A stretch of 64,000 bases of DNA from an uncultured archaeon (GCA_964534625.1 CAZHRF010000005.1:41973-105972); one strand, 5' to 3'; positions 1 to 64,000 are shown, counted from the stretch's first letter. Translations and numbers: made by a program. The notes: a model not told the origin generated them from the letters alone.

Positions 1-611
1 TTAATAGCAAACAGTTTAGATCTGTTAGATTCTACACTAATATTAATGGTGAAGAAAAACAATATGGTTACGATTATACCCGCGATGAGGACGGTAAAGA
101 AGAATACAAAGAAATTGGCGACCCACAATCTTTCGATTTACAAGGAGAGATTAGAGATCGTATAATGAACTTTGATAAACAATTTAATGACTCTTCATTT
201 ACTAACCCATTCGAAAAAATTGTGCAAGCATTTCCTAACATGAATGAATTATTTGGAATGCTGCAAGGTTCAAGAGATGTACCAGTATTAGAACACCCTA
301 AAAAAGAGACCAGTGGGATTGAACAATCCGATGTTCCTTATGATATTCAAATTGATGAAAACAACAAGGAAATGTTTGTTATTGTTGAACTCCCCGGTTT
401 CAAAAAGAAAGACCTTCAACTCACACTAAATACCAAAGGATTGAGGATTAAAGGTTCTAATATGAAAAAGGATGTAGATACATTAATTCCTTTGAACTAT
501 AATATAGATAAAGAAAAAGTAAAAGCAACCATGAAACATGGTATTTTAGAGGTGAAAATCCAGTATAAAGGAAAGATTTCAGACAATGGTTCTGAAATTC
601 CTATAAACTAG
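1..611 (+). CDS. hsp20: Small heat shock protein Hsp20 (5'-partial; frame is open from the window start)
   Basis: Alpha-crystallin domain (VIVELPGFKK...ATMKHGILEV). The same frame has no stop from position 3 (NSKQFRSVRFYTNING...YGYDYTRDEDGK), so the true start probably lies before the window rather than at 165. Confidence 0.85.
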   Translation, partial: NSKQFRSVRFYTNINGEEKQYGYDYTRDEDGKEEYKEIGDPQSFDLQGEIRDRIMNFDKQFNDSSFTNPFEKIVQAFPNMNELFGMLQGSRDVPVLEHPKKETSGIEQSDVPYDIQIDENNKEMFVIVELPGFKKKDLQLTLNTKGLRIKGSNMKKDVDTLIPLNYNIDKEKVKATMKHGILEVKIQYKGKISDNGSEIPIN

Positions 612-662
612 GAATAGTTCTTTCCTTTATTTTAATTTTATTTTTTAGTTAGGTGAATTATT

Positions 663-2888
663 ATGAGTGATAAAAATATTAAACAAAAAATACTTAGAGT
701 TAAAGAAGCATTACAACGAGATGTTGGAAGGGGAATTGTACGATTATCCCAAGACATTGCCGATGAATTAAATATCGGTACAGGCGACGTTGTAGAAATT
801 GAAGCTCAAAAAAAGACATACGCTAGAGCTTGGAGGGGTATTCCCGAAGATTTTGGGAGACAGGTTATACGTCTTGATCGTATGATAAGAACTAATGCAG
901 GGGTTGGTTTAGATGATAAAGTTACTGTCAGTAAAGCTGAAGCAAAATCAGCACGTAAAATAGTTTTTGCGTTCACTGAGAGGGCACAAGTCCGTGGTAT
1001 TGAACCATGGCTCAAAAAAACATTAGAAGATCGTGTTCTTACAGTTGGAGACATTATTCCCATATCTGTTGGTATGGGACGTCGGCTCTATATTGGTGTT
1101 GCATCTTTCACTCCTGCTTCAGATGCAGTAATTTTAACTAATGAAACCAATATTCAAATTAGCGACAAACCGCTTGAAGCCATACAAACTCTTGATGCTC
1201 AACGAATAAGTTACGAAGACATTGGTGGACTACATGAAGAGATTCAAAAAGTTAGAGAAATGATTGAACTTCCCATGCGTCATCCTGAACTTTTCAAGCG
1301 TTTAGGTATTGAACCACCAAAAGGAGTACTTCTCTATGGACCACCAGGAACAGGTAAGACTTTACTTGCCAAAGCTGTTGCAAGTGAAACAGAAGCTAGT
1401 TTTTACAATTTATCGGGTCCTGAAATCATGAGTAAATTCTACGGAGAATCAGAGCAGAAACTTAGGGATTTATTCAAAGAAGCACAACAAAATGCACCTT
1501 CTATTATCTTTATCGACGAGATAGATTCAATTGCACCCAAACGAGAACAAGTTACTGGAGAAGTCGAACGAAGAGTTGTAGCACAACTTTTGGCTTTAAT
1601 GGATGGGCTTGAATCACGTGGTCAAGTAATAGTTATAGGAGCAACTAATAGACAAAATGCTATTGATCCGGCATTAAGACGCCCAGGACGTTTTGATCGA
1701 GAGATAGAAATTGGTATTCCTGATCGTAGTGGAAGATATGAAATTTTACTCATTCACACTCGTGGTATGCCTTTAACTGATGATGTTAATCTGGATAAAC
1801 TTGCTGATAGAACTCATGGCTTTGTTGGTGCAGATTTGGCTTCACTTGTGAAAGAATCAGCCATGCAAGCATTACGTAGAGTTCTTCCAGAAATAAGTTT
1901 AGAAGATGAACAGATACCCATGGAGATATTGGAAAAAATAGATGTCATCAATGACGACTTTTCTGAAGCTCTTAAAAACATTGAACCTTCAGCTCTGAGA
2001 GAGGTATTTGTTGAAGTGCCTAATATCAGATGGGAAGATGTTGGAGGTTTGGATGAGATCAAGAATGAAATGCGTAGAGTTGTTGAATGGCCATTAAAGT
2101 ACGGTGAGTTATATCGAACAATGAAAGCTGAATCTCCAAAAGGAATTTTACTTTATGGACCACCAGGTACAGGTAAAACACTCATTGCTAAAGCAGTAGC
2201 CAACGAATCGGAATCAAACTTCATCAGCATTAAAGGTCCTGAAGTCTTATCAAAATGGGTAGGAGAGAGTGAAAGAGCTATTCGTGAAATCTTTAGAAAA
2301 GCTCGGCAGGCTTCACCTTGTGTGATATTCCTTGACGAAATCGACTCAATAACACCCATTAGAGGCCGACAGACAGACTCTGGAGCAACAGAAAGAGTCA
2401 TTAGTCAATTACTAACCGAGATAGATGGACTTGAAGAACTACGCGGTGTGACAGTTATAGCAGCCACTAACAGGCCAGATATGGTTGATCCTGCACTATT
2501 GAGACCAGGTAGATTTGATAGATTAGTTAGAGTAACTGAACCAGACTTCAAGGCAAGGAATGAAATATTTAAGATACATCTTCGTGATGTTCCTCTTGCT
2601 GAAGATGTCAATATAGAAGACCTTTCCAGAGAAACCGAAGGTTTCAGTGGTGCAGACATTGCTTCTATCTGTAGCGAAGCAAAACTCATTGCAATTAAGA
2701 ATTATGTACTAAAACACGAGTCTGAACTTGAAGAAGGAAAGGGTTTGAAAGAGGGTTTTGATCTTAAGATAACAAAAGAAATTTTAAACGAAGCGCTAGA
2801 TCAAACAAAACCCACCAAGGAGCGTTCAGTAGCTGTAGGAAAAGACTTGAGAAAAGAGGAAGATAAGAAGGATATGGGATTCATTTAA
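663..2888 (+). CDS. cdc48: Cdc48/VAT/p97 AAA+ ATPase
   Basis: Double-psi N-domain, two AAA modules (GPPGTGKT twice, [26 protein letters not shown]); SD GGTGA upstream. Confidence 0.97.
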
Positions 2889-2925
2889 TCTCCCATCCAC
2901 TTCTTTTGAAGCGAGGAAAATATAA

Positions 2926-3681
2926 ATGAATACGACGAAGGAGAATGAAACCAATATGAATAACAATAATGAGAAAAATTTGGATGCAGATGCTTTACTC
3001 GATATACTCGCCAACAACACTAGACGTAAGATACTCCAACTCTTGGCTGCAGAAGAACTATATCCTTTTCAGATTTCAAGAATTTTAGATATCTCTCCTA
3101 GGATAATTGGTAAATATATAAACGAACTGGAATCACTTGGTTTAGTAAACACTTTTGAACGTGCAAGTTCAAAAGGTCCAGCAAGAAAATATGCTAAATT
3201 AAACAAATCTTTTTCATTAATCATAGATATTGGTTCGAATAATTTTCAATGGAAAGTCATCAAAGTTGGTGAGCCAGTAGATAGTCAGAGAGATCTAATG
3301 GAAAAACAACCAGAGATTACAGACAAAATTAGAGAAGAAATTTATTTATTAAAAAATCAGATAACAGAGAAAGCCAAAAAGATCCGTTCAATTGAAGAAA
3401 AACGGAAGGAATTAATAGAGGAAATCAACGAATGTTTTAGCTACATTAATGAAATCATTGATAATACAATACTAAATTATCAAGAGCGTACTATAGTTCG
3501 AACTTTATTAAAAGAAATCATTCGTAACGAACAGCAAGAATGGATACCATTATCACAATTAGCTGAAACCTTACGTATGTGGCGAGGAGAACTTAAAGAA
3601 AGGTTGCTTACAATAGCTGAAACAACGAAATTCATCAAAATGAAGAAACATAAATCAGGAGAACTTTTGGTTTCTATCTAA
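2926..3681 (+). CDS. ArsR-type wHTH regulator with coiled coil (HSR1/Phr-like heat-shock regulator, COG1777)
   Basis: LANNTRRKILQLL HTH and GPARKY wing, coiled coil; clustered with hsp20 and cdc48 like Archaeoglobus HSR1. Confidence 0.75.
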   Translation: MNTTKENETNMNNNNEKNLDADALLDILANNTRRKILQLLAAEELYPFQISRILDISPRIIGKYINELESLGLVNTFERASSKGPARKYAKLNKSFSLIIDIGSNNFQWKVIKVGEPVDSQRDLMEKQPEITDKIREEIYLLKNQITEKAKKIRSIEEKRKELIEEINECFSYINEIIDNTILNYQERTIVRTLLKEIIRNEQQEWIPLSQLAETLRMWRGELKERLLTIAETTKFIKMKKHKSGELLVSI

Positions 3682-3711
3682 TCTTTTATATTATCACTTT
3701 TTTCCTTTTTT

Positions 3712-5064
3712 TTGATGACCTTGAGTTCATGGGATACAATATTACATATTGGATTTGATGACACAGACTCGTTGGAAGGTCAATGTACAACATACTTGGC
3801 AACTCTCATTATAGAAGAGATTGCAGATATGGTTATTTTTTTGGACTATCCAAAATTAATACGGAATAACCCTAATATTCCTTGGAAAACAAGAGGGAAT
3901 GCAGCAATTAGTTTAAAATTAGGCGTAAAACAAAATCATATACAAAAGATAATAGAAATTTCCAAACAGAAAATACTTAAAAACCATAAGACAGGACCAA
4001 ATACTAATCCAGGATTAGTATATTTTACTGGAGATATCCCCGATGCTGTCAAGGTATTTAGTAAAAAGACTCTTGTCAAACTTGTGAGTATCTCGGAAGC
4101 TGATTATTTATGTAATAAATACAACATAAAATATTTTACGATTGGAAATGGGAGAGGCATAATAGGTGCCTTATCAGCTATTGGTAATACGCTTAATCCA
4201 AAATATGAAGACTTTACTTATGAAATTTTAACATACAGAATCCCTCAATATCGAGGATCTCAAAGAAATGTAGTTGAAACATCAATAAAAAAAATGGATA
4301 AACTATTGTCCCCTAAAGTTTTCAATAATATAGATGAATATAGTGGAAAAAGTATTATTGCTCCTGCAGGGAAAGATCCCGTATTATATGGGGTTAGGGG
4401 AGAAACACCAAATATATTGTTACATGCTTTAAACATGGTCAAAGTCAAAGAACCTATAGAGAGGTATTGTATTTTTCGAACAAATCAAGGTACAGATCAA
4501 CATTTCAAATATGCCAATACAGAACTTAAAAATTATAATGTTTTCAAAGGGAATGTCACTATTAATTCAAAGGGGAATATAATTGAAGGAGGACATGTTT
4601 TCTTAATTGGAATAACGAACAGTAATAAGCGGATAATAGATCTTTCTGCATTTGAACCCACAAAAGATTTTCGTAAGCCACTATTACATCTCATAAAGGG
4701 AGACAAAATTGAAGCTTATGGTGGCGTTAAGTATATAGAAGATAAAAACCGATATGCGGTACAATTAGAGAAATGTATCATATTATCACTTGTTGATAAA
4801 TATAAAGAGAAAGCACCAATATGCCCAAAATGCCAAAAACGCATGACAAGCAATGGATATAAAAAAGGATATAAATGTCGAAAATGTGGATATAAAGATC
4901 GGAATTTATCAAAAGAGAGAATAAAATTACAAAGAAAAGACAACACAGGTCTCTACATACCCCCAGCAGGAGCACAAAGACATTTAGTTAAACCCCATAG
5001 AAGATATAGCTTACCTCAAAAAAATGAAATTAAATTAATTAAAAATTGGTGGAAAATATATTAA
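3712..5064 (+). CDS. tiaS: tRNA(Ile2) agmatinylcytidine synthetase
   Basis: IGFDDTDS..G.CTT, NPNIPWKTRGN, TNQGTDQH, GGHV OB fold, C-terminal Zn ribbon. Confidence 0.95.
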   Translation: MMTLSSWDTILHIGFDDTDSLEGQCTTYLATLIIEEIADMVIFLDYPKLIRNNPNIPWKTRGNAAISLKLGVKQNHIQKIIEISKQKILKNHKTGPNTNPGLVYFTGDIPDAVKVFSKKTLVKLVSISEADYLCNKYNIKYFTIGNGRGIIGALSAIGNTLNPKYEDFTYEILTYRIPQYRGSQRNVVETSIKKMDKLLSPKVFNNIDEYSGKSIIAPAGKDPVLYGVRGETPNILLHALNMVKVKEPIERYCIFRTNQGTDQHFKYANTELKNYNVFKGNVTINSKGNIIEGGHVFLIGITNSNKRIIDLSAFEPTKDFRKPLLHLIKGDKIEAYGGVKYIEDKNRYAVQLEKCIILSLVDKYKEKAPICPKCQKRMTSNGYKKGYKCRKCGYKDRNLSKERIKLQRKDNTGLYIPPAGAQRHLVKPHRRYSLPQKNEIKLIKNWWKIY

Positions 5065-5093
5065 AAGAATAGGGATAGAAGATTGTTTTATCT

Positions 5094-6902
5094 TTACATT
5101 CCCCAATATGGCCAGACGTGCTCTCTTTTTATTTTGATCAATTCATCTAAAACCTCAAGTTGATCCATGCTAAGACTATTTTTATGTTCTTTTGATAATA
5201 ATTTTGCATGATTGGAAGGTATATCAACATATAATACATCTCCTTCATGTATTTGTCTTCCTACTGTTGGTCCTTGAATTGAGATGGCGATTTGTCTTCC
5301 TTTTTTGGCTTCATCTAAAGTCTCATTCTGATCTTGTATTTGTCTAATATACCCTACCCTTCTATTATTCTCAGTAACTAATCTAACCCCAGGTTTAATA
5401 CTACCAGCTAACACTTCTATTCCAACAACAGCTGGTTTTGATTTTCTAAAGGTATGATGGGGTAATAGTTCTAATTTTCCAGGCATAGTTATATCTTTCA
5501 TGGATTCAACTTTTGCTGCCGCTTCCATATCTAATTTCCATCGCTCATATTCTTCAATTAGATTATAGATCACATTACCTTCAAACACCTTAATCCCATT
5601 TACTATAATTTCTTCTTTAGCATCAGGTAAAATATCCACATTAAATGCTAAAATTGCTCCTAGTTCTGGAGCTTTTTCAGCAACCACTGTTGCATCAATA
5701 ACATCTTTTTTTGTTACTTCACCCACATCAGCTTTTTGGATTGGTATATTTTTAGCTCTTAACATATCAACAATTGCTTCCAACGTTCCTAATGTATCTA
5801 CTTTAACAGTGACCCCATTAGATTTTGTTTCAATTCTGAATTGTTGTAATTCTTCAGAGACTAAATCCAGTGTTTCTTGTTCTTTTCCTTCTGGAGCAAC
5901 ACGAACGGGAGCCCCCGAGAGTGAATCATCCAAACCAGGAGCACTAATTTTTACACCAGCTGACGCAAATACTGAATCTACAGGTTTAAAACGGTCTCTT
6001 GGATCACGGATTTCATCTAAGTCTTTAGGTTGGAGTAGTGCGCGTATTTTAACTAATTGAGGTTTGTCTCTACCCCCGACAACAATTTTATCTGTTTTCT
6101 TTATGACACCATCATATAAAATTACATCAATAGTTGTACCAAGACCAGGTGTTTCTTTTACTTCTAATACAGTTCCCGAACCAGGACCCACACTATATTC
6201 AAGCTTCTCCATCATGTACTGTTGTGTTAAGCCAGCCAGAACTAAAAAGAGATCTGCGATACCTTCTCCTGTTTCAGCACTTGTAGGTATAATTGCAATG
6301 TTTTTCCTGAAATCTTTAACCTTGTCATATCGAAATGCCTCCATACGCAATTCTGATAGTTCGCCCATTATTTCATAGATTCTGTTATCCATATCTGCTC
6401 TTGCTTTGGATATCTGCTTCGAATAACTTTCGATAAATGTGGCATTTTGTTGTGGTTTCCACGCAGAAATACGATCTATTTTATTTGCTGCTATAATGAA
6501 TGGCACTTTTCGAGCCCTTAAAATATCCATAGATTCATAAGTTTGGGCTTGGAATCCACGTGTCACATCTACTACTAAAATTGCAATATCAGCGACAGAT
6601 GCACCCCGTTTTCTAAGATTAGTGAAAACTTGATGACCAGGTGTATCTACAATCAATATCCCCGGCAGATTTAACTTAATTTTAGATGTTTTCATCAAAT
6701 CTCCACAAACTTTTTGTATCGTCTCGGTAGGGAAAAAACTGGCGCCTACATGTTGAGTAATTCCTGCTGCTTCACGTAATTGTACTACCGTGCCACGTAC
6801 TTTATCTAGTAAGCTTGTCTTACCCGAATCTACATGCCCTAAAATGACAGCTATTGGGCTTCGAATTCTTTTCCCCGTTTTTTCATCAACTACTTTTGAC
6901 AT
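5094..6902 (-). CDS. infB: Translation initiation factor aIF5B (IF2)
   Basis: RSPI..ILGHVDSGKT, GITQHVGA, DTPGH, NKID. Confidence 0.97.
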   Translation of the reverse strand: MSKVVDEKTGKRIRSPIAVILGHVDSGKTSLLDKVRGTVVQLREAAGITQHVGASFFPTETIQKVCGDLMKTSKIKLNLPGILIVDTPGHQVFTNLRKRGASVADIAILVVDVTRGFQAQTYESMDILRARKVPFIIAANKIDRISAWKPQQNATFIESYSKQISKARADMDNRIYEIMGELSELRMEAFRYDKVKDFRKNIAIIPTSAETGEGIADLFLVLAGLTQQYMMEKLEYSVGPGSGTVLEVKETPGLGTTIDVILYDGVIKKTDKIVVGGRDKPQLVKIRALLQPKDLDEIRDPRDRFKPVDSVFASAGVKISAPGLDDSLSGAPVRVAPEGKEQETLDLVSEELQQFRIETKSNGVTVKVDTLGTLEAIVDMLRAKNIPIQKADVGEVTKKDVIDATVVAEKAPELGAILAFNVDILPDAKEEIIVNGIKVFEGNVIYNLIEEYERWKLDMEAAAKVESMKDITMPGKLELLPHHTFRKSKPAVVGIEVLAGSIKPGVRLVTENNRRVGYIRQIQDQNETLDEAKKGRQIAISIQGPTVGRQIHEGDVLYVDIPSNHAKLLSKEHKNSLSMDQLEVLDELIKIKREHVWPYWGM

Positions 6903-7038
6903 ATCGATACCTACTTTTCAATGAAGAAATAAAGTGAACATAAGGAATGTTTTCTTTGCCTTCATACAATAAAGCTAAAATCCATAATAAAAATAAATTG
7001 GTTACAAACAAATAATACTAAAAATAAAAAAGATGAAA

Positions 7039-7488
7039 TTACCCATATATCCACTTTTCATCTACTCTGACATAATCAATTAATTCATCTTTTGTAAAAT
7101 AAATAGCTGCTTCTTTTTTAGCATTTTCAGGCGAATCTGCAGCATGTATGATATTTTTTCCTATTTCCAAAGCATAATCTCCTCGAATTGTGCCAGGCAA
7201 CGCATTTATTGGATTTGTACTACCTATAAGTTTTCTAGTGATCTTTACAGATTCCTTACCTTTAACTATCATTGCCACGACTGCTCCTGAAGTAATATAT
7301 TCCAGAAGTCCCTCATAAAATGATTTTCCTTTGTGCACAGCATAATGCTGTTTCGCTTGTTCTTTTGTTACTTTTAACAATTTCATCGCAATTATCTTAA
7401 GGCCCACTTCTTCAAGTCTAGAAATGATCTCGCCTACTAAATTCCTTTGCACTCCGTCTGGTTTAATCATAATAAATTCTTCTTGCAT
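7039..7488 (-). CDS. ndk: Nucleoside diphosphate kinase
   Basis: IKPDGVQR, PGTIRGDY, NIIHAADS; ATG at 7488 follows an SD GGTGA. Confidence 0.95.
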   Translation of the reverse strand: MQEEFIMIKPDGVQRNLVGEIISRLEEVGLKIIAMKLLKVTKEQAKQHYAVHKGKSFYEGLLEYITSGAVVAMIVKGKESVKITRKLIGSTNPINALPGTIRGDYALEIGKNIIHAADSPENAKKEAAIYFTKDELIDYVRVDEKWIYG

Positions 7489-7689
7489 ATATATCACCTT
7501 TTGAAACCAAAAAGAATATGTATATTAAAAATTGATTGGTTCTTGAAAAGTTGGTAATTCCAAAAAAACCTGTTTTTAATGACTATTTAAGTCGCAAAAA
7601 CTGTCAAATTCTTTATGAAAATATCACCAAGTTCATCAACATAAAAATAATTAGATAAAAAGAAAAGTTAAAAGAAAAGTTAAATTAAG

Positions 7690-7878
7690 TTAGAGAATCT
7701 TTTTCTCGTATTTCTTTGTCCATTTGAGCTTTTTGGGATCACTTTTATGCTTTAGTGATTTTGTTTGGCATTTAGCGCTACAGAAAAATAAGACCGAACC
7801 AGTTTTTTGTACATACATCATACCAAAACCTGGCTGAACCTCTTTACCACAATATGAACATTCATTTGTTTTAGGCAT
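7690..7878 (-). CDS. rpl24e: Ribosomal protein eL24
   Basis: CSYCG..V.PG.G.MYV...G.V.FFCS.KC and KLKWT. Confidence 0.95.
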   Translation of the reverse strand: MPKTNECSYCGKEVQPGFGMMYVQKTGSVLFFCSAKCQTKSLKHKSDPKKLKWTKKYEKKIL

Positions 7879-7891
7879 TTTTTATCATCTC

Positions 7892-8113
7892 TTATCTTTT
7901 TCTGATTTTACGGGCTTCGCGCTCTGTTTCCCTTAGCATCAATATGTCCCCTTTTCTAACGGGTCCTTTAAGGTTTCGTGTAATAATACGATTTTTGTCC
8001 CGCCCTTCAAGAATTTTTACACGTGCTTGACAAACCTCACCAACACTTCCTGTTCTTGCTAGAACTTGTATAACTTCAGCGGGGGTTCCTTGATCATCAT
8101 TTTGAGCGCTCAT
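7892..8113 (-). CDS. rps28e: Ribosomal protein eS28
   Basis: [30 protein letters not shown]. Confidence 0.96.
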
Positions 8114-8123
8114 TTTTTACACC

Positions 8124-8489
8124 TTATTTTTTGAGTTCATTGACTTTCTTTGTCAGACCTTCTAGGGCATTTTTTGCTTCTCCTGCGTCAACAATAGCTA
8201 CTGAAGAAGCGCCCACAGAAAGATTTGCGGATTTACCTAGGTCATCTCTGGTGGCCACATACGTATAAGGAATCTTTTTCTCTTCACACAACAATGGTAG
8301 ATGCATGACTATTTCGGGGGGAGAAACATCCTCTGCTATGAACACCATTTGTGCATTTTGTCTTTCAATAGACTTTGTAACTTCATTAGTACCCTTTCGT
8401 ATTTTACCACTTTTTGATGCTGACTCTAGAATATTCAAAGATTCAGCTACAATTTCTGGACTTAAATCAAATTTTTTATACATTGCCAT
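8124..8489 (-). CDS. rpl7ae: Ribosomal protein eL8/L7Ae
   Basis: GKIRKGTNEVTKSIER, IAEDVSPPEIV.HLP. Confidence 0.96.
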   Translation of the reverse strand: MAMYKKFDLSPEIVAESLNILESASKSGKIRKGTNEVTKSIERQNAQMVFIAEDVSPPEIVMHLPLLCEEKKIPYTYVATRDDLGKSANLSVGASSVAIVDAGEAKNALEGLTKKVNELKK

Positions 8490-8497
8490 TTTATATC

Positions 8498-8551
8498 ACC
8501 TCTGATATAATGCAACTCAAGTAAGTGGAATTGATTATATCTTCATTAGGT
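8498..8551 (-). promoter_or_regulatory. K-turn hairpin in the rpl7ae 5' UTR overlapping the SD (probable L7Ae autoregulatory site)
   Basis: Minus strand ACC-UAAU-GA-A-GAUAUAAU...AUUAUAUC-A-GA-GGU: tandem G.A pairs, 8-bp perfect stem, capped by CAAUUC/GAGUUG; the 3' side is the SD GAGGUGA. Confidence 0.7.
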
Positions 8552-8591
8552 CATTTAGTTAAGGAACAAAAATAGAAGTGGTTTAAAAGAG

Positions 8592-9395
8592 TTAGGATTC
8601 GGTACACGATTGAATTAGTGTACAGATTGTTTCTTTACCTTCATTAATGCTCTTAATTCGCTTTGAAATCCTTCCATTTAATATATAAATTTTATCTACA
8701 AAATTTATCATTTCTTTTATTTGTTGTAATTTTCCAATCATTTGTCCTGTAACATCTACTTTCTTTGTTTCTCCAGTATTTTCTGGTTTCCAACCCATTA
8801 TTTCCTCTTTATTCATTAGAGGTATAACGTCGAGAGTTCCTTCTTTAGTTTTTCTTAAAATCCCATCAACATCCGTTAGAAAGAGCACACGATTAACACT
8901 TAGATTTTTTGCTAACTCGCCTATAAGTTTATCACCACTTAAAATGGTAAAATGTTTTTTTTCATCAAAACTAACATCACCAGATAATACTGGAACCAGG
9001 TTTAGATTTAAAGCATGTTTTATCGCACTAAGATTGCAGGTTATGCTCTGTTCGATATCATTTGTCACACATATGGCACTTGTTTGAAATCCCATACCTC
9101 TTATATCTAGTTTTCTCATCATTTTTATGATTATGTTAGTTAAATCATTCATGTCTTGTCTTATTTGCAATAACCCGTCTATTTGGCCCTCGTTTTTATA
9201 ACCATACTTGATTGAATAACGTTCAGCTAGGATATGTCCATACGAACCTGCACCATGTATCAATATATAGGGATTTTTCCACTCTTTTAATACTTTTAAA
9301 AGATCTATGAGACTTTTTTCATTCAGTTTTTTGTATGTGGTTTTATCTGTTATAACAGAACCACCTATTTTTATTATATCAATTCCTTGTTTCAT
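8592..9395 (-). CDS. ipk: Isopentenyl phosphate kinase
   Basis: KIGGSVITDK, HGAGSYGH, SGD, DVTGQM.GK; adjacent to mvk. Confidence 0.9.
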   Translation of the reverse strand: MKQGIDIIKIGGSVITDKTTYKKLNEKSLIDLLKVLKEWKNPYILIHGAGSYGHILAERYSIKYGYKNEGQIDGLLQIRQDMNDLTNIIIKMMRKLDIRGMGFQTSAICVTNDIEQSITCNLSAIKHALNLNLVPVLSGDVSFDEKKHFTILSGDKLIGELAKNLSVNRVLFLTDVDGILRKTKEGTLDVIPLMNKEEIMGWKPENTGETKKVDVTGQMIGKLQQIKEMINFVDKIYILNGRISKRIKSINEGKETICTLIQSCTES

Positions 9396-10347
9396 TTTTT
9401 AACCCCACGGTTGATACTTTAGTGATAAATGCATCAAAACTTTTGTTATTTAATCGATTTACTGTTTGTTTTGCAGTGTCTTGATCATCAAAAAGTCCTA
9501 TAAGACAGCCACCACCACCAGCTCCAGTTAATTTATAACCTAAAGTCTCATTTTCATTAAGTTCTGTGACAATATGATCCAATTTTTCATGTCCTACACC
9601 CAATTTATTTAGTAAAACATGATTTTGTTTCATTAGATTACCTAGTTGCTCTAAATCCCCCCGTATTAAACTCTTTTCTCCTTGTTTGGTTATTATGGAT
9701 ATTTTTTTGAAGATCTCCTCAACTGCTTTTGTTTTTCTTTCATAAAATGTTCTTACTTTATTTACCATTTCGATAGTCCTTCTTGGTACTTTAGTATCAA
9801 TAACAACCACATATGCTTTATCCAGATTAACATTTAGACGCTCAATTTCTCCTTGTTCAAATCTTATTCCCCCGCCATAAGTTGCCAAAGTATTATCAAT
9901 ACCAGATGGAGTTCCATGGTGAATTTTTTCTATTTCATAGGCAAGATTATTGATGGCTTTTTGTGTCAACTTTCTTCCATTATACTCTGAAATTGTTTTT
10001 AAAAAAGATACTGCTACTGCTGCACTTGAACCTAGTCCAGCTCCAACAGGTAATGATGATCGTATGCTAATCTCTACAAAACTACTTAAATCACCTAAAA
10101 CTTGCTTTTCCCTATTCATTATCGCCACCAATGAATAAAAAGGATTTGCTGGTTCTATTTTACTTCCTATTTGGAAGTATGTGTCTCCGTACAAATTTGG
10201 TGATTTAATATATATCCCTTTTTTATTGGTTTCTTTAATTTCTGTTCTAACTCTTCTATTAATTGCAATAGCTATAGCTGGATAACCATAGACTACAGCG
10301 TGTTCTCCAAAAAGAATGATTTTTCCAGGTGCAGAATAAGATATCAA
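9379..10347 (-). CDS. mvk: Mevalonate kinase
   Basis: SAPGKIILFGEHAVVYG, PVGAGLGSSAA, HGTPSGID, KLTGAGGGG. Confidence 0.95.
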   Translation of the reverse strand: MISYSAPGKIILFGEHAVVYGYPAIAIAINRRVRTEIKETNKKGIYIKSPNLYGDTYFQIGSKIEPANPFYSLVAIMNREKQVLGDLSSFVEISIRSSLPVGAGLGSSAAVAVSFLKTISEYNGRKLTQKAINNLAYEIEKIHHGTPSGIDNTLATYGGGIRFEQGEIERLNVNLDKAYVVVIDTKVPRRTIEMVNKVRTFYERKTKAVEEIFKKISIITKQGEKSLIRGDLEQLGNLMKQNHVLLNKLGVGHEKLDHIVTELNENETLGYKLTGAGGGGCLIGLFDDQDTAKQTVNRLNNKSFDAFITKVSTVGLKNETRN

Positions 10348-10413
10348 CTATATCTCCATAATTATAGAAAAAAAGTTCAGATAATAATCTTTTGCAAGAG
10401 TATTATTAATGTT

Positions 10414-11058
10414 TTAATCGTCTCTTAGTAGTTTAAAGGCGAAATCATCTGGTGTTGCTTGAAATTCTTCTGTTTCTCCCAGTTCTCCTCTTTCTCTTAA
10501 TATCTCTCTTGTTAAGAGGTAATATAGCATTGCTAATGATTTTCTACCTTTATTATTAACGGGTATAACAAAATCTACATTAGATTTAATATTATCAGTA
10601 TCACACAGAGCCACCACAGAAACTCCTTTTGTCTTTGCTTCGGTTAATGCTTGTTTATCTGCTCTTGGATCAGTTAATACAGCTACTTTCGGTTCTATAT
10701 AACCTGAATATGCTGGATTACTCAGTGTTCCAGGTATAAATCGTCCGGGAAATACTTTAAAACCGCAGAAACGAGCCATCTTTGTTGCAGGAACGCTTGC
10801 ATATTGACGTGTTGCAAATATTGCTACTTGGGATGGATCAAAACGAGCTAAAAACTTTGCTGCAATCCTTATTCTCTCATCTGTATTATTAACATCCAAA
10901 ACATAAATTCCGTCTTGTCGTACTCTATACGTGTGTTTTTTCATACTTTTCGTACATACTAAAGTACCAATATGGATACCACTAAAAAGATACTCTTCGC
11001 GTTGGACTAGTAATAAAGCTTCTTCTCCTTCTTGAGTTTCAATTTCTTCTTCAGACAT
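10414..11058 (-). CDS. rps2: Ribosomal protein uS2
   Basis: GIHIGT, GRFIPGTLSNP, DPRADKQA, IPVNNKGRKSL. Confidence 0.96.
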   Translation of the reverse strand: MSEEEIETQEGEEALLLVQREEYLFSGIHIGTLVCTKSMKKHTYRVRQDGIYVLDVNNTDERIRIAAKFLARFDPSQVAIFATRQYASVPATKMARFCGFKVFPGRFIPGTLSNPAYSGYIEPKVAVLTDPRADKQALTEAKTKGVSVVALCDTDNIKSNVDFVIPVNNKGRKSLAMLYYLLTREILRERGELGETEEFQATPDDFAFKLLRDD

Positions 11059-11135
11059 ATTCTAAGCCTCTTTTTCTGCGCAGTGAGTTTTTCTTTATTT
11101 TTAATAAAAACTTTCTGTTCAGTTACAAGTGTTTA

Positions 11136-11336
11136 TTATGAAAATGATAATATCTCATCAACTAGGTCAATATGAGAGATTAACATTCGTCGGCAACACC
11201 AACGTTTGATACTGAGATCATCTAAAACAGCTTTTGGGTCTTCACCGTTATTAGTTCTTTCTTGAAAGTCATCCCATTTATCAGCAATTAATTTACCACA
11301 TGTGAAACATCTAATCGGGATTTGAATAATTACCAC
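11136..11336 (-). CDS. rpoN: RNA polymerase subunit Rpo10 (N)
   Basis: PIRCFTCGK...RWCCRRM. Confidence 0.95.
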
Positions 11337-11392
11337 CTAATCAAACACTCATGAAACATAATTTAACTATTATGGTCGCTGTTTTTTTCAAA

Positions 11393-12556
11393 TCAAAATC
11401 CCCAATCTCTCGAAAGCTTAAAACCTCTGAATAGATTAAACAAACCTAGTGGATCTTTTATAAGTTTAAACCGTCTAAACAATTTGAATAAAATGGATAT
11501 AGTTTGCAATCCACTTATACGATTAATATATAAACCATCCAGTAGAGAACCCAGTACATCTAAATATTCATTACTACGAGAATAAAAAAACTCATGGCAC
11601 TTTAAAATATTCTTATTAGAAAATGAATAGTTCAACAGATTGTTTTTGTATAAATTAGACAAATCTTTTTTATTGTTTTTATGAGATAGTAAAGATTGAA
11701 CAGCTGTTTTTCCACTTAACATGGCCATTCGAATGCCACCATAAAATAATGGGTTTACAAAACCCCCAGTATCTCCCAGTAATAAAACAGACTGATCGCC
11801 CAATTTCATGTTATAATAACCTTTCATAGGTATTCTTCCTCCAATGGTTTTCTTTATTGTTCCTTTGAGTGGTATATTTTTTGATTTAATAAAGGCCTCT
11901 AAACGACTTTTAACCCCATTTGCAGTAGTAACTATACCGATATTTGATTCATTATCTCTAGGAAAAATCCAAAAATAGCCATAAGGACATTTTTGTTTGT
12001 CAAAATAAAATTCTATTGTATCCGCATATTCACCTATCAGTTTGTATTCATATCCTTTAATATATGGATTAGGTGGTGAAAAACCTAATTTCGAGCTAAT
12101 TAAACCCCTAGATCCTTCCGCAATAAATAAATAATTACAAGTGTAATTTTCTGTTTTATTTTCATTTGTTTTCAAAACTATACCATTTTTTGTTCGTGCC
12201 GCATCAATGATTTTTTTATGGATTATTTTATCAGAAATACTTCCTCTTTCAGCTAAAAACTGATCAAATTTATCTCTGTGTACCATGTAGGCTGCAACAT
12301 CGCCATAAATAGTATAATGTAAAAAATGAATTTTTGTATAAGAATGCTTTTTAATTATAAACGGATAATCCTTTCCTTTTATAGGAATAGAAAAATCAGT
12401 GAAAATATGCTCACTTATTCCCTCTCCACACTGAATTGGTTCCCCAATTGTGTTATTTTTTTCAAATAAAACAAAATCTATGTTATTTTTTTCAAGTTCA
12501 TATGCAGCGGTTAAACCAGCTGGCCCTCCACCAATAATAATCACTTCATATTTCAT
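11393..12556 (-). CDS. Geranylgeranyl reductase family FAD oxidoreductase
   Basis: IIGGGPAG, CGEG, R.KFDQFL, GYFWIFP, GDTGGFVNP...GGI; start placed at MKYEV. Confidence 0.85.
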   Translation of the reverse strand: MKYEVIIIGGGPAGLTAAYELEKNNIDFVLFEKNNTIGEPIQCGEGISEHIFTDFSIPIKGKDYPFIIKKHSYTKIHFLHYTIYGDVAAYMVHRDKFDQFLAERGSISDKIIHKKIIDAARTKNGIVLKTNENKTENYTCNYLFIAEGSRGLISSKLGFSPPNPYIKGYEYKLIGEYADTIEFYFDKQKCPYGYFWIFPRDNESNIGIVTTANGVKSRLEAFIKSKNIPLKGTIKKTIGGRIPMKGYYNMKLGDQSVLLLGDTGGFVNPLFYGGIRMAMLSGKTAVQSLLSHKNNKKDLSNLYKNNLLNYSFSNKNILKCHEFFYSRSNEYLDVLGSLLDGLYINRISGLQTISILFKLFRRFKLIKDPLGLFNLFRGFKLSRDWGF

Positions 12557-12657
12557 GTTATAAATTAAAGCAAGGTTATTCAAAAACATTTCATGTTGAT
12601 CTCTAATTTTCAAATTAACGTTAAAATCAAAAAAAGAGGGTAAAAAAAAGTAGCAAA

Positions 12658-13962
12658 TTAGCTGTTAATATCATCTCTTATCAAATCACCCAATTGTTTA
12701 ATACCATCTTCTATTTGTTTAACATTGGGTGCCGAATAATTAATGCGCATAGTATTGACTTCAGGTTTTCCTGGTTCTAGGGAAGACGTACCCATGTTAT
12801 AACTCTCAGATCTATCAGGTAAAGGATAAAAGGCAGCTCCGGGCACATATAATATTGAATTTGGGATTGCAACTTCTTCTAAAAATGTGGTAGCATTGAA
12901 TTTTTTGTCTTTTAATTCAGCCCACACAAAAAAGCCGCCTCGAGGTTTCGTATAATTACATGTATCATCCATATGCTCTTGGATTGCCCCCAACATAGCT
13001 TCTGCTCTTTTTCTATATACGCTTCTTACTTTTTTAAGAGACTTGTCCATATAGCGCGTATAATAGATATCCAGTATTTTCTGATTTAATGATGGCGTAC
13101 ATAGGTCCAGATATCCTTTTGCTTTTGCCATCTCATTAAATATAGGCGGGGGTACAATGGTATAACCCATACGCAATACTGCTGCTTCTTTGCTTGAAGA
13201 CGAAAGGAAACAAACAAATTCATTTTCCTTATCTAAATGTTTTATGGGGGGAATCTTATCACCGCTAAAGTACATCTCTTTATATGCAGCATCTTCGACA
13301 ATCAACACACCTTCTGCCACACATATGTCAAATATGGTTTTTCTACGCGATTCTGGTAACATCGTTCCTTTAGGATTATCAGAATCTGGTACAATATACA
13401 ACAGTTTTGGTACTTTTCCGTATTTTGTTTTACATGCGCGTATCGCGCCTTCTAGAGACTCTGGTATGACCCCATCAAAATCAGTTTCAACTGTGATAAT
13501 CTTTGCACCCAATTTTTGCGCAGGACCTAAGAAACCCAAATAACAGGGAGCAGGAGAGAGAATTATATCTCCAGGATTTAATAGCGTGTCAAGTAAAAGA
13601 TAAATTGATTGCTGACTACCTGTTGTAATCATGACATTTTGCCACCCTGTTTCTAAGTCCAAATAATCAAGCTTATCTCGACGTATCATACGCTCGGTTA
13701 AGGTCTTACGTAACGATTCTAAACCGGTTGTGGGTCCATAATTCATATTCGGGTAAACGTTCTCATGACCCCGTCCAGCACTAATTTCTTCTTCGAAATT
13801 TTTACCTAATTCTTTAAGGATCTCAGCAAATGCATTAAGTGGTAAAGCCGCAGGCATTCCACCCCCAAAAGAATATTTAACTTTAACAGTTAATAAACGC
13901 CTTATTTCGCTTTCTTTGATGAACTTTGTCCATCCAGCGAACTCATATTCATAATTAGACAT
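12658..13962 (-). CDS. PLP-dependent aminotransferase class I/II (2-aminoadipate/aromatic aminotransferase-like)
   Basis: FGGGMP, YGPTTG, TTGSQQ, NPKG, EDAAY, SSSK...LRMGY; ATG at 13962 preceded by AGGTG. Confidence 0.88.
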   Translation of the reverse strand: MSNYEYEFAGWTKFIKESEIRRLLTVKVKYSFGGGMPAALPLNAFAEILKELGKNFEEEISAGRGHENVYPNMNYGPTTGLESLRKTLTERMIRRDKLDYLDLETGWQNVMITTGSQQSIYLLLDTLLNPGDIILSPAPCYLGFLGPAQKLGAKIITVETDFDGVIPESLEGAIRACKTKYGKVPKLLYIVPDSDNPKGTMLPESRRKTIFDICVAEGVLIVEDAAYKEMYFSGDKIPPIKHLDKENEFVCFLSSSSKEAAVLRMGYTIVPPPIFNEMAKAKGYLDLCTPSLNQKILDIYYTRYMDKSLKKVRSVYRKRAEAMLGAIQEHMDDTCNYTKPRGGFFVWAELKDKKFNATTFLEEVAIPNSILYVPGAAFYPLPDRSESYNMGTSSLEPGKPEVNTMRINYSAPNVKQIEDGIKQLGDLIRDDINS

Positions 13963-14194
13963 AATAATACACCTATTATTGGTTGTATAATGTTTTTTTT
14001 TTACTCTTTTTAGACATTTTCCTCTCATCATAAAATTCGATATCATTAAATAAGATATTTAAGTAAATATTTACCAAACTTTATTCTGTACTTGATTTTA
14101 TTAAGTGCTAGCAAAATCAATGTCGATAGTTTTTTCACAAAAGTTTTGTTCCCGCTTGAATCATTAGTTCTCTCAGTCATTTACAAAAAAGAAG

Positions 14195-14666
14195 ATATGG
14201 TGACCACGTGAAAATGCAGAAAAAGTTCATATGACTCCTCATCGAACTTTTCTTGTTCCATTAGAGACTTGCATAGTCAAACCTATTACGACCTTGCTCT
14301 TTTCCGTTCTTTCACTGTACTCGGCCAATGGTCGCAGTACCAGACAGTCAACTCGTCAACTCCTTAACGTGGAATGACAGTTGCTATCATCCCGGAGGTG
14401 GTGGGGTTCTTCAGGAGCCCCGATGAAACCCTTGAGGGCCACAAATGAGTCCCGGGAAGAATGTCGCGATGATCCCTCACACTGGCGCTAATCTTGTAGA
14501 TTGCTGGTGTAATCTTGACACTTATCGCTCCCAGGTGTAACAACACTGGATACCTTGGTATCCTTGTGTTGTTCTCCTTTTGTCATGTGTCCAGTTGGGT
14601 GAGGTGATATACTTGCGGGTAACCGTGGGTCACTTACCCAAAAGTACCCAAAAGAACTCATAGCAT
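14195..14666 (+). ncRNA. Candidate large structured non-coding RNA of unrecognised family
   Basis: GC-rich island with no credible ORF and at least 11 mutually nested helices; G.U wobbles favour the + strand; ends are approximate. Confidence 0.7.
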
Positions 14667-14770
14667 CTGTCTATTGAATATTTTGAATTATTGAAAACGA
14701 CAGAAAATATTTTTAAATCAACAATGTATAATAGATACTAGTTATCATAAACAAAAAGAGTGAATATAAA

Positions 14771-14941
14771 ATGATGATCGTACAATCTAAAGTCAGGGAA
14801 TATGTAAAGGAACAAGGGGATTTCAAAGTTGCTAGTGACTTTTTACAAGCGTTGGATCAACAGTTGTCGACAATTATAAAACAAGCATGTGAAAGAGCTA
14901 AATTGAACGGGAGAAAAACTGTTTCTGCCAGAGATGTGTAA
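14771..14941 (+). CDS. Short histone-fold protein, 56 aa (DUF1931/face-to-face, truncated-alpha3 type)
   Basis: MMIVQSKVREYVKEQGDFKVASDFLQALDQQLSTIIKQACERAKLNGRKTVSARDV; RAxxNGRKTVxxxD signature; SD GAGTGA and TTTTAAAT box upstream; below the ORF-track size cutoff. Confidence 0.88.
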   Translation: MMIVQSKVREYVKEQGDFKVASDFLQALDQQLSTIIKQACERAKLNGRKTVSARDV

Positions 14942-15031
14942 TTGATTTTTCCCCCCTAATAAAGCCAATCGATTTTTTTCTTTTTTATTTCTACTTGTAA
15001 TAGGTAGTAGAATACAGAAGCATAACATTTA

Positions 15032-15589
15032 TCAGAATGTAAAACCCTCATCGTCTTCCTCCTTTATATAATCACTTAAAGACAGTTCATAACGGTGGGT
15101 TATGTGCATATAAGTCCATTTACCTATTACTTCTATTATTATATAATAATCGGGATTTTCTAAGTCTACTGTACCACTTTTGATTTCATTCGCTGCAGCA
15201 GTAATGATTTCCTCTGATGATAATTCAACATGTCTTTTTCTTATAGCAATTCTCCATTTATCTTTTTCGGTGATTCTTTCACTATACTCTTTTGTAATTT
15301 CACTGATTGTATCTAAATCAGTTTTTACTCTATAACTAATTGGTATAATCTTTAATGTATATCTTAAAAGAGGAGGATCGGATTTGATTAATTCTTCCAA
15401 AGCAGTTAGAATTTTATCAGGATCTTCATTAAATTTTGCTATTGATAGACCAGATATGGTTTTAATTGGAGCAACTCTTACCTCAGTACAATCAAGGTAT
15501 TCAGTTAAAACATAGTACATTTCGCTCGAGGCGTTTCTTTCACATGTTCGAGCACTGGAAATTATAAAACCATTGTATTTTTGTTTCAT
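15032..15589 (-). CDS. Stand-alone THUMP-domain RNA-binding protein
   Basis: LRYTLKIIPI, WRIAIRKRH, VDLENPDYYIIIEVIG. Confidence 0.85.
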   Translation of the reverse strand: MKQKYNGFIISSARTCERNASSEMYYVLTEYLDCTEVRVAPIKTISGLSIAKFNEDPDKILTALEELIKSDPPLLRYTLKIIPISYRVKTDLDTISEITKEYSERITEKDKWRIAIRKRHVELSSEEIITAAANEIKSGTVDLENPDYYIIIEVIGKWTYMHITHRYELSLSDYIKEEDDEGFTF

Positions 15590-15638
15590 ATGTATCATTA
15601 TGTATTGAGGATAGTTTAATGTTTTGTTTTGATGATAG

Positions 15639-16505
15639 TTAACTTTTGTCCCCAGAAAAACTTGTAACAACTATTTTTGTTAGTCTTTTTACTATCACCG
15701 CTAGAAATGATACGCCAAAAAGCAAGTATAAACCTCCATCAAACAAAAGAAAAACAGTCAACCAATATATAGATGATACTATCCATTTTGTTGCAGATAA
15801 ATTACGCAATAAATAAGGTATTCGAATAAGTAAAGTTGCTCCTACAATATATAATAACGGAGAAAGAGCAATAGAGACTAATTTGGTTCTTAATGTTACT
15901 TTTGTATGCCATGTAGGTATCTCTGGATTAAATTTATCACTCTCTCGTTCATATTTCAATAGAAGAATTGGGAACCAAGAGTTTCGTTTTACTTCTTTAT
16001 CTTGTCTAACTGTTTTAAAATCGAATCCATGTTTTTCAAATCGTTCAATAAGGGTATAGGCCATATCAAAATCAACTTTAAGATCAAAATGTGTTAATTT
16101 CTGTGGACGAAACCTCACAATATACTCTTGATCTTGTACTAAAAGGTACAAGCCTAGAACATCCTTGAAACACCATTGAGTTAATCGATTTGCTTCTTTA
16201 AATATCAATTTTTCTGAGTCAAAATCGACTACAATCTCTCCTTTAACAAGGGTATAAATCAACAATAGCAAAATAGAATTTAAAACTCCAAAATAAAACC
16301 ATAAAGAAATTCCAAAAAGTGTTCCTATGTACACTTCATTTCTTGGAGGTATATAATAAATTAGAGCGACTAGTAAAACTAAAACAATTATAATGTCCCC
16401 TCTTGCCCTTTCTTTTTGCTTTAGTTTGCTAGTTGAGAGACCACTTGACATTGGTTGTTGAATATTACTTGATTTCGAAATTATAATACTTTCGAAACAA
16501 CCCAT
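15639..16505 (-). CDS. Hypothetical membrane protein (about 4 TM with a soluble middle domain)
   Basis: Long ORF with hydrophobic pairs at both ends. Confidence 0.6.
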   Translation of the reverse strand: MGCFESIIISKSSNIQQPMSSGLSTSKLKQKERARGDIIIVLVLLVALIYYIPPRNEVYIGTLFGISLWFYFGVLNSILLLLIYTLVKGEIVVDFDSEKLIFKEANRLTQWCFKDVLGLYLLVQDQEYIVRFRPQKLTHFDLKVDFDMAYTLIERFEKHGFDFKTVRQDKEVKRNSWFPILLLKYERESDKFNPEIPTWHTKVTLRTKLVSIALSPLLYIVGATLLIRIPYLLRNLSATKWIVSSIYWLTVFLLFDGGLYLLFGVSFLAVIVKRLTKIVVTSFSGDKS

Positions 16506-16584
16506 TTTTTTTATAAAGTGAGTAGATGATATCCGATTAGAAGAGAAATCCTTTTATTACAACGTTCACTTCGCGTAAACATGG

Positions 16585-17880
16585 GTGGATATTTTGGACA
16601 GATCCAATATAGAAGAATATCAATGGTATAGACTTGATAACGCTGCAACAGTTTTTTCATTTGTTATGTCCAAAAGGAGAACATCATTATTTCGTATATC
16701 CGTTACTCTTAACGAACGGATCAAGGTAAGCATCCTTCAAAAAGCATTAGATAGGATAATAGAACGATTCCCCTATTATCAGGTCTATTTAAGACCAGGA
16801 ATTTTCTGGTACTACTGGGAACAAGCAGAAAATAAACCTAAAATATCAAAAGAGGTTCGGAATCCCAATCAATGGTTACCTTTGAAACAAAAGGGAGTTT
16901 TTCCTTTCAGAGTAATAGCGTATAATACTCGAATTGCAGTAGAATTTTCACATATAATAACTGATGGAACAGGCGCTTTAACGTTTTTGAAAGCTCTAGT
17001 ATCAGATTATCTATTCTTACTAGGTATAGTTGCAGAAGATTATGGGGATATTCCTAGACCAGGACAGATACCAAATGAAGAAGAATATGAAGATGCTTTC
17101 AAGCGATATTATAAAAAAGCTCCATATCCTAAAATCCCCAAAAAAGCCTTTCATCCACCTTATGACATATTAGAGAAAGGAATATTTCACGTAATAACGG
17201 GTATTGTATCAGTAAAAGAGATACTAGAAGTTTCAAGAAACCACAATGTATCTCTAACAGAATATCTTACAGCAGTATATATTCATAGTTTATTAGGAAG
17301 TTATAATGACCTTCCAGAAAACGAACGGAAAAAAAAGAATAAACCAATTAATATTATGGTACCAATTAATTTACGAAATATGTATCCTTCCAAAACGATG
17401 CGAAATTTTTCTTTATTCGTAACACCAGGAATAGATCCAAGGTTGGGTGAATATACCTTTGATGAAATCCTAATGAATGTCCATCATTATTTGAGAGTTG
17501 AAATCAATGAAAAATTCATCAATCAACAGATAGCTCGCAATGTAAGAGGTGAATTAAACCCAATCTTACGGTCATTACCTTTGTTTATAAAAATACTTGG
17601 GGGATTAATACTTTACAATGGATTAGGGGAAAATCTTTATTCGGGAGTAGTTACAAATTTAGGAAGAATAACAATGCCTGAGCCATTAAATGACTATATT
17701 AAAAGATTTGAGTTTGTTCCAGCACCAAGTCCAGCAACAAAAACAGGTTGTGCCCTAGTGAGTTATAAAGACAGACTATATATTAACTTTGGAAGAATAG
17801 TCAAAGAAGCTGATATTGAGAGACGTTTTTTCCAAAAATTAGTAGAAGACGGAATAAAAGTAAAGATAGAAACAAACTAA
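16585..17880 (+). CDS. Alcohol acetyltransferase/condensation-domain family acyltransferase
   Basis: WYRLDNAA, HxxxDG catalytic motif (HIITDG), PINLR, SKTMRNFSL, VTNLG; bacterial-type family. Confidence 0.8.
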   Translation: MDILDRSNIEEYQWYRLDNAATVFSFVMSKRRTSLFRISVTLNERIKVSILQKALDRIIERFPYYQVYLRPGIFWYYWEQAENKPKISKEVRNPNQWLPLKQKGVFPFRVIAYNTRIAVEFSHIITDGTGALTFLKALVSDYLFLLGIVAEDYGDIPRPGQIPNEEEYEDAFKRYYKKAPYPKIPKKAFHPPYDILEKGIFHVITGIVSVKEILEVSRNHNVSLTEYLTAVYIHSLLGSYNDLPENERKKKNKPINIMVPINLRNMYPSKTMRNFSLFVTPGIDPRLGEYTFDEILMNVHHYLRVEINEKFINQQIARNVRGELNPILRSLPLFIKILGGLILYNGLGENLYSGVVTNLGRITMPEPLNDYIKRFEFVPAPSPATKTGCALVSYKDRLYINFGRIVKEADIERRFFQKLVEDGIKVKIETN

Positions 17881-17917
17881 TAAAGGAGTAAAATATCATA
17901 ACATAGAGGAAATAATA

Positions 17918-18646
17918 ATGCCATTTTGTAAGAAATGCGGAGTGGAAGTAGAAGAGAGACATGAAACATGTCCATTATGTGGGGAAAAAATTAATGGAAA
18001 GATAGGAGAGGAGGATCTAGAAAACAGAAAGTATCCTAGACAAGAACCTACAGAGGGTAAAAAGTTCAAAAAACTGAGTCCAGAGATACAAAGAAAAATC
18101 ATATGGGAAATAGTAAGTATAGCATTAACGGTTCCATTAATTTTAATATTAATTATTAACTTTATATTAAGTAGGACTGTAGACTGGGGATTATACCCAA
18201 TTACTACAATAGTTTATATTTGGTTAGCTATATCTTTTCCACTACGATTTTTAAAAAAACCTTTATTGATCGTGGGAGTAGAAATAATCTCACTTGTAGG
18301 CTTTTTAGCCATTATAGATTTGATAGATGGCACATTCAGTTGGTTTCAGTATTTAGCGCTACCTATAACATTCACTATCATCATAATCACAGGGATAGTA
18401 GTATTACTCTCATTCAAATCTAAAAGAAAGGGAGCCAATATTGCGGCATTTATACTGTTTGGAGTATCTCTTTTATGTATTGGATTAGATCTTATAATAA
18501 TAAATTATGTTAAAGAAGTAGTGATACTAATCCCCACATGGTCTATATTTGTATCTTTAGCCTTAATACCAATAGGGTTGTTTTTGCTTTATATTCATTA
18601 CAGATTATCAGAAGTTGTAGACATAAAAAGAAAAGTACAATTATGA
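17918..18646 (+). CDS. Zinc-ribbon membrane protein (DUF6320-like), partner of the acyltransferase
   Basis: CKKCGVEV...CPLC N-terminus followed by about 6 TM helices. Confidence 0.7.
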   Translation: MPFCKKCGVEVEERHETCPLCGEKINGKIGEEDLENRKYPRQEPTEGKKFKKLSPEIQRKIIWEIVSIALTVPLILILIINFILSRTVDWGLYPITTIVYIWLAISFPLRFLKKPLLIVGVEIISLVGFLAIIDLIDGTFSWFQYLALPITFTIIIITGIVVLLSFKSKRKGANIAAFILFGVSLLCIGLDLIIINYVKEVVILIPTWSIFVSLALIPIGLFLLYIHYRLSEVVDIKRKVQL

Positions 18647-19037
18647 ACTACCACTGCCTACAGGCAGATGGTTTCTTGCTTCAACGAAGTGGCCTCAAAA
18701 TGAGGGCTGAACTCTTCTCCACAAGCGTCGTCTATAGGTCCCGTTGTTCCGACGGTACATGGCTCTAGTACACACAACGTACCGACTCTACATCGGAAGT
18801 CCTCAATACCTTACTTAGGTAGATACGTATACCCATTATCGTTGTTTAATGTGTAGCTCTATCTTCTACTTCCATCTTTTTCTTTTTGTCTCGTACCACT
18901 CTTGGTTTTCGAGATGGCACCAAAGCAAGTACACAAAGACAGCATACTTACAAAATGTTTGTATGCTAAAACTGACTTTTGTTTTTTCTTCTTTTCATCC
19001 TCGCCCTCAAGGACGGGGTTTTCAAGAAGACGTTCAC
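18643..19037 (-). mobile_element. Non-autonomous IS200/IS605 derivative (no tnpA/tnpB) retaining the TnpB omega-RNA-like right end
   Basis: Left-end hairpin TCTTCTTGAAAACCCCGTCCTTGAGGGCGAGGATGAAAAGAAGA after TTTAT; right end ...GAAGCAAGAAACCATCTGCCTGTAGGCAGTGGTAGTTCAT; tnpB-tail motif TACCGTCGGAACAACGGGA...ACGCTTGTGGAGA; removal restores CAA TTA TAA at the host gene end. Confidence 0.8.
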
Positions 19038-19208
19038 ATAAAAATAAAAAAGAACACAAAAACAATCATCTAAAATAAACTACAAGAAGAAATACGTAAC
19101 GAAACAAAGATTTAAAAGAAGAAAGGTCAAGAGATAATTGCGCATAAAAACCTAAGGTAAAGGTTAAATGTCCCTATTCGTGTTTAATGCGCAGGTAGCA
19201 GAAATAAT

Positions 19209-19287
19209 AGCGAGGTAGGCTAGCATGGACAGGCCGCAGGGCTCATAACCCTGAGATCGGGTAGTTCAAATCTCCCCCTCGCTACCA
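19209..19287 (+). tRNA. Initiator tRNA-Met (CAT), CCA encoded
   Basis: Acceptor AGCGAGG/CCTCGCT (A1-U72), anticodon stem CAGGG/CCCTG with three G-C pairs, loop CTCATAA, TTCAAAT T-loop, T-tract downstream. Confidence 0.95.
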
Positions 19288-19667
19288 TTTTTTAAAATCT
19301 AATTATAAATACTTTAAATCAATTAATGTGCTCATATTGCGAATTAAGTAAAAAAGAGGAGAATAATTGTTTATTTTCCGAATAAATCTTGAATTATCTC
19401 TGAGGATAGTTCTATTGTTTCACCAAATTCCATTGATGCACTTCTTTTACAAGTATATTTTGCAAATTAAATTCTGGTATATTAAGATAGCAAGGTAAGA
19501 ATCAGATCTGTACATATGGTTCTTACTTCAACAATCATTATGTTTAGTGCGCAAATCTATCTGCAGTAATAGAAATATAGAATTCGTGGTGAAGTGTAAA
19601 TTTTACAATAATTCGGAAGACTAATGTTTAAAATAGATTTAAATATAGCTAAAACCCTTCTAATTTC

Positions 19668-20633
19668 ATGGGATCATCAATTGTCATTGAAACTACAAAC
19701 CTTTGTCGCAATTATGATACACGTATGGTTGTATACCGTTTATCCATACAAATTCCAACAGGTGTTGTATTTGGTTTACTAGGCCCAAATGGTGCGGGAA
19801 AGTCAACTACCATCAAAATGATAACTGGTCGTATTCGCCCAACATCTGGTCATGTTCGTGTCTTTGGTCTTAATCCTTGGAAGCAACGAGTTAAAATCAA
19901 TCAGCGCCTAGGTTATCTTCCTGAAAATCCTTACTATTACAATGAAATGGATGTTTTTTCTTACTGCACTTTTAATGCAAAATTATACGGTATGAAAGCA
20001 AATCAAGCCAAATTAAAGACTAGGACAGTTTTAGACCGTTTGGGATTGGGTCGTCTGGAAACACACAAAGTCGGTAAGCTTTCTCAAGGTCAGAAACAGC
20101 GACTTGGGTTTGCTTGTGCCATTCTTAATGATCCTGATCTTCTTATTTTAGATGAACCCACAGCTAATCTTGATCCTGAAGGGCGAGTTTATGTGTTAAA
20201 TCTCATCAAGACCCTACGTCAAGAAGATAAAACCATCCTCATTAGCAGTCACATACTGCCCGAAATCGAACGTATTTGCGATTATATTGGTATAATGTCG
20301 GATGGTCGGCTTTTGGCAAGTGAAAAAACGACTGATCTAACCAGAAACGTGTTTGATAACGAATTTAAGATTATCACATCAAATCCAGATCTTGTTGAAC
20401 AAAAACTACATGATTGGGCATTTATTAAACGAGTTATTCGGGATGACGATATACTCATTGTTGAAGTAGAATATGCGTCTTTACCTGATTTATGGTCATC
20501 TGTTCCAAGATTTTGCACTGAAAATAATATCAACTTGAAAACACTGGCTCCTGTTCGTGATCCCTTAGAGAAAGTATTTCTTTCTCTTGTTAATCCAAAA
20601 CAAAAAGAGAAAATAGGTGAAATTAATGGATAA
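19668..20633 (+). CDS. ABC-2 type exporter ATP-binding protein
   Basis: GPNGAGKST, LSQGQKQR, LILDEPT, SSH. Confidence 0.92.
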   Translation: MGSSIVIETTNLCRNYDTRMVVYRLSIQIPTGVVFGLLGPNGAGKSTTIKMITGRIRPTSGHVRVFGLNPWKQRVKINQRLGYLPENPYYYNEMDVFSYCTFNAKLYGMKANQAKLKTRTVLDRLGLGRLETHKVGKLSQGQKQRLGFACAILNDPDLLILDEPTANLDPEGRVYVLNLIKTLRQEDKTILISSHILPEIERICDYIGIMSDGRLLASEKTTDLTRNVFDNEFKIITSNPDLVEQKLHDWAFIKRVIRDDDILIVEVEYASLPDLWSSVPRFCTENNINLKTLAPVRDPLEKVFLSLVNPKQKEKIGEING

Positions 20634-21486
20634 TTTTAACAAAAATTCGTTTTTTAGGTCGTTTCAAAAAACAATTAGAGGTTCGCGACTTTTTATAATA
20701 GTAACTCATACATATAAACAAATCCTCCGAAACAAGCGCTTTTTTATCGTTCTTATTTACTTTCTTTTACCTATTTTAGGCAACTTTCTTAATTTTTTAA
20801 TCGCCCCTTCAAATTTTTATTCTGGGAAAGCTTATGCTGTTTATCGCATTCATCAAACGCTCTACTCTACAATGAACGATTGGTGGTTATCAATTTTTGG
20901 TCAGATGTTTATTATTCTTCTAACTAGTGATCTTATCGCAAGTGAGTTTGAGAGAGGTACTATACTAGTTTTGAAATCCCGATCAGTTAGTGATTCAGAC
21001 ATCTTTTTTGGGAAACTAATAGGTGTTTCACTCATTATTCTTTCACTTATTTTGCCTGGTGCCCTACTTATCTACATTGCCCAAGCTTCCGTGTTTGCAC
21101 CAAATGATTTTTGGTGGGTTTTTTTGCATTCTCTTGATGAGCTCATTGTTTCAACTCTTGTTCTTTTTTTAGTTATGCTCATGATGCTTTCTATTTCCTT
21201 TCTTTTTTCAACAATATTCAATAAGTCTTTACAGGCTACACTCGTCTCACTTTTGGTAATCTTTTCGGTTCAATTTATTTCATTAATTTTTTCTCTTTCG
21301 GATAGTATAATAAGTAAAGTCAATTTCCTTTATTATCTTAATTTATTTTTAGACCCTATCTTCTACAATTTAAGTCTATCAAACAGTTCTAATACAATAA
21401 TTGGTTCTCTTCTCGGTTTTATTGCTATTATTATTCTTTTTCTAACAGGAGGTTTTCTTATTTTCAAAAATAAAGAGATCCATTAG
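20626..21486 (+). CDS. ABC-2 type exporter permease
   Basis: IASEFERGT...FFGK motif, about 6 TM, overlaps the ATPase stop. Confidence 0.85.
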   Translation: MDNFNKNSFFRSFQKTIRGSRLFIIVTHTYKQILRNKRFFIVLIYFLLPILGNFLNFLIAPSNFYSGKAYAVYRIHQTLYSTMNDWWLSIFGQMFIILLTSDLIASEFERGTILVLKSRSVSDSDIFFGKLIGVSLIILSLILPGALLIYIAQASVFAPNDFWWVFLHSLDELIVSTLVLFLVMLMMLSISFLFSTIFNKSLQATLVSLLVIFSVQFISLIFSLSDSIISKVNFLYYLNLFLDPIFYNLSLSNSSNTIIGSLLGFIAIIILFLTGGFLIFKNKEIH

Positions 21487-22559
21487 TATTTCTTTTTTTC
21501 CCCAAATAACAATGAGATAACGGTAAAGCACATAATCATTATCATTACATTAGTATTATTATCCAGATAACCTGTTGAAGCAAGAAAAGCTAACCTATCA
21601 AGTTCACTTAACAAATTTACGTCTTTGAATATTAAATATGCAAAATATGTGCTAGATAGATCATATTGTCCTTCTTCTTCGTTTTTGAATCCACCACTTG
21701 CACCTTGGAGATCAAAAATATTTTCAACTACATTATGTTTTTTTTCAATTTCTGCATCTAACAAATTCAATACATGAATTGCATAATGGGTATCATTAAT
21801 CCGTATGTTTTTTCTCATAAATGCATCAAATCCAGTCTCGTTATATCGATGTGCCTTAATGTAATTAATCGCATCAGTAGGTTTTTCAGGTTTTTGCCCC
21901 AATAATTCTAGTAATCGTATTATTTCTATTGCCCGATAAAAAGAATCATATGTTCCATTAACATTTTGAGATTCTTTTAATGTCGTTATTAACAAGTTAT
22001 ATGGAAAGTTTAAAGTTATATTCAAAATTGCCGTTGTTAAGATAAAATGGCGTATATTACTCATATCAGCTACAGTCAATCTTTCATAGTATGTACTATT
22101 ATATAAAATAGGATCAACTGTTTTATTCAGGTATTCAAATACTTTCCATGCCACCAAATCTTCCGGATTAACCCCTAAATACGTCAATCCAAATACAGCT
22201 AATGATGTTGCCTTTATAGATGAATTCCCTCCTTTTTCAGTAGAAAATCCATAGTCTCCATTCTGGAAACTTTGAATACTATATATTAGATCATACACAT
22301 CATACTTCACTTGTAGGAAATCTGCCAAAATCATACCTTGATAAATAGATTCCACAGTTTCTATTTTCTCTTTACTCCTCATAAATCCCGTTTCCGTCTT
22401 TAGATTCTCTACAAATGTCTTCATGTATTCTTTTCTCGTTTTTGCTCCATTATCCCTTTCTGGTTCCTCCTCAACTGCATAACTCAAAGATAGAACAAAG
22501 TTTGTATACAATATCAGTAAAATGATTAAAGCGACATATTTTGGTAATTTTAACATCAA
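21483..22559 (-). CDS. Secreted/membrane-anchored protein with prenyltransferase/squalene-cyclase-like repeats
   Basis: Signal peptide, repeats QNGDYGF, QNVNGTY, QGASGGF followed by xxTxxA helices, C-terminal TM. Confidence 0.6.
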   Translation of the reverse strand: MMLKLPKYVALIILLILYTNFVLSLSYAVEEEPERDNGAKTRKEYMKTFVENLKTETGFMRSKEKIETVESIYQGMILADFLQVKYDVYDLIYSIQSFQNGDYGFSTEKGGNSSIKATSLAVFGLTYLGVNPEDLVAWKVFEYLNKTVDPILYNSTYYERLTVADMSNIRHFILTTAILNITLNFPYNLLITTLKESQNVNGTYDSFYRAIEIIRLLELLGQKPEKPTDAINYIKAHRYNETGFDAFMRKNIRINDTHYAIHVLNLLDAEIEKKHNVVENIFDLQGASGGFKNEEEGQYDLSSTYFAYLIFKDVNLLSELDRLAFLASTGYLDNNTNVMIMIMCFTVISLLFGEKKKY

Positions 22560-22645
22560 TTTTTATTTCGTCTTTATAAATAAAAATATTACTTCCATTT
22601 TACTTTACCCGTTACATTTAAATTTTGAAAGAACTGCTAATTAAT

Positions 22646-24253
22646 ATGAACTTTATTTCAAGGAGATCTGAAGTTTACGCAAAACATGGTATGGTCGCAT
22701 CTAGCCAGCCATTGGCTTCTGAAGTCGGTCTTTCGATTTTAAAGGATGGAGGAAATGCTGCAGATGCAGCTGTAGCAACCGCTGCAACTTTAAATTTGAC
22801 AGAACCTTGCTCTACAGGTATTGGAGGCGACTGTTTCTGCCTTTTTTTTGATAATGAAAGGAAGACGGTTTATGGGATAAATGGTAGTGGTAGAGCACCT
22901 TCCGAATTGTCTTTAGATTTACTCAGAGAACAAGGAATCGAACATTCACTCCCACGTTTCAGTCCTCATACTGTTACTGTACCTGGTGCAGCTGCAGGTT
23001 GGATAGACACATTAGAAAAGTTTGGTACAATGACAATTAAAGAAGTACTTTCACCAGCGATCAAACTTGCAGAAGAAGGATTTCCAGTCGCACCTCTTAC
23101 AGCTCGTTCTTGGCACTATGGGGTTGGTCAATTAAAAAATGGACCACACTCTGAAGAATTATTAATAAATGGACAAGCACCAAAACCAGGTCAAATAATG
23201 AAGAATCCTTTTTTAGCCAATACATTTAAAGCATTAGTAGAGCAGGGAAAAGCGGGTTTCTATGAGGGAAGAATCGCAAAAGCCATCGTAAAATTATTAA
23301 GATCTCTAGGAGGCGTAATGTTACTAGATGATCTAAAAAACCACCATAGTACTTTTGATGATCCAATTCATGTGAGCTACAAAGGATTAGATGTCTTTGA
23401 AATCCCACCTAATGGTCAAGGAATTACCGCATTACTAGCTTTAAACATTTTAGAAGAATTCAACATTGAACAAATGGAACATTCTTCCGTTGAACATTTA
23501 CATACATTAATTGAAACTATGAGAATAGCTTTTGCAGACACACGTTGGTATGTAGCAGATCCTGCATTAGTAGATATCCCCATCCAAAGACTTATTTCAA
23601 AAGAATATGCAAAGAAACGTCGCGATATTTTCAACCCAAAACGAGCAACACTAGACATAGAATATGGCTCACCAACAACTAAGTCAGATACAGTTTACTT
23701 TTGTGTTGTTGATGGTACGGGTAATGCATGCAGTTTTATCAATTCAAATTACATGGGGTTTGGTACTGGTTTAATACCAAAAGGATGTGGTTTTACTTTA
23801 CAGAATAGAGGAGCCAACTTTTCACTTGAACCAAATCATCCCAATGTGTTGGCCCCCAATAAACGTCCTTATCATACAATTATTCCTGGTATGGCGATGA
23901 TGGATGATGAGTTATATGCACCTTTTGGTGTCATGGGTGGATTCATGCAACCACAGGGACATATGCAAGTGATTAGTAATATGATCGATTTTGATATGAA
24001 CCCGCAGGAAGCGTTAGATGCTCCCCGTTTTTGCATTGTCGATGGTACTAGTGGTGGGAAAGTGGCACTAGAAGAAGGTATTAAACTCCACACCATGAGT
24101 ACTCTTTCCCGTATGGGCCACTCAATTATACCAACAACCAGTTATAGTCGGTCCATTTTCGGTCGGGGTCAGATTATCACACGTAATCCTGATTCCCACG
24201 TTTTATGTGGGGGTTCAGACCCAAGAGCGGATGGTTTAGCCATTGGTTGGTAA
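22646..24253 (+). CDS. ggt: Gamma-glutamyltransferase
   Basis: GGNAADAA, GIGGDCF, nucleophile DTVYF, PNKRPYHTIIP, GVMGGFMQPQGH, DPRADG. Confidence 0.95.
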   Translation: MNFISRRSEVYAKHGMVASSQPLASEVGLSILKDGGNAADAAVATAATLNLTEPCSTGIGGDCFCLFFDNERKTVYGINGSGRAPSELSLDLLREQGIEHSLPRFSPHTVTVPGAAAGWIDTLEKFGTMTIKEVLSPAIKLAEEGFPVAPLTARSWHYGVGQLKNGPHSEELLINGQAPKPGQIMKNPFLANTFKALVEQGKAGFYEGRIAKAIVKLLRSLGGVMLLDDLKNHHSTFDDPIHVSYKGLDVFEIPPNGQGITALLALNILEEFNIEQMEHSSVEHLHTLIETMRIAFADTRWYVADPALVDIPIQRLISKEYAKKRRDIFNPKRATLDIEYGSPTTKSDTVYFCVVDGTGNACSFINSNYMGFGTGLIPKGCGFTLQNRGANFSLEPNHPNVLAPNKRPYHTIIPGMAMMDDELYAPFGVMGGFMQPQGHMQVISNMIDFDMNPQEALDAPRFCIVDGTSGGKVALEEGIKLHTMSTLSRMGHSIIPTTSYSRSIFGRGQIITRNPDSHVLCGGSDPRADGLAIGW

Positions 24254-24360
24254 TCTAACTCACATCGATTTTCAATTAGGTCGGTTTGCAAATATTAAAA
24301 AATGTTCAAAGAATTTTACGTTTAAAAATATACTTTAACTGATTTTGCAAGGCGAAAAAC

Positions 24361-25809
24361 ATGATAGACAATGTTCACACTCTAAAATTAACTTCACTTG
24401 GCATTGATGTTGGTACAACAACTTCACATCTCATTGTATCTCGATTAACATTAGAAAAATTACACACGACACGAGGTATCAAATTTTCTGTAACAGACAG
24501 AGAAATCCTTTACAAAGGTAATATCATTTTGACCCCAATTGATATTGAAAAACAACAAATTGACTATTTAAAACTCGTAAAATATCTTAAAGAGGAATAT
24601 ACTAACGCCAATATTGATCCACGTAATATTGATACGGGGGCGGTTATTATAACAGGTGAAAGTGCAAAGAAACTAAATGCCCAAGAGATAGTTACTGCGC
24701 TAGCTCACAAAGCAGGTAATTTTGTAGCTGCCTCTGCTGGTCCAAATTATGAATCTTTTATTGCAGCTATGGGATCAGGAGCAGTCCAATATACCAAAGA
24801 AACAAAAAAGACCATCATAAACATCGATATTGGTGGTGGAACAAGCAATATTGCAGTTATATCAAATGGTGAGATACTGGAAACAAGCTGTATTAATGTT
24901 GGAGGGAGACTTTTAGCCTTTGACGACAATAAAAAAATTATTAGAATAGAAGAACCCATTCGAGTTTTAGAAGATAAAATTGGTCTTGAATTTGAATATG
25001 GAATGCAATTAACCGATAATCAAATTAAAAATATTGTTCATTTACTTGCTCAAAGTCTGATTGAAGTCTTACAAAGAGACGTAAAATCAAACATAACGAG
25101 AAGGCTTCTTATGACACCAGAAATACGTTATCCAGATCATATAGATGAAATTTCTTTTTCAGGAGGTGTTGCAGAATATATCTATGATAAATCTCGTGAG
25201 GACTTCAACGACTTAGGGATATACCTCGGTCAAGAAATTCGTCTGTTAACTAGAAAAAATAATTTTGAACTTCACGAACCTGAAGAATTAATTCGAGCAA
25301 CAGTTATTGGAGCGGGTCAATATACTCTACAAGTTAGTGGGGTAACTACGCACATATCGAATCCAGAAGATACACTTCCTATTCATAATATCCCCGTCAT
25401 TGAACCAAAGTTAAAAGGTAAAATAACTTCCAAAATGATCACAGAATCTATTAACAAGAGTCTTCAAATGTTTGATGTGGAGGAAGGAGCAGATACCATT
25501 GCATTATTATTTAAAGGAGCCATAGGCGGTTCATATGAGGGGTTAAGCTTGTTTGTCACGGGTATTGCTAATGCATTGCCCAAAACCATCGAATATGAAA
25601 AACCCATCATATTGGTTTTTGATACTGATATCGGGAACTCTGTAGGTAATGTTATGCGACGTGAAACTAATACTAAGAAAAATATTATCTCAATTGATGA
25701 AATTGCAGTTGAAGAAGGGGATTTTATTGATATTGATAAACCAAAAGCGGGTGGTCAAGCTGTTCCTGTTGTTGTTAAGTCACTAGTATTTTCCAATAAT
25801 AAAACTTAG
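24361..25809 (+). CDS. eutA: EutA-family (ethanolamine ammonia-lyase reactivase) ASKHA ATPase
   Basis: SLGIDVGTTTSH, DTGAVIITGE, FV.A.AGP, DIGGGTSN, FSGGVA, IRATVIGAG, GDFIDI, VPVVVKSLVF. Confidence 0.85.
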   Translation: MIDNVHTLKLTSLGIDVGTTTSHLIVSRLTLEKLHTTRGIKFSVTDREILYKGNIILTPIDIEKQQIDYLKLVKYLKEEYTNANIDPRNIDTGAVIITGESAKKLNAQEIVTALAHKAGNFVAASAGPNYESFIAAMGSGAVQYTKETKKTIINIDIGGGTSNIAVISNGEILETSCINVGGRLLAFDDNKKIIRIEEPIRVLEDKIGLEFEYGMQLTDNQIKNIVHLLAQSLIEVLQRDVKSNITRRLLMTPEIRYPDHIDEISFSGGVAEYIYDKSREDFNDLGIYLGQEIRLLTRKNNFELHEPEELIRATVIGAGQYTLQVSGVTTHISNPEDTLPIHNIPVIEPKLKGKITSKMITESINKSLQMFDVEEGADTIALLFKGAIGGSYEGLSLFVTGIANALPKTIEYEKPIILVFDTDIGNSVGNVMRRETNTKKNIISIDEIAVEEGDFIDIDKPKAGGQAVPVVVKSLVFSNNKT

Positions 25810-25820
25810 TTTTATTATTT

Positions 25821-28805
25821 TTAATTTTCAAAGATTGTAAGAGAGGTTTTGCAATAAGGACATCTTCCCTCTTGTTTAACCCACGCCACCAAATGCTTGA
25901 AGTGAAAGATTTTATTGCAAAGTGGGCATTCAACTCCTTTTTCATAAACAGGTTTTGAACAGATTATACAAATATTTTTTGTATCTGTTGTTTTTATAAT
26001 TCCTTTTCCTTTAGCTTTTATTTTTTGTATAAACTTTGCTGCTTTGGAAATTGAATCAGCCACAATAACTATCTGCTGTTTTGGTTTGCCTCTTTCTTTT
26101 TTTATTGGTATTACTTCTTTAATCAGTATATTTTCAGCTTGTTCTTTCAAATAGCTAACATACTGTTGCAAAATCGTGGCTCTTACTTCTGGATTACCCA
26201 CTATAACAAGTTTTTTCTTTGCCCTTGTTATTGCTACATTCAGTCTTCTAGGATCTGAAAAACCCACATTCCCTTTTGTTTCAGTTTCAGTTAAAGATAA
26301 CATAATTATCTCCCTATCACTACCTTGAAATCTATCCACAGTATCAACCACAGACATAGAGGGGGCCAACCTTCTTATTTCCCCTACTTGTCCTCTATAT
26401 GGAGCTATTACTCCCAGCTGAGAACGTGATATACCCAAAGAAAAAAAGCCTTTTATCACTTTGGCAACCACTTCTGCTTCTTCAACATTCATCTTTTTTG
26501 AGGCAACGAAATCCCCCCTAACGGGTATAAAAACAAGCGGATATTCAGGCAGGTAGATATTTATATGTTCCAAATTTATCTTACTTTTATCATATCTGAC
26601 TAAATCACTTAAATTCTGAGAACTTACTTTTTTATCAAAAGCACGCAATTTTCCATCATAAAATACTTGATTAGAAAACTCCATCAATTTCTCATTCATT
26701 CTAAACTGATGCGTCAAAAGATGAATGGTATCACGATGCTTATTTGCTAGTCTTTCGAATAGTGAAACTCCAAGCCCCTCATTCTGTGCATGTTGACTTT
26801 GTACAACAGGTGGTAACTGTTTATGATCTCCAACAAGAACACATCTATCCCCCTCTAAAATTGCCGATAAGAGATTTGGTTCTGTCATTTGGCTAGCCTC
26901 ATCAACTATTATAGTTTGAAAACCCAATTTTTCAAATATTGGACTAGAAATTGTAGAAGTTGTAGCTAATAAGATTGGAATATCCATCAACAATTGTTTT
27001 ACATTCAAATTCGTTTTGTCTTTCATAGCTGATAATGTATTATCGCTTAGATTATCATCAATTACACGAGAACTGCCTAATCTTATGAAATCCTTAAAAC
27101 CATTATCAATAAGGTAAGATGCCATATTATCAACCGCTCTATTTGTAAACGCAGTTAACAATAGTTTTTCCTTCTTATTTGCTAGAGTTATAGCTGCTTT
27201 CGCAATAACATGTGTTTTCCCAGTACCCGCTGGTCCTTGAATAAGACAAAAACCTTCTGTTCCCAAAATTTTTTGTATCGCTTCATTTTGGACATTGTTA
27301 TTTCTAATAAACATTCCATCTTGCTTGATGACGGTAGATTTTTTACCATTAACAATATATTCTGTGAAATTATTTCTTTTAAATATCAGATGAAATAGTC
27401 CTCGTTGTTGCCGTCTATAGCTTATATCATTGTAGTACACATCAATTGAATTGATTTTCGTTATAGCAGCTCTCGTTTCTATCTCAACAATATTTTCAGT
27501 TATTCTTGATATTACACCAGTTATTACGGGATTTGATACAACCTTAGCATCGCTTAGAAGAACTATATCTCCCTCCCTTAATTCTGATTTATTTTCACAC
27601 GAAAATATAAATGTTGTAACACCATCCTCTGTAATTTGATTTTCGAGAGAGAGATTAGTAATAGTTTTTCCTTTTTCAACTCTTTCTTCAATGGATAGGT
27701 TCCATAAATCTGCAAGATTACGTTTCGATTCATTTTTTTCTTTTCTAATCAAATTAGTATATCTCTCAAAATATGCAATATAATTGTCATTTAAAGCTTT
27801 TTTAGAACAAAAGGTTTCATGCGGACATGTTGGGCAAGTTCTTTGATGATTTAATCCAGCACAAAGAATTGAGCAAAGGACTTTAACAGAACACTTAGAA
27901 CATTTATTTATATTTTCTTCCGAAAGTACAGGAGGTATAAATCCCAGATATGAAATCCTATACGCAAGGTTTCTCATTTCCATTGCAAAGCGTATAACTC
28001 CCCAATTAACATCTAATTGCTTTTTTACTAAACTGCCAGATCCAACATAAAGGACAAAATTTGAATCAGTATTAAAATCAGTATCAAAACCATTAATGCC
28101 AAAACGATAAACAGCTACTTGCATTAAATCTGAAAAACGATACCTATCATCTTCTGAAACATTAGCAGTTTTTAATTCATAAATTTTATTTTGACTTAAA
28201 AGATCAATCCTTCCTCGTACACCTAGAATTGGAGAAAGAAAAAGTACTTCCGGTGAAGAATCTACTGAAAGCTCCTCAACAAATGGATCTAAAGACTCTG
28301 CCATTGAAAAAGTGTCTTGATAAACATCTTGTGATGAATAATTTAATTGTTCAATGTGAAGTGCATAACTATCAATTACTTCTGACAAAACCTTAGAAGG
28401 TTTAGACCGTGAGGAAATTGCTGCGCCCAATGCATTGTGAACAATAGTACCTCGTACAGCCACATAAGGCGAGGGACTGTCCCCAATAACTTGATTTATG
28501 TAAAAACTTCTTGGGCAAAATGAGATATTGGAAAGAGATGATGCATTCACCAGTATATCGGGATCCACAATAACTATAGAACTTTTATCTGCTGAATAAA
28601 AAAAAGAATCACCTGTTTCAACTCGCTTGACATTTAACACACGTATTTTTGTATACGATACAAGATAATCACCAAGATCTGTCCAAGGTTCCCATAAATT
28701 AAGAACAAAACGGTTAAAATTCCTTTCAACTAATATCGAGTATCTAGGGTTATTTCCCGCTTTATTTGAAAGAGTTTTAATATATATACATTCAAGATGT
28801 TCCAT
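25821..28805 (-). CDS. dna2: Dna2-like nuclease/SF1 helicase with C-terminal RING finger
   Basis: OB-like N-terminus, FCPR + CxxCx5C Fe-S staple, GRID..YELKT..QxxxY nuclease, GPAGTGKT, DEASQ, GDHKQLPP, VDRFQG, LNVAITRAK; ends in CxxC-x10-CxxC-x4-HxxH-x3-W-x6-CPxC. Confidence 0.88.
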   Translation of the reverse strand: MEHLECIYIKTLSNKAGNNPRYSILVERNFNRFVLNLWEPWTDLGDYLVSYTKIRVLNVKRVETGDSFFYSADKSSIVIVDPDILVNASSLSNISFCPRSFYINQVIGDSPSPYVAVRGTIVHNALGAAISSRSKPSKVLSEVIDSYALHIEQLNYSSQDVYQDTFSMAESLDPFVEELSVDSSPEVLFLSPILGVRGRIDLLSQNKIYELKTANVSEDDRYRFSDLMQVAVYRFGINGFDTDFNTDSNFVLYVGSGSLVKKQLDVNWGVIRFAMEMRNLAYRISYLGFIPPVLSEENINKCSKCSVKVLCSILCAGLNHQRTCPTCPHETFCSKKALNDNYIAYFERYTNLIRKEKNESKRNLADLWNLSIEERVEKGKTITNLSLENQITEDGVTTFIFSCENKSELREGDIVLLSDAKVVSNPVITGVISRITENIVEIETRAAITKINSIDVYYNDISYRRQQRGLFHLIFKRNNFTEYIVNGKKSTVIKQDGMFIRNNNVQNEAIQKILGTEGFCLIQGPAGTGKTHVIAKAAITLANKKEKLLLTAFTNRAVDNMASYLIDNGFKDFIRLGSSRVIDDNLSDNTLSAMKDKTNLNVKQLLMDIPILLATTSTISSPIFEKLGFQTIIVDEASQMTEPNLLSAILEGDRCVLVGDHKQLPPVVQSQHAQNEGLGVSLFERLANKHRDTIHLLTHQFRMNEKLMEFSNQVFYDGKLRAFDKKVSSQNLSDLVRYDKSKINLEHINIYLPEYPLVFIPVRGDFVASKKMNVEEAEVVAKVIKGFFSLGISRSQLGVIAPYRGQVGEIRRLAPSMSVVDTVDRFQGSDREIIMLSLTETETKGNVGFSDPRRLNVAITRAKKKLVIVGNPEVRATILQQYVSYLKEQAENILIKEVIPIKKERGKPKQQIVIVADSISKAAKFIQKIKAKGKGIIKTTDTKNICIICSKPVYEKGVECPLCNKIFHFKHLVAWVKQEGRCPYCKTSLTIFEN

Positions 28806-28928
28806 TATTAGAAGTTAAAAAGTTAGTATAAATAAATGTGTGGTAAAAAAAAATATTTTAGTTATTTTACAAAAAACTATCTATGGTGAGCATAACTTTT
28901 ATAGTAAATAAAATATCAAGCCTTAGAA

Positions 28929-29444
28929 ATGAAGTGTGATGTCCTTCTTAATCAAGAGATATATGAAGAATTTTTATTAAAAAGAGCTATTTGCTCATCA
29001 AAGAGGTTATGGATAACTACAGGGGTATCTACAAATTTTCTTATTAAACTAGGAGAAAAAAAATTTTTCAGGTTAGCTGAAATTCTATTATTACTTAGTC
29101 ATAAAATTGATGTGCGGATCATCTCAGGATTAGATGAAACCAAATCTAGTTTATTGAAAAAAGTGAAAGAAAAAAACCCCTCCTTAACTAAGCATTGTCC
29201 AAAGATGCATGCGAAAATGATTATAGTGGATAACAAAATAGCATATATTGGATCTGGCAATCTAACAGCAGCAGGAATGGGTAGACCCGATTTGTCAGAA
29301 AATAATTGGGAGGTTGGAGTGCAACTTCAAGACCAGCAAGCTTTATACAAATGTAGTAAATTTTTCCTAGAGATATGGAATGGAAAATTTTGCGCAGATT
29401 GTGAATATAAAGACGAATGTAATCAAAAAACAATGAAAGTATAA
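28929..29444 (+). CDS. Single-HKD phospholipase D-family protein (probable nuclease)
   Basis: CPKMHAKMIIVD...GSGNLT...NWE; C-terminal CADCEYKDEC. Confidence 0.82.
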   Translation: MKCDVLLNQEIYEEFLLKRAICSSKRLWITTGVSTNFLIKLGEKKFFRLAEILLLLSHKIDVRIISGLDETKSSLLKKVKEKNPSLTKHCPKMHAKMIIVDNKIAYIGSGNLTAAGMGRPDLSENNWEVGVQLQDQQALYKCSKFFLEIWNGKFCADCEYKDECNQKTMKV

Positions 29445-29483
29445 AGAAAGAAAAAAAAAAGATGAACTGTTCTCCATATTAAT

Positions 29484-29660
29484 CTAATCAAAATCAATAC
29501 ATTCTGAAGGACATTCATCTATACATAGACCACAATCCGTACAGTCTTCTTTTCTTACTGGCTTTGCGATATCGTCAACCATGTCATAAACATTTTCAGG
29601 ACAAACATCCACACAAGCGCCGCATCCTATGCAACAATCTTCATCTACTATAACTGGCAT
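29484..29660 (-). CDS. 2x[4Fe-4S] ferredoxin (58 aa)
   Basis: MPVIVDEDCCIGCGACVDVCPENVYDMVDDIAKPVRKEDCTDCGLCIDECPSECIDFD, two CxxCxxCxxxCP motifs; SD AGGTGA; absent from the ORF track. Confidence 0.93.
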   Translation of the reverse strand: MPVIVDEDCCIGCGACVDVCPENVYDMVDDIAKPVRKEDCTDCGLCIDECPSECIDFD

Positions 29661-29832
29661 TTTTTTTCACCTTTTGGTGTTTTTTTTCTTTACTTCCTAT
29701 TTATAAACTCTTCTCTGCATTATATCTTTTACTTCACAACCTCTATTTTGCTTAATAATTATTAACCATTTTTCATTGGTACTAGAAGAATCTTTTTAAT
29801 TTGTTTTTTGCATAGTTAATCGGAGCCATGTA

Positions 29833-30417
29833 ATGAAATATGAAATAGTTTCTTGGGATCAAAGCTATCAAATGTCTTTTCGATTATTCGAAAAGATGGT
29901 AGAGGATGATTTTTATCCTGATGTTATTGTTGGTATTGCCAGAGGGGGATGGATCCCTGCACGGTTATTGGCAGATTTCAATGGCAACAAACGAACAGCC
30001 AATATTAAAATTGAATTCTACGAACACACATCAAAATCTTCAGAGAAACCGATTATATCCCAAGAAATTTCAGAAGACATCAGTAATAAAAAAGTCTTAA
30101 TTGTTGATGATGTTGCCGATTCTGGAAAAAGTCTGGCTGTTGCTATAGATCACATTAAAAAAATGAATCCAAAAAAAATTCAAACAGCTACTTTATTTTA
30201 TAAGGATCATAGTATAATTGAACCAGACTATTATGTTCGAGAAACAAAAGCTTGGGTAGTCTATCCTTGGGAATATTGTGAATTTATTAAGTATTATAAT
30301 GAAAATAATAAAGAGAAGAAATCTAAAAATACAATTATTAATGAATTAAAAGACATAGGTATTCCATCAAGTATGGTTGAAGCTTTCTTTTCTTTTATTC
30401 TTAGCCACGAAAAATAA
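29833..30417 (+). CDS. Purine phosphoribosyltransferase (HGPRT/XGPRT-like)
   Basis: GIARGG, VLIVDDVADSGKS PRPP motif, WVVYPWE. Confidence 0.9.
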   Translation: MKYEIVSWDQSYQMSFRLFEKMVEDDFYPDVIVGIARGGWIPARLLADFNGNKRTANIKIEFYEHTSKSSEKPIISQEISEDISNKKVLIVDDVADSGKSLAVAIDHIKKMNPKKIQTATLFYKDHSIIEPDYYVRETKAWVVYPWEYCEFIKYYNENNKEKKSKNTIINELKDIGIPSSMVEAFFSFILSHEK

Positions 30418-30422
30418 TAGGA

Positions 30423-30731
30423 TTGAATCTTATGTCATTAAGCAACGAGAACGGAAACAATGATGATTTACCTACTGAGGTGCTGGATAGAGTTAATATT
30501 GGTGTTATTGCCATATCATTAAGTCTGTTCGATGAGGGGATGACAATACAAGAATTATCTAAAAGCACAGGAATTCATATAGGCGAAGTAAAACGAGCAG
30601 TTGAAATACTTCATGCAAACCGAATGATTAAAAAAAGAATGCAAACCGAAAATTATGTGGTTATTAATTTTAAAAAACTTTTAAGATTTCTCATTAACAA
30701 TGGTCTTGTTTATCCTAGCTATAAAACATGA
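30423..30731 (+). CDS. Small winged-HTH hypothetical protein
   Basis: MTIQELSKSTGIHIGEVKRAVEIL pattern. Confidence 0.55.
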   Translation: MNLMSLSNENGNNDDLPTEVLDRVNIGVIAISLSLFDEGMTIQELSKSTGIHIGEVKRAVEILHANRMIKKRMQTENYVVINFKKLLRFLINNGLVYPSYKT

Positions 30732-30754
30732 TAGTTTTACAACCGATATACACA

Positions 30755-32341
30755 TTATTGGAAGAATTGATCTAGAGACGTTTGGGGGCTTTTATGATCT
30801 TTTTTCTCTTGATGATTTTTTTCTTTTTCTGATAACGCATTTTCCAGAGTTATATCATCCGGTTCATCCGGTTCATCCGGTTCATCCGGTTCATCCGGTT
30901 CATCCGGTTCATTAAACTTGTCCAATCTTCTTTTCCTCAGAATTGGCACTTTGGTTGATCTTCTTTTATCTTTTTGAAAGTTAATAAAGGAATTAAGTAC
31001 ACTTTCCTCATCTTTTTTCTGTTCTTTTCTGATGTATTGTTCGGCCATTTGTCTATAGGCATCTTCATAATGTAACATAATTTTTTTATATTGCTGTTTT
31101 GAGTTTCCCGCTAGAAATTTTATCAAATCTTGGTCTTCTTTTTTATCAAACCTAAGCCATACCGCTATTCCTGCTGCCATTTTAGGATCATTTTCAAAGA
31201 TAAGTTTCAAGTAAGGAAAAAAATCATGCTCAAAAGAACTGCTAGAAGCATGGAAAAAATCTTTACTCTTTTCTGTTATTTTATCTAGTTTGGATCTAAA
31301 AGATCTTACTTTCCACCACACTTTCCAATACGATGAAGATTTATTGAATCTTATTTTTTTATATGGAGTATGTTTTTGCAATCCTACACAAGCTATTAAA
31401 CTAAAGTAATATTTTAGATACGACCAATTTTGTGTTTCATAACATTTTGAAAGATAAAAATCTGCTAAAGCTATTAATTCATACATTTTGAACAGTTCTT
31501 CATTGTTACTGGCTTGTTTATATGCATGTTCAAAAACCGCATCTCTCAAATCCCTATAATCCACGTCTAAGTTGTATGTAGCAGATTGTGCTACCTCATA
31601 ATCATTCGCACTAAAAATTGTTTCTAATGCTTCTTCAATTTCCATTATTGTATCTCTTGGTGAAAAAGCAAACTCACCTTTATAATGGCTTGTAGCAATT
31701 CCTTGCAAGTCATTTATAGCTGATCTAGCATCACCACCACTATTTGCTGCTATTTTATGTAACACTTTGTCTTGTACATTTAGAGACATTTTTCTTTTTA
31801 CTACTTGTAATAATTTCATTATTTCTTGGATAGATAGTCTCTCAAATTCAAAAACAATCATACTTTTTTTTGCTGATTTCAATGATTTCGAGTCTGGATC
31901 ATTGGCTGTACATAATATGGGTATTCTCGTCTCTTTTATCACTCTAGCTAATGCCTTTGCTCCCCCTCTATCTTGATGACCAAACAATCCGTCAGCCTCA
32001 TCCACAAGTAACATTTTTTTTACTCTTGCCCCTTGTAAGACTGTACCCTCCGTTGAGCTTTTACCAACATAATGTTCAATAGCCTTCTTGTTTCTTTTAT
32101 CACTTGCATTAACTTCTACTAGTTCAAAACCATATTTTTTAGCCAGATATAATACTACACTTGTTTTTCCTGTTCCAGCTGGGCCATAAAGTAAAGCAAC
32201 TTTCTTTTTTTGTTTTTTCCAAGTTTTCAGCCAATATTCGATTTTTTCTACTGTTTTTCGATTTCCGATAAAATCAACTAATGTTTGTGGTCTGAGTCTT
32301 TCTACCCACGGCATCTGTTCCTTAGTAATGTTTACAGCCAT
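30755..32341 (-). CDS. rfcL: Replication factor C large subunit
   Basis: PWVERLRP, GPAGTGKT, EVNASD, VDEADG, GGDARSAINDLQ, C-terminal PIP box QTSLDQFF. Confidence 0.95.
   Translation of the reverse strand: MAVNITKEQMPWVERLRPQTLVDFIGNRKTVEKIEYWLKTWKKQKKKVALLYGPAGTGKTSVVLYLAKKYGFELVEVNASDKRNKKAIEHYVGKSSTEGTVLQGARVKKMLLVDEADGLFGHQDRGGAKALARVIKETRIPILCTANDPDSKSLKSAKKSMIVFEFERLSIQEIMKLLQVVKRKMSLNVQDKVLHKIAANSGGDARSAINDLQGIATSHYKGEFAFSPRDTIMEIEEALETIFSANDYEVAQSATYNLDVDYRDLRDAVFEHAYKQASNNEELFKMYELIALADFYLSKCYETQNWSYLKYYFSLIACVGLQKHTPYKKIRFNKSSSYWKVWWKVRSFRSKLDKITEKSKDFFHASSSSFEHDFFPYLKLIFENDPKMAAGIAVWLRFDKKEDQDLIKFLAGNSKQQYKKIMLHYEDAYRQMAEQYIRKEQKKDEESVLNSFINFQKDKRRSTKVPILRKRRLDKFNEPDEPDEPDEPDEPDEPDDITLENALSEKEKNHQEKKDHKSPQTSLDQFFQ
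30855..30912. repeat. Perfect 9-bp tandem repeat (TCATCCGGT)x6 encoding (EPD)6 in the RFC-L tail
   Basis: Six exact units plus TCAT, read directly. Confidence 0.95.
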
Positions 32342-32418
32342 ATGCTATCTATAGGTACTCTTTAGATTTCAATATAAAAAACATGCGGAATTATAGAAAA
32401 GAAAAAATGAAATAAAAA

Positions 32419-33048
32419 TTATTCTTCGGTTACACTATCATTTACTGACTTTGGTCTTTTAAATATCAACTTACCTAGAATGCCCCCAATTGAACCTCCA
32501 ATAAAACCTATTATTGAAACAAAGAAAAACGACCCAACAGTGATGGTAAAAAAGAATATCACAATGAATAAAAACACGCCACTTAATCCAGCAATTTGTA
32601 TATCTATTATTACAGATAACAAAGAAAATAATACATTTAATGTTATAAAGCTCATTATTGAAGAGGATGTACCAGATCTAAGTCCACCTCGTGAGGCTAA
32701 ACCGCCAGCAAATGCGCCTAAAAACCAAATACCTAGAATTAAAAAATACATACCAGGATTAGCAAATGAGTTAACAAGATCCATATCTTTCATCATTGGT
32801 ATAGGAGAGGGTATGCTAAAATTAAAAGGGATAAAAAGGTTTACTACGAGTAGCATTAATAGTATTAACCAAAGATGTCCAAAAAATCCATGTGAAACCT
32901 TTAATTGGGCATTTGCACTAAGCAATTCGGGTTGGTCAATCGTTGGCCACAACAGAAGCATAAATATCAGTACTACTAGAAAATTGGTTAAGAAACCAGT
33001 AAATGTGTTTCTCAGTCTTTTTAGTATCATAATAAGTATATAGCGCAC
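32419..33048 (-). CDS. Hypothetical multi-pass membrane protein (Gly-rich helices)
   Basis: About 5 hydrophobic segments, GxxxG motifs. Confidence 0.6.
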   Translation of the reverse strand: MRYILIMILKRLRNTFTGFLTNFLVVLIFMLLLWPTIDQPELLSANAQLKVSHGFFGHLWLILLMLLVVNLFIPFNFSIPSPIPMMKDMDLVNSFANPGMYFLILGIWFLGAFAGGLASRGGLRSGTSSSIMSFITLNVLFSLLSVIIDIQIAGLSGVFLFIVIFFFTITVGSFFFVSIIGFIGGSIGGILGKLIFKRPKSVNDSVTEE

Positions 33049-33115
33049 ACATATATATAGAGTTTACCAAACTAATAACAAAAGTTAATAGACCTATATT
33101 CATTATTAATTTTAT

Positions 33116-33943
33116 ATGATACTTATAGGTCAATCACTTCAAACTTATAAAGGTCTCTCAACCCAACATCTATTACGTTTTGCAAAAACATTTGGTATCC
33201 AAAGTTGCGAGATTAACGCTACAGGTACAAATCATGAAAATGTAGCAGATATAATCTCAGAAGTAGGGGATATGCCTTTAACATTTCATCTTCCAGTTGA
33301 AGGAGTGGAGGGATTTGATTTATCGTATAAAGAGAAAGAGAAAGAGATTAAATCCATTATTAAACTGATAAACGACAATCATGTCACGTTAAATATAGTA
33401 CTAGGGGTATTTCATCCACCCCAGAAACGAGGAGATTTTCACACTCTTGTTGAAAATCTGAATCAATTAGAAATTCCTGTTGTGGTAGAAAATGTACCAG
33501 ATTATTCAGATTTAGAATTTAAGGAATTATATTTTAAATTCAAGGATAATTTAAACAATAATTTGAAAGGGTGGTTATTCGATGTTGCTCACTCATATTT
33601 GAGGAATGGAAAAGAGAAATATATGGATTTGTTGGATATCCTTCCTTTTAACGAACTAGAAGAAATACACTTCTCGGATTGCTTAGAAGGCGATGACTCC
33701 CATTATGCGTTTGGTTCCGGTGTTTTACCTATTGACTCAATACTTACAGATATTCGTTCACGAAATTATGATAAGATAATTGTAAATGAAATTAATCCCC
33801 ATCCAACTGTGTGGGATCTGCTTGATTCTTACATAAAAGTAGCAAAGTATTTCAACAAACGACTATACACAAAAACACTGATAAAAAGATTCATTTTCAG
33901 ACCAATTGTTCGAAGAAAACTTGAAAAGGCAGGAATTCATTAA
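33116..33943 (+). CDS. Xylose-isomerase-like/AP-endonuclease-2 TIM-barrel protein
   Basis: FHLP, VEN, FDVAH, IHFSD...H...G.G, VNE metal motifs. Confidence 0.8.
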   Translation: MILIGQSLQTYKGLSTQHLLRFAKTFGIQSCEINATGTNHENVADIISEVGDMPLTFHLPVEGVEGFDLSYKEKEKEIKSIIKLINDNHVTLNIVLGVFHPPQKRGDFHTLVENLNQLEIPVVVENVPDYSDLEFKELYFKFKDNLNNNLKGWLFDVAHSYLRNGKEKYMDLLDILPFNELEEIHFSDCLEGDDSHYAFGSGVLPIDSILTDIRSRNYDKIIVNEINPHPTVWDLLDSYIKVAKYFNKRLYTKTLIKRFIFRPIVRRKLEKAGIH

Positions 33944-33948
33944 AAACA

Positions 33949-34200
33949 TTAAATATTCTCTATTAATTCCAATGACAAATTAAGCCATTTTAAGTAAGAA
34001 TTAACTGCAGCTCTTGCTGAAACTGTATCTGTAGCATTTAATTTTAGTAATAATTTTTTTCCCTTCCTTGTAATATTTACATTTGCTCTATCATTTAGTT
34101 TTATTTTTGTTTCAATTATTAATGTGTCATGAATATTTTTACAAATTTCTTCAGTATCAAAATCAAAATCCATATCCAAACACACACAATTAATCATCAC
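33949..34200 (-). CDS. pcc1: KEOPS subunit Pcc1 family
   Basis: ATDTVSARAAVNSYLKWL; exosome-cluster position. Confidence 0.85.
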   Translation of the reverse strand: MMINCVCLDMDFDFDTEEICKNIHDTLIIETKIKLNDRANVNITRKGKKLLLKLNATDTVSARAAVNSYLKWLNLSLELIENI

Positions 34201-34213
34201 TTCACCGCTAATT

Positions 34214-34762
34214 CTATATTTCTCTTGGTATTACTTTAAGCTTCATTCTTGGACCAACAGGCCTATCTTTCTTATTTGTAAATTCAATAAAAATAAATTC
34301 TTCTCCATTTTCTTCTATATAATCCGCATATGCAGTAATATAATTGGTTTCTTCCAGTTTTTCTATACTGTGTTTCTTTATATTGAGAAATCTCTTTAAT
34401 GCATTTTCTTTAAACTCATTTTTTAGAGTAGAAATCAATATCGAATATTGTGGTTGATTTGTTTTCACAGTTCTGATTTCTCGTGATAAGGTTAATCCTC
34501 TAATTTTAATTGCATAAGCAAGTTTCTTAGGAACGCCTGTCGACAAATCAAACATCCTTACAAAATTCGGATTCCCTTTTACTGAGTTAACAATTGCAGC
34601 TGTTTTACAATCTTTATGAATCATTTCGTTTAGTGTCAAATCAACATTCGATGATCCTCTTGTCACACTCATAGATTCAGGTATGACTTTAACAATATCA
34701 TTAATGAATGATCTTGTTTTTGTTGCAGGATTTCTTGATGTTGTAAATCCTATTCTTGCCAT
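34214..34762 (-). CDS. Brix/Imp4-domain ribosome biogenesis protein
   Basis: TTSRNPATKTRSF, RG, KGNP, GPRM; start placed at MARIG. Confidence 0.85.
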   Translation of the reverse strand: MARIGFTTSRNPATKTRSFINDIVKVIPESMSVTRGSSNVDLTLNEMIHKDCKTAAIVNSVKGNPNFVRMFDLSTGVPKKLAYAIKIRGLTLSREIRTVKTNQPQYSILISTLKNEFKENALKRFLNIKKHSIEKLEETNYITAYADYIEENGEEFIFIEFTNKKDRPVGPRMKLKVIPREI

Positions 34763-34859
34763 TATATCCCAGTTTTTAAATTGAATTAAAAACATAAGGA
34801 TTGTTAAGTTCAAAAAAAACAGACAAAAAACAAATAAGAGTAAAAAGGAAAAGAAAAAT

Positions 34860-35132
34860 TTATTCTTGTTGTTCTGCTATACGGGTAATTCTTCGTAATA
34901 TACTGCGGCCTGAACTGGTTATCGGTTCCCAAGCTCCTCCAGCTCTTTTTTCTCCACATTTTTTACACTCCCAAATACCAACACCTTGTCGTTTAAAGTT
35001 TCTAGTTAAACATGCAGGACATTTATATGTGGCTTTACTTTTCTGTTCTATCTCACGAACACGCTTTCTTATTGTGGAACCATATCTTGTTCCATAGCGA
35101 CCTGTTGATTTTACTTTTTTTGTTTTTCCCAT
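34860..35132 (-). CDS. rpl37ae: Ribosomal protein eL43 (L37Ae)
   Basis: TKKV..TGRYGTRYG, CPAC, GIWECKKC, AGGAW; start MGKTKK after SD GAGGTG. Confidence 0.95.
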   Translation of the reverse strand: MGKTKKVKSTGRYGTRYGSTIRKRVREIEQKSKATYKCPACLTRNFKRQGVGIWECKKCGEKRAGGAWEPITSSGRSILRRITRIAEQQE

Positions 35133-35136
35133 TCTA

Positions 35137-35970
35137 TTACACCTCTTTTTGTTTTTTATACTCTGAAATCGCACTCATTAACTGGTTTCTTAAATCTTTT
35201 GACCTTGTAAAGGCTTTTCTTACCATAGGCATAATTTCTGAGCGTTTAAATACACCAGTATTACCCTTTTGAGCTGCCACAATATGATCCTCCTCATCAA
35301 ACGCCAATACTAGATAGGCTTCACTTATTCTTTCTTCTTTCATGTTTGGATCAATTATTGTATAATCACCTATCTTATAATTTGTTACAGTTATTGGATA
35401 GTGAGCGATTGGTAAGTCGTAAGTTTCATCCAATATTTCGTAATCATCGTCATCCTTTAATTCGATTTTAGGTATCTTTGTTGTTGCTAGACTTGCAATT
35501 GCTCCTAGTGTAGCGGCATCAAAAAGAGAACCATCATAGTTTAGAACATACATGTCAATAAATATTATCCATACCAATTTACCAGGAACTATACATAATT
35601 TGCTTAGATCTACACAATGAGACTCTCTTATAGCTCTATCTGTAACTCTAGCTAGTATTGTTGCATCGTCTCTAGGTGGCCCACTTTCATAAAAAGGAGC
35701 GGCTACTGGACTCAACTCTGCAGTAGTGGTTATTACACCCGAATCTGGTGTATCTGGATAGGGTGTTCCTATTTCCGCTTTAATTCCAACTAATATTTTT
35801 GTATTACCTATTGAAACTACTGCCGACCCCTCTGCTTTTTCGATATAACCAAGTTCAACTTTTATTGGTCTATGTTCATCTAGTTCTCTTCTATCAGCTC
35901 TCTTTCCTTTTTCAATTAAAGAGAGAATATATCCTTTTTCAATTTCACTTATAATAAAATCGTCTGACAT
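35137..35970 (-). CDS. rrp42: Exosome core subunit Rrp42
   Basis: KAEGSA, PYPDTPDSG, ARVTDRAIRES, LCIVPG..VW. Confidence 0.95.
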   Translation of the reverse strand: MSDDFIISEIEKGYILSLIEKGKRADRRELDEHRPIKVELGYIEKAEGSAVVSIGNTKILVGIKAEIGTPYPDTPDSGVITTTAELSPVAAPFYESGPPRDDATILARVTDRAIRESHCVDLSKLCIVPGKLVWIIFIDMYVLNYDGSLFDAATLGAIASLATTKIPKIELKDDDDYEILDETYDLPIAHYPITVTNYKIGDYTIIDPNMKEERISEAYLVLAFDEEDHIVAAQKGNTGVFKRSEIMPMVRKAFTRSKDLRNQLMSAISEYKKQKEV

Positions 35971-36920
35971 TATTGAACCTCCTCATCCTTTTTTCCTAAA
36001 TTTTCAGGTTCATCTTTTTCCTCGACTGCCTTCGTCACATCATCAACACTAACAGGGGTTGGATTATCATCTTCATCTTCATCTTCATCTTCATCTTCGT
36101 ACTCGTCTCCTTCTACAACAGCTGATGAATCTTTCAATGATTCTTCAATGATTTGTTTTGATTCTTCTTCATCTTCGTCTTCGTCAGCAACTTCTGCACG
36201 AATACTGGAATATACTTTCTTAAGCGCGTCTTTTTGTAGTTCATATATTTGCTCACAGCCATTGATCGCCGTATTTACAGCTTCTTCAAATTGCTCTATT
36301 GTAAAGATCCCATCCAATTGTAGTAGCGAAATCTCATCTAAAGCTGGTGCATAACCAACAGGCAAATCGCCACCACCCTTTTGATCTTCAATATTAGCTA
36401 AATCTAGCACAACTTTATCGTTGGCTAAGCCAGAAGCTATTCCAGCAATTATTCCTCGCATGGGTACTCCTGCATCAGCTAAAGCAACAGCAGCAGCAGT
36501 CAAAGATGCACAACGTGTTCCACCACTTGCTTGTAATACCTGTACATATACATCTATTGTTGTTCTAGGATATCTTTTAGCGAGAACTACACTTTGTAGA
36601 GCATCACTTAATATTTTTGATATTTCTCTTTCTCTTCTAGATGGGGCAGGGCTTTTTCTTTCATCAACTGAAAAAGTTGCCATTCTATAGAAACATTGAA
36701 CCAGAGCCCTATCTGGCAAAGCAAGGTGCTTTGGATGTAATTCTCTTGGTCCATATATGGCAGCCACAATAATATTTTTGCCTTGACGAATTTCTGCACT
36801 TCCATCTGCGTTTTCTAGTATACCTACTTTAATGCTTGTTGGTCTATATTCATTAAGATTACGACCATCAAGCCTTTTTCCATTCTCATCAATAAGCTGT
36901 TCTGTTCCATCTCCAGCCAT
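35970..36920 (-). CDS. rrp41: Exosome RNase PH subunit Rrp41 with long acidic C-terminal tail
   Basis: RLDGR, ADGSA, YGPRELHP, PSRREREISK, GGTRCA, ED..G.GDLP. Confidence 0.95.
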   Translation of the reverse strand: MAGDGTEQLIDENGKRLDGRNLNEYRPTSIKVGILENADGSAEIRQGKNIIVAAIYGPRELHPKHLALPDRALVQCFYRMATFSVDERKSPAPSRREREISKILSDALQSVVLAKRYPRTTIDVYVQVLQASGGTRCASLTAAAVALADAGVPMRGIIAGIASGLANDKVVLDLANIEDQKGGGDLPVGYAPALDEISLLQLDGIFTIEQFEEAVNTAINGCEQIYELQKDALKKVYSSIRAEVADEDEDEEESKQIIEESLKDSSAVVEGDEYEDEDEDEDEDDNPTPVSVDDVTKAVEEKDEPENLGKKDEEVQ

Positions 36921-36950
36921 TTAATCACCTTTTTAATTATAATCAATTAT

Positions 36951-37637
36951 TTAATTGTTTTCTAATAACTCACGAATTCTATCAGTTAAACCAGTTGTAT
37001 GGGCTTCTAATTCTATTTTCTTAAAAGCTTGAATAGCTAAAAGTTCATCTTCATCTTTTTTTCCTTGAACCCAAAGTCTTCCATTTTGTCCAATAATAAC
37101 TTGACAGCGAGTTAATCTTTTAATCATATTAATCATTGTTCCTTTCTTACCAACAACTCGAGGGACATGAGCAGATTCTATTTGAATAACTCTACCCCCA
37201 CTTAATTTTCCAAGACCCCTCTCATTTGTTATTAAAGAAGGATCTCTTGTTCTATCAAAACTAATTACCTTAGCAAGAATGATATCACCAATATCATAAA
37301 TTTCTCTAGCGTCATGTTTAACAGGGTCAAATCTTCTTCTTCTAGCATTTGAAGCTTGTAATATACCCGGATATGGGCAACCTATATCAACTTGCCAGTT
37401 TACCAATCCAACTTCCATAACTTTTCCAATTACTAAATCACCAGGACGGGGAATATATTTCGCTTTAAGCGATTTCACACGGATATACTCACCTCTGTCT
37501 TGAAAAAGTCCAACAATTGTACAATAATAGTTGCCATTTTTTTTATTTATTCCCTCGCCATACTTGAAATGACCTTCTGCTACTTTTTCGCCAGGAATAA
37601 CAATAGCGTGATTATCTACTAATACTTTATTAGCCAT
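36951..37637 (-). CDS. rrp4: Exosome RNA-binding subunit Rrp4
   Basis: VIPGE, YIPRPGDLVIG (S1), VPRVVGKKGTM (KH), GQNG.LW, AHT.GLTDR. Confidence 0.95.
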   Translation of the reverse strand: MANKVLVDNHAIVIPGEKVAEGHFKYGEGINKKNGNYYCTIVGLFQDRGEYIRVKSLKAKYIPRPGDLVIGKVMEVGLVNWQVDIGCPYPGILQASNARRRRFDPVKHDAREIYDIGDIILAKVISFDRTRDPSLITNERGLGKLSGGRVIQIESAHVPRVVGKKGTMINMIKRLTRCQVIIGQNGRLWVQGKKDEDELLAIQAFKKIELEAHTTGLTDRIRELLENN

Positions 37638-37664
37638 ATAATTAACCTCTCGTTTATATTTAAT

Positions 37665-38408
37665 TTATTCAGTTAAACGTTCTAGCACTTTAACTTGTGC
37701 TTTACCCTTTGATTTTGAAGTAACCTCATCTAAGAAATCTGCTTGCATTCCCGAAGGAATTTGAACAACAACCGCCAAAGAACCATCTGATAACCATTCC
37801 TCTTCTAATGGTTCACCTAAATCATAAATGACACCATAAAGTGAACCCGCATAACTAGCAGGTATTTTTAATGCTAATTTTACAGATTCAAAACGAATGG
37901 GCATAATAGGCTTAAGTTGTTTAATGATATCCATAGCTTGTTCTTTAACCCCTCCACGATACTTAATATTAATACCTAGATCAATAATTGCATTATTTAT
38001 TCTATCTTTTGGGATGGGTGAGTTTTCACGTGGATTAATACAATGAACATGGATAAAATCTACAATCTCCTCTCGTTTTTCTTTCATTATCTCATTTCTT
38101 TGTTCTTGAGTTAATTTTAATTCTCCTTTCTCAAGAATTTCTAGAGCTATCTCACGTTCATTTTTATCACCAAAAACAACGGTAAGATCGTCATCAGAAG
38201 CACGAATACCTCTAGAAACATTTTCATAAACAGTATAGACTTCGAAGATGTCATCTGGCTCTACTTCTTCACCTTGTAAATGTAACCATGCAGCTTCGGG
38301 ATTTACCAACATTTCAAATCTGCGACCATGACTGCTGTACTTTACAATAGACTTATCTTGTAAATCAATTCTTTTATCGGAAGTAACGCCTTTGAAATCG
38401 CGCATCAT
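37665..38408 (-). CDS. Ribosome maturation factor SBDS/Sdo1
   Basis: GRRFEMLV, ILEKGELKLTQEQR, INPR, EEWLSDGS. Confidence 0.93.
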   Translation of the reverse strand: MMRDFKGVTSDKRIDLQDKSIVKYSSHGRRFEMLVNPEAAWLHLQGEEVEPDDIFEVYTVYENVSRGIRASDDDLTVVFGDKNEREIALEILEKGELKLTQEQRNEIMKEKREEIVDFIHVHCINPRENSPIPKDRINNAIIDLGINIKYRGGVKEQAMDIIKQLKPIMPIRFESVKLALKIPASYAGSLYGVIYDLGEPLEEEWLSDGSLAVVVQIPSGMQADFLDEVTSKSKGKAQVKVLERLTE

Positions 38409-38539
38409 ATTATATCACACTCTTTTTATCACTATTAATTTACTAATAGTAGAGTTATTTTGTGATACTTCACAGAGTAGATTTATAACTCTTATTACAA
38501 TAGAGAACACGAAAAAAAATGTTGAAGAGATAAAGAAAA

Positions 38540-39091
38540 ATGGACAGAACACAAAAATTCAATATACTTATTACAGGAAAACCAGGTGTTGGCAAAACCT
38601 CACTTTTAATTAAAATAATAAAACAACTGAATCTTAAAATGACAGGATTCATCACAAAGGAGATTAGAGAGAAAAAAAGAAGAATGGGTTTCAAGATTAC
38701 TACCTTAGATTATAAAGAGTATCTTTTAGCATCAAAACAGGGAAAAAAGAGTAACGAGAAAGTTGGAAGTTATAATGTTTATATTGAAAATTTGGAATTA
38801 GCCTTGTTAGAGATTGAGAAAGAACTAAAGAAAAATAAACACGATATAATCATAATTGATGAAATAGGCAAAATGGAACTGTTTTCAAAAAGCTTTCAAA
38901 AATTTGTTGAAAAACATTTAAATGAAAAAAGAGTAGTAGCTACAATTATGTTAAGAGACAATCCTTTTACTAAACGTCTAAAAAAACGTTCAGATACAAA
39001 AATCTTTGAAGTTACAAGAGCAAACAGAGACAGTATAAAAAAGGATATAATAACATCAATTGTTGAACAACAGATAAATGTTGGAATTTAA
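38540..39091 (+). CDS. NTPase (THEP1/NTPCR family)
   Basis: TGKPGVGKTS, GFITKEIRE..RR.GF, IDEIGKMEL. Confidence 0.9.
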   Translation: MDRTQKFNILITGKPGVGKTSLLIKIIKQLNLKMTGFITKEIREKKRRMGFKITTLDYKEYLLASKQGKKSNEKVGSYNVYIENLELALLEIEKELKKNKHDIIIIDEIGKMELFSKSFQKFVEKHLNEKRVVATIMLRDNPFTKRLKKRSDTKIFEVTRANRDSIKKDIITSIVEQQINVGI

Positions 39092-39140
39092 TAATCTTTA
39101 AATTGAATTTTGCTTTCAGTATTTTAAACAGAGTGGTTTC

Positions 39141-39986
39141 ATGCCAGAAGGACCAGAAGTAGAATGTACAAAAAGATCATTGGAGCTATTACTTAATAAA
39201 ACAGTTAAAAAAATTAAAATGACAAAACTCTCTCAAAAGTATTCGAAGTATTTGAATAAACAAAAAGATTTTGACGGTTTTACTAATAAAAAAATATACA
39301 ACTTAATAAGAAGGGGGAAATATCTACTTTGGATATTTGAAGGAGAAAAAGTAATATTAAATCATCTAGGGATGTCAGGAAAGTGGATTTTTGTTGATAA
39401 TATTAAAGACATTACCTCCCATGCAAAGATAATACTAGAGATGGGGGAACCACCTCATGCCATATTTGATGATGTTAGAAATTTTGGGCAATTTAGAGCA
39501 TATAATTCGTTAAAAGAGGTTTTAGAATATAAACCCATAAAAAAACTTGGTCCCGATGGACTAAAAAAGCCATTTAACTGTAATCTTTTTTTAAAACTGT
39601 TAGAAAAAAACAAATATCATTTCAAACAAATAGGCCAAGTTTTACTTGATCAAGAATTAGTAGCAGGTGTAGGAAATATTTACAAATCAGAAATACTATT
39701 TTTTGCAAAAATAGATCCGAGAAGACAGGTTGATAAATTAACATATGCAGAGAAGAAAAAACTCTGTGTTTCAATATCCACAATTTTACAAAAAGCAGTA
39801 AACTGTAATGGGAGTACATTCAATATTCAACCTTATAAAACACCTACAGGTGAAATAGGTGGTGCACAAAATTGGCATCGAGTTTATGGAAGAGAGGAAG
39901 CAAAATGTTTTGAGTGCAACCAGAGAATAAAAAGAATTAAACAGGACAAGAGAAGTACGTTTTTCTGTTCAACATGTCAGAAATGA
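39141..39986 (+). CDS. mutM: Formamidopyrimidine-DNA glycosylase Fpg/MutM
   Basis: N-terminal PEGPEV, RRGKYL, HLGMSG, DVRNFG, LLDQ..VAGVGNIY, C-terminal Zn finger. Confidence 0.92.
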   Translation: MPEGPEVECTKRSLELLLNKTVKKIKMTKLSQKYSKYLNKQKDFDGFTNKKIYNLIRRGKYLLWIFEGEKVILNHLGMSGKWIFVDNIKDITSHAKIILEMGEPPHAIFDDVRNFGQFRAYNSLKEVLEYKPIKKLGPDGLKKPFNCNLFLKLLEKNKYHFKQIGQVLLDQELVAGVGNIYKSEILFFAKIDPRRQVDKLTYAEKKKLCVSISTILQKAVNCNGSTFNIQPYKTPTGEIGGAQNWHRVYGREEAKCFECNQRIKRIKQDKRSTFFCSTCQK

Positions 39987-40049
39987 ATAGAATCAATCAT
40001 CTCATTTTCATGCGAAAACAATAAATTTGTTCTCTCCTTTATTTATTTA

Positions 40050-42017
40050 ATGCCACTAACAGAGTTAATTGATCAAATTTCTTTAGAACTATCCGGAATA
40101 CGAACAAAAAAAGTTATCGAAAAGATTATTCAGTATCACAGAATTCAAGCGAGCACTCCGTTTTTTGAGAGTTTGAAATTTATTAAGAGCAAACTAGAAG
40201 ATTATGGAGATAAGAAAGCCCATATTCACGAATATATAGCTGATGGTACTAAACGAGTTTATAATTGGTCTTCCCCGCTCTCATGGGATATTACAAGTGG
40301 TAAACTCAAGCTAATAGAACCAAAAGAAGAAATACTTGCAGATTTTTCTATTGAACCAGAAAGTATCTGTACACATTCAAAACCAGTAGAATCGGTGATT
40401 GCAGAAGTTGTACATATTGGGAAAGCAACAGATGAAGATCTAAAGAATGATATTTGTGGAAAAGTTGTACTAACTTCAGGTGCTCCACGGTCCTTAATTG
40501 AAAAATTAGCAGAAAAAAAAGCTAGCGGCATTATAGCTTATCCGTCTTTAGAAAAAGCTGGAAAGTATCATGAAATGATCAGATATGTTGGATTATGGCC
40601 AGATGCAGATAATTTGTCAAAGAGTTCTTGGGGCTTCTCTATTTCGACCAAAAAAGCTCTTGAACTCATAAACTATCTAAAAGAAGGCAAAAAAATTGTA
40701 GTTGAAGCAAACATAGATTCCAAACTATATCCGGGCAAACTACATGTTTTAAGTACTGTTATCAAAGGTTCAAAAGAACCAAATAAAGAGATCATATTAT
40801 GTGCACATATATGTCATCCGAAACCTTCAGCTAATGACAATGCATCAGGTAGCGCTCTATTGTTAGAGATATACAAAACTATTTCATCCTTAATCAAACA
40901 CCACAAAATTGATCGACCAGATATTTCAATTCGATTTTTGTGGGTTCCTGAGTTTCACGGTACTATTCCATGGATTCAACAAATGAAAAAGAGAGGAGAT
41001 TTTGAACCATTAACTTGTTTGAACTTGGATATGGTTGGTGAGGACCCACAATTAATTGGATATCCTTTTGTTGTCTCTCAAACTAGTATCACAACGCCAT
41101 CTATTATTAATGATCTTATAACAGCACTCCTTGATATTATCAAAGATGATAAACGACTAACTGAACCAAATGGCTGGCAGAGACCGTGGAATTATAGAAT
41201 GAAACCCTATTCTGGTGGCTCTGATCATATACTTTTTACAGATGAACCACTTAGAATCCCTGCTGTTATGTTTGGTCATCCAGATCAATTTCATCACACA
41301 AATCTAGATACAATTGACAAAGTTGATACAACGACTTTAAAACGTGTAGGAGTCTTGACAGTACTTACAGTACTTATTTTAGATTCACCAACTAAATATC
41401 AAAATATTTATCTAAAAGGCTATTGGCATGGGTTCCATAAACGAAGAGCAAATCTATTTTTATTATTAGAGAAATACAAGAATTATAATCAGAATAATAA
41501 TTACGGTGATCATCCGATAGATTTATACAAACAACTTATAGACTATGCTCTTTACTTCGAATTTCGTATACTCGATTCTTTGACACATAAAGAAGTCATT
41601 AAAACAGTCAAAGACATTGTTAAAAATGATTATCAAAACATTATGAAACTATTTTCCACTTATATTGAAAAAAACGAATTGGCTAGTAAAAAAGAACAAC
41701 TAACTAATAAGATGGAACTTGTCCCAAAAAGATTGTGGAAAGGTCCCATTAATTATAAAGTATTGAGTAAATTAGAAAAACCGGAAATGAAAGATGTTGA
41801 GAAAGAGGACATTAACAAACTATATGATTTCCTTAAAAATGAACATTATGATTATGGAGGATTTGTTCTTGAGCTTATAAATTTAATTAATAATAAAAGA
41901 ACATTATCTGAAATTTATGTTTCACTCTGTTTTGCTACTGCTGATATAATTGACATTTCTTCATTGATTGCTTTTTATGAGAAACTCGCTGAAATAGAAT
42001 TAATTTCACTTCATTAA
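40050..42017 (+). CDS. M28-family peptidase (DUF4910-like) with PA domain and C-terminal wHTH
   Basis: AHICH, ANDNASG, PE, NLDMVG, GGSDH, HHT..D. Confidence 0.8.
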   Translation: MPLTELIDQISLELSGIRTKKVIEKIIQYHRIQASTPFFESLKFIKSKLEDYGDKKAHIHEYIADGTKRVYNWSSPLSWDITSGKLKLIEPKEEILADFSIEPESICTHSKPVESVIAEVVHIGKATDEDLKNDICGKVVLTSGAPRSLIEKLAEKKASGIIAYPSLEKAGKYHEMIRYVGLWPDADNLSKSSWGFSISTKKALELINYLKEGKKIVVEANIDSKLYPGKLHVLSTVIKGSKEPNKEIILCAHICHPKPSANDNASGSALLLEIYKTISSLIKHHKIDRPDISIRFLWVPEFHGTIPWIQQMKKRGDFEPLTCLNLDMVGEDPQLIGYPFVVSQTSITTPSIINDLITALLDIIKDDKRLTEPNGWQRPWNYRMKPYSGGSDHILFTDEPLRIPAVMFGHPDQFHHTNLDTIDKVDTTTLKRVGVLTVLTVLILDSPTKYQNIYLKGYWHGFHKRRANLFLLLEKYKNYNQNNNYGDHPIDLYKQLIDYALYFEFRILDSLTHKEVIKTVKDIVKNDYQNIMKLFSTYIEKNELASKKEQLTNKMELVPKRLWKGPINYKVLSKLEKPEMKDVEKEDINKLYDFLKNEHYDYGGFVLELINLINNKRTLSEIYVSLCFATADIIDISSLIAFYEKLAEIELISLH

Positions 42018-42092
42018 AATGATAAATGGCAGAAGCAAACTATTTTAATATAAGAGAGAGAAATTAAATGTGTAAAATACGAGAAGATTAAA

Positions 42093-43001
42093 ATGTCTAA
42101 TAAAGAGATTAAATCACTAATTAGTAGCGTATCTATGCTTAAAAATATGATGGAGAGTATTATTGATGGTGTTCAAGAACGATTGCAAGATTATGATGAT
42201 GTTGTTGAAAAGTTATCGAATAGATTGGATGCTATTGAGGATAAGACAGAACAATTAAAGTTGGATTTAAATTCTTTTCGACAGAACAACTTATCTAAGT
42301 CTACTGAAAGTAATAACTTAGCACAAATTCAAAAGCGTCTAGAAGTATTCGATAAACGTTTATCTGAGATTGAAATTTCAAGAAAGGATCTTAAAACATC
42401 TTTGAAAGAGCAAACACCAGCACCAAAAACACCAGCACCAGAAACACCAGCACCAGAAACACCAGCACCGACACCAGCACCAAAAACACCAGCACCGACA
42501 CCAGCACCAAAAACACCAGCACCAGAAACACCAGCACCAGAAACACCAGCACCGACACCAGCACCAAAAACACCAGCACCGACACCAGCACCAAAAACAC
42601 CAGCACCAGAAACACCAGCACCGACACCAACCGCCATACCAAAACCAAAGCCAATGCAAACAGAATCAGAATCAGCACCAGTCGTACAAGAAATACCCGA
42701 AAGAGAAACAAAAGCAGAAATATCGGTATCTAAAACACCCAAAGTGGATGAAGTGAAAGAGCGTGAGGTAAGCCCAATATCTAAAGATGTAAAAGGGAAC
42801 ATTCCTTCTCCCTCAAAAGCTGCTCCGACATCGACAGCGCCAATACCAGCACCAGAAACACCAACACCAAAGATATCAAGACAGCAAGATTATGATAAAC
42901 TTGCACCAGAAAAAAAACTTTCTGCAGAATTGTTTGATAAAAAAGTTTCTGGCGAAAAGGCAGAATTACTCGACGCATTAAAAAAACTTGAGGATATATA
43001 G
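42093..43001 (+). CDS. Coiled-coil protein with TPAP repeats and a short C-terminal amphipathic helix
   Basis: Heptad-rich N-terminal ~105 aa, 15 TPAP units, ends KAELLDALKKLEDI. Confidence 0.75.
   Translation: MSNKEIKSLISSVSMLKNMMESIIDGVQERLQDYDDVVEKLSNRLDAIEDKTEQLKLDLNSFRQNNLSKSTESNNLAQIQKRLEVFDKRLSEIEISRKDLKTSLKEQTPAPKTPAPETPAPETPAPTPAPKTPAPTPAPKTPAPETPAPETPAPTPAPKTPAPTPAPKTPAPETPAPTPTAIPKPKPMQTESESAPVVQEIPERETKAEISVSKTPKVDEVKEREVSPISKDVKGNIPSPSKAAPTSTAPIPAPETPTPKISRQQDYDKLAPEKKLSAELFDKKVSGEKAELLDALKKLEDI
42414..42623. repeat. Coding minisatellite of 12/15-bp units ACACCAGCACC(AAAA/AGAA/G) with an 84-bp higher-order period
   Basis: Unit order K,E,E,-,K,- twice, then K,E,-; read directly. 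Confidence 0.92.
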
Positions 43002-43046
43002 CTCCTAGAGGAAGTTTCTTATATACATGTTAGGGGTTGCTAATTA

Positions 43047-44072
43047 ATGGTACTACCTATTGTTATTTACATTCTATCTTTTGTTATTCCATTAATAATA
43101 ACGATTACTGTATTCCCTTTTTACATTAAGATGATGTTAAAGTTTGGTATATATGGAGTTGATATCCATAAAGAAGAAAAACCAAAAGTAGCAGAGATGG
43201 GTGGTATTGTTATGATATTTGCTATAGTCATAACAGGCGTTATTACTATATTTTTGGTCCCAAGCTCAGAGGACAAAGTATCGATAGCAATTTTTTGCAT
43301 GGTTGTTTCTATAGCAGCTATTGTTGGTTTTATTGATGATGTTAAACCTTTAAATGCCATTCTCAAACCAGTATTGTTACTATTTGCTTCAATCCCCATA
43401 ATTATTTCCAAGAAATATAGACCAGAACCCGTTCTCCCTTTCATTGGAAGAACGAGGTTAACAATAGTCTACTTAATACTCTTACCTTTTGTTATTTCTG
43501 TACCTGCAAATGCAGTAAACATGCTTGATGTTTTTAATGGATCAATGGCTAGTACTGTAATAATTTTACTTGTTATTATTCTTATTTCTAGGATGATAAT
43601 TTTTGGAATTAATTTTAATGATGTCACTATTTCAATTATATTTATTTTAATTATTATCGGTACGTTAATTGGATTTTGGATCTACAATCGATATCCCGCA
43701 AAAATTTTTGCAGGCGATACTGGTTCTCTATCCATTGGTGCTGCCATAGGTGCAATAGCTGTTATGGGAGAACTTGAAATAGTTACTATTATTGCCATGA
43801 TACCCTTTATTATGAATTCATTTAGCATAATTAGTAGTTTGAAGGGATTTGTTGAAAGAAGAAATATGCCAGCTAGACCAACAGAAATGACAAGTGATTG
43901 GAAAATAAAAAGTTCGGACAATCCTCGTGCGCCTATTACCCTAGTCGGCTTAATATTACAAAAAGGTCCTTTACGCGAAAATGATATTGTAAAGGGTTTT
44001 AATATTTTAACGATATTCAGTGGCATTCTAGCTATTTTAACTGCAATACTTATTCGCTTGGTGATACAATGA
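43047..44072 (+). CDS. UDP-GlcNAc:dolichyl-phosphate GlcNAc-1-P transferase (AglH/DPAGT1, MraY family)
   Basis: DIHK...PKVAEMGG, GFIDD, NAVNMLDVFNG, NRYPAKIFAGDTG. Confidence 0.88.
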   Translation: MVLPIVIYILSFVIPLIITITVFPFYIKMMLKFGIYGVDIHKEEKPKVAEMGGIVMIFAIVITGVITIFLVPSSEDKVSIAIFCMVVSIAAIVGFIDDVKPLNAILKPVLLLFASIPIIISKKYRPEPVLPFIGRTRLTIVYLILLPFVISVPANAVNMLDVFNGSMASTVIILLVIILISRMIIFGINFNDVTISIIFILIIIGTLIGFWIYNRYPAKIFAGDTGSLSIGAAIGAIAVMGELEIVTIIAMIPFIMNSFSIISSLKGFVERRNMPARPTEMTSDWKIKSSDNPRAPITLVGLILQKGPLRENDIVKGFNILTIFSGILAILTAILIRLVIQ

Positions 44073-44311
44073 ATTATTTTAAAATTATCCCGAAATTGAT
44101 TAAACTATATTTGCTTGAGATATATGTTTTTATAACGTTTTTAGCCATATGTGCACTTATTAATGGATTAATCGTCAATGTTTCTAATCCTCATGACTTT
44201 TTTTATGCATTTTTAGTTGGTTTATTCAAAGTTGGAACTAGTTTCTTACTTGTGGCTATATGGTTGATTTCATGGTACTATATTACCAAAAAAATGATTA
44301 AGCAAAAGTAA
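44069..44311 (+). CDS. Small 2-TM hypothetical protein
   Basis: ATGA overlap with the upstream gene; hydrophobic. Confidence 0.55.
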   Translation: MNYFKIIPKLIKLYLLEIYVFITFLAICALINGLIVNVSNPHDFFYAFLVGLFKVGTSFLLVAIWLISWYYITKKMIKQK

Positions 44312-44333
44312 AAAGAAAATGATATTAGTAAAT

Positions 44334-44993
44334 TCAACTTGGTAGTTGTAAAAGATATAATCTTTTTTTCAATTTATGATACTTTTTAGCGAATTCAATA
44401 CTAGAAATATCATAATCCTCAAATTGATTTTCTATTGCAAATAATTGATTTTCAATCTCTAATATTTCATCATCAAGTTTTTTATGTTTTTCCTGCTCTA
44501 TAGTTTGTTCTGAAAGATTGCGATTTTTCTTACTTGTTATATCTCTTAATTCTTTTTCTTTTTGTTCAACCAAAGTTGCAAGATGGTCTCTTTGTGATAA
44601 TAATGGCGTTAGTTGCTCTTTTGGTTGTATTTGTTGTCTCATACTTGGCTTTGCTAGCACTCTCCCTCTCACTTTTGAAAATAGTCTTTGTGTTTCGACC
44701 ATCACTTGAAAAAGATGGTAATTGGGTCGCCATCTTGCTAACATCCTCATCGAGAGAATACCATTTTCTACATTCGGATGAGATATAGGTGTTTTAACAT
44801 AAACTATTGGAGGAACACTTGGGAAATTTTCAGGTAATACTATTTCAAGTGCAACCATTGCTGTACCAGTTTGAGTTATCATCTTAACAAAGCCTCTCCA
44901 ACGTTTTAGATTACCATCAATTGGTTCAAATCCATAAGCTCGTTCATAAACAAATGCAGCTTCTCTGACAAGAATTTCATCGGGGATTACCAT
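44334..44993 (-). CDS. ESCRT-I-like protein: UEV domain, coiled coil and steadiness-box (Vps23/Vps37-like)
   Basis: UBC fold (LPENFPSVPP, HPNVENGILSM, WRP) lacking the catalytic Cys; coiled coil; C-terminal FEDYDISSIEFAKKYHKLKKRLY. Confidence 0.8.
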   Translation of the reverse strand: MVIPDEILVREAAFVYERAYGFEPIDGNLKRWRGFVKMITQTGTAMVALEIVLPENFPSVPPIVYVKTPISHPNVENGILSMRMLARWRPNYHLFQVMVETQRLFSKVRGRVLAKPSMRQQIQPKEQLTPLLSQRDHLATLVEQKEKELRDITSKKNRNLSEQTIEQEKHKKLDDEILEIENQLFAIENQFEDYDISSIEFAKKYHKLKKRLYLLQLPS

Positions 44994-45145
44994 ATTATCC
45001 TCTTCTCCTAATACGTGTTAATATACACACTATTGTATTTATACATTATCTTTCAACTTAGAAATAATCAATGGCATATTATTTGTAAATCTCAAAACAG
45101 TAGGAGGTTTTTTAAAGACAGATTCTGGTAGTTTTTTGATCATCT

Positions 45146-46978
45146 ATGACCCGTATTGCAGTAATTGACCAAGAAACATGTAAACCAGATAAATGCGGAA
45201 AAGTATGCTACAAATATTGTCCTGTAGTCAGAACAGGTAAAGACTGCATCACTTTTGATCCACCAGAAAAGAAAGCAGTTATTCACGAAAATCTCTGTAC
45301 AGGGTGTGGGATTTGTCCAAAAAAATGTCCTTTTGAATGTATCAAAATTATTAACTTACCTGAAGAATTAGATGATCAAGTTACTCACAGATATAGTCAA
45401 AATGGTTTTAAACTCCATCGTCTTCCTATGCCAAAACTTGGATCTGCAATAGGTCTTGTTGGTCAAAATGGTTCTGGTAAGACCACAACCTTAAACATTC
45501 TTCAAGGGAGACTGAAACCAAATTTAGGGAAATATGAACATCCTCCCGAATGGGATGAGATAATTCAACATTACCGAGGAACGGTCATTCAGACATATTT
45601 TGAAGAATTAGTCAACAATAATCTTAAGGTTATATTGAAACCTCAAAATGTTGATAAACTCCCCAAAGTGATCAAGGGCACCGTTTCTGATTTAATTAAA
45701 AAGGCGGATGAGAGGGAAATTAGTGATGAACTAAAGGACGTTTTTTCTCTCAACAAAGTTTGGGATCGTGATATCTCAACCCTTAGTGGAGGGGAATTAC
45801 AAAGACTCGCTTGTGCAGCAGCGGTAGCTAGAGAAGCCGATGTTTATCTTTTCGATGAACCAACGTCCTACTTAGATGTTAAGGAACGTGTAAAAATTGC
45901 GGATTATATAAATGGTATGCAATCACCAGAACGAACTATTGTTGTTGTAGAACATGATCTTGCAATGCTTGATTATTTAAGTGAACAAGTTTGTTTATAT
46001 TATGGCAATGCGGGAGCATATGGTATTGTATCCCACCCTTATTCTGTGAGAGAGGGAATCAATGTTTTTCTCGATGGCTATATTCCCTCGGAAAACATGC
46101 GTTTTCGACCAGAACCCATCATATTCAAAAAAGCGAGTCAAGAAGACAGAATTGCTTCAGAAAGAGTTGCCATAAAATATGGTAATATGACAAAAAAATT
46201 CGAGAACTTTAAATTAGAGGTTCAAGGAGGAGAATTACGAAAAGGTGAAGTAGTTGGTATCATTGGACCGAATGGTATTGGAAAAACAACATTTATTAAA
46301 ATGCTTGCTGGTTCTTTAGAGCCCACCAAAATGGAAGAACCAGTTCAGTTGATTAGTGGTTCTGGAGATAAAGAACTCCAAAAAGAAGCTGAAAGTATTA
46401 CTATCTCTGCAAAGCCACAATACCTTTATACTGAATCTGAAGAAACAGTCGATTCATATCTTAGAAATATCAATCAAATGATGACTTCAAGTGCCTGGCA
46501 TAAAAGTGAGATTATAAGACCATTAGGCGTTACAAAAGTCATGAATAGCCGGTTGTGTGATCTATCTGGTGGTGAGTTGCAAAGAGTAGCTATTGCTGGG
46601 TGTTTGGGCAAAAAAGCGCATCTTTATTTATTAGATGAACCTTCAGCGTATATATCCGCAGAAGATCGCGTTACAGTAGCTAAAGTCATAAAACGAGTTG
46701 CTCTTCATTATGAAATGCCCATGGCAGTTGTAGAACATGATGTTATGTTGTTGAATTTTGTTAGTGATCGTTTAATGGTCTTTGATGGAAAACCAAGTGT
46801 CGAAGGAAAAGTATCTCGAATTAGAACTCTTCAGGACGGAATGAATACATTCCTTAAAAAAATGGATCTAACATTTAGACAAGACCCTAGAACCTTACGA
46901 CCACGTGTCAATAAGAGAGGGTCTCAATTAGATAAAAAACAAAAAGCACAAGGAAGATATTTTATGGTAGCAAAATAA
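45146..46978 (+). CDS. ABCE1/Rli1 ribosome recycling factor
   Basis: N-terminal Fe-S (CKPDKC...CP...CTGCGICPKKCP), two ABC domains (LSGGELQR), RPRVNK.GS. Confidence 0.96.
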   Translation: MTRIAVIDQETCKPDKCGKVCYKYCPVVRTGKDCITFDPPEKKAVIHENLCTGCGICPKKCPFECIKIINLPEELDDQVTHRYSQNGFKLHRLPMPKLGSAIGLVGQNGSGKTTTLNILQGRLKPNLGKYEHPPEWDEIIQHYRGTVIQTYFEELVNNNLKVILKPQNVDKLPKVIKGTVSDLIKKADEREISDELKDVFSLNKVWDRDISTLSGGELQRLACAAAVAREADVYLFDEPTSYLDVKERVKIADYINGMQSPERTIVVVEHDLAMLDYLSEQVCLYYGNAGAYGIVSHPYSVREGINVFLDGYIPSENMRFRPEPIIFKKASQEDRIASERVAIKYGNMTKKFENFKLEVQGGELRKGEVVGIIGPNGIGKTTFIKMLAGSLEPTKMEEPVQLISGSGDKELQKEAESITISAKPQYLYTESEETVDSYLRNINQMMTSSAWHKSEIIRPLGVTKVMNSRLCDLSGGELQRVAIAGCLGKKAHLYLLDEPSAYISAEDRVTVAKVIKRVALHYEMPMAVVEHDVMLLNFVSDRLMVFDGKPSVEGKVSRIRTLQDGMNTFLKKMDLTFRQDPRTLRPRVNKRGSQLDKKQKAQGRYFMVAK

Positions 46979-46981
46979 ACT

Positions 46982-47425
46982 TCAACCAGTTTGTTTTTTC
47001 TTAAGATGATTAAACCACCCAGGTACCTTTAAGTCTTCCTTGTTTATACTATCGCCAGGTAAATAAGGTTTTATATCTAAAATGGGAGTGCCATCTATTG
47101 CATCAATTCGATCGATATAAATACGGCTATCTTCTATTTTTTCTAGTTTCACTTTTGTCAATCCAATCGGATTTGGTCTACTGGGGCTCCTACATGAAAA
47201 AACACCCGTTTTTATTTGTTCTTTAAGTCTGGGGGGAGTAGTCACTAATTTTGTTCTATCATCTGAAGTATCACGCCTAGAAATCCACCATAATACGAAT
47301 AGATGCGAAAATTGATCAAGATCTTTTAATCCCTCTACAAATTCCTCGTTTATCTCGATAAAACAAGCATACTTCTCAATACAAACTTTTCCTATTTCAT
47401 AAACCATGTAACTCATATTAACCAA
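46982..47425 (-). CDS. tsaA: TrmO/TsaA tRNA methyltransferase family
   Basis: GVFSCRSPSRPNPIGL, DAIDGTPILDIKPY. Confidence 0.9.
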   Translation of the reverse strand: MVNMSYMVYEIGKVCIEKYACFIEINEEFVEGLKDLDQFSHLFVLWWISRRDTSDDRTKLVTTPPRLKEQIKTGVFSCRSPSRPNPIGLTKVKLEKIEDSRIYIDRIDAIDGTPILDIKPYLPGDSINKEDLKVPGWFNHLKKKQTG

Positions 47426-47547
47426 CTAAACATGCTAACAATTTCTTTTGAATGTTTCCTTATGAATGAATCAAATGGAATATTTTAGTTAAATAACAAA
47501 ATTCAACAACATCATAAGCTTTAAAATGAGTTTTTTAAATTGGAACT

Positions 47548-47587
47548 TAACTAACGAGATGTCGTAAGGAATCGTTAGGTGATTATT
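47548..47587 (+). promoter_or_regulatory. Hairpin leader covering the rpl15e SD (candidate eL15 r-leader)
   Basis: CTAACGA (47551-57) pairs with TCGTTAG (47572-78), overlapping SD AGGTGA; TTTAAAA box about 25 nt upstream. Confidence 0.45.
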
Positions 47588-48217
47588 ATGGTAAAAAGTA
47601 TGTATTCATATGTAGCTGAATTTTGGCGAAATAGAGAATCTCCAGAGTTCATTGAATTAAGTAAAAAGAGGATAATTCAATGGAGAAGAGAAGGAGCACT
47701 GGAAAGAATTGAACACCCAACCAGAATTGATCGAGCACGAAGTTTAGGCTACCGAGCAAAACCCGGATATATAATAGTTCGTAGTCGCGTTAGAAAAGGC
47801 GGTAGAAGGAAAAAAAGACCAGTTAGAGGTAGAAAAAGCAGAAACTTGGGTGTAAACAAGACAACGCCAAAGAAGAGCATTAAGCTTATTGCAGAGGAAC
47901 GGGCAAATAGGAAGTATTCCAACTTGGAAGTTTTGAACAGTTATTTTGTTGGACAAGATGGTACTCATAAGTGGTTTGAGATTATATTTGTTGATCCACA
48001 ACATCCAGTTATAGCGAAAGATCCAAGAATAAATTGGATTTCAACCTATGAATACCGTGGAGATAAGAAATATTATCTTAAAAAACCCAAACATAGGGGA
48101 AGAGTTTATAGAGGTAAAACTAGAGCAGGCAAAAAAATGAGAGGTCAAACCACTAAAAGAAAAGGAACAGAAAAGAATAGACCCTCATTAAGAGCACACG
48201 GAAGACGAGGAAACTAG
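47588..48217 (+). CDS. rpl15e: Ribosomal protein eL15
   Basis: WRRE, PTRIDRARSLGYRAKPG, AEERA, LEVLNSY, EIIFVDP.HP. Confidence 0.96.
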   Translation: MVKSMYSYVAEFWRNRESPEFIELSKKRIIQWRREGALERIEHPTRIDRARSLGYRAKPGYIIVRSRVRKGGRRKKRPVRGRKSRNLGVNKTTPKKSIKLIAEERANRKYSNLEVLNSYFVGQDGTHKWFEIIFVDPQHPVIAKDPRINWISTYEYRGDKKYYLKKPKHRGRVYRGKTRAGKKMRGQTTKRKGTEKNRPSLRAHGRRGN

Positions 48218-48244
48218 TTTTTTTTTGTTTTTAAAGTGATTTAA

Positions 48245-48700
48245 ATGAGTATCAGTGTCCATAGAATTAAGATGAGTTTATCAATTCATGCGACAGAAGA
48301 TAGAGAAAAGGTTCTTTCTACGTTGAATCATTTTATTACACCAGAGATACTAGATGAATCTCAAGTTATCCAAGATACGCTTGAGGGTGGATATGGCAAT
48401 CCAATTCACTTTATAGACATTAACGTTCAAAAAAAGAAACATGTAAAAAATATCTTCAAGAATATAATTTCAAAACTCTCGGATACAGATAAATCAAAAT
48501 TATTTAGTGAGTTTAAGGAACGCTTTAATGAAGAAGATACAAAATTTTTCATCAGAATTAATAAAGAACAGGCATTTTTACATAATATTCAAGTCAGTAA
48601 AAGTCAAAATACTGTCAGAATTGAGATTAAACTTCAATCTTACAATAAAAATGCAAGCTTTAAGCAATTTTTATGTGATGAAGGATTATTAATTAACTGA
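48245..48700 (+). CDS. Predicted RNA-binding protein (COG1325), exosome-superoperon member
   Basis: IHATED.EKV, G.YGNPI, FFIRINKEQA; follows rpl15e. Confidence 0.8.
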   Translation: MSISVHRIKMSLSIHATEDREKVLSTLNHFITPEILDESQVIQDTLEGGYGNPIHFIDINVQKKKHVKNIFKNIISKLSDTDKSKLFSEFKERFNEEDTKFFIRINKEQAFLHNIQVSKSQNTVRIEIKLQSYNKNASFKQFLCDEGLLIN

Positions 48701-48943
48701 AACACACATGTAACGTTTTCACGTAAGAGAACATTTAATAAACGTCTAATTTATAATGTTAAATAATCTATTTTTGTCTCTTCCTTAACTTACAAACAAA
48801 AATTTAAAATAAAATACCTTTTTATGAAAGTTAGAGGTTTATAGGATGGATCATGAAATTATACCCCAGCAATAACTTTGCATTTTTACATATATCAAAG
48901 ATTCATCCGGTTTTTATGACAATTAGTTCTTATAATTCAGAGG

Positions 48944-51900
48944 TTGATTAACTTGGATAAGAAGAAAATTTTCAAATCAGTTGAAGCTATGCCAGACTTT
49001 TCCAATAAAGAAGAAAAAATCTTAGAATTTTGGAAAAAAAAAGATATATTTCGAAAAAGTCAACGAAAAAACAAGGAGAAGAAACTATTTAGATGGTTAG
49101 AAGGTCCCCCTACAGCTAATGGTCTTCCACATATGGGACACGTCCTAACTAGATCTATCAAAGATGTATTTCTCAGGTATAAATGGATGCAAGGATTTCA
49201 TGTTGTTCCACGTATAGCGGGATGGGATACTCACGGGCTGCCAGTTGAGAGAGAAGTAGAAAAAAAATTGAATCTTAATGACAAGAAAGACGTTGAAAAA
49301 TATGGAATAAAGGAGTTTAATCAAAAGTGTAAAGATTCAGTCTTCATTTATGAAAAAGCTTGGCGTGATATGACAAGACGTATCGGATTTTGGGTTGATA
49401 TGGATAATCCTTATGTTACAATGCATGAAACATATATTGAAAGTGTATGGTGGGCACTTAAACAGATGTGGGACAAGGATTTAATCTATTTGGGTCATAA
49501 AGTCGTTCCTTACTGTTCTCGATGTGGAACACCACTCAGTTCTCACGAGGCAGGACAAGGCATGAAAGAAACCACAGACCCATCGATCTACATCAAATTT
49601 AAAGCTAAAGATTTTGATGACACATATTTCCTTGCTTGGACTACAACACCATGGACACTAATATCAAATGTCTGTTTAAGCGTTCATCCCAATGTCGATT
49701 ACGTTCTTATTAAACATGATACTGAAAAACTAATTTTGGCAAAAACTATAGCTAAAAAACTATTCGAAAATTATGAAGTTTTAGATGAATTCAAGGGTTC
49801 TGACCTTGAATATAAAGAATACAAACAACTGTTTCCTTATATTCAACCACAAGAAAGAGCTTTTTTTGTTACTCTTGCAGATTATGTTTCAACAGAGGAT
49901 GGTTCAGGAATAGTTCATTCTGCACCAGCATTTGGTGAGGATGATGCAGAAACAGGAAGGAAATACGAACTACCTTTCATAAATCCAGTATTAGAAGATG
50001 GAACTTTTGATGAAAGAATAAAAGATTTTGCTCATTTACACGTAAAAAAAGCTGATCCCAAAATTATTAAAGACTTGAAAGAGCGGAACTTGTTATTTAA
50101 ACAAGAGACAGTAAAACACACTTATCCTTTCTGTTATCGATGTGACTCACCACTATTATACTACAGTACACCTACTTGGTATATCAAAATGACAGAAAAA
50201 AGAGATGAATTATTACGATATAACGATAAAATAAACTGGTATCCACATCATCTTAAACATGGTAGGTTTGGTAACTTTATCGATAGTGTAAGAGATTGGG
50301 CACTTTCTAGAAACAGGTTCTGGGGAACGCCTTTACCCATATGGGAATGTAAAAATGGTCATTATACATTCCTTGGAAGTCTCAAAGAATTGAAAAATTA
50401 TTATAGAAAGGAATTACCAAAAGATTTCAGTCTTCATCGCCCTTGGGTTGATGAAATAAAATTTGATTGTCCGGAATGTGGAAAAACGGCTCAAAGGGTT
50501 CCTTATGTCATTGATTGTTGGTACGATAGTGGTTCAGCTCCATTTGCACAATATCACTATCCATTTGAAAATAAAGAAATGTTTCAAGAACATTTTCCAT
50601 TTGATTTCATTACTGAGGCATTAGATCAAACAAGAGGATGGTTTTACACACTACATGCCATTAGCACGGTTATTTTTAACAAACCAGCTTACAAAAATTG
50701 TCTCACTATGGGGCTAATTCTAGACGAAAAAGGTAACAAGATGAGTAAAAGCAAGGGAAATGTTGTTTCGCCTGATGATGTAATCCCAACCTATGGTGCC
50801 GATGCTACAAGATGGTATTTATTTTCTAATCCTACTTGGTCAAATGCACGTTTTTCACCTGAACTTGTAAGACAAGCTATGCAGAAATTCATGCTAACTT
50901 TATGGAATAGTTATAGTTTCTTCATCTCTAATTCTAATGTAGATGCGTTCAATCCATTAAACCATCAACTAGAGATGGATAAACGTCCTGAACTTGATCG
51001 TTGGCTATTAAGCGAGTTAAATTTCTTAATTCAAGAAGTGCAAGAAGCAATGGAACAATATTCAGTTCATTTAGCGGTTCAAGCTTTCGAAAATTTCACC
51101 ATAGATAAATTAAGTAATTGGTATTTGCGTCAGTCTAGAAGGAGATTTTGGAGAGAAACAATAGACGAGGATAAAATTTCTGCTTATTTAACTACTTATG
51201 AGACTTTTGTTAAGATCACCAAGTTATTAGCTCCCTTTATCCCTTTCTTGTCAGAACAACTATATGAGAATTTGGTCAAAAACATCCAACCTAATTCAGA
51301 AGAAAGTATTCATTTATGCTATTATCCAAAAATTGACCAAAATGAAGTTAATAAGCAATTGTCTCAAGACATGAATAAAATATTGTCTATTGTTACAGCT
51401 GGAAGAAGCATAAGAGCTCAAGCAAATATTAAATTAAGACAACCTTTAGGAGAACTAATAGTCATTGCACCTAAAGGTAAGGAAAATCTTATTCACAAGT
51501 ATGAACAGGTACTAATGGAAGAATTGAATGTAAAATCAATCAATATCAAAAAAACATCAAAAGATTTGGTTTCTTATCTTATAAAACCAAACTTCCCCGT
51601 ATTAGCACCCAAAGTGACTTCTGCTATAAATAAGATAAAAAAACACTTGGAAAATTTGTCCTCTGAAAACGCACAAAAATATGTGGAAAAACTGGAAAGT
51701 AATGAATCTTTTGCTATTGAAGTTGCGGGTAAAAATTATGAACTTACTCTCGAAGATGTTGAATACCATATTCAAGTGACAGAAGGTTTCGAGGGTGAAG
51801 AAGTAGAAGGGTATCAAATACTATTTGATACAACAATCACACCAGAATTAAAACAAGAAGGATACGTTAGAGATATTATTCGGAGAATCCAAACAATGAG

Positions 51901-52111
51901 AAAAGACTTGGATTTGGAATATACTCAGAATATTGAAGTATCCGTAAAACCTGGAAACTTTGGTAAAGTAGCAATAGAACAATTTAAGGATTTTATAAAA
52001 AAAGAAACGCTCGCGGCAAAATTAACTCTTACCGCTGAACCAAAAGGTAAAATGGTAAAAGAATGGGAATTTGACGACTACAAAGTCAAGATTGGTGTTA
52101 TTCCTAAGTAA
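48944..52111 (+). CDS. ileS: Isoleucine--tRNA ligase (archaeal/eukaryotic type)
   Basis: GPPTANG.PHMGH, GWDTHGLPVE, WTTTPWTL, SRNRFWGTPLP, DQTRGWFY, KMSKS. Confidence 0.97.
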   Translation: MINLDKKKIFKSVEAMPDFSNKEEKILEFWKKKDIFRKSQRKNKEKKLFRWLEGPPTANGLPHMGHVLTRSIKDVFLRYKWMQGFHVVPRIAGWDTHGLPVEREVEKKLNLNDKKDVEKYGIKEFNQKCKDSVFIYEKAWRDMTRRIGFWVDMDNPYVTMHETYIESVWWALKQMWDKDLIYLGHKVVPYCSRCGTPLSSHEAGQGMKETTDPSIYIKFKAKDFDDTYFLAWTTTPWTLISNVCLSVHPNVDYVLIKHDTEKLILAKTIAKKLFENYEVLDEFKGSDLEYKEYKQLFPYIQPQERAFFVTLADYVSTEDGSGIVHSAPAFGEDDAETGRKYELPFINPVLEDGTFDERIKDFAHLHVKKADPKIIKDLKERNLLFKQETVKHTYPFCYRCDSPLLYYSTPTWYIKMTEKRDELLRYNDKINWYPHHLKHGRFGNFIDSVRDWALSRNRFWGTPLPIWECKNGHYTFLGSLKELKNYYRKELPKDFSLHRPWVDEIKFDCPECGKTAQRVPYVIDCWYDSGSAPFAQYHYPFENKEMFQEHFPFDFITEALDQTRGWFYTLHAISTVIFNKPAYKNCLTMGLILDEKGNKMSKSKGNVVSPDDVIPTYGADATRWYLFSNPTWSNARFSPELVRQAMQKFMLTLWNSYSFFISNSNVDAFNPLNHQLEMDKRPELDRWLLSELNFLIQEVQEAMEQYSVHLAVQAFENFTIDKLSNWYLRQSRRRFWRETIDEDKISAYLTTYETFVKITKLLAPFIPFLSEQLYENLVKNIQPNSEESIHLCYYPKIDQNEVNKQLSQDMNKILSIVTAGRSIRAQANIKLRQPLGELIVIAPKGKENLIHKYEQVLMEELNVKSINIKKTSKDLVSYLIKPNFPVLAPKVTSAINKIKKHLENLSSENAQKYVEKLESNESFAIEVAGKNYELTLEDVEYHIQVTEGFEGEEVEGYQILFDTTITPELKQEGYVRDIIRRIQTMRKDLDLEYTQNIEVSVKPGNFGKVAIEQFKDFIKKETLAAKLTLTAEPKGKMVKEWEFDDYKVKIGVIPK

Positions 52112-52163
52112 AATAACCTTTTTCCTTTTTTATATTTAAAAGTAACAATTAAAAAGACCAAAG

Positions 52164-52260
52164 GAAGGGTATACTTGGCCAATGATAGTACCGCTCCAGA
52201 CTAAGCAAATTTATTATTTGCAATGAGGAACTCACGACGAATTGAGGCCATTTATCTTTC
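52164..52260 (+). ncRNA. Box C/D guide sRNA candidate
   Basis: Terminal stem TGGCC/GGCCA; C-like ATGATAG, D' CTAA, internal hairpin, C' ATGAGGA, D TTGA; D guide CTCACGACG complementary to conserved 23S CGUCGUGAG. Confidence 0.6.
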
Positions 52261-52314
52261 AACTATTTAAACAAGCAAGGGTTTTTTAATTACTTTAGTT
52301 TTATTTTTATATCC

Positions 52315-53892
52315 ATGACTAATAGTGTCTCCGAGATACCATTCCACCAATCTGGTCATAATAAAACTGTTTCCTCTATTACTAGAATTAAGGATAAGAT
52401 AATTTCAGCTGGAGCGGATGGTCGTATCTGTATTTGGTCCAAAGATTTCGATATTGAATATGCTACCATTTATGCTCATGATTCAGCAATTACTGCTGTT
52501 TGTTGGGATAAATATCATGATATTCTATTGACTGGAGCAAAAGATACGACTATTAAGTTATGGGATTTGTCATCTTACACTCTATTAGGCTCAAAACACG
52601 CACATATTTCTTCTATAATACAGATAGCCCAAACAGATGAACACATTATATCTGCGGGGATGGAACGAATACTTACAAAATGGGACCTAAAAGACAATCA
52701 ATTAGTTAAAGGAAGAAGAAGAAGGGTGCCTGAGATGGAGAATTTCTTCACCGAGGGTAGATATTTAGTAACTACAAATACACAAGGGTTAACAACAGTT
52801 TATGATGTAAAGGACATGTCAAAGATTAAACATCTTTTTATGCGTGATTCAAAAATTTTTCGTACAATTCGCTCTGCAAAAAAAACCATAGATGAATTTG
52901 CTGACAAAAACACTCATGACTTATTTTATAAAATGGTTCGATTTGAAGGTATTCCAGTCTATTCCTGTGTTTTCTCTGACAATTTTCTAATTTTAGGACA
53001 TCAATTTGGACTGCTTTCATTTTGGTCATTAAAAAAATTTAAACTAAAACGTGCTTTATTTATTCACTCAAGCCATATAACCGGAATGAAAGTCTTTGAT
53101 AATTATCTTTTTTCGATTTCTATGAGCAAAGAAATTTCGAGGTATAATATTAATTTAAGAGTAATTGAAAAGGTTACACAACTCCCAACTCATCCAATTT
53201 CCCTAGAAATTATAGATCAAGATACTATTGTGGTAGGGATGATTAATGGTCAGATAATAATATTAGACCACCATTTTAACATAAAAAAAAGAGTAGAGTC
53301 TTTTTCAAGCATAACCTCTGCATGTTTAACCCCTAAAGGATTAATCATAGGTTATGAAACAGGTCATGTGTCCCTCTTTGACTATGATTCACAACAAATT
53401 ATTCAAAAATCCAAAATACACGAAAAAAAAATTGTTGGAATTGGCTATTATAATGACTTTTTATGTACTATTAGTGAGGATGGAAAATTGAAATTGTTCA
53501 GAAAATTCTTTGAAGAAGAAAAGACTCAGATATTACCAATTTTACCCTCTAATGTGACAAATTATGGTAGATATATTACTCTCTCTCATAACTATATATT
53601 CGATGGAAAAAGCCAACTAATTATGAAAGGTGAGGTGTCAGAACAAACAAACGAAGATCATAAGAGAGATTTGATACACCAATTTCTTGTAAGGAATGGA
53701 GACCTCATATTGGTTATAGATGACAAGAAATTGACCCAGTACCAACAAAATAGAGAGAAAATTATTAAATCAGACCTCTATACTGAAAAGATAATATCAA
53801 AATTAATCCAGTTGAAAGATAAGAAAGGATCACTGGTATACCAAAAAAAGCATCAGTTTGCCATTATCAATACAAAAATTATTAGAAAATAG
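52315..53892 (+). CDS. WD40-repeat beta-propeller protein
   Basis: GH...ISAGADGRICIW, AHDSAIT...TGAKDTTIKLWD and further degenerate repeats. Confidence 0.8.
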   Translation: MTNSVSEIPFHQSGHNKTVSSITRIKDKIISAGADGRICIWSKDFDIEYATIYAHDSAITAVCWDKYHDILLTGAKDTTIKLWDLSSYTLLGSKHAHISSIIQIAQTDEHIISAGMERILTKWDLKDNQLVKGRRRRVPEMENFFTEGRYLVTTNTQGLTTVYDVKDMSKIKHLFMRDSKIFRTIRSAKKTIDEFADKNTHDLFYKMVRFEGIPVYSCVFSDNFLILGHQFGLLSFWSLKKFKLKRALFIHSSHITGMKVFDNYLFSISMSKEISRYNINLRVIEKVTQLPTHPISLEIIDQDTIVVGMINGQIIILDHHFNIKKRVESFSSITSACLTPKGLIIGYETGHVSLFDYDSQQIIQKSKIHEKKIVGIGYYNDFLCTISEDGKLKLFRKFFEEEKTQILPILPSNVTNYGRYITLSHNYIFDGKSQLIMKGEVSEQTNEDHKRDLIHQFLVRNGDLILVIDDKKLTQYQQNREKIIKSDLYTEKIISKLIQLKDKKGSLVYQKKHQFAIINTKIIRK

Positions 53893-54017
53893 CATTATTT
53901 TATGTTTTCTTAAGCCTTAATGGTAACATTCTTTGAAATTTAGTCTCGTTATTAAAAAAGAAACTACATATCAGAAAAACCATTAATTTGATATAGTTCA
54001 AATAGATATAAGAAATT

Positions 54018-55217
54018 ATGATAGTAGGTATTGTTGGAAAGCCCAGTTCTGGAAAAAGTACTTTTTTAAACGCTTTAACAATGGTAGGAGCTAAAACAGG
54101 CGATTATCCTTTCACAACGGTTGATCCAAACAGAGGTACTGCTTATGTAAAGAGCCCTTGTGTTTGTCAAAATTTTGATGTGACATGCAATCCAAAAAAT
54201 TCCATATGTAAAGATGGAATAAGGTATCTCCCCATACAAATATTGGATGTTGCAGGTTTAGTTCCTGGTGCTTCAGAGGGTAGAGGTTTAGGTAACAAGT
54301 TCCTTGATGATTTAAGGCAAGCTGATGTTTTGATTCACATTGTAGATATCAGTGGTTCATTAGACGCCGAAGGCAACTCAATAAAGAAAGGTACTTGGGA
54401 TCCAATAGATGACATAAAATTCCTGGAAAAAGAGATTGATGCTTGGATATATAATATTATTATGAGAGAGTTTAAGAGTATGAAAAAGAAAGCATCAGCT
54501 GAAAAACTAAGTCTCTCCAGTATGCTTACAGATAGATTATCTGGATTAAAAATAACCAAACCCACCATTGAAAATGTCATCAGAGAGACAGATATTATAA
54601 ACGATGATCCAAAAACATGGGAAGAAAATCTTTCGAGATTAGTTACTTTGATGAGAAAAAAATCAAAACCAATAGTTATAGTGGCAAATAAAATAGATCA
54701 GCAAACTGCAGAAAAAAATCTAGAACGAGTCAGACAGTATGTAAATGAAAAGGTATTTCCCACATCTGCATTAGCTGAAGTTGTTTTGCGTCAAGAGGTG
54801 GAATCGAGTACAATTTCTTATGTGCCTGGAGAATCAGATTTTACAATAATAGCTGAAGAAAAGTTATCTGAACAAAAGAAAATTCTTTTACATAAAATAA
54901 AAGAAAATATTCTCAAAAAGTATTCTTCAACTGGAGTTCAAGACGTTATTGATTATGTAGTTTATGAGAAATTAGATTTAATAGTTGCATATCCAGTTGA
55001 AGATATTAGTAGATTAGCTGATAAAGATGGAAATGTACTACCTGATGCGTTTTTAATACCTAAAGGAACAACAGCAAAAGAATTTGCAGAAAAAATTCAT
55101 ACCGATTTGGCGGAAAGTTTTATCCATGGTAAAATCGCTCCTACTGGGAGAAGGATTGGTGCTGATTATGAAATAGAACATAATGATATTATAAAAATAG
55201 TAGCAGCAACCAAGTAA
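54018..55217 (+). CDS. ychF: Obg/YchF-family GTPase/ATPase with TGS domain
   Basis: [46 protein letters not shown]. Confidence 0.92.
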
Positions 55218-55267
55218 GTATTAAAAAATACAATTGAAAAATTAAAGTAATAAAAAAAATAGAAAAA

Positions 55268-55939
55268 TCAAAGGGTTTTTTCACTTTCAGGCATTAAACT
55301 CTCAAGTTTTGCTCTCTCAGCAGGTAAAGAAACAACTTTACTTTTTCTTACTTCAATCAAGAGAGTTGGAAATATATTTTCTATAGCCTCTCTAATTTTT
55401 AATTGAAGCTCTCCATTCACTAGTTTGAGAACAAAAGCATTAAACACATTTTCCTTGCCTTCTTTCTCAATTATATCATGGATTAGTTTCCTAATATCTT
55501 TTTGTTGGCTACTCCCACAATGTATAGGAGTAATAATAATAGAATAAACTCGAACTTTGGCTTTATCCTTTGTTATTATATTTTGAATTTCTTCAATTCT
55601 AGAACGGCCTCTTCTTATTTGGGAACGTACTCTTTCTTTTGCTATTTTATGACCAATGAATTCAGTCTTACAGACGTTTCCTTGAACATCTATAATCTTA
55701 AAACGCAACTTGAGGGTTCGATCATCATATATATCATCTGCGAGTCCCATCCCTGCCATTTCGATAACTCTACCAAAAAGTTTCTCTACATCATCAGCAG
55801 GAGTTTCTCCTAGAGTTTTATCTGTAACATAGGCAGGAGGCTCTACAGTATACCATGACTTTTCTCGCCACTTGTCAACGATTTTTCTTTGAACTTTTTT
55901 TCCTTTTTTGCGCGGACTTTTCTGAGCTGACAAAGACAT
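55268..55939 (-). CDS. rps3ae: Ribosomal protein eS1 (S3Ae)
   Basis: DKWREKSWY, GRVIE, RSQIRRGRSRI, EVRKSKV. Confidence 0.93.
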   Translation of the reverse strand: MSLSAQKSPRKKGKKVQRKIVDKWREKSWYTVEPPAYVTDKTLGETPADDVEKLFGRVIEMAGMGLADDIYDDRTLKLRFKIIDVQGNVCKTEFIGHKIAKERVRSQIRRGRSRIEEIQNIITKDKAKVRVYSIIITPIHCGSSQQKDIRKLIHDIIEKEGKENVFNAFVLKLVNGELQLKIREAIENIFPTLLIEVRKSKVVSLPAERAKLESLMPESEKTL

Positions 55940-56010
55940 ACACCTAATAATATATGTGTCTCCGATTTACTTTTTCGTTTTAAATGTTATGATTAATGGT
56001 AGAAAACCTA

Positions 56011-56295
56011 TCAACTTAAAGTTGTAGATGCCACATCAGAATCATATACACGTTCAATCAGGCCAGTGGTAAATAGAAGATCGTCAACTATATATCGTAT
56101 AGACGATAAATTGCAACTAGAAAGTATATTGATGTTAAGGATATTTTTTCCTCTAAAGATATGAATTTCGGAATTTTTATCAAGTAATGAATTTTCTGGT
56201 GAAATTGCCTTTTTTATAATTCTCAATAACTTAGATGAATTGGAGTGGAATGAAATACAGCACCTTATTTGTTTTTTATCATTCATGTTCATCAC
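56011..56295 (-). CDS. Second Pcc1-family protein (divergent, Pcc2-like)
   Basis: AISPEN...NLSSIRYIVDDLL; conserved rps15-DHH-pcc-rps3ae position. Confidence 0.6.
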   Translation of the reverse strand: MMNMNDKKQIRCCISFHSNSSKLLRIIKKAISPENSLLDKNSEIHIFRGKNILNINILSSCNLSSIRYIVDDLLFTTGLIERVYDSDVASTTLS

Positions 56296-57976
56296 TCAAA
56301 AATGAAGTTAAATTTTCAGATTTTGATTTTGGATTTGATTTCTTTTTCTCATCAATTGCTTTTGATTGTTCTTTTTTTTCTGCTTTAGATGATTTTTTGC
56401 ATTGAGATCCTATTTCACTCATTGATTCTTCTTGTCCTTTTTTCTCATTGAATTCTTCAGCTTGTTTTTTTTCATTTTCATTATCTTTTTTTGTTTCTGT
56501 TTGACTTGTTTTTTTCTCATCTAATTCTAAGGCACCATCAAAATGAGTATTAATTCTTTGTAAAACATCTTCTATAAATTCATCAGCCAACAATACATAA
56601 TAAAAGTCTCCTTGTTTATCAAAGCTTTCAATTAAATCTCCTAATAGTGTAGAGAATAAAGGAGAAATTGATGACCCTAATTTTTCCATAGTTTGACTTT
56701 CATAGACATACAATTCAGATTTTTTATTTTCTTTAATGTGCATAATAATTGGTTTATCTAATGGGATAACTAGACCATAAATTAGTGCTTTAAATATTTC
56801 CATGGAAGGCTCATTTAAAAACAAATCAGTACTATCCATAAATCTGTAATATTTAAATTCTTCAAGTTTTTCAGGGTGATGTTCTAATTGATCCAAAATA
56901 TATGTTGCTTCTCCAAAATAATCACTGAGAAATCTTACAACATGGTCATATTGTCTTTTTCTATCGCCCAATACTAATGCCATAGCCAAACTATATTTCT
57001 TTTTTAAACATGCACCTTTTATTAATCGCAGATATTCTTCTGCATTTCTTGTTAGTTTGTCCTTAGGTTCAGTAGTGAATATATAAACGGGTCCTATTAA
57101 TTTATAGGTTTCTTGTACTGAACGTTCATTATTACTCATTAATAGGGAAATAAGACCGTCATTTAGCTTCCTAACTTCGTCAATAGACAAATCAGATAAA
57201 GTACGCCATTCGCCATCTGCATCACGCATTCTTATCCCCTGTTTGGAAAGGAAAGAAGTGCATGCTTTTTCATTTCCAGTTAATCCAGGTAGAAAAGGAT
57301 TAATTGAATACTTTAAGGCTAAATGAATCGGTTCACTTTTTCTACCTACGAGTTTTGTACCTTTTTCGACTTTTACATTTTGAGATTTAATGCCTTCTTC
57401 TAGGACTAAACGACTTAATCCCGTTAATTTTTGAGTAGAACTATCAACTTGTTTTTCACCAAGAGCAGAAAGTATTACCAAATCTGAAAAACGAGTGTAT
57501 GTATCATCTATAAATTCTGCAACAAAATATGCTAAAACCGCATTCGTACTATCAGATATATCTATATCTATCCCATCAACTGAAAGGCTGAAAAAATCTT
57601 TAAGGGGGGAAAATATGTTTCCTTCTTCTTTCTTGAAACTTTTTTCAATTAAGAAAAACTTAGAATCACTTTTATTCTTAATTAATGAAATGATCGAGGG
57701 ATAATCCTTTTTACCTATAATGCAATAACTAGAATAGCTGGATTTACTGATATCATTCTGATTTTTATTATTCGTAAGAAAAGATATGTGACAACCTATT
57801 TTTTTTTCATAAAATAATTTAGTTAAAATACCAGCAGCACAAATATTATCAATTGTTGGAGAGATTATTAAATTAATGTTACTTTCCATTCCGAACAGAT
57901 TTTCTCCAAATTCTTTAGCAAACTTCTTTAACTGTTTTATATCTTTAAACTCAATATTTTTTGTCATACTTTCCAC
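56279..57976 (-). CDS. RecJ-like DHH-family protein with degenerate catalytic motifs
   Basis: PFLPGLTGN, WRTLSDLS, LIGPVY, RNAEEY typical of the rps15-linked RecJ-like family; DxDG and DHH motifs replaced (TIDN, IEK). Confidence 0.75.
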   Translation of the reverse strand: MESMTKNIEFKDIKQLKKFAKEFGENLFGMESNINLIISPTIDNICAAGILTKLFYEKKIGCHISFLTNNKNQNDISKSSYSSYCIIGKKDYPSIISLIKNKSDSKFFLIEKSFKKEEGNIFSPLKDFFSLSVDGIDIDISDSTNAVLAYFVAEFIDDTYTRFSDLVILSALGEKQVDSSTQKLTGLSRLVLEEGIKSQNVKVEKGTKLVGRKSEPIHLALKYSINPFLPGLTGNEKACTSFLSKQGIRMRDADGEWRTLSDLSIDEVRKLNDGLISLLMSNNERSVQETYKLIGPVYIFTTEPKDKLTRNAEEYLRLIKGACLKKKYSLAMALVLGDRKRQYDHVVRFLSDYFGEATYILDQLEHHPEKLEEFKYYRFMDSTDLFLNEPSMEIFKALIYGLVIPLDKPIIMHIKENKKSELYVYESQTMEKLGSSISPLFSTLLGDLIESFDKQGDFYYVLLADEFIEDVLQRINTHFDGALELDEKKTSQTETKKDNENEKKQAEEFNEKKGQEESMSEIGSQCKKSSKAEKKEQSKAIDEKKKSNPKSKSENLTSFLSDEHE

Positions 57977-58020
57977 TAATTCCAGTAAAAAAAAGTAAAA
58001 AAAGTTAAAAAATGTTGCTC

Positions 58021-58473
58021 TTATAATAAAAGACCAGCATTTTCAGGTTTATATTTCCAATCTGGTGCGAAAACGCCTTTCTTCTTATAATATTTAACTA
58101 ATCTTCTAATCTTAGATTCCATAAGTTGAAGACCTCGCTTGCTATGAAGATCCTTTTCATTTTCTTCTAGATGCCTTCGTAAATTCACAGCTTTCCTAAC
58201 TAGATCAACAAGATCCTCAGGATATTTAGGCGATAAATTCAAATCTTCAAGAATATGAATCATCTTTTTCCCTAATATATCACGAACATTAGGAATACCA
58301 TATTTGTCTCTTAAAACCACACCTATCATAGCTGAAGAGAGACCTTGACGTCGCAATTCCTCAATCTTCTTTACAATAAACTCTTCATCATGTTTTAGCC
58401 AGTCTGGTTTTTCTGTACGGTAAGGTCTAGTTGAACCGGCTTTTCCGCGTTTTCTTGAATGCATTCTTGCCAT
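58021..58473 (-). CDS. rps15: Ribosomal protein uS15 (S13e)
   Basis: MARMHSRKRGKAGS, IGVVLRD.YGIP, PEDL, ESKIRRLVKYY. Confidence 0.97.
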   Translation of the reverse strand: MARMHSRKRGKAGSTRPYRTEKPDWLKHDEEFIVKKIEELRRQGLSSAMIGVVLRDKYGIPNVRDILGKKMIHILEDLNLSPKYPEDLVDLVRKAVNLRRHLEENEKDLHSKRGLQLMESKIRRLVKYYKKKGVFAPDWKYKPENAGLLL

Positions 58474-58594
58474 TAATAATCACCATTTATTTAGAGACGA
58501 AGGCGGTATCTGGTGAGCATACCCAATGGAAAAACATTAGGTTAAAATATAAATGCTTTGATTAAGCTGAGAAAAGATATTTATTTACTGGAAT

Positions 58595-58620
58595 TCTTCT
58601 TGAAAACCCTGTCCTTTAGG
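58595..58620 (+). mobile_element. Short remnant of the same IS200/IS605 left end
   Basis: TCTTCTTGAAAACCCTGTCCTTTAGG matches 24/26 nt of the left end of the 18643-19037 element. Confidence 0.6.
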
Positions 58621-58693
58621 AAGATTAAAACATACCAAATTTTTTAGTTTCTTGTGATCAACAAAACCAACTCGGGGATAGATGAACCTGTCA

Positions 58694-59257
58694 TCAGCGA
58701 GGTTTTATATGTTTAAATAGCTGACTGAGTGCTTTTTGCCGATGAGAAAAAATGTTTTTCAGTTTTATGTCCATTTGTGCATAAGAAAGTTTGGATTTTT
58801 TTGGAATAAATATTGGATCATAACCAAATCCTAGGTCACCAATCATTTTTTTAGAGATTCTTCCTTGGGTTACTCCAGCAAAAATTTTTATTTCACCCAT
58901 TGAGTAATAAGCAATAGATGAGCGAAATTCAGCTGTTCTCTCTCGATTTTCTTCCATCAGTTTTAAAATACCTTTATTTCCTATTTTTTTAAATATAAAA
59001 GAAGAATAGGGTCCTGGAAAGCCATTAAGAGAATTTATAAACAGACCTGCATCTTCTAAAAAAAAACTTGATTCAGAGAGCCCCTTTTCCTCTTTTAAAA
59101 TAAACTCGCAACTTTTTTTGGCAATAACTTCTAATGAATCATTTTGAGATTCTTCATATTCTAAATTATACCATTTCACGTTAATTTTAAATTTATTAGC
59201 CAACTCCAATGCTTCTTTAAATTTATGCTCGTTGTGAGTAACAAAATTTAGTTGCAT
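58694..59257 (-). CDS. rdgB: Non-canonical purine NTP pyrophosphatase (RdgB/HAM1)
   Basis: THNEHK, EDAGL, GFPGPYS, GFGYDPIF, SHR. Confidence 0.93.
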   Translation of the reverse strand: MQLNFVTHNEHKFKEALELANKFKINVKWYNLEYEESQNDSLEVIAKKSCEFILKEEKGLSESSFFLEDAGLFINSLNGFPGPYSSFIFKKIGNKGILKLMEENRERTAEFRSSIAYYSMGEIKIFAGVTQGRISKKMIGDLGFGYDPIFIPKKSKLSYAQMDIKLKNIFSHRQKALSQLFKHIKPR

Positions 59258-59379
59258 ACGAGAATTTTGAAATTATAATATTAAAATGTAAGGTTAAACT
59301 AGAGATAGAAAAAGTATAAAAAGTCACATGAATAATCATTATTGTAAAGGTTAATGACAAGAGAATATGGTGAAATATC

Positions 59380-59796
59380 ATGGAATATCTAACAACGTCA
59401 ACAATTCATAATAATAGTGAAAAAGTCAGTCTTTCGGACAATGTGATCAAGGAAATATCAAAGATTACGGAAAAAGGACAAATTTTAAGTGTATATTCAT
59501 CAAATGCTAGAGCAATATACTTTTTTCCAGTAAACTCAAAAGTTTATCGCATAAGCATTCAAATCTATCCGTTGACACCAGAGATTGTGGCAAGGATTAT
59601 GACTAAGATTTCTGAATTTGCGAGAAAAGTCATATACAGCACAGGTTTGTGTCTAATAGAGTCTAGATGTTTTTGGGAGGGTTATTTGGCAGAGAAGGAT
59701 TTATCAGTGGATTTTGACAAAATAAAAGAGATACTAAATTCAGTTCCTGAGGTAAAAGAAGTCGAGATTTCACCTGTTGAAATCGTTGATAAGTGA
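59380..59796 (+). CDS. Hypothetical protein, possible C-terminal ACT-like domain
   Basis: SD GGTGA; beta-alpha-beta pattern ending PEVKEVEI. Confidence 0.55.
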   Translation: MEYLTTSTIHNNSEKVSLSDNVIKEISKITEKGQILSVYSSNARAIYFFPVNSKVYRISIQIYPLTPEIVARIMTKISEFARKVIYSTGLCLIESRCFWEGYLAEKDLSVDFDKIKEILNSVPEVKEVEISPVEIVDK

Positions 59797-59808
59797 TCAA
59801 TAAATGAA

Positions 59809-60780
59809 TTACAAGTGAAGTTTGATATCTAAGACTTCAACTTGTTCTTTATATCTATTTCTTAGTGTTACTTCAGTAATTTGGCAGACCTTAGCCATTT
59901 CTTTTTGTGAACATTTTATACCATTATTTAATGCTGCAATATATAGTGTAGAAGCAGCTAAGGAGTTTGGATTTTTTCCAGCTGTTATTTTTGCTGCCTT
60001 TGCTTTTCTAAAGATTTCCTTTGCTTCATTTATAACAATCTGGGGTAAATTTAACATAGAACCAAATTTTACTATTTTTCCTTCTGGATTCGCTAAAGGT
60101 ATTTTAAAATCAAGATTTTTTAGAAGTAATCTATAATTCCTAGCAACTTTCTTTTTGCTTAATCTTGTTTTTTCAGCAATATCTTTTAATGTTGCGGGAT
60201 TCTTATTCAAACGACAAGACAAGTAAACAGACGCAGCTACTAAAGCTTCTGTAGACCTCCCTCTAATTAAACCCGTTTTTAGGATTTTTCGATAAACAAT
60301 TGCTGCTGTCTCTCTAATTTTCTGGGCAATATTTAGTTGACTACTTATCCTTTTTATTTCATTCAGTGCAATACGTAGATTCCTCTCTGTACCAAATTGA
60401 AAAACAGCTCTTCTTTGTAATGTTCTCAAACGGAACATTTGACTGGCTTTTTTTGGTGAGATATTTCTTCCAAAAATATCTCTATTATTATAATCAATAA
60501 CCGTTCCATATGGATCATATTGCAACAAGTTTTTTGGGCTCCCCGTTCTAACTCTATTATCGTGCTGTTCTTTATTATAGGCACGCCATTCTGGCCCTCT
60601 ATCGATCCAAGAGTCTTCTACTACTAATCCACAGTTCCCACAGACTATTTCGCCTCTTTGTGAATCAAATGTCAATTTATTGGAGTTACAATCAGGACAG
60701 TGTCTAATTCTTGCTCTTGCTTTATTATATGTACTATTACTTATCTCAGATTTATTGAAATTAATTGAATCACGAGGCAT
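59809..60780 (-). CDS. tfb: Transcription initiation factor TFB
   Basis: CPDC..RGEIVC.NCG, IDRGPEWRAY, two cyclin repeats, ITEVTLRNRYKE. Confidence 0.95.
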   Translation of the reverse strand: MPRDSINFNKSEISNSTYNKARARIRHCPDCNSNKLTFDSQRGEIVCGNCGLVVEDSWIDRGPEWRAYNKEQHDNRVRTGSPKNLLQYDPYGTVIDYNNRDIFGRNISPKKASQMFRLRTLQRRAVFQFGTERNLRIALNEIKRISSQLNIAQKIRETAAIVYRKILKTGLIRGRSTEALVAASVYLSCRLNKNPATLKDIAEKTRLSKKKVARNYRLLLKNLDFKIPLANPEGKIVKFGSMLNLPQIVINEAKEIFRKAKAAKITAGKNPNSLAASTLYIAALNNGIKCSQKEMAKVCQITEVTLRNRYKEQVEVLDIKLHL

Positions 60781-60950
60781 CCTAATTAGCTCCTATTTGC
60801 TAAATATATAAATATTGGGAGGTATATAAACTTGATTAATTGGTTGGTCTTTATTTTTTCTCGATGATGCAAACTATTAAAAATAATTTATTGTGGATTT
60901 TATCAAGAAAGATATATCTATCTTGTTCCACTAAATTAGGAGTGTTAAGA

Positions 60951-61352
60951 TTGTCACAAATAAAAACAGAATTTAAGTTAAATATTGGCGATAATGAAGG
61001 AAAATGCCACTCAAAAATTATTACTGAGGCTCAAGCCAACAGTTTAATCGGTTTAAAAATTGGCGATAAAGTGGATGGTAAATTAATTGGGTTTCCTGCA
61101 TACGAATTCATAATAACAGGAGGTAGTGATAAAGATGGTTTCCCCATGAGACCAGGGATACAGGGAAGTGGAAGACGAAAATACCTCTTGAGTGGCGGTG
61201 TAGGGTATAAACCAGAAAGAAAAGGAAAACGCTATAAAAAGAGTGTTAGGGGCAATACAGTTTCTGATGCTATATATCAAATTAATATGAAAGTAGTTAA
61301 AGAGGGAAAAAATTCAATCACCGAATTAATTGAAGAAAGTCTTAAGGCTTAA
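60951..61352 (+). CDS. rps6e: Ribosomal protein eS6
   Basis: ITGGSDKDGFPMR, KSVRGN, QINMKV; TTG start at 60951 after GGAGTG. Confidence 0.93.
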   Translation: MSQIKTEFKLNIGDNEGKCHSKIITEAQANSLIGLKIGDKVDGKLIGFPAYEFIITGGSDKDGFPMRPGIQGSGRRKYLLSGGVGYKPERKGKRYKKSVRGNTVSDAIYQINMKVVKEGKNSITELIEESLKA

Positions 61353-61512
61353 TCTCTCAAGTCCCTTTGAAGAATACTTTTCATATTTTTTATTTCCATA
61401 TCCATTCATCTTAAACTTAAACATTTTTTCGATTTTTAGTTTTGTTATTGTCATTTATTGTAAAAATCATTTTAAAAAAAATTAGGAAAAATATTCCCTA
61501 TAATTAAAAATT

Positions 61513-61977
61513 TCATTGTTGCTTATCTTTTGTTTCTGTAAAATAAAGATAGAGTGTAAAAAGTATCATCATAAAAAGCTCTCCACCATAAATCGTCCAA
61601 ATCATTGCTCCACTAAAATTAGTTTCTTGAACAGCTAAACCAGCAGGTCGAATTGAAACGACTAACCAAGTAAAAAGGAAGGTAAAGATTGCACTAAATA
61701 TGATACTTCCCCATGATGGTAAACTTGCTTGTATTTCTGATAGGGTTGCAATGAAAATCACTAAAAAGAAGAACATAAACGATAATAGTATAATTTGAAG
61801 TATAGTTAATCCAACTTTATATTCATTCAAATATAACCAACTGAGCCAATTAGGTGATTCTTCTTCAGAATAAGAAGCAAAAAGAAGGGATAAAATAATC
61901 ATTGCTACGGTTAGGATCCCACTTAAAAGTAATGTTCTATTTTTTTCGTTTCTCCAGATATTTTCGTATAAACTCAT
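61513..61977 (-). CDS. Hypothetical 4-TM membrane protein
   Basis: Four hydrophobic segments, SD GGAG. Confidence 0.6.
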   Translation of the reverse strand: MSLYENIWRNEKNRTLLLSGILTVAMIILSLLFASYSEEESPNWLSWLYLNEYKVGLTILQIILLSFMFFFLVIFIATLSEIQASLPSWGSIIFSAIFTFLFTWLVVSIRPAGLAVQETNFSGAMIWTIYGGELFMMILFTLYLYFTETKDKQQ

Positions 61978-62231
61978 TGTTTAATCTTCTCCGTGTATTA
62001 TCTCACTTTCATTTAAATTGAGCTAATTTAAAGATTTATTATAACACATTTTTTTCATGTGTTAATATTTTTATCTGTGCAATGCTCACAATAATAGATA
62101 TATAAATCCCTCGCCTTAATACAAAAATATATAGATCGAGAAATGTCATTTTTTTGGCTAAAAAAACTAAAAACTAACACTTTAAGTTCATAAAGTTTTT
62201 GAAGAGTTGAAGGTGAAGATATCCATCTAAG

Positions 62232-63068
62232 ATGAAAATGCAAATGAAGAAGGATTATCTCTCAAACCATGTTATATCTTGTGAAAATTACTTACTTGAT
62301 ACTAGTCATGAAAAGATAGAAAAACTCATTGAATTGGCGCTGAAGCTAAACATTAGAGTTCTAGTCTTCGAAAATTTAGATATTGTAAAAAGAGACAAAT
62401 TAATTAAAGAATTCCAAGATAGATATCCATTAATTTCACCAACTACACTCTTTCATCACTATGATACAATAGATGAAGATATTTTAATTAGAAATTTTAT
62501 TCACTATATAAGAAATAATAATCACATTTTAATTGCAACAAGAAAAACAATTACTGAAACTAATATCAATAAAGTTAAAAAATTTTTATCAAAAAACAGA
62601 TTTAACTTTGATTTAATCGCAGTAAGCGCTAACAGCGAAAAATTATTAAAATGGTCCTTACATGATCGCAGAATTGATTTTGTGACTGTTGACGATATTT
62701 CCAAAGGCCAAATTATCGATAAAGGTGTGTGTTCTCTTTTAAAAGAGTTTAATAAACCATTAGAAATTACTTTTTCTCCTATTCTAGACGCTAAAAACTT
62801 GAAAGAGATTAGTTATCATTTAAGAGAAAGAAAAAAACTAGTAAATTTACTTTTAGAGAAAAAAGTAGAATTGATTTTATCATCCAATCCCTCTAAAATA
62901 TTTCTCTTAAGAACAGCAGATCAATTACGTTATCTAGGTTCACTTATTTCAATTCCTTTCTCTCTTTCAAAATCATATGTATTAGAGAACCAATTAAGAA
63001 TTATAGTAAAAAATGTCATTAAACTGGATGAACGATATATATTTGAAGGAGTAAAGGAGGTAGAATGA
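62232..63068 (+). CDS. rnp3: RNase P protein Rpp30 (Rnp3), divergent
   Basis: DLIAV, DRRIDFV, LEITFSP, LSS.P....LR; adjacent to Pop5. Confidence 0.75.
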   Translation: MKMQMKKDYLSNHVISCENYLLDTSHEKIEKLIELALKLNIRVLVFENLDIVKRDKLIKEFQDRYPLISPTTLFHHYDTIDEDILIRNFIHYIRNNNHILIATRKTITETNINKVKKFLSKNRFNFDLIAVSANSEKLLKWSLHDRRIDFVTVDDISKGQIIDKGVCSLLKEFNKPLEITFSPILDAKNLKEISYHLRERKKLVNLLLEKKVELILSSNPSKIFLLRTADQLRYLGSLISIPFSLSKSYVLENQLRIIVKNVIKLDERYIFEGVKEVE

Positions 63069-63428
63069 ATGGTAGAGTTGTATAGAGATCGATATATAAT
63101 TTATGAAGTCATATCCAGTCACGAAATTAAGAACATTTATGTAATTAAAGAAACGGTTTGGAAAACTTATGGAGTTTTGTTTGGAGTAACAGAATCCGCT
63201 GATGCTGGGCTCTTTTTTAGTGATTATAATCACAAAAAACAGATAGGGATGGTAAGAGCCACCCATAAGTCCATTAAAAAACTGTTCAGCTGTTTTGCTT
63301 TTATAACAAATATTAATGGTAATGAAATAATAATCAGAGTACATTATACAAGTGGATTAATAAGAAAAGCTAAAAGAGTTTTTAACAAATTAATTGATGA
63401 CCCAGATACCGATAAAAAATTTGATTAA
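63069..63428 (+). CDS. rnp2: RNase P protein Pop5 (Rnp2)
   Basis: RDRYIIYEV, LFG, G.VR..H, TSGLIRKAK. Confidence 0.85.
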   Translation: MVELYRDRYIIYEVISSHEIKNIYVIKETVWKTYGVLFGVTESADAGLFFSDYNHKKQIGMVRATHKSIKKLFSCFAFITNINGNEIIIRVHYTSGLIRKAKRVFNKLIDDPDTDKKFD

Positions 63429-63450
63429 TAACATCGAATAAAACATAATA

Positions 63451-63933
63451 ATGAGCGATATCCCCCTAAATAAAAATGGTGAAGTAATTCGGCCAAGTTG
63501 GGACAAGTATTTTATGTCCATAGCCAATATAGTCAGAACCAGATCAACATGTGTAAGAAGGCAAGTAGGTGCTGTTTTAGTAAATGACAAACATCAGATA
63601 ATATCAACAGGTTATAATGGTGTTCCAAGAAATATCCGTCATTGTACGATTGCAAACTGCCCCAAATTACATGAAAAATCGGGAGAAAAAAATGATCTAT
63701 GCCCAGCTGTACACGCAGAGCTAAATGCCATAATACAAGCTGCCACAGCAAGTTTTAGTCCCGAAGGTGCAACACTTTATACTACAACGCGACCATGTAG
63801 TTCTTGTACAAAAGCAATAATTAATGCAGGAATAAAGAGAGTAGTATTCACACAAGATTACACTGATCCCCTCCTCAGATCAGGATGGCTAAATACCGAT
63901 GAAGTAAATTTTGAACTCTATAAAGAAAAATAA
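63451..63933 (+). CDS. dCMP deaminase (ComEB family)
   Basis: RPSWDKYFM, RSTC.RRQVGA, TGYNG, HAELNAI, PCSSC. Confidence 0.92.
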   Translation: MSDIPLNKNGEVIRPSWDKYFMSIANIVRTRSTCVRRQVGAVLVNDKHQIISTGYNGVPRNIRHCTIANCPKLHEKSGEKNDLCPAVHAELNAIIQAATASFSPEGATLYTTTRPCSSCTKAIINAGIKRVVFTQDYTDPLLRSGWLNTDEVNFELYKEK

Positions 63934-64000
63934 GTTTTCACAGGATATCGATTTGTTTCAAAATATTAAAAGCCAATACATTTTTTTATTCTATTTTTTT

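Follow-up and report, generated by a model that had tools for sequence, protein, structure and literature searches.

Positions 14263–14661 of the window, a 64,000-nt stretch of DNA from an uncultured Heimdall-group archaeon, very probably represent a 5′-truncated, tnpB-less relic that consists of the omega RNA (reRNA) scaffold and the right end of a TnpB transposon. We base this assignment on sister genera, where the same RNA structure forms the 3′ and right ends of TnpB transposons. The kind of element is known; the family itself is apparently undescribed, is not in Rfam, and was not found in the literature on Heimdallarchaeum mobile elements (PMC8813620) or archaeal insertion sequences (PMC13343696). 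The genome that contains the window (G000) is a MAG of 3.37 Mb in 120 contigs and is 90% complete.

A first-pass annotation had described the block at 14195–14666 as a single GC-rich structured RNA without a credible ORF and outside the known families. Its account of the composition was sound. G+C between 14250 and 14650 is 45–56%, compared with ~21–40% in the neighborhood; the block contains no ORF of more than 60 aa, and its two internal ORFs have no Pfam match. With Rfam 15 at gathering thresholds, neither the window copy nor the full-length copies gave a match, and E ≤ 10 returned noise alone. The fold was better than those of dinucleotide shuffles on both strands, with z-scores of −3.2 (+ strand) and −3.9 (− strand). 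The block is not a single unit, however. It consists of a copy of the element (14263–14661) and part of an unrelated ~135-nt repeat (14128–14262), and the latter accounts for 14195–14262, including the T-tract and the hairpin 14218–28/14244–53 (AGAAAAAGUUC/GAACUUUUCU) that had been read as a 5′ domain. Three other copies of the 135-nt repeat, 72–81% identical, lie at C3:89554-89687, C1:41167-41030, and C26:31456-31561. All four copies have both boundaries in common and occupy divergent intergenic regions upstream of genes, and the hairpin, as read from the alignment, is not kept in the other three. On its minus strand, the window copy of this repeat looks weakly like a C/D-box sRNA, a likeness that the other copies do not keep; with a weak snR75 match (E = 8) and a D box confined to the window copy, this reading was rejected.

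Within G000, the window block has 25 BLAST matches, and the element was found as 9 model matches, ~22 core motifs, and ~26 right ends, most of them at contig breaks. The 26 matches to the terminal motif lie mostly within 30–60 nt of a contig end, which indicates that the element breaks the assembly; these ORF-less putative omega-RNA elements do so at more than 20 places in the MAG. Nineteen aligned copies share the right end ...GTACCCAAAAGAACTCAT and diverge immediately past ...CTCAT into sequence that is unrelated from the next base, giving a sharp right boundary at 14661 in the window. The complete form is 570 bp long, has no ORF and inverted-repeat ends, and usually follows a left flank ending in CCAT; the reference copy (C27:21602-22172) measures 571 bp and has no ORF. 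Its left end (CATGGGTTTTTTTGGTCACTTTTGGGTAC) was found at 11 places and matches the right end as an inverted repeat of 27/28 nt, imperfect in this copy but perfect over 27 nt in one subfamily (v1). A TATA-like box (TTTAWATA) lies ~40 nt inside the left end of the 570-bp form in v1, in v2, and in a complete copy, 98–99% identical, on the unrelated metagenome contig OMKS01039176.1 (L176). Subfamily v1 comprises the window copy and short ends at several contig breaks. Members of v2 are 83–88% identical to the window copy and 99.4–100% identical to one another. Members of F3 are ~70–77% identical and exist as a long form (C1, C94) and, at six places, as a short form of 238 nt; the short form begins at an internal CCAT^GAGTCCC site (a caret marks an element boundary), for which F3 reused as a left end the CCAT^GAGT site of the P3 domain listed in Table 1.

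The core motif, taken from the block at 14574–14609 and with 22 matches in G000, occurs at chance level in 399 other Asgard genomes. A BLAST-level search of 40 relatives gave no homologue, and the covariance model described below later found them. Two scans of viral contigs gave no match; a 16-mer scan of genome contigs, with a pattern that was too short, gave chance bacterial matches only; and the G000 assembly contains no abutted-end junction of the kind expected from a circle or tandem.

The window copy is homologous to the complete element only from ~14263 on and is missing the left ~230 nt, and with it the left end, inverted repeat, promoter region, and TATA-like box. Because it has no left end and no TATA-like box, this tnpB-less copy is most likely an immobile relic; if it is expressed at all, this would be by read-through. 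Its neighbors are genes for a class I/II aminotransferase (− strand), a 56-aa histone-like ORF with no Pfam match (+ strand), and a THUMP protein (− strand). The adjacency to the histone-like and THUMP genes is accidental, because the flanks of the other copies are unrelated. The first-pass annotation had suggested a possible link to these genes as part of a larger proposal, that the block is a new stand-alone ncRNA, either a ribozyme or an RNP scaffold, and had named many dispersed copies, indicating a MITE, as a finding that would refute it. A GC-rich, structured, ORF-less block with no Rfam match would suit a cellular ncRNA gene of this kind, but the 25 BLAST matches and 26 right ends with their unrelated flanks, the contig breaks inside the element, the truncation of the window copy where it abuts another repeat, and the identity of the homologues as transposon ends make such a gene vanishingly unlikely. 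What stands is a large structured element on the + strand that shows covariation, for which "RNP scaffold" was a close description; what does not is the undescribed cellular ncRNA or ribozyme, a candidate now replaced by a tested explanation.

Table 1. Features of the element copy and the adjoining repeat in the window, and the two halves of a gene split by a v1 copy elsewhere in G000.
Feature	Position	Strand	Remarks
~135-nt repeat	14128–14262	.	contains an A6/T6 tract; outside the omega-RNA element
5′ stump	14263–14316	+	no frame left; homology to F3 copies starts here, right after the 135-nt repeat
P1 hairpin, GUACU-CGGCC-AAU-GGUCG-C-AGUAC	14317–14340	+	conserved CCAAUGG loop
P2	14343–14388	+	conserved 5-bp base GACAG/CUAUC closing a hairpin variable in sequence and length
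P3 multi-branch domain	14390–14457	+	P3, P3′, P3a, small hairpin CCC-UUGA-GGG, conserved GGAG, conserved junction AAUGAGUCCC (14444–53)
P3, UCCCGG/CCGGGA	14390–95/14452–57	+	6 of 6 pairs change on both sides
P3′	14398–401/14439–42	+	4 of 4 pairs change on both sides
P3a hairpin, GGGGUUC/GAGCCCC	14403–21	+	5 of 8 pairs change on both sides
P4, GCGAUGA/UUAUCGC	14466–14528 (strands 14466–72/14522–28)	+	encloses P5
P5, ACACUGGC/GCUGGUGU	14479–86/14503–10	+	
Variable hairpin, AACAACAC-GGAUAC-CUUG-GUAUCC-GUGUUGUU	14539–14573	+	v1 and v2 only; folded
Block ..GUCAYGUG-UCCAGUUGGGUGARGUG..	14574–14609	+	strongest sequence conservation in G000, in all subfamilies
Right end	14610–14661	+	terminal hairpin, two direct copies of GTACCCAAAAG, terminus ...AACTCAT^
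Unique 3′ flank	14662–14680	+	differs in every copy; candidate guide position per TnpB reRNA architecture (PMC13565253)
FBP aldolase/phosphatase gene, first part	C56:15345-15527 (L143)		model positions 1–61
FBP aldolase/phosphatase gene, second part	C30:39879-40787 (L144)		model positions 60–361

Two alignments support the structure. First, we aligned 11 copies from G000 under a curated structure (alignment A1) and used slid pairing partners as the control; with all 11 copies mixed, the RNAalifold consensus was weak because the variable arms were misaligned, and the curated structure was used instead. In A1, 87% of cells were paired, compared with 32–46% after sliding, and 11 pairs changed on both sides, compared with 0–2. 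The compensatory changes between subfamilies fall in local helices, and four helices of the first-pass annotation (P1, P3, P3a, and P5) are borne out at the coordinates it gave. P4 was also correctly placed but is kept only in part, with two A·C mismatches in F3. By contrast, the long-range helices of that annotation were not retained: in other subfamilies, 14356–61/14593–98 and 14374–80/14580–86 give way to the local variable hairpin P2 or are deleted (v2), and the presumed closing helix 14306–12/14651–57 makes use of the terminal inverted repeat and is absent in v2. A local P2 hairpin was found in all three subfamilies with differing sequences.

Second, we modeled the 5′ half by covariance (model R1; window 14316–14459, 33 pairs) and searched 83 genomes of the class. 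Of the 30 other genomes in the family to which G000 belongs, 10 had full-length matches, at up to 11 copies per genome, with E values of 7e-10 to 2e-4 and one weaker match at 9e-3; in six other families, none of 52 genomes matched. In an alignment of 17 sequences (A3), 95% of cells pair and 26 of the 33 pairs change on both sides, compared with 6–12 after sliding, although these pair counts are somewhat inflated by the fitting of the alignment to the model structure. None of 500 shuffles reached the score of this alignment. Seven of the 10 base pairs of P1 change on both sides among 16 distinct sequences, and 4 of the 5 pairs at the base of P2 covary. The 3′ half is also homologous across genera and aligns with compensatory changes in P5, which reads CACCUCC/GGAGGUG in other genera (read from the alignment). 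Within G000 (A1), 83% of P5 cells are paired and 2 pairs change on both sides, and 74% of P4 cells are paired. At the level of sequence, the junction motif of the P3 domain is nearly invariant across genera and the GUUGGG..AGUG portion of the 14574–14609 block is kept in them, whereas the counterpart of 14539–14573 differs in F3 and other genera. Uncompensated disruptive changes occur in single copies, namely C38, C27b, and the window copy itself, which has a C·A mismatch in the base of P2.

The + strand is favored, as had been proposed, because invariant G·U pairs at 14324/14332 and 14471/14523 fall on the tnpB sense strand and the alifold energy of the 5′ half is −76.0 for the + strand and −63.5 for the − strand.

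The genomic context of the R1 matches in sister genera carries the identification. In the closed genomes G007 and G004, R1 matches the 3′ end of a 1.86-kb repeat that is present in at least 12 and at least 8 copies, respectively (loci L205-L216 and L233-L238). The sole ORF of this repeat encodes a protein of ~500 aa, which we identify as TnpB from its GIDLG, CxxC...CxxC, and DLTGARNI motifs and its Pfam Cas12f1-like TNB domain. In G024, G005, G052, and G018, the match overlaps the stop codon of a 477–505-aa TnpB, and the RNA region continues for ~300 nt as far as ...AAAATAACTCAT^, a terminus shared with the window copy. In these six genomes, the module therefore has the position of an omega RNA, on the tnpB sense strand, over the stop codon, and up to the right end. 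P1 in the autonomous elements encodes the last TnpB codons (..VLSQWL; GLSHWLQSQ and the stop codon in G007/G004), and the counterpart of 14263–14316 in longer F3 copies and autonomous relatives is the 3′ coding end of tnpB. Other R1 copies, in G001, G017, and G016, are without an ORF.

The scaffold of the element, at ~310–345 nt, is longer than the reRNA of ISDra2. Its organization is nonetheless that of a TnpB omega RNA, which lies on the sense strand, crosses the tnpB stop, runs to the right end, and has a copy-specific flank beyond (PMC13565253); OMEGA systems of the IS200/IS605 and IS607 families were described by Karvelis 2021 and Altae-Tran 2021, as far as summarized in PMC13565253. The scaffold likewise starts in the 3′ end of tnpB in the sense direction and ends exactly at the right end, a copy-specific guide-like flank follows, and the element lies 3′ of a short TAM-like motif. 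It differs in having long terminal inverted repeats, no TnpA, and no Rfam family, and in the loss of tnpB at the window. In the autonomous relatives, the scaffold starts within the last tnpB codons, continues through the hairpins and the multi-branch domain, and ends exactly at the boundary ...CTCAT^. Transcription would read on into ~16–20 nt of flanking DNA, to be used as the guide; at the empty donor site, TnpB with its RNA would then cut beside a target-adjacent motif, most likely CCAT, and the transposon would be copied back. In G000, the family persists as ORF-less derivatives of 570 bp that end in inverted repeats, as short forms of 238 nt, and as truncated relics like that in the window. 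Were the window copy transcribed as an omega RNA, 14662–14680 would serve as its guide.

The insertion sites fit this scheme. CCAT forms the left flank of 10 of the 11 v2 copies and of ~20 of 25 junctions overall, and is also found in v1, long F3, the metagenome copy, and most short forms; truncated copies likewise begin after ..AT^. The first base of the right flank is G, A, or C, with no further pattern. These flanks suggest that CCAT acts as the TAM. An empty site in G004 (..GAACCATG^AGCGAAG) can be compared with a filled site in G007 (..GAA^CCATGCTTTAC...GTAAATCATG^AGTGAAG). Here, the element inserted at ..CCATG.., with 2–4 nt (AT, CAT, or CATG) present at both junctions, and although it occupies a CATG start codon, that codon survives the insertion.

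A second informative insertion is that of a v1 copy in the gene for FBP aldolase/phosphatase (PF01950), the only one found in the assembly, which is split at about residue 60. Removing the element together with one CAT closes the gene in frame (...MTHDHGINSEVVHELAWD...). The insertion is antisense to the structured strand, and the interior of the element is unassembled. Overall, an open frame abuts the boundary in only about one quarter of the flanks, and about three quarters of the insertions are intergenic; with so few abutting frames, the element behaves as disruptive DNA and not as an intron. An intron of any kind was rejected on this distribution and on the antisense orientation of the one clear genic insertion. 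For group I and group II introns and IStrons in particular, there was no Rfam intron match at E ≤ 5–10, and by eye there is no terminal G and no GUGYG; for a BHB intron, the paired ends give no bulge-helix-bulge.

The ends of the element and the enzymes found bear on how it may move. The autonomous relatives carry only tnpB, between inverted repeats of ~20 nt (ATGCTTTACTTTTTGCG... / ...CGCAAAAAGTAAATCAT), and neither a Y1 TnpA nor a serine TnpA as in IS607 lies near the element or its relatives. Classical IS200/IS605 elements encode a Y1 HUH TnpA and have no terminal inverted repeats, with similar same-strand hairpins at both ends. We rejected this class for the element, whose ends are 27–28-nt inverted repeats: G000 contains no Y1_Tnp, the resident classical TnpB elements differ in having same-strand hairpin ends, and the sole Y1 TnpA of G007 is part of a different IS605 without an R1 match. 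IS607 elements have a serine-recombinase TnpA with an N-terminal HTH, GG ends, and no TIRs. We rejected IS607 and other serine-recombinase partners as well. In G000, the serine recombinases are of another type, with an N-terminal catalytic domain and a recombinase domain, and are not adjacent to copies of the element; no R1 match lies beside resolvase genes in G001 or G005; and the termini are CAT/ATG, not GG. IS110 bridge-RNA elements have a DEDD recombinase partner and a long specific target that is matched by RNA loops. This class was also rejected: the element has no sequence in common with the IS110-like genes at C63 and C20, and its targets share only CCAT. The near-identity of the 570-bp copies means that an enzyme acting in trans must have moved them recently.

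The same observations bear on whether the element is a plain MITE of a DDE-type transposon, with pairing as a by-product of DNA-level constraints or shared descent. Its 27–28-nt terminal inverted repeats with a 2–4-nt repeat (AT/CAT/CATG) at both junctions and its mostly intergenic insertions, as for a disruptive DNA element, would agree with such an origin, and TnpB genes within TIR-bounded DDE transposons have been reported, as far as PMC13565253 recounts it, citing PMC10691335. However, shared descent or DNA-level constraint accounts poorly for 26 of 33 pairs changing on both sides across genera, for strand-specific G·U pairs, or for a module placed exactly where TnpB omega RNAs are found. 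The preference at the target concerns one side, with CC on the left only, and no DDE_Tnp_1 transposase was found in G000, a result on which an IS4/IS5 DDE partner was also rejected. We consider a DDE-type MITE very improbable. In a descriptive sense, the 570-bp and 238-nt ORF-less, multi-copy forms with defined ends are those of a MITE or non-autonomous IS derivative, whose autonomous counterparts in sister genera carry the same RNA and right end, with none assembled in G000. A close likeness is to PATEs and other ORF-less IS200/IS605 derivatives, which are also protein-less and multi-copy, have defined ends and a guide-RNA scaffold, and are mobilized in trans. The element differs from PATEs in belonging to another sequence family, in having inverted-repeat ends instead of same-strand hairpins, and in the truncation of the window copy.

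The omega-RNA relic in the window has no tnpB at its locus, where tblastn gave no match to TnpB. Traces of the gene persist elsewhere in G000: the F3 copies in C1 and C94 give tblastn matches to TnpB residues ~394–476 and keep 50–95 C-terminal codons. The 90%-complete assembly contains no intact cognate tnpB, only a 36-residue fragment at the start of C17, and the G000 copies may therefore be without a protein partner. Alternatively, the ORF-less copies, possibly including that in the window, could be working guide-RNA-only cassettes for homing or gene regulation, transcribed from their own or a neighboring promoter, with an RNA taken up in trans by a TnpB, or by a TnpB-like protein with a dead nuclease, encoded elsewhere in the genome. 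The TATA-like box is kept in the 570-bp form, the 99–100% identity of the 570-bp copies implies recent spread, and G000 carries 11 TnpB-like matches that might supply a protein. We regard this alternative as improbable, given that the window copy is without the left end and TATA-like box, that the cognate tnpB is not assembled in G000, and that C38, C27b, and P2 of the window copy carry the uncompensated changes noted above.

Features of the TnpB proteins of the autonomous relatives also deserve comment. By eye, the cognate Heimdall TnpB has VVVGYP (as in the G007/G004 elements) or VVVGFP in place of the canonical RuvC-II Glu, and a Glu stands six residues ahead of the zinc finger (DERGTSSHC, NESWTSSCC). 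From these motifs, the nuclease of the family looks rearranged, in a pro-Fanzor-like manner. A second, classical-looking TnpB of G007 has IVIGDI, and this clade may therefore often be without the canonical Glu. TnpB lineages with a rearranged RuvC-II glutamate, and Fanzor proteins in TIR transposons, have been described (PMC13565253; PMC10691335; PMC10530073); the relocated Glu, as judged by eye, the TIR ends, and the long 3′ RNA of the present family are shared with TnpB2/pro-Fanzor/RIIr proteins and with Fanzor in TIR transposons.

Our results provide, for a long TnpB omega RNA absent from Rfam, a structure supported by covariation and a covariance model that works in searches, and point to a TIR-bounded, TnpB-only transposon family in Heimdallarchaeia. 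It is conceivable, although we think it rather unlikely, that these features together define a new type of TnpB transposon confined to one Heimdallarchaeial family, with TIRs, no TnpA, a ~330-nt omega RNA, a Fanzor-like relocated Glu, and insertion at CAT(G) that is able to preserve a start codon, and in which the ORF-less 570-bp derivatives, with their TATA-like box, would be mobile stand-alone guide-RNA cassettes served in trans. If true, this reading would bear on the rise of Fanzor-type TIR-associated nucleases near the root of eukaryotes.

Several observations concern individual loci. Two 35-nt mini copies consist of the right end only (GGGTCACGTACCCAAAAGTACCCAAAAGAACTCAT; C4:125491-125530 and C4:111330-111365) and have the same left boundary, after CCAT^ and TGAT^; they could be footprints or mobilized mini-elements. 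On C1 (L011 1–357, C1:13678-14034, and C1:14988-15530), an F3 copy and the 16S rRNA gene are close neighbors, the copy following the 3′ end of the gene at a distance of ~950 nt. At C27:21200-22543 (L002), a complete v2 element adjoins an N-terminal fragment resembling ileS and, on its right, a tnpB from a different IS that is truncated at its 3′ end; given this right flank, the locus is rearranged or chimeric, and a simple insertion into ileS was rejected. The end of the metagenome contig OMKS01039176.1 (L176 1885–1981) contains adaptor-like sequence (..ctgtctcttatacacatct) on the reverse strand, which we took to be an untrimmed Nextera/Illumina artefact, and the right flank of the element copy on this contig is another repeat of ~50 nt with ~14 matches in G000. 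Finally, ~90-nt left-end fragments of a classical IS200/IS605 TnpB element occur in the window at ~18952–19044 (C5:60924-61016), ~165 nt upstream of a tRNA gene (19209–19284), and at ~20 other places. The full element behind these fragments is at C30:32978-34399 and has the left-end hairpin CCCCGTCCTTGAGGGCGGGG and the right end ...GGTAGTTCAT^.
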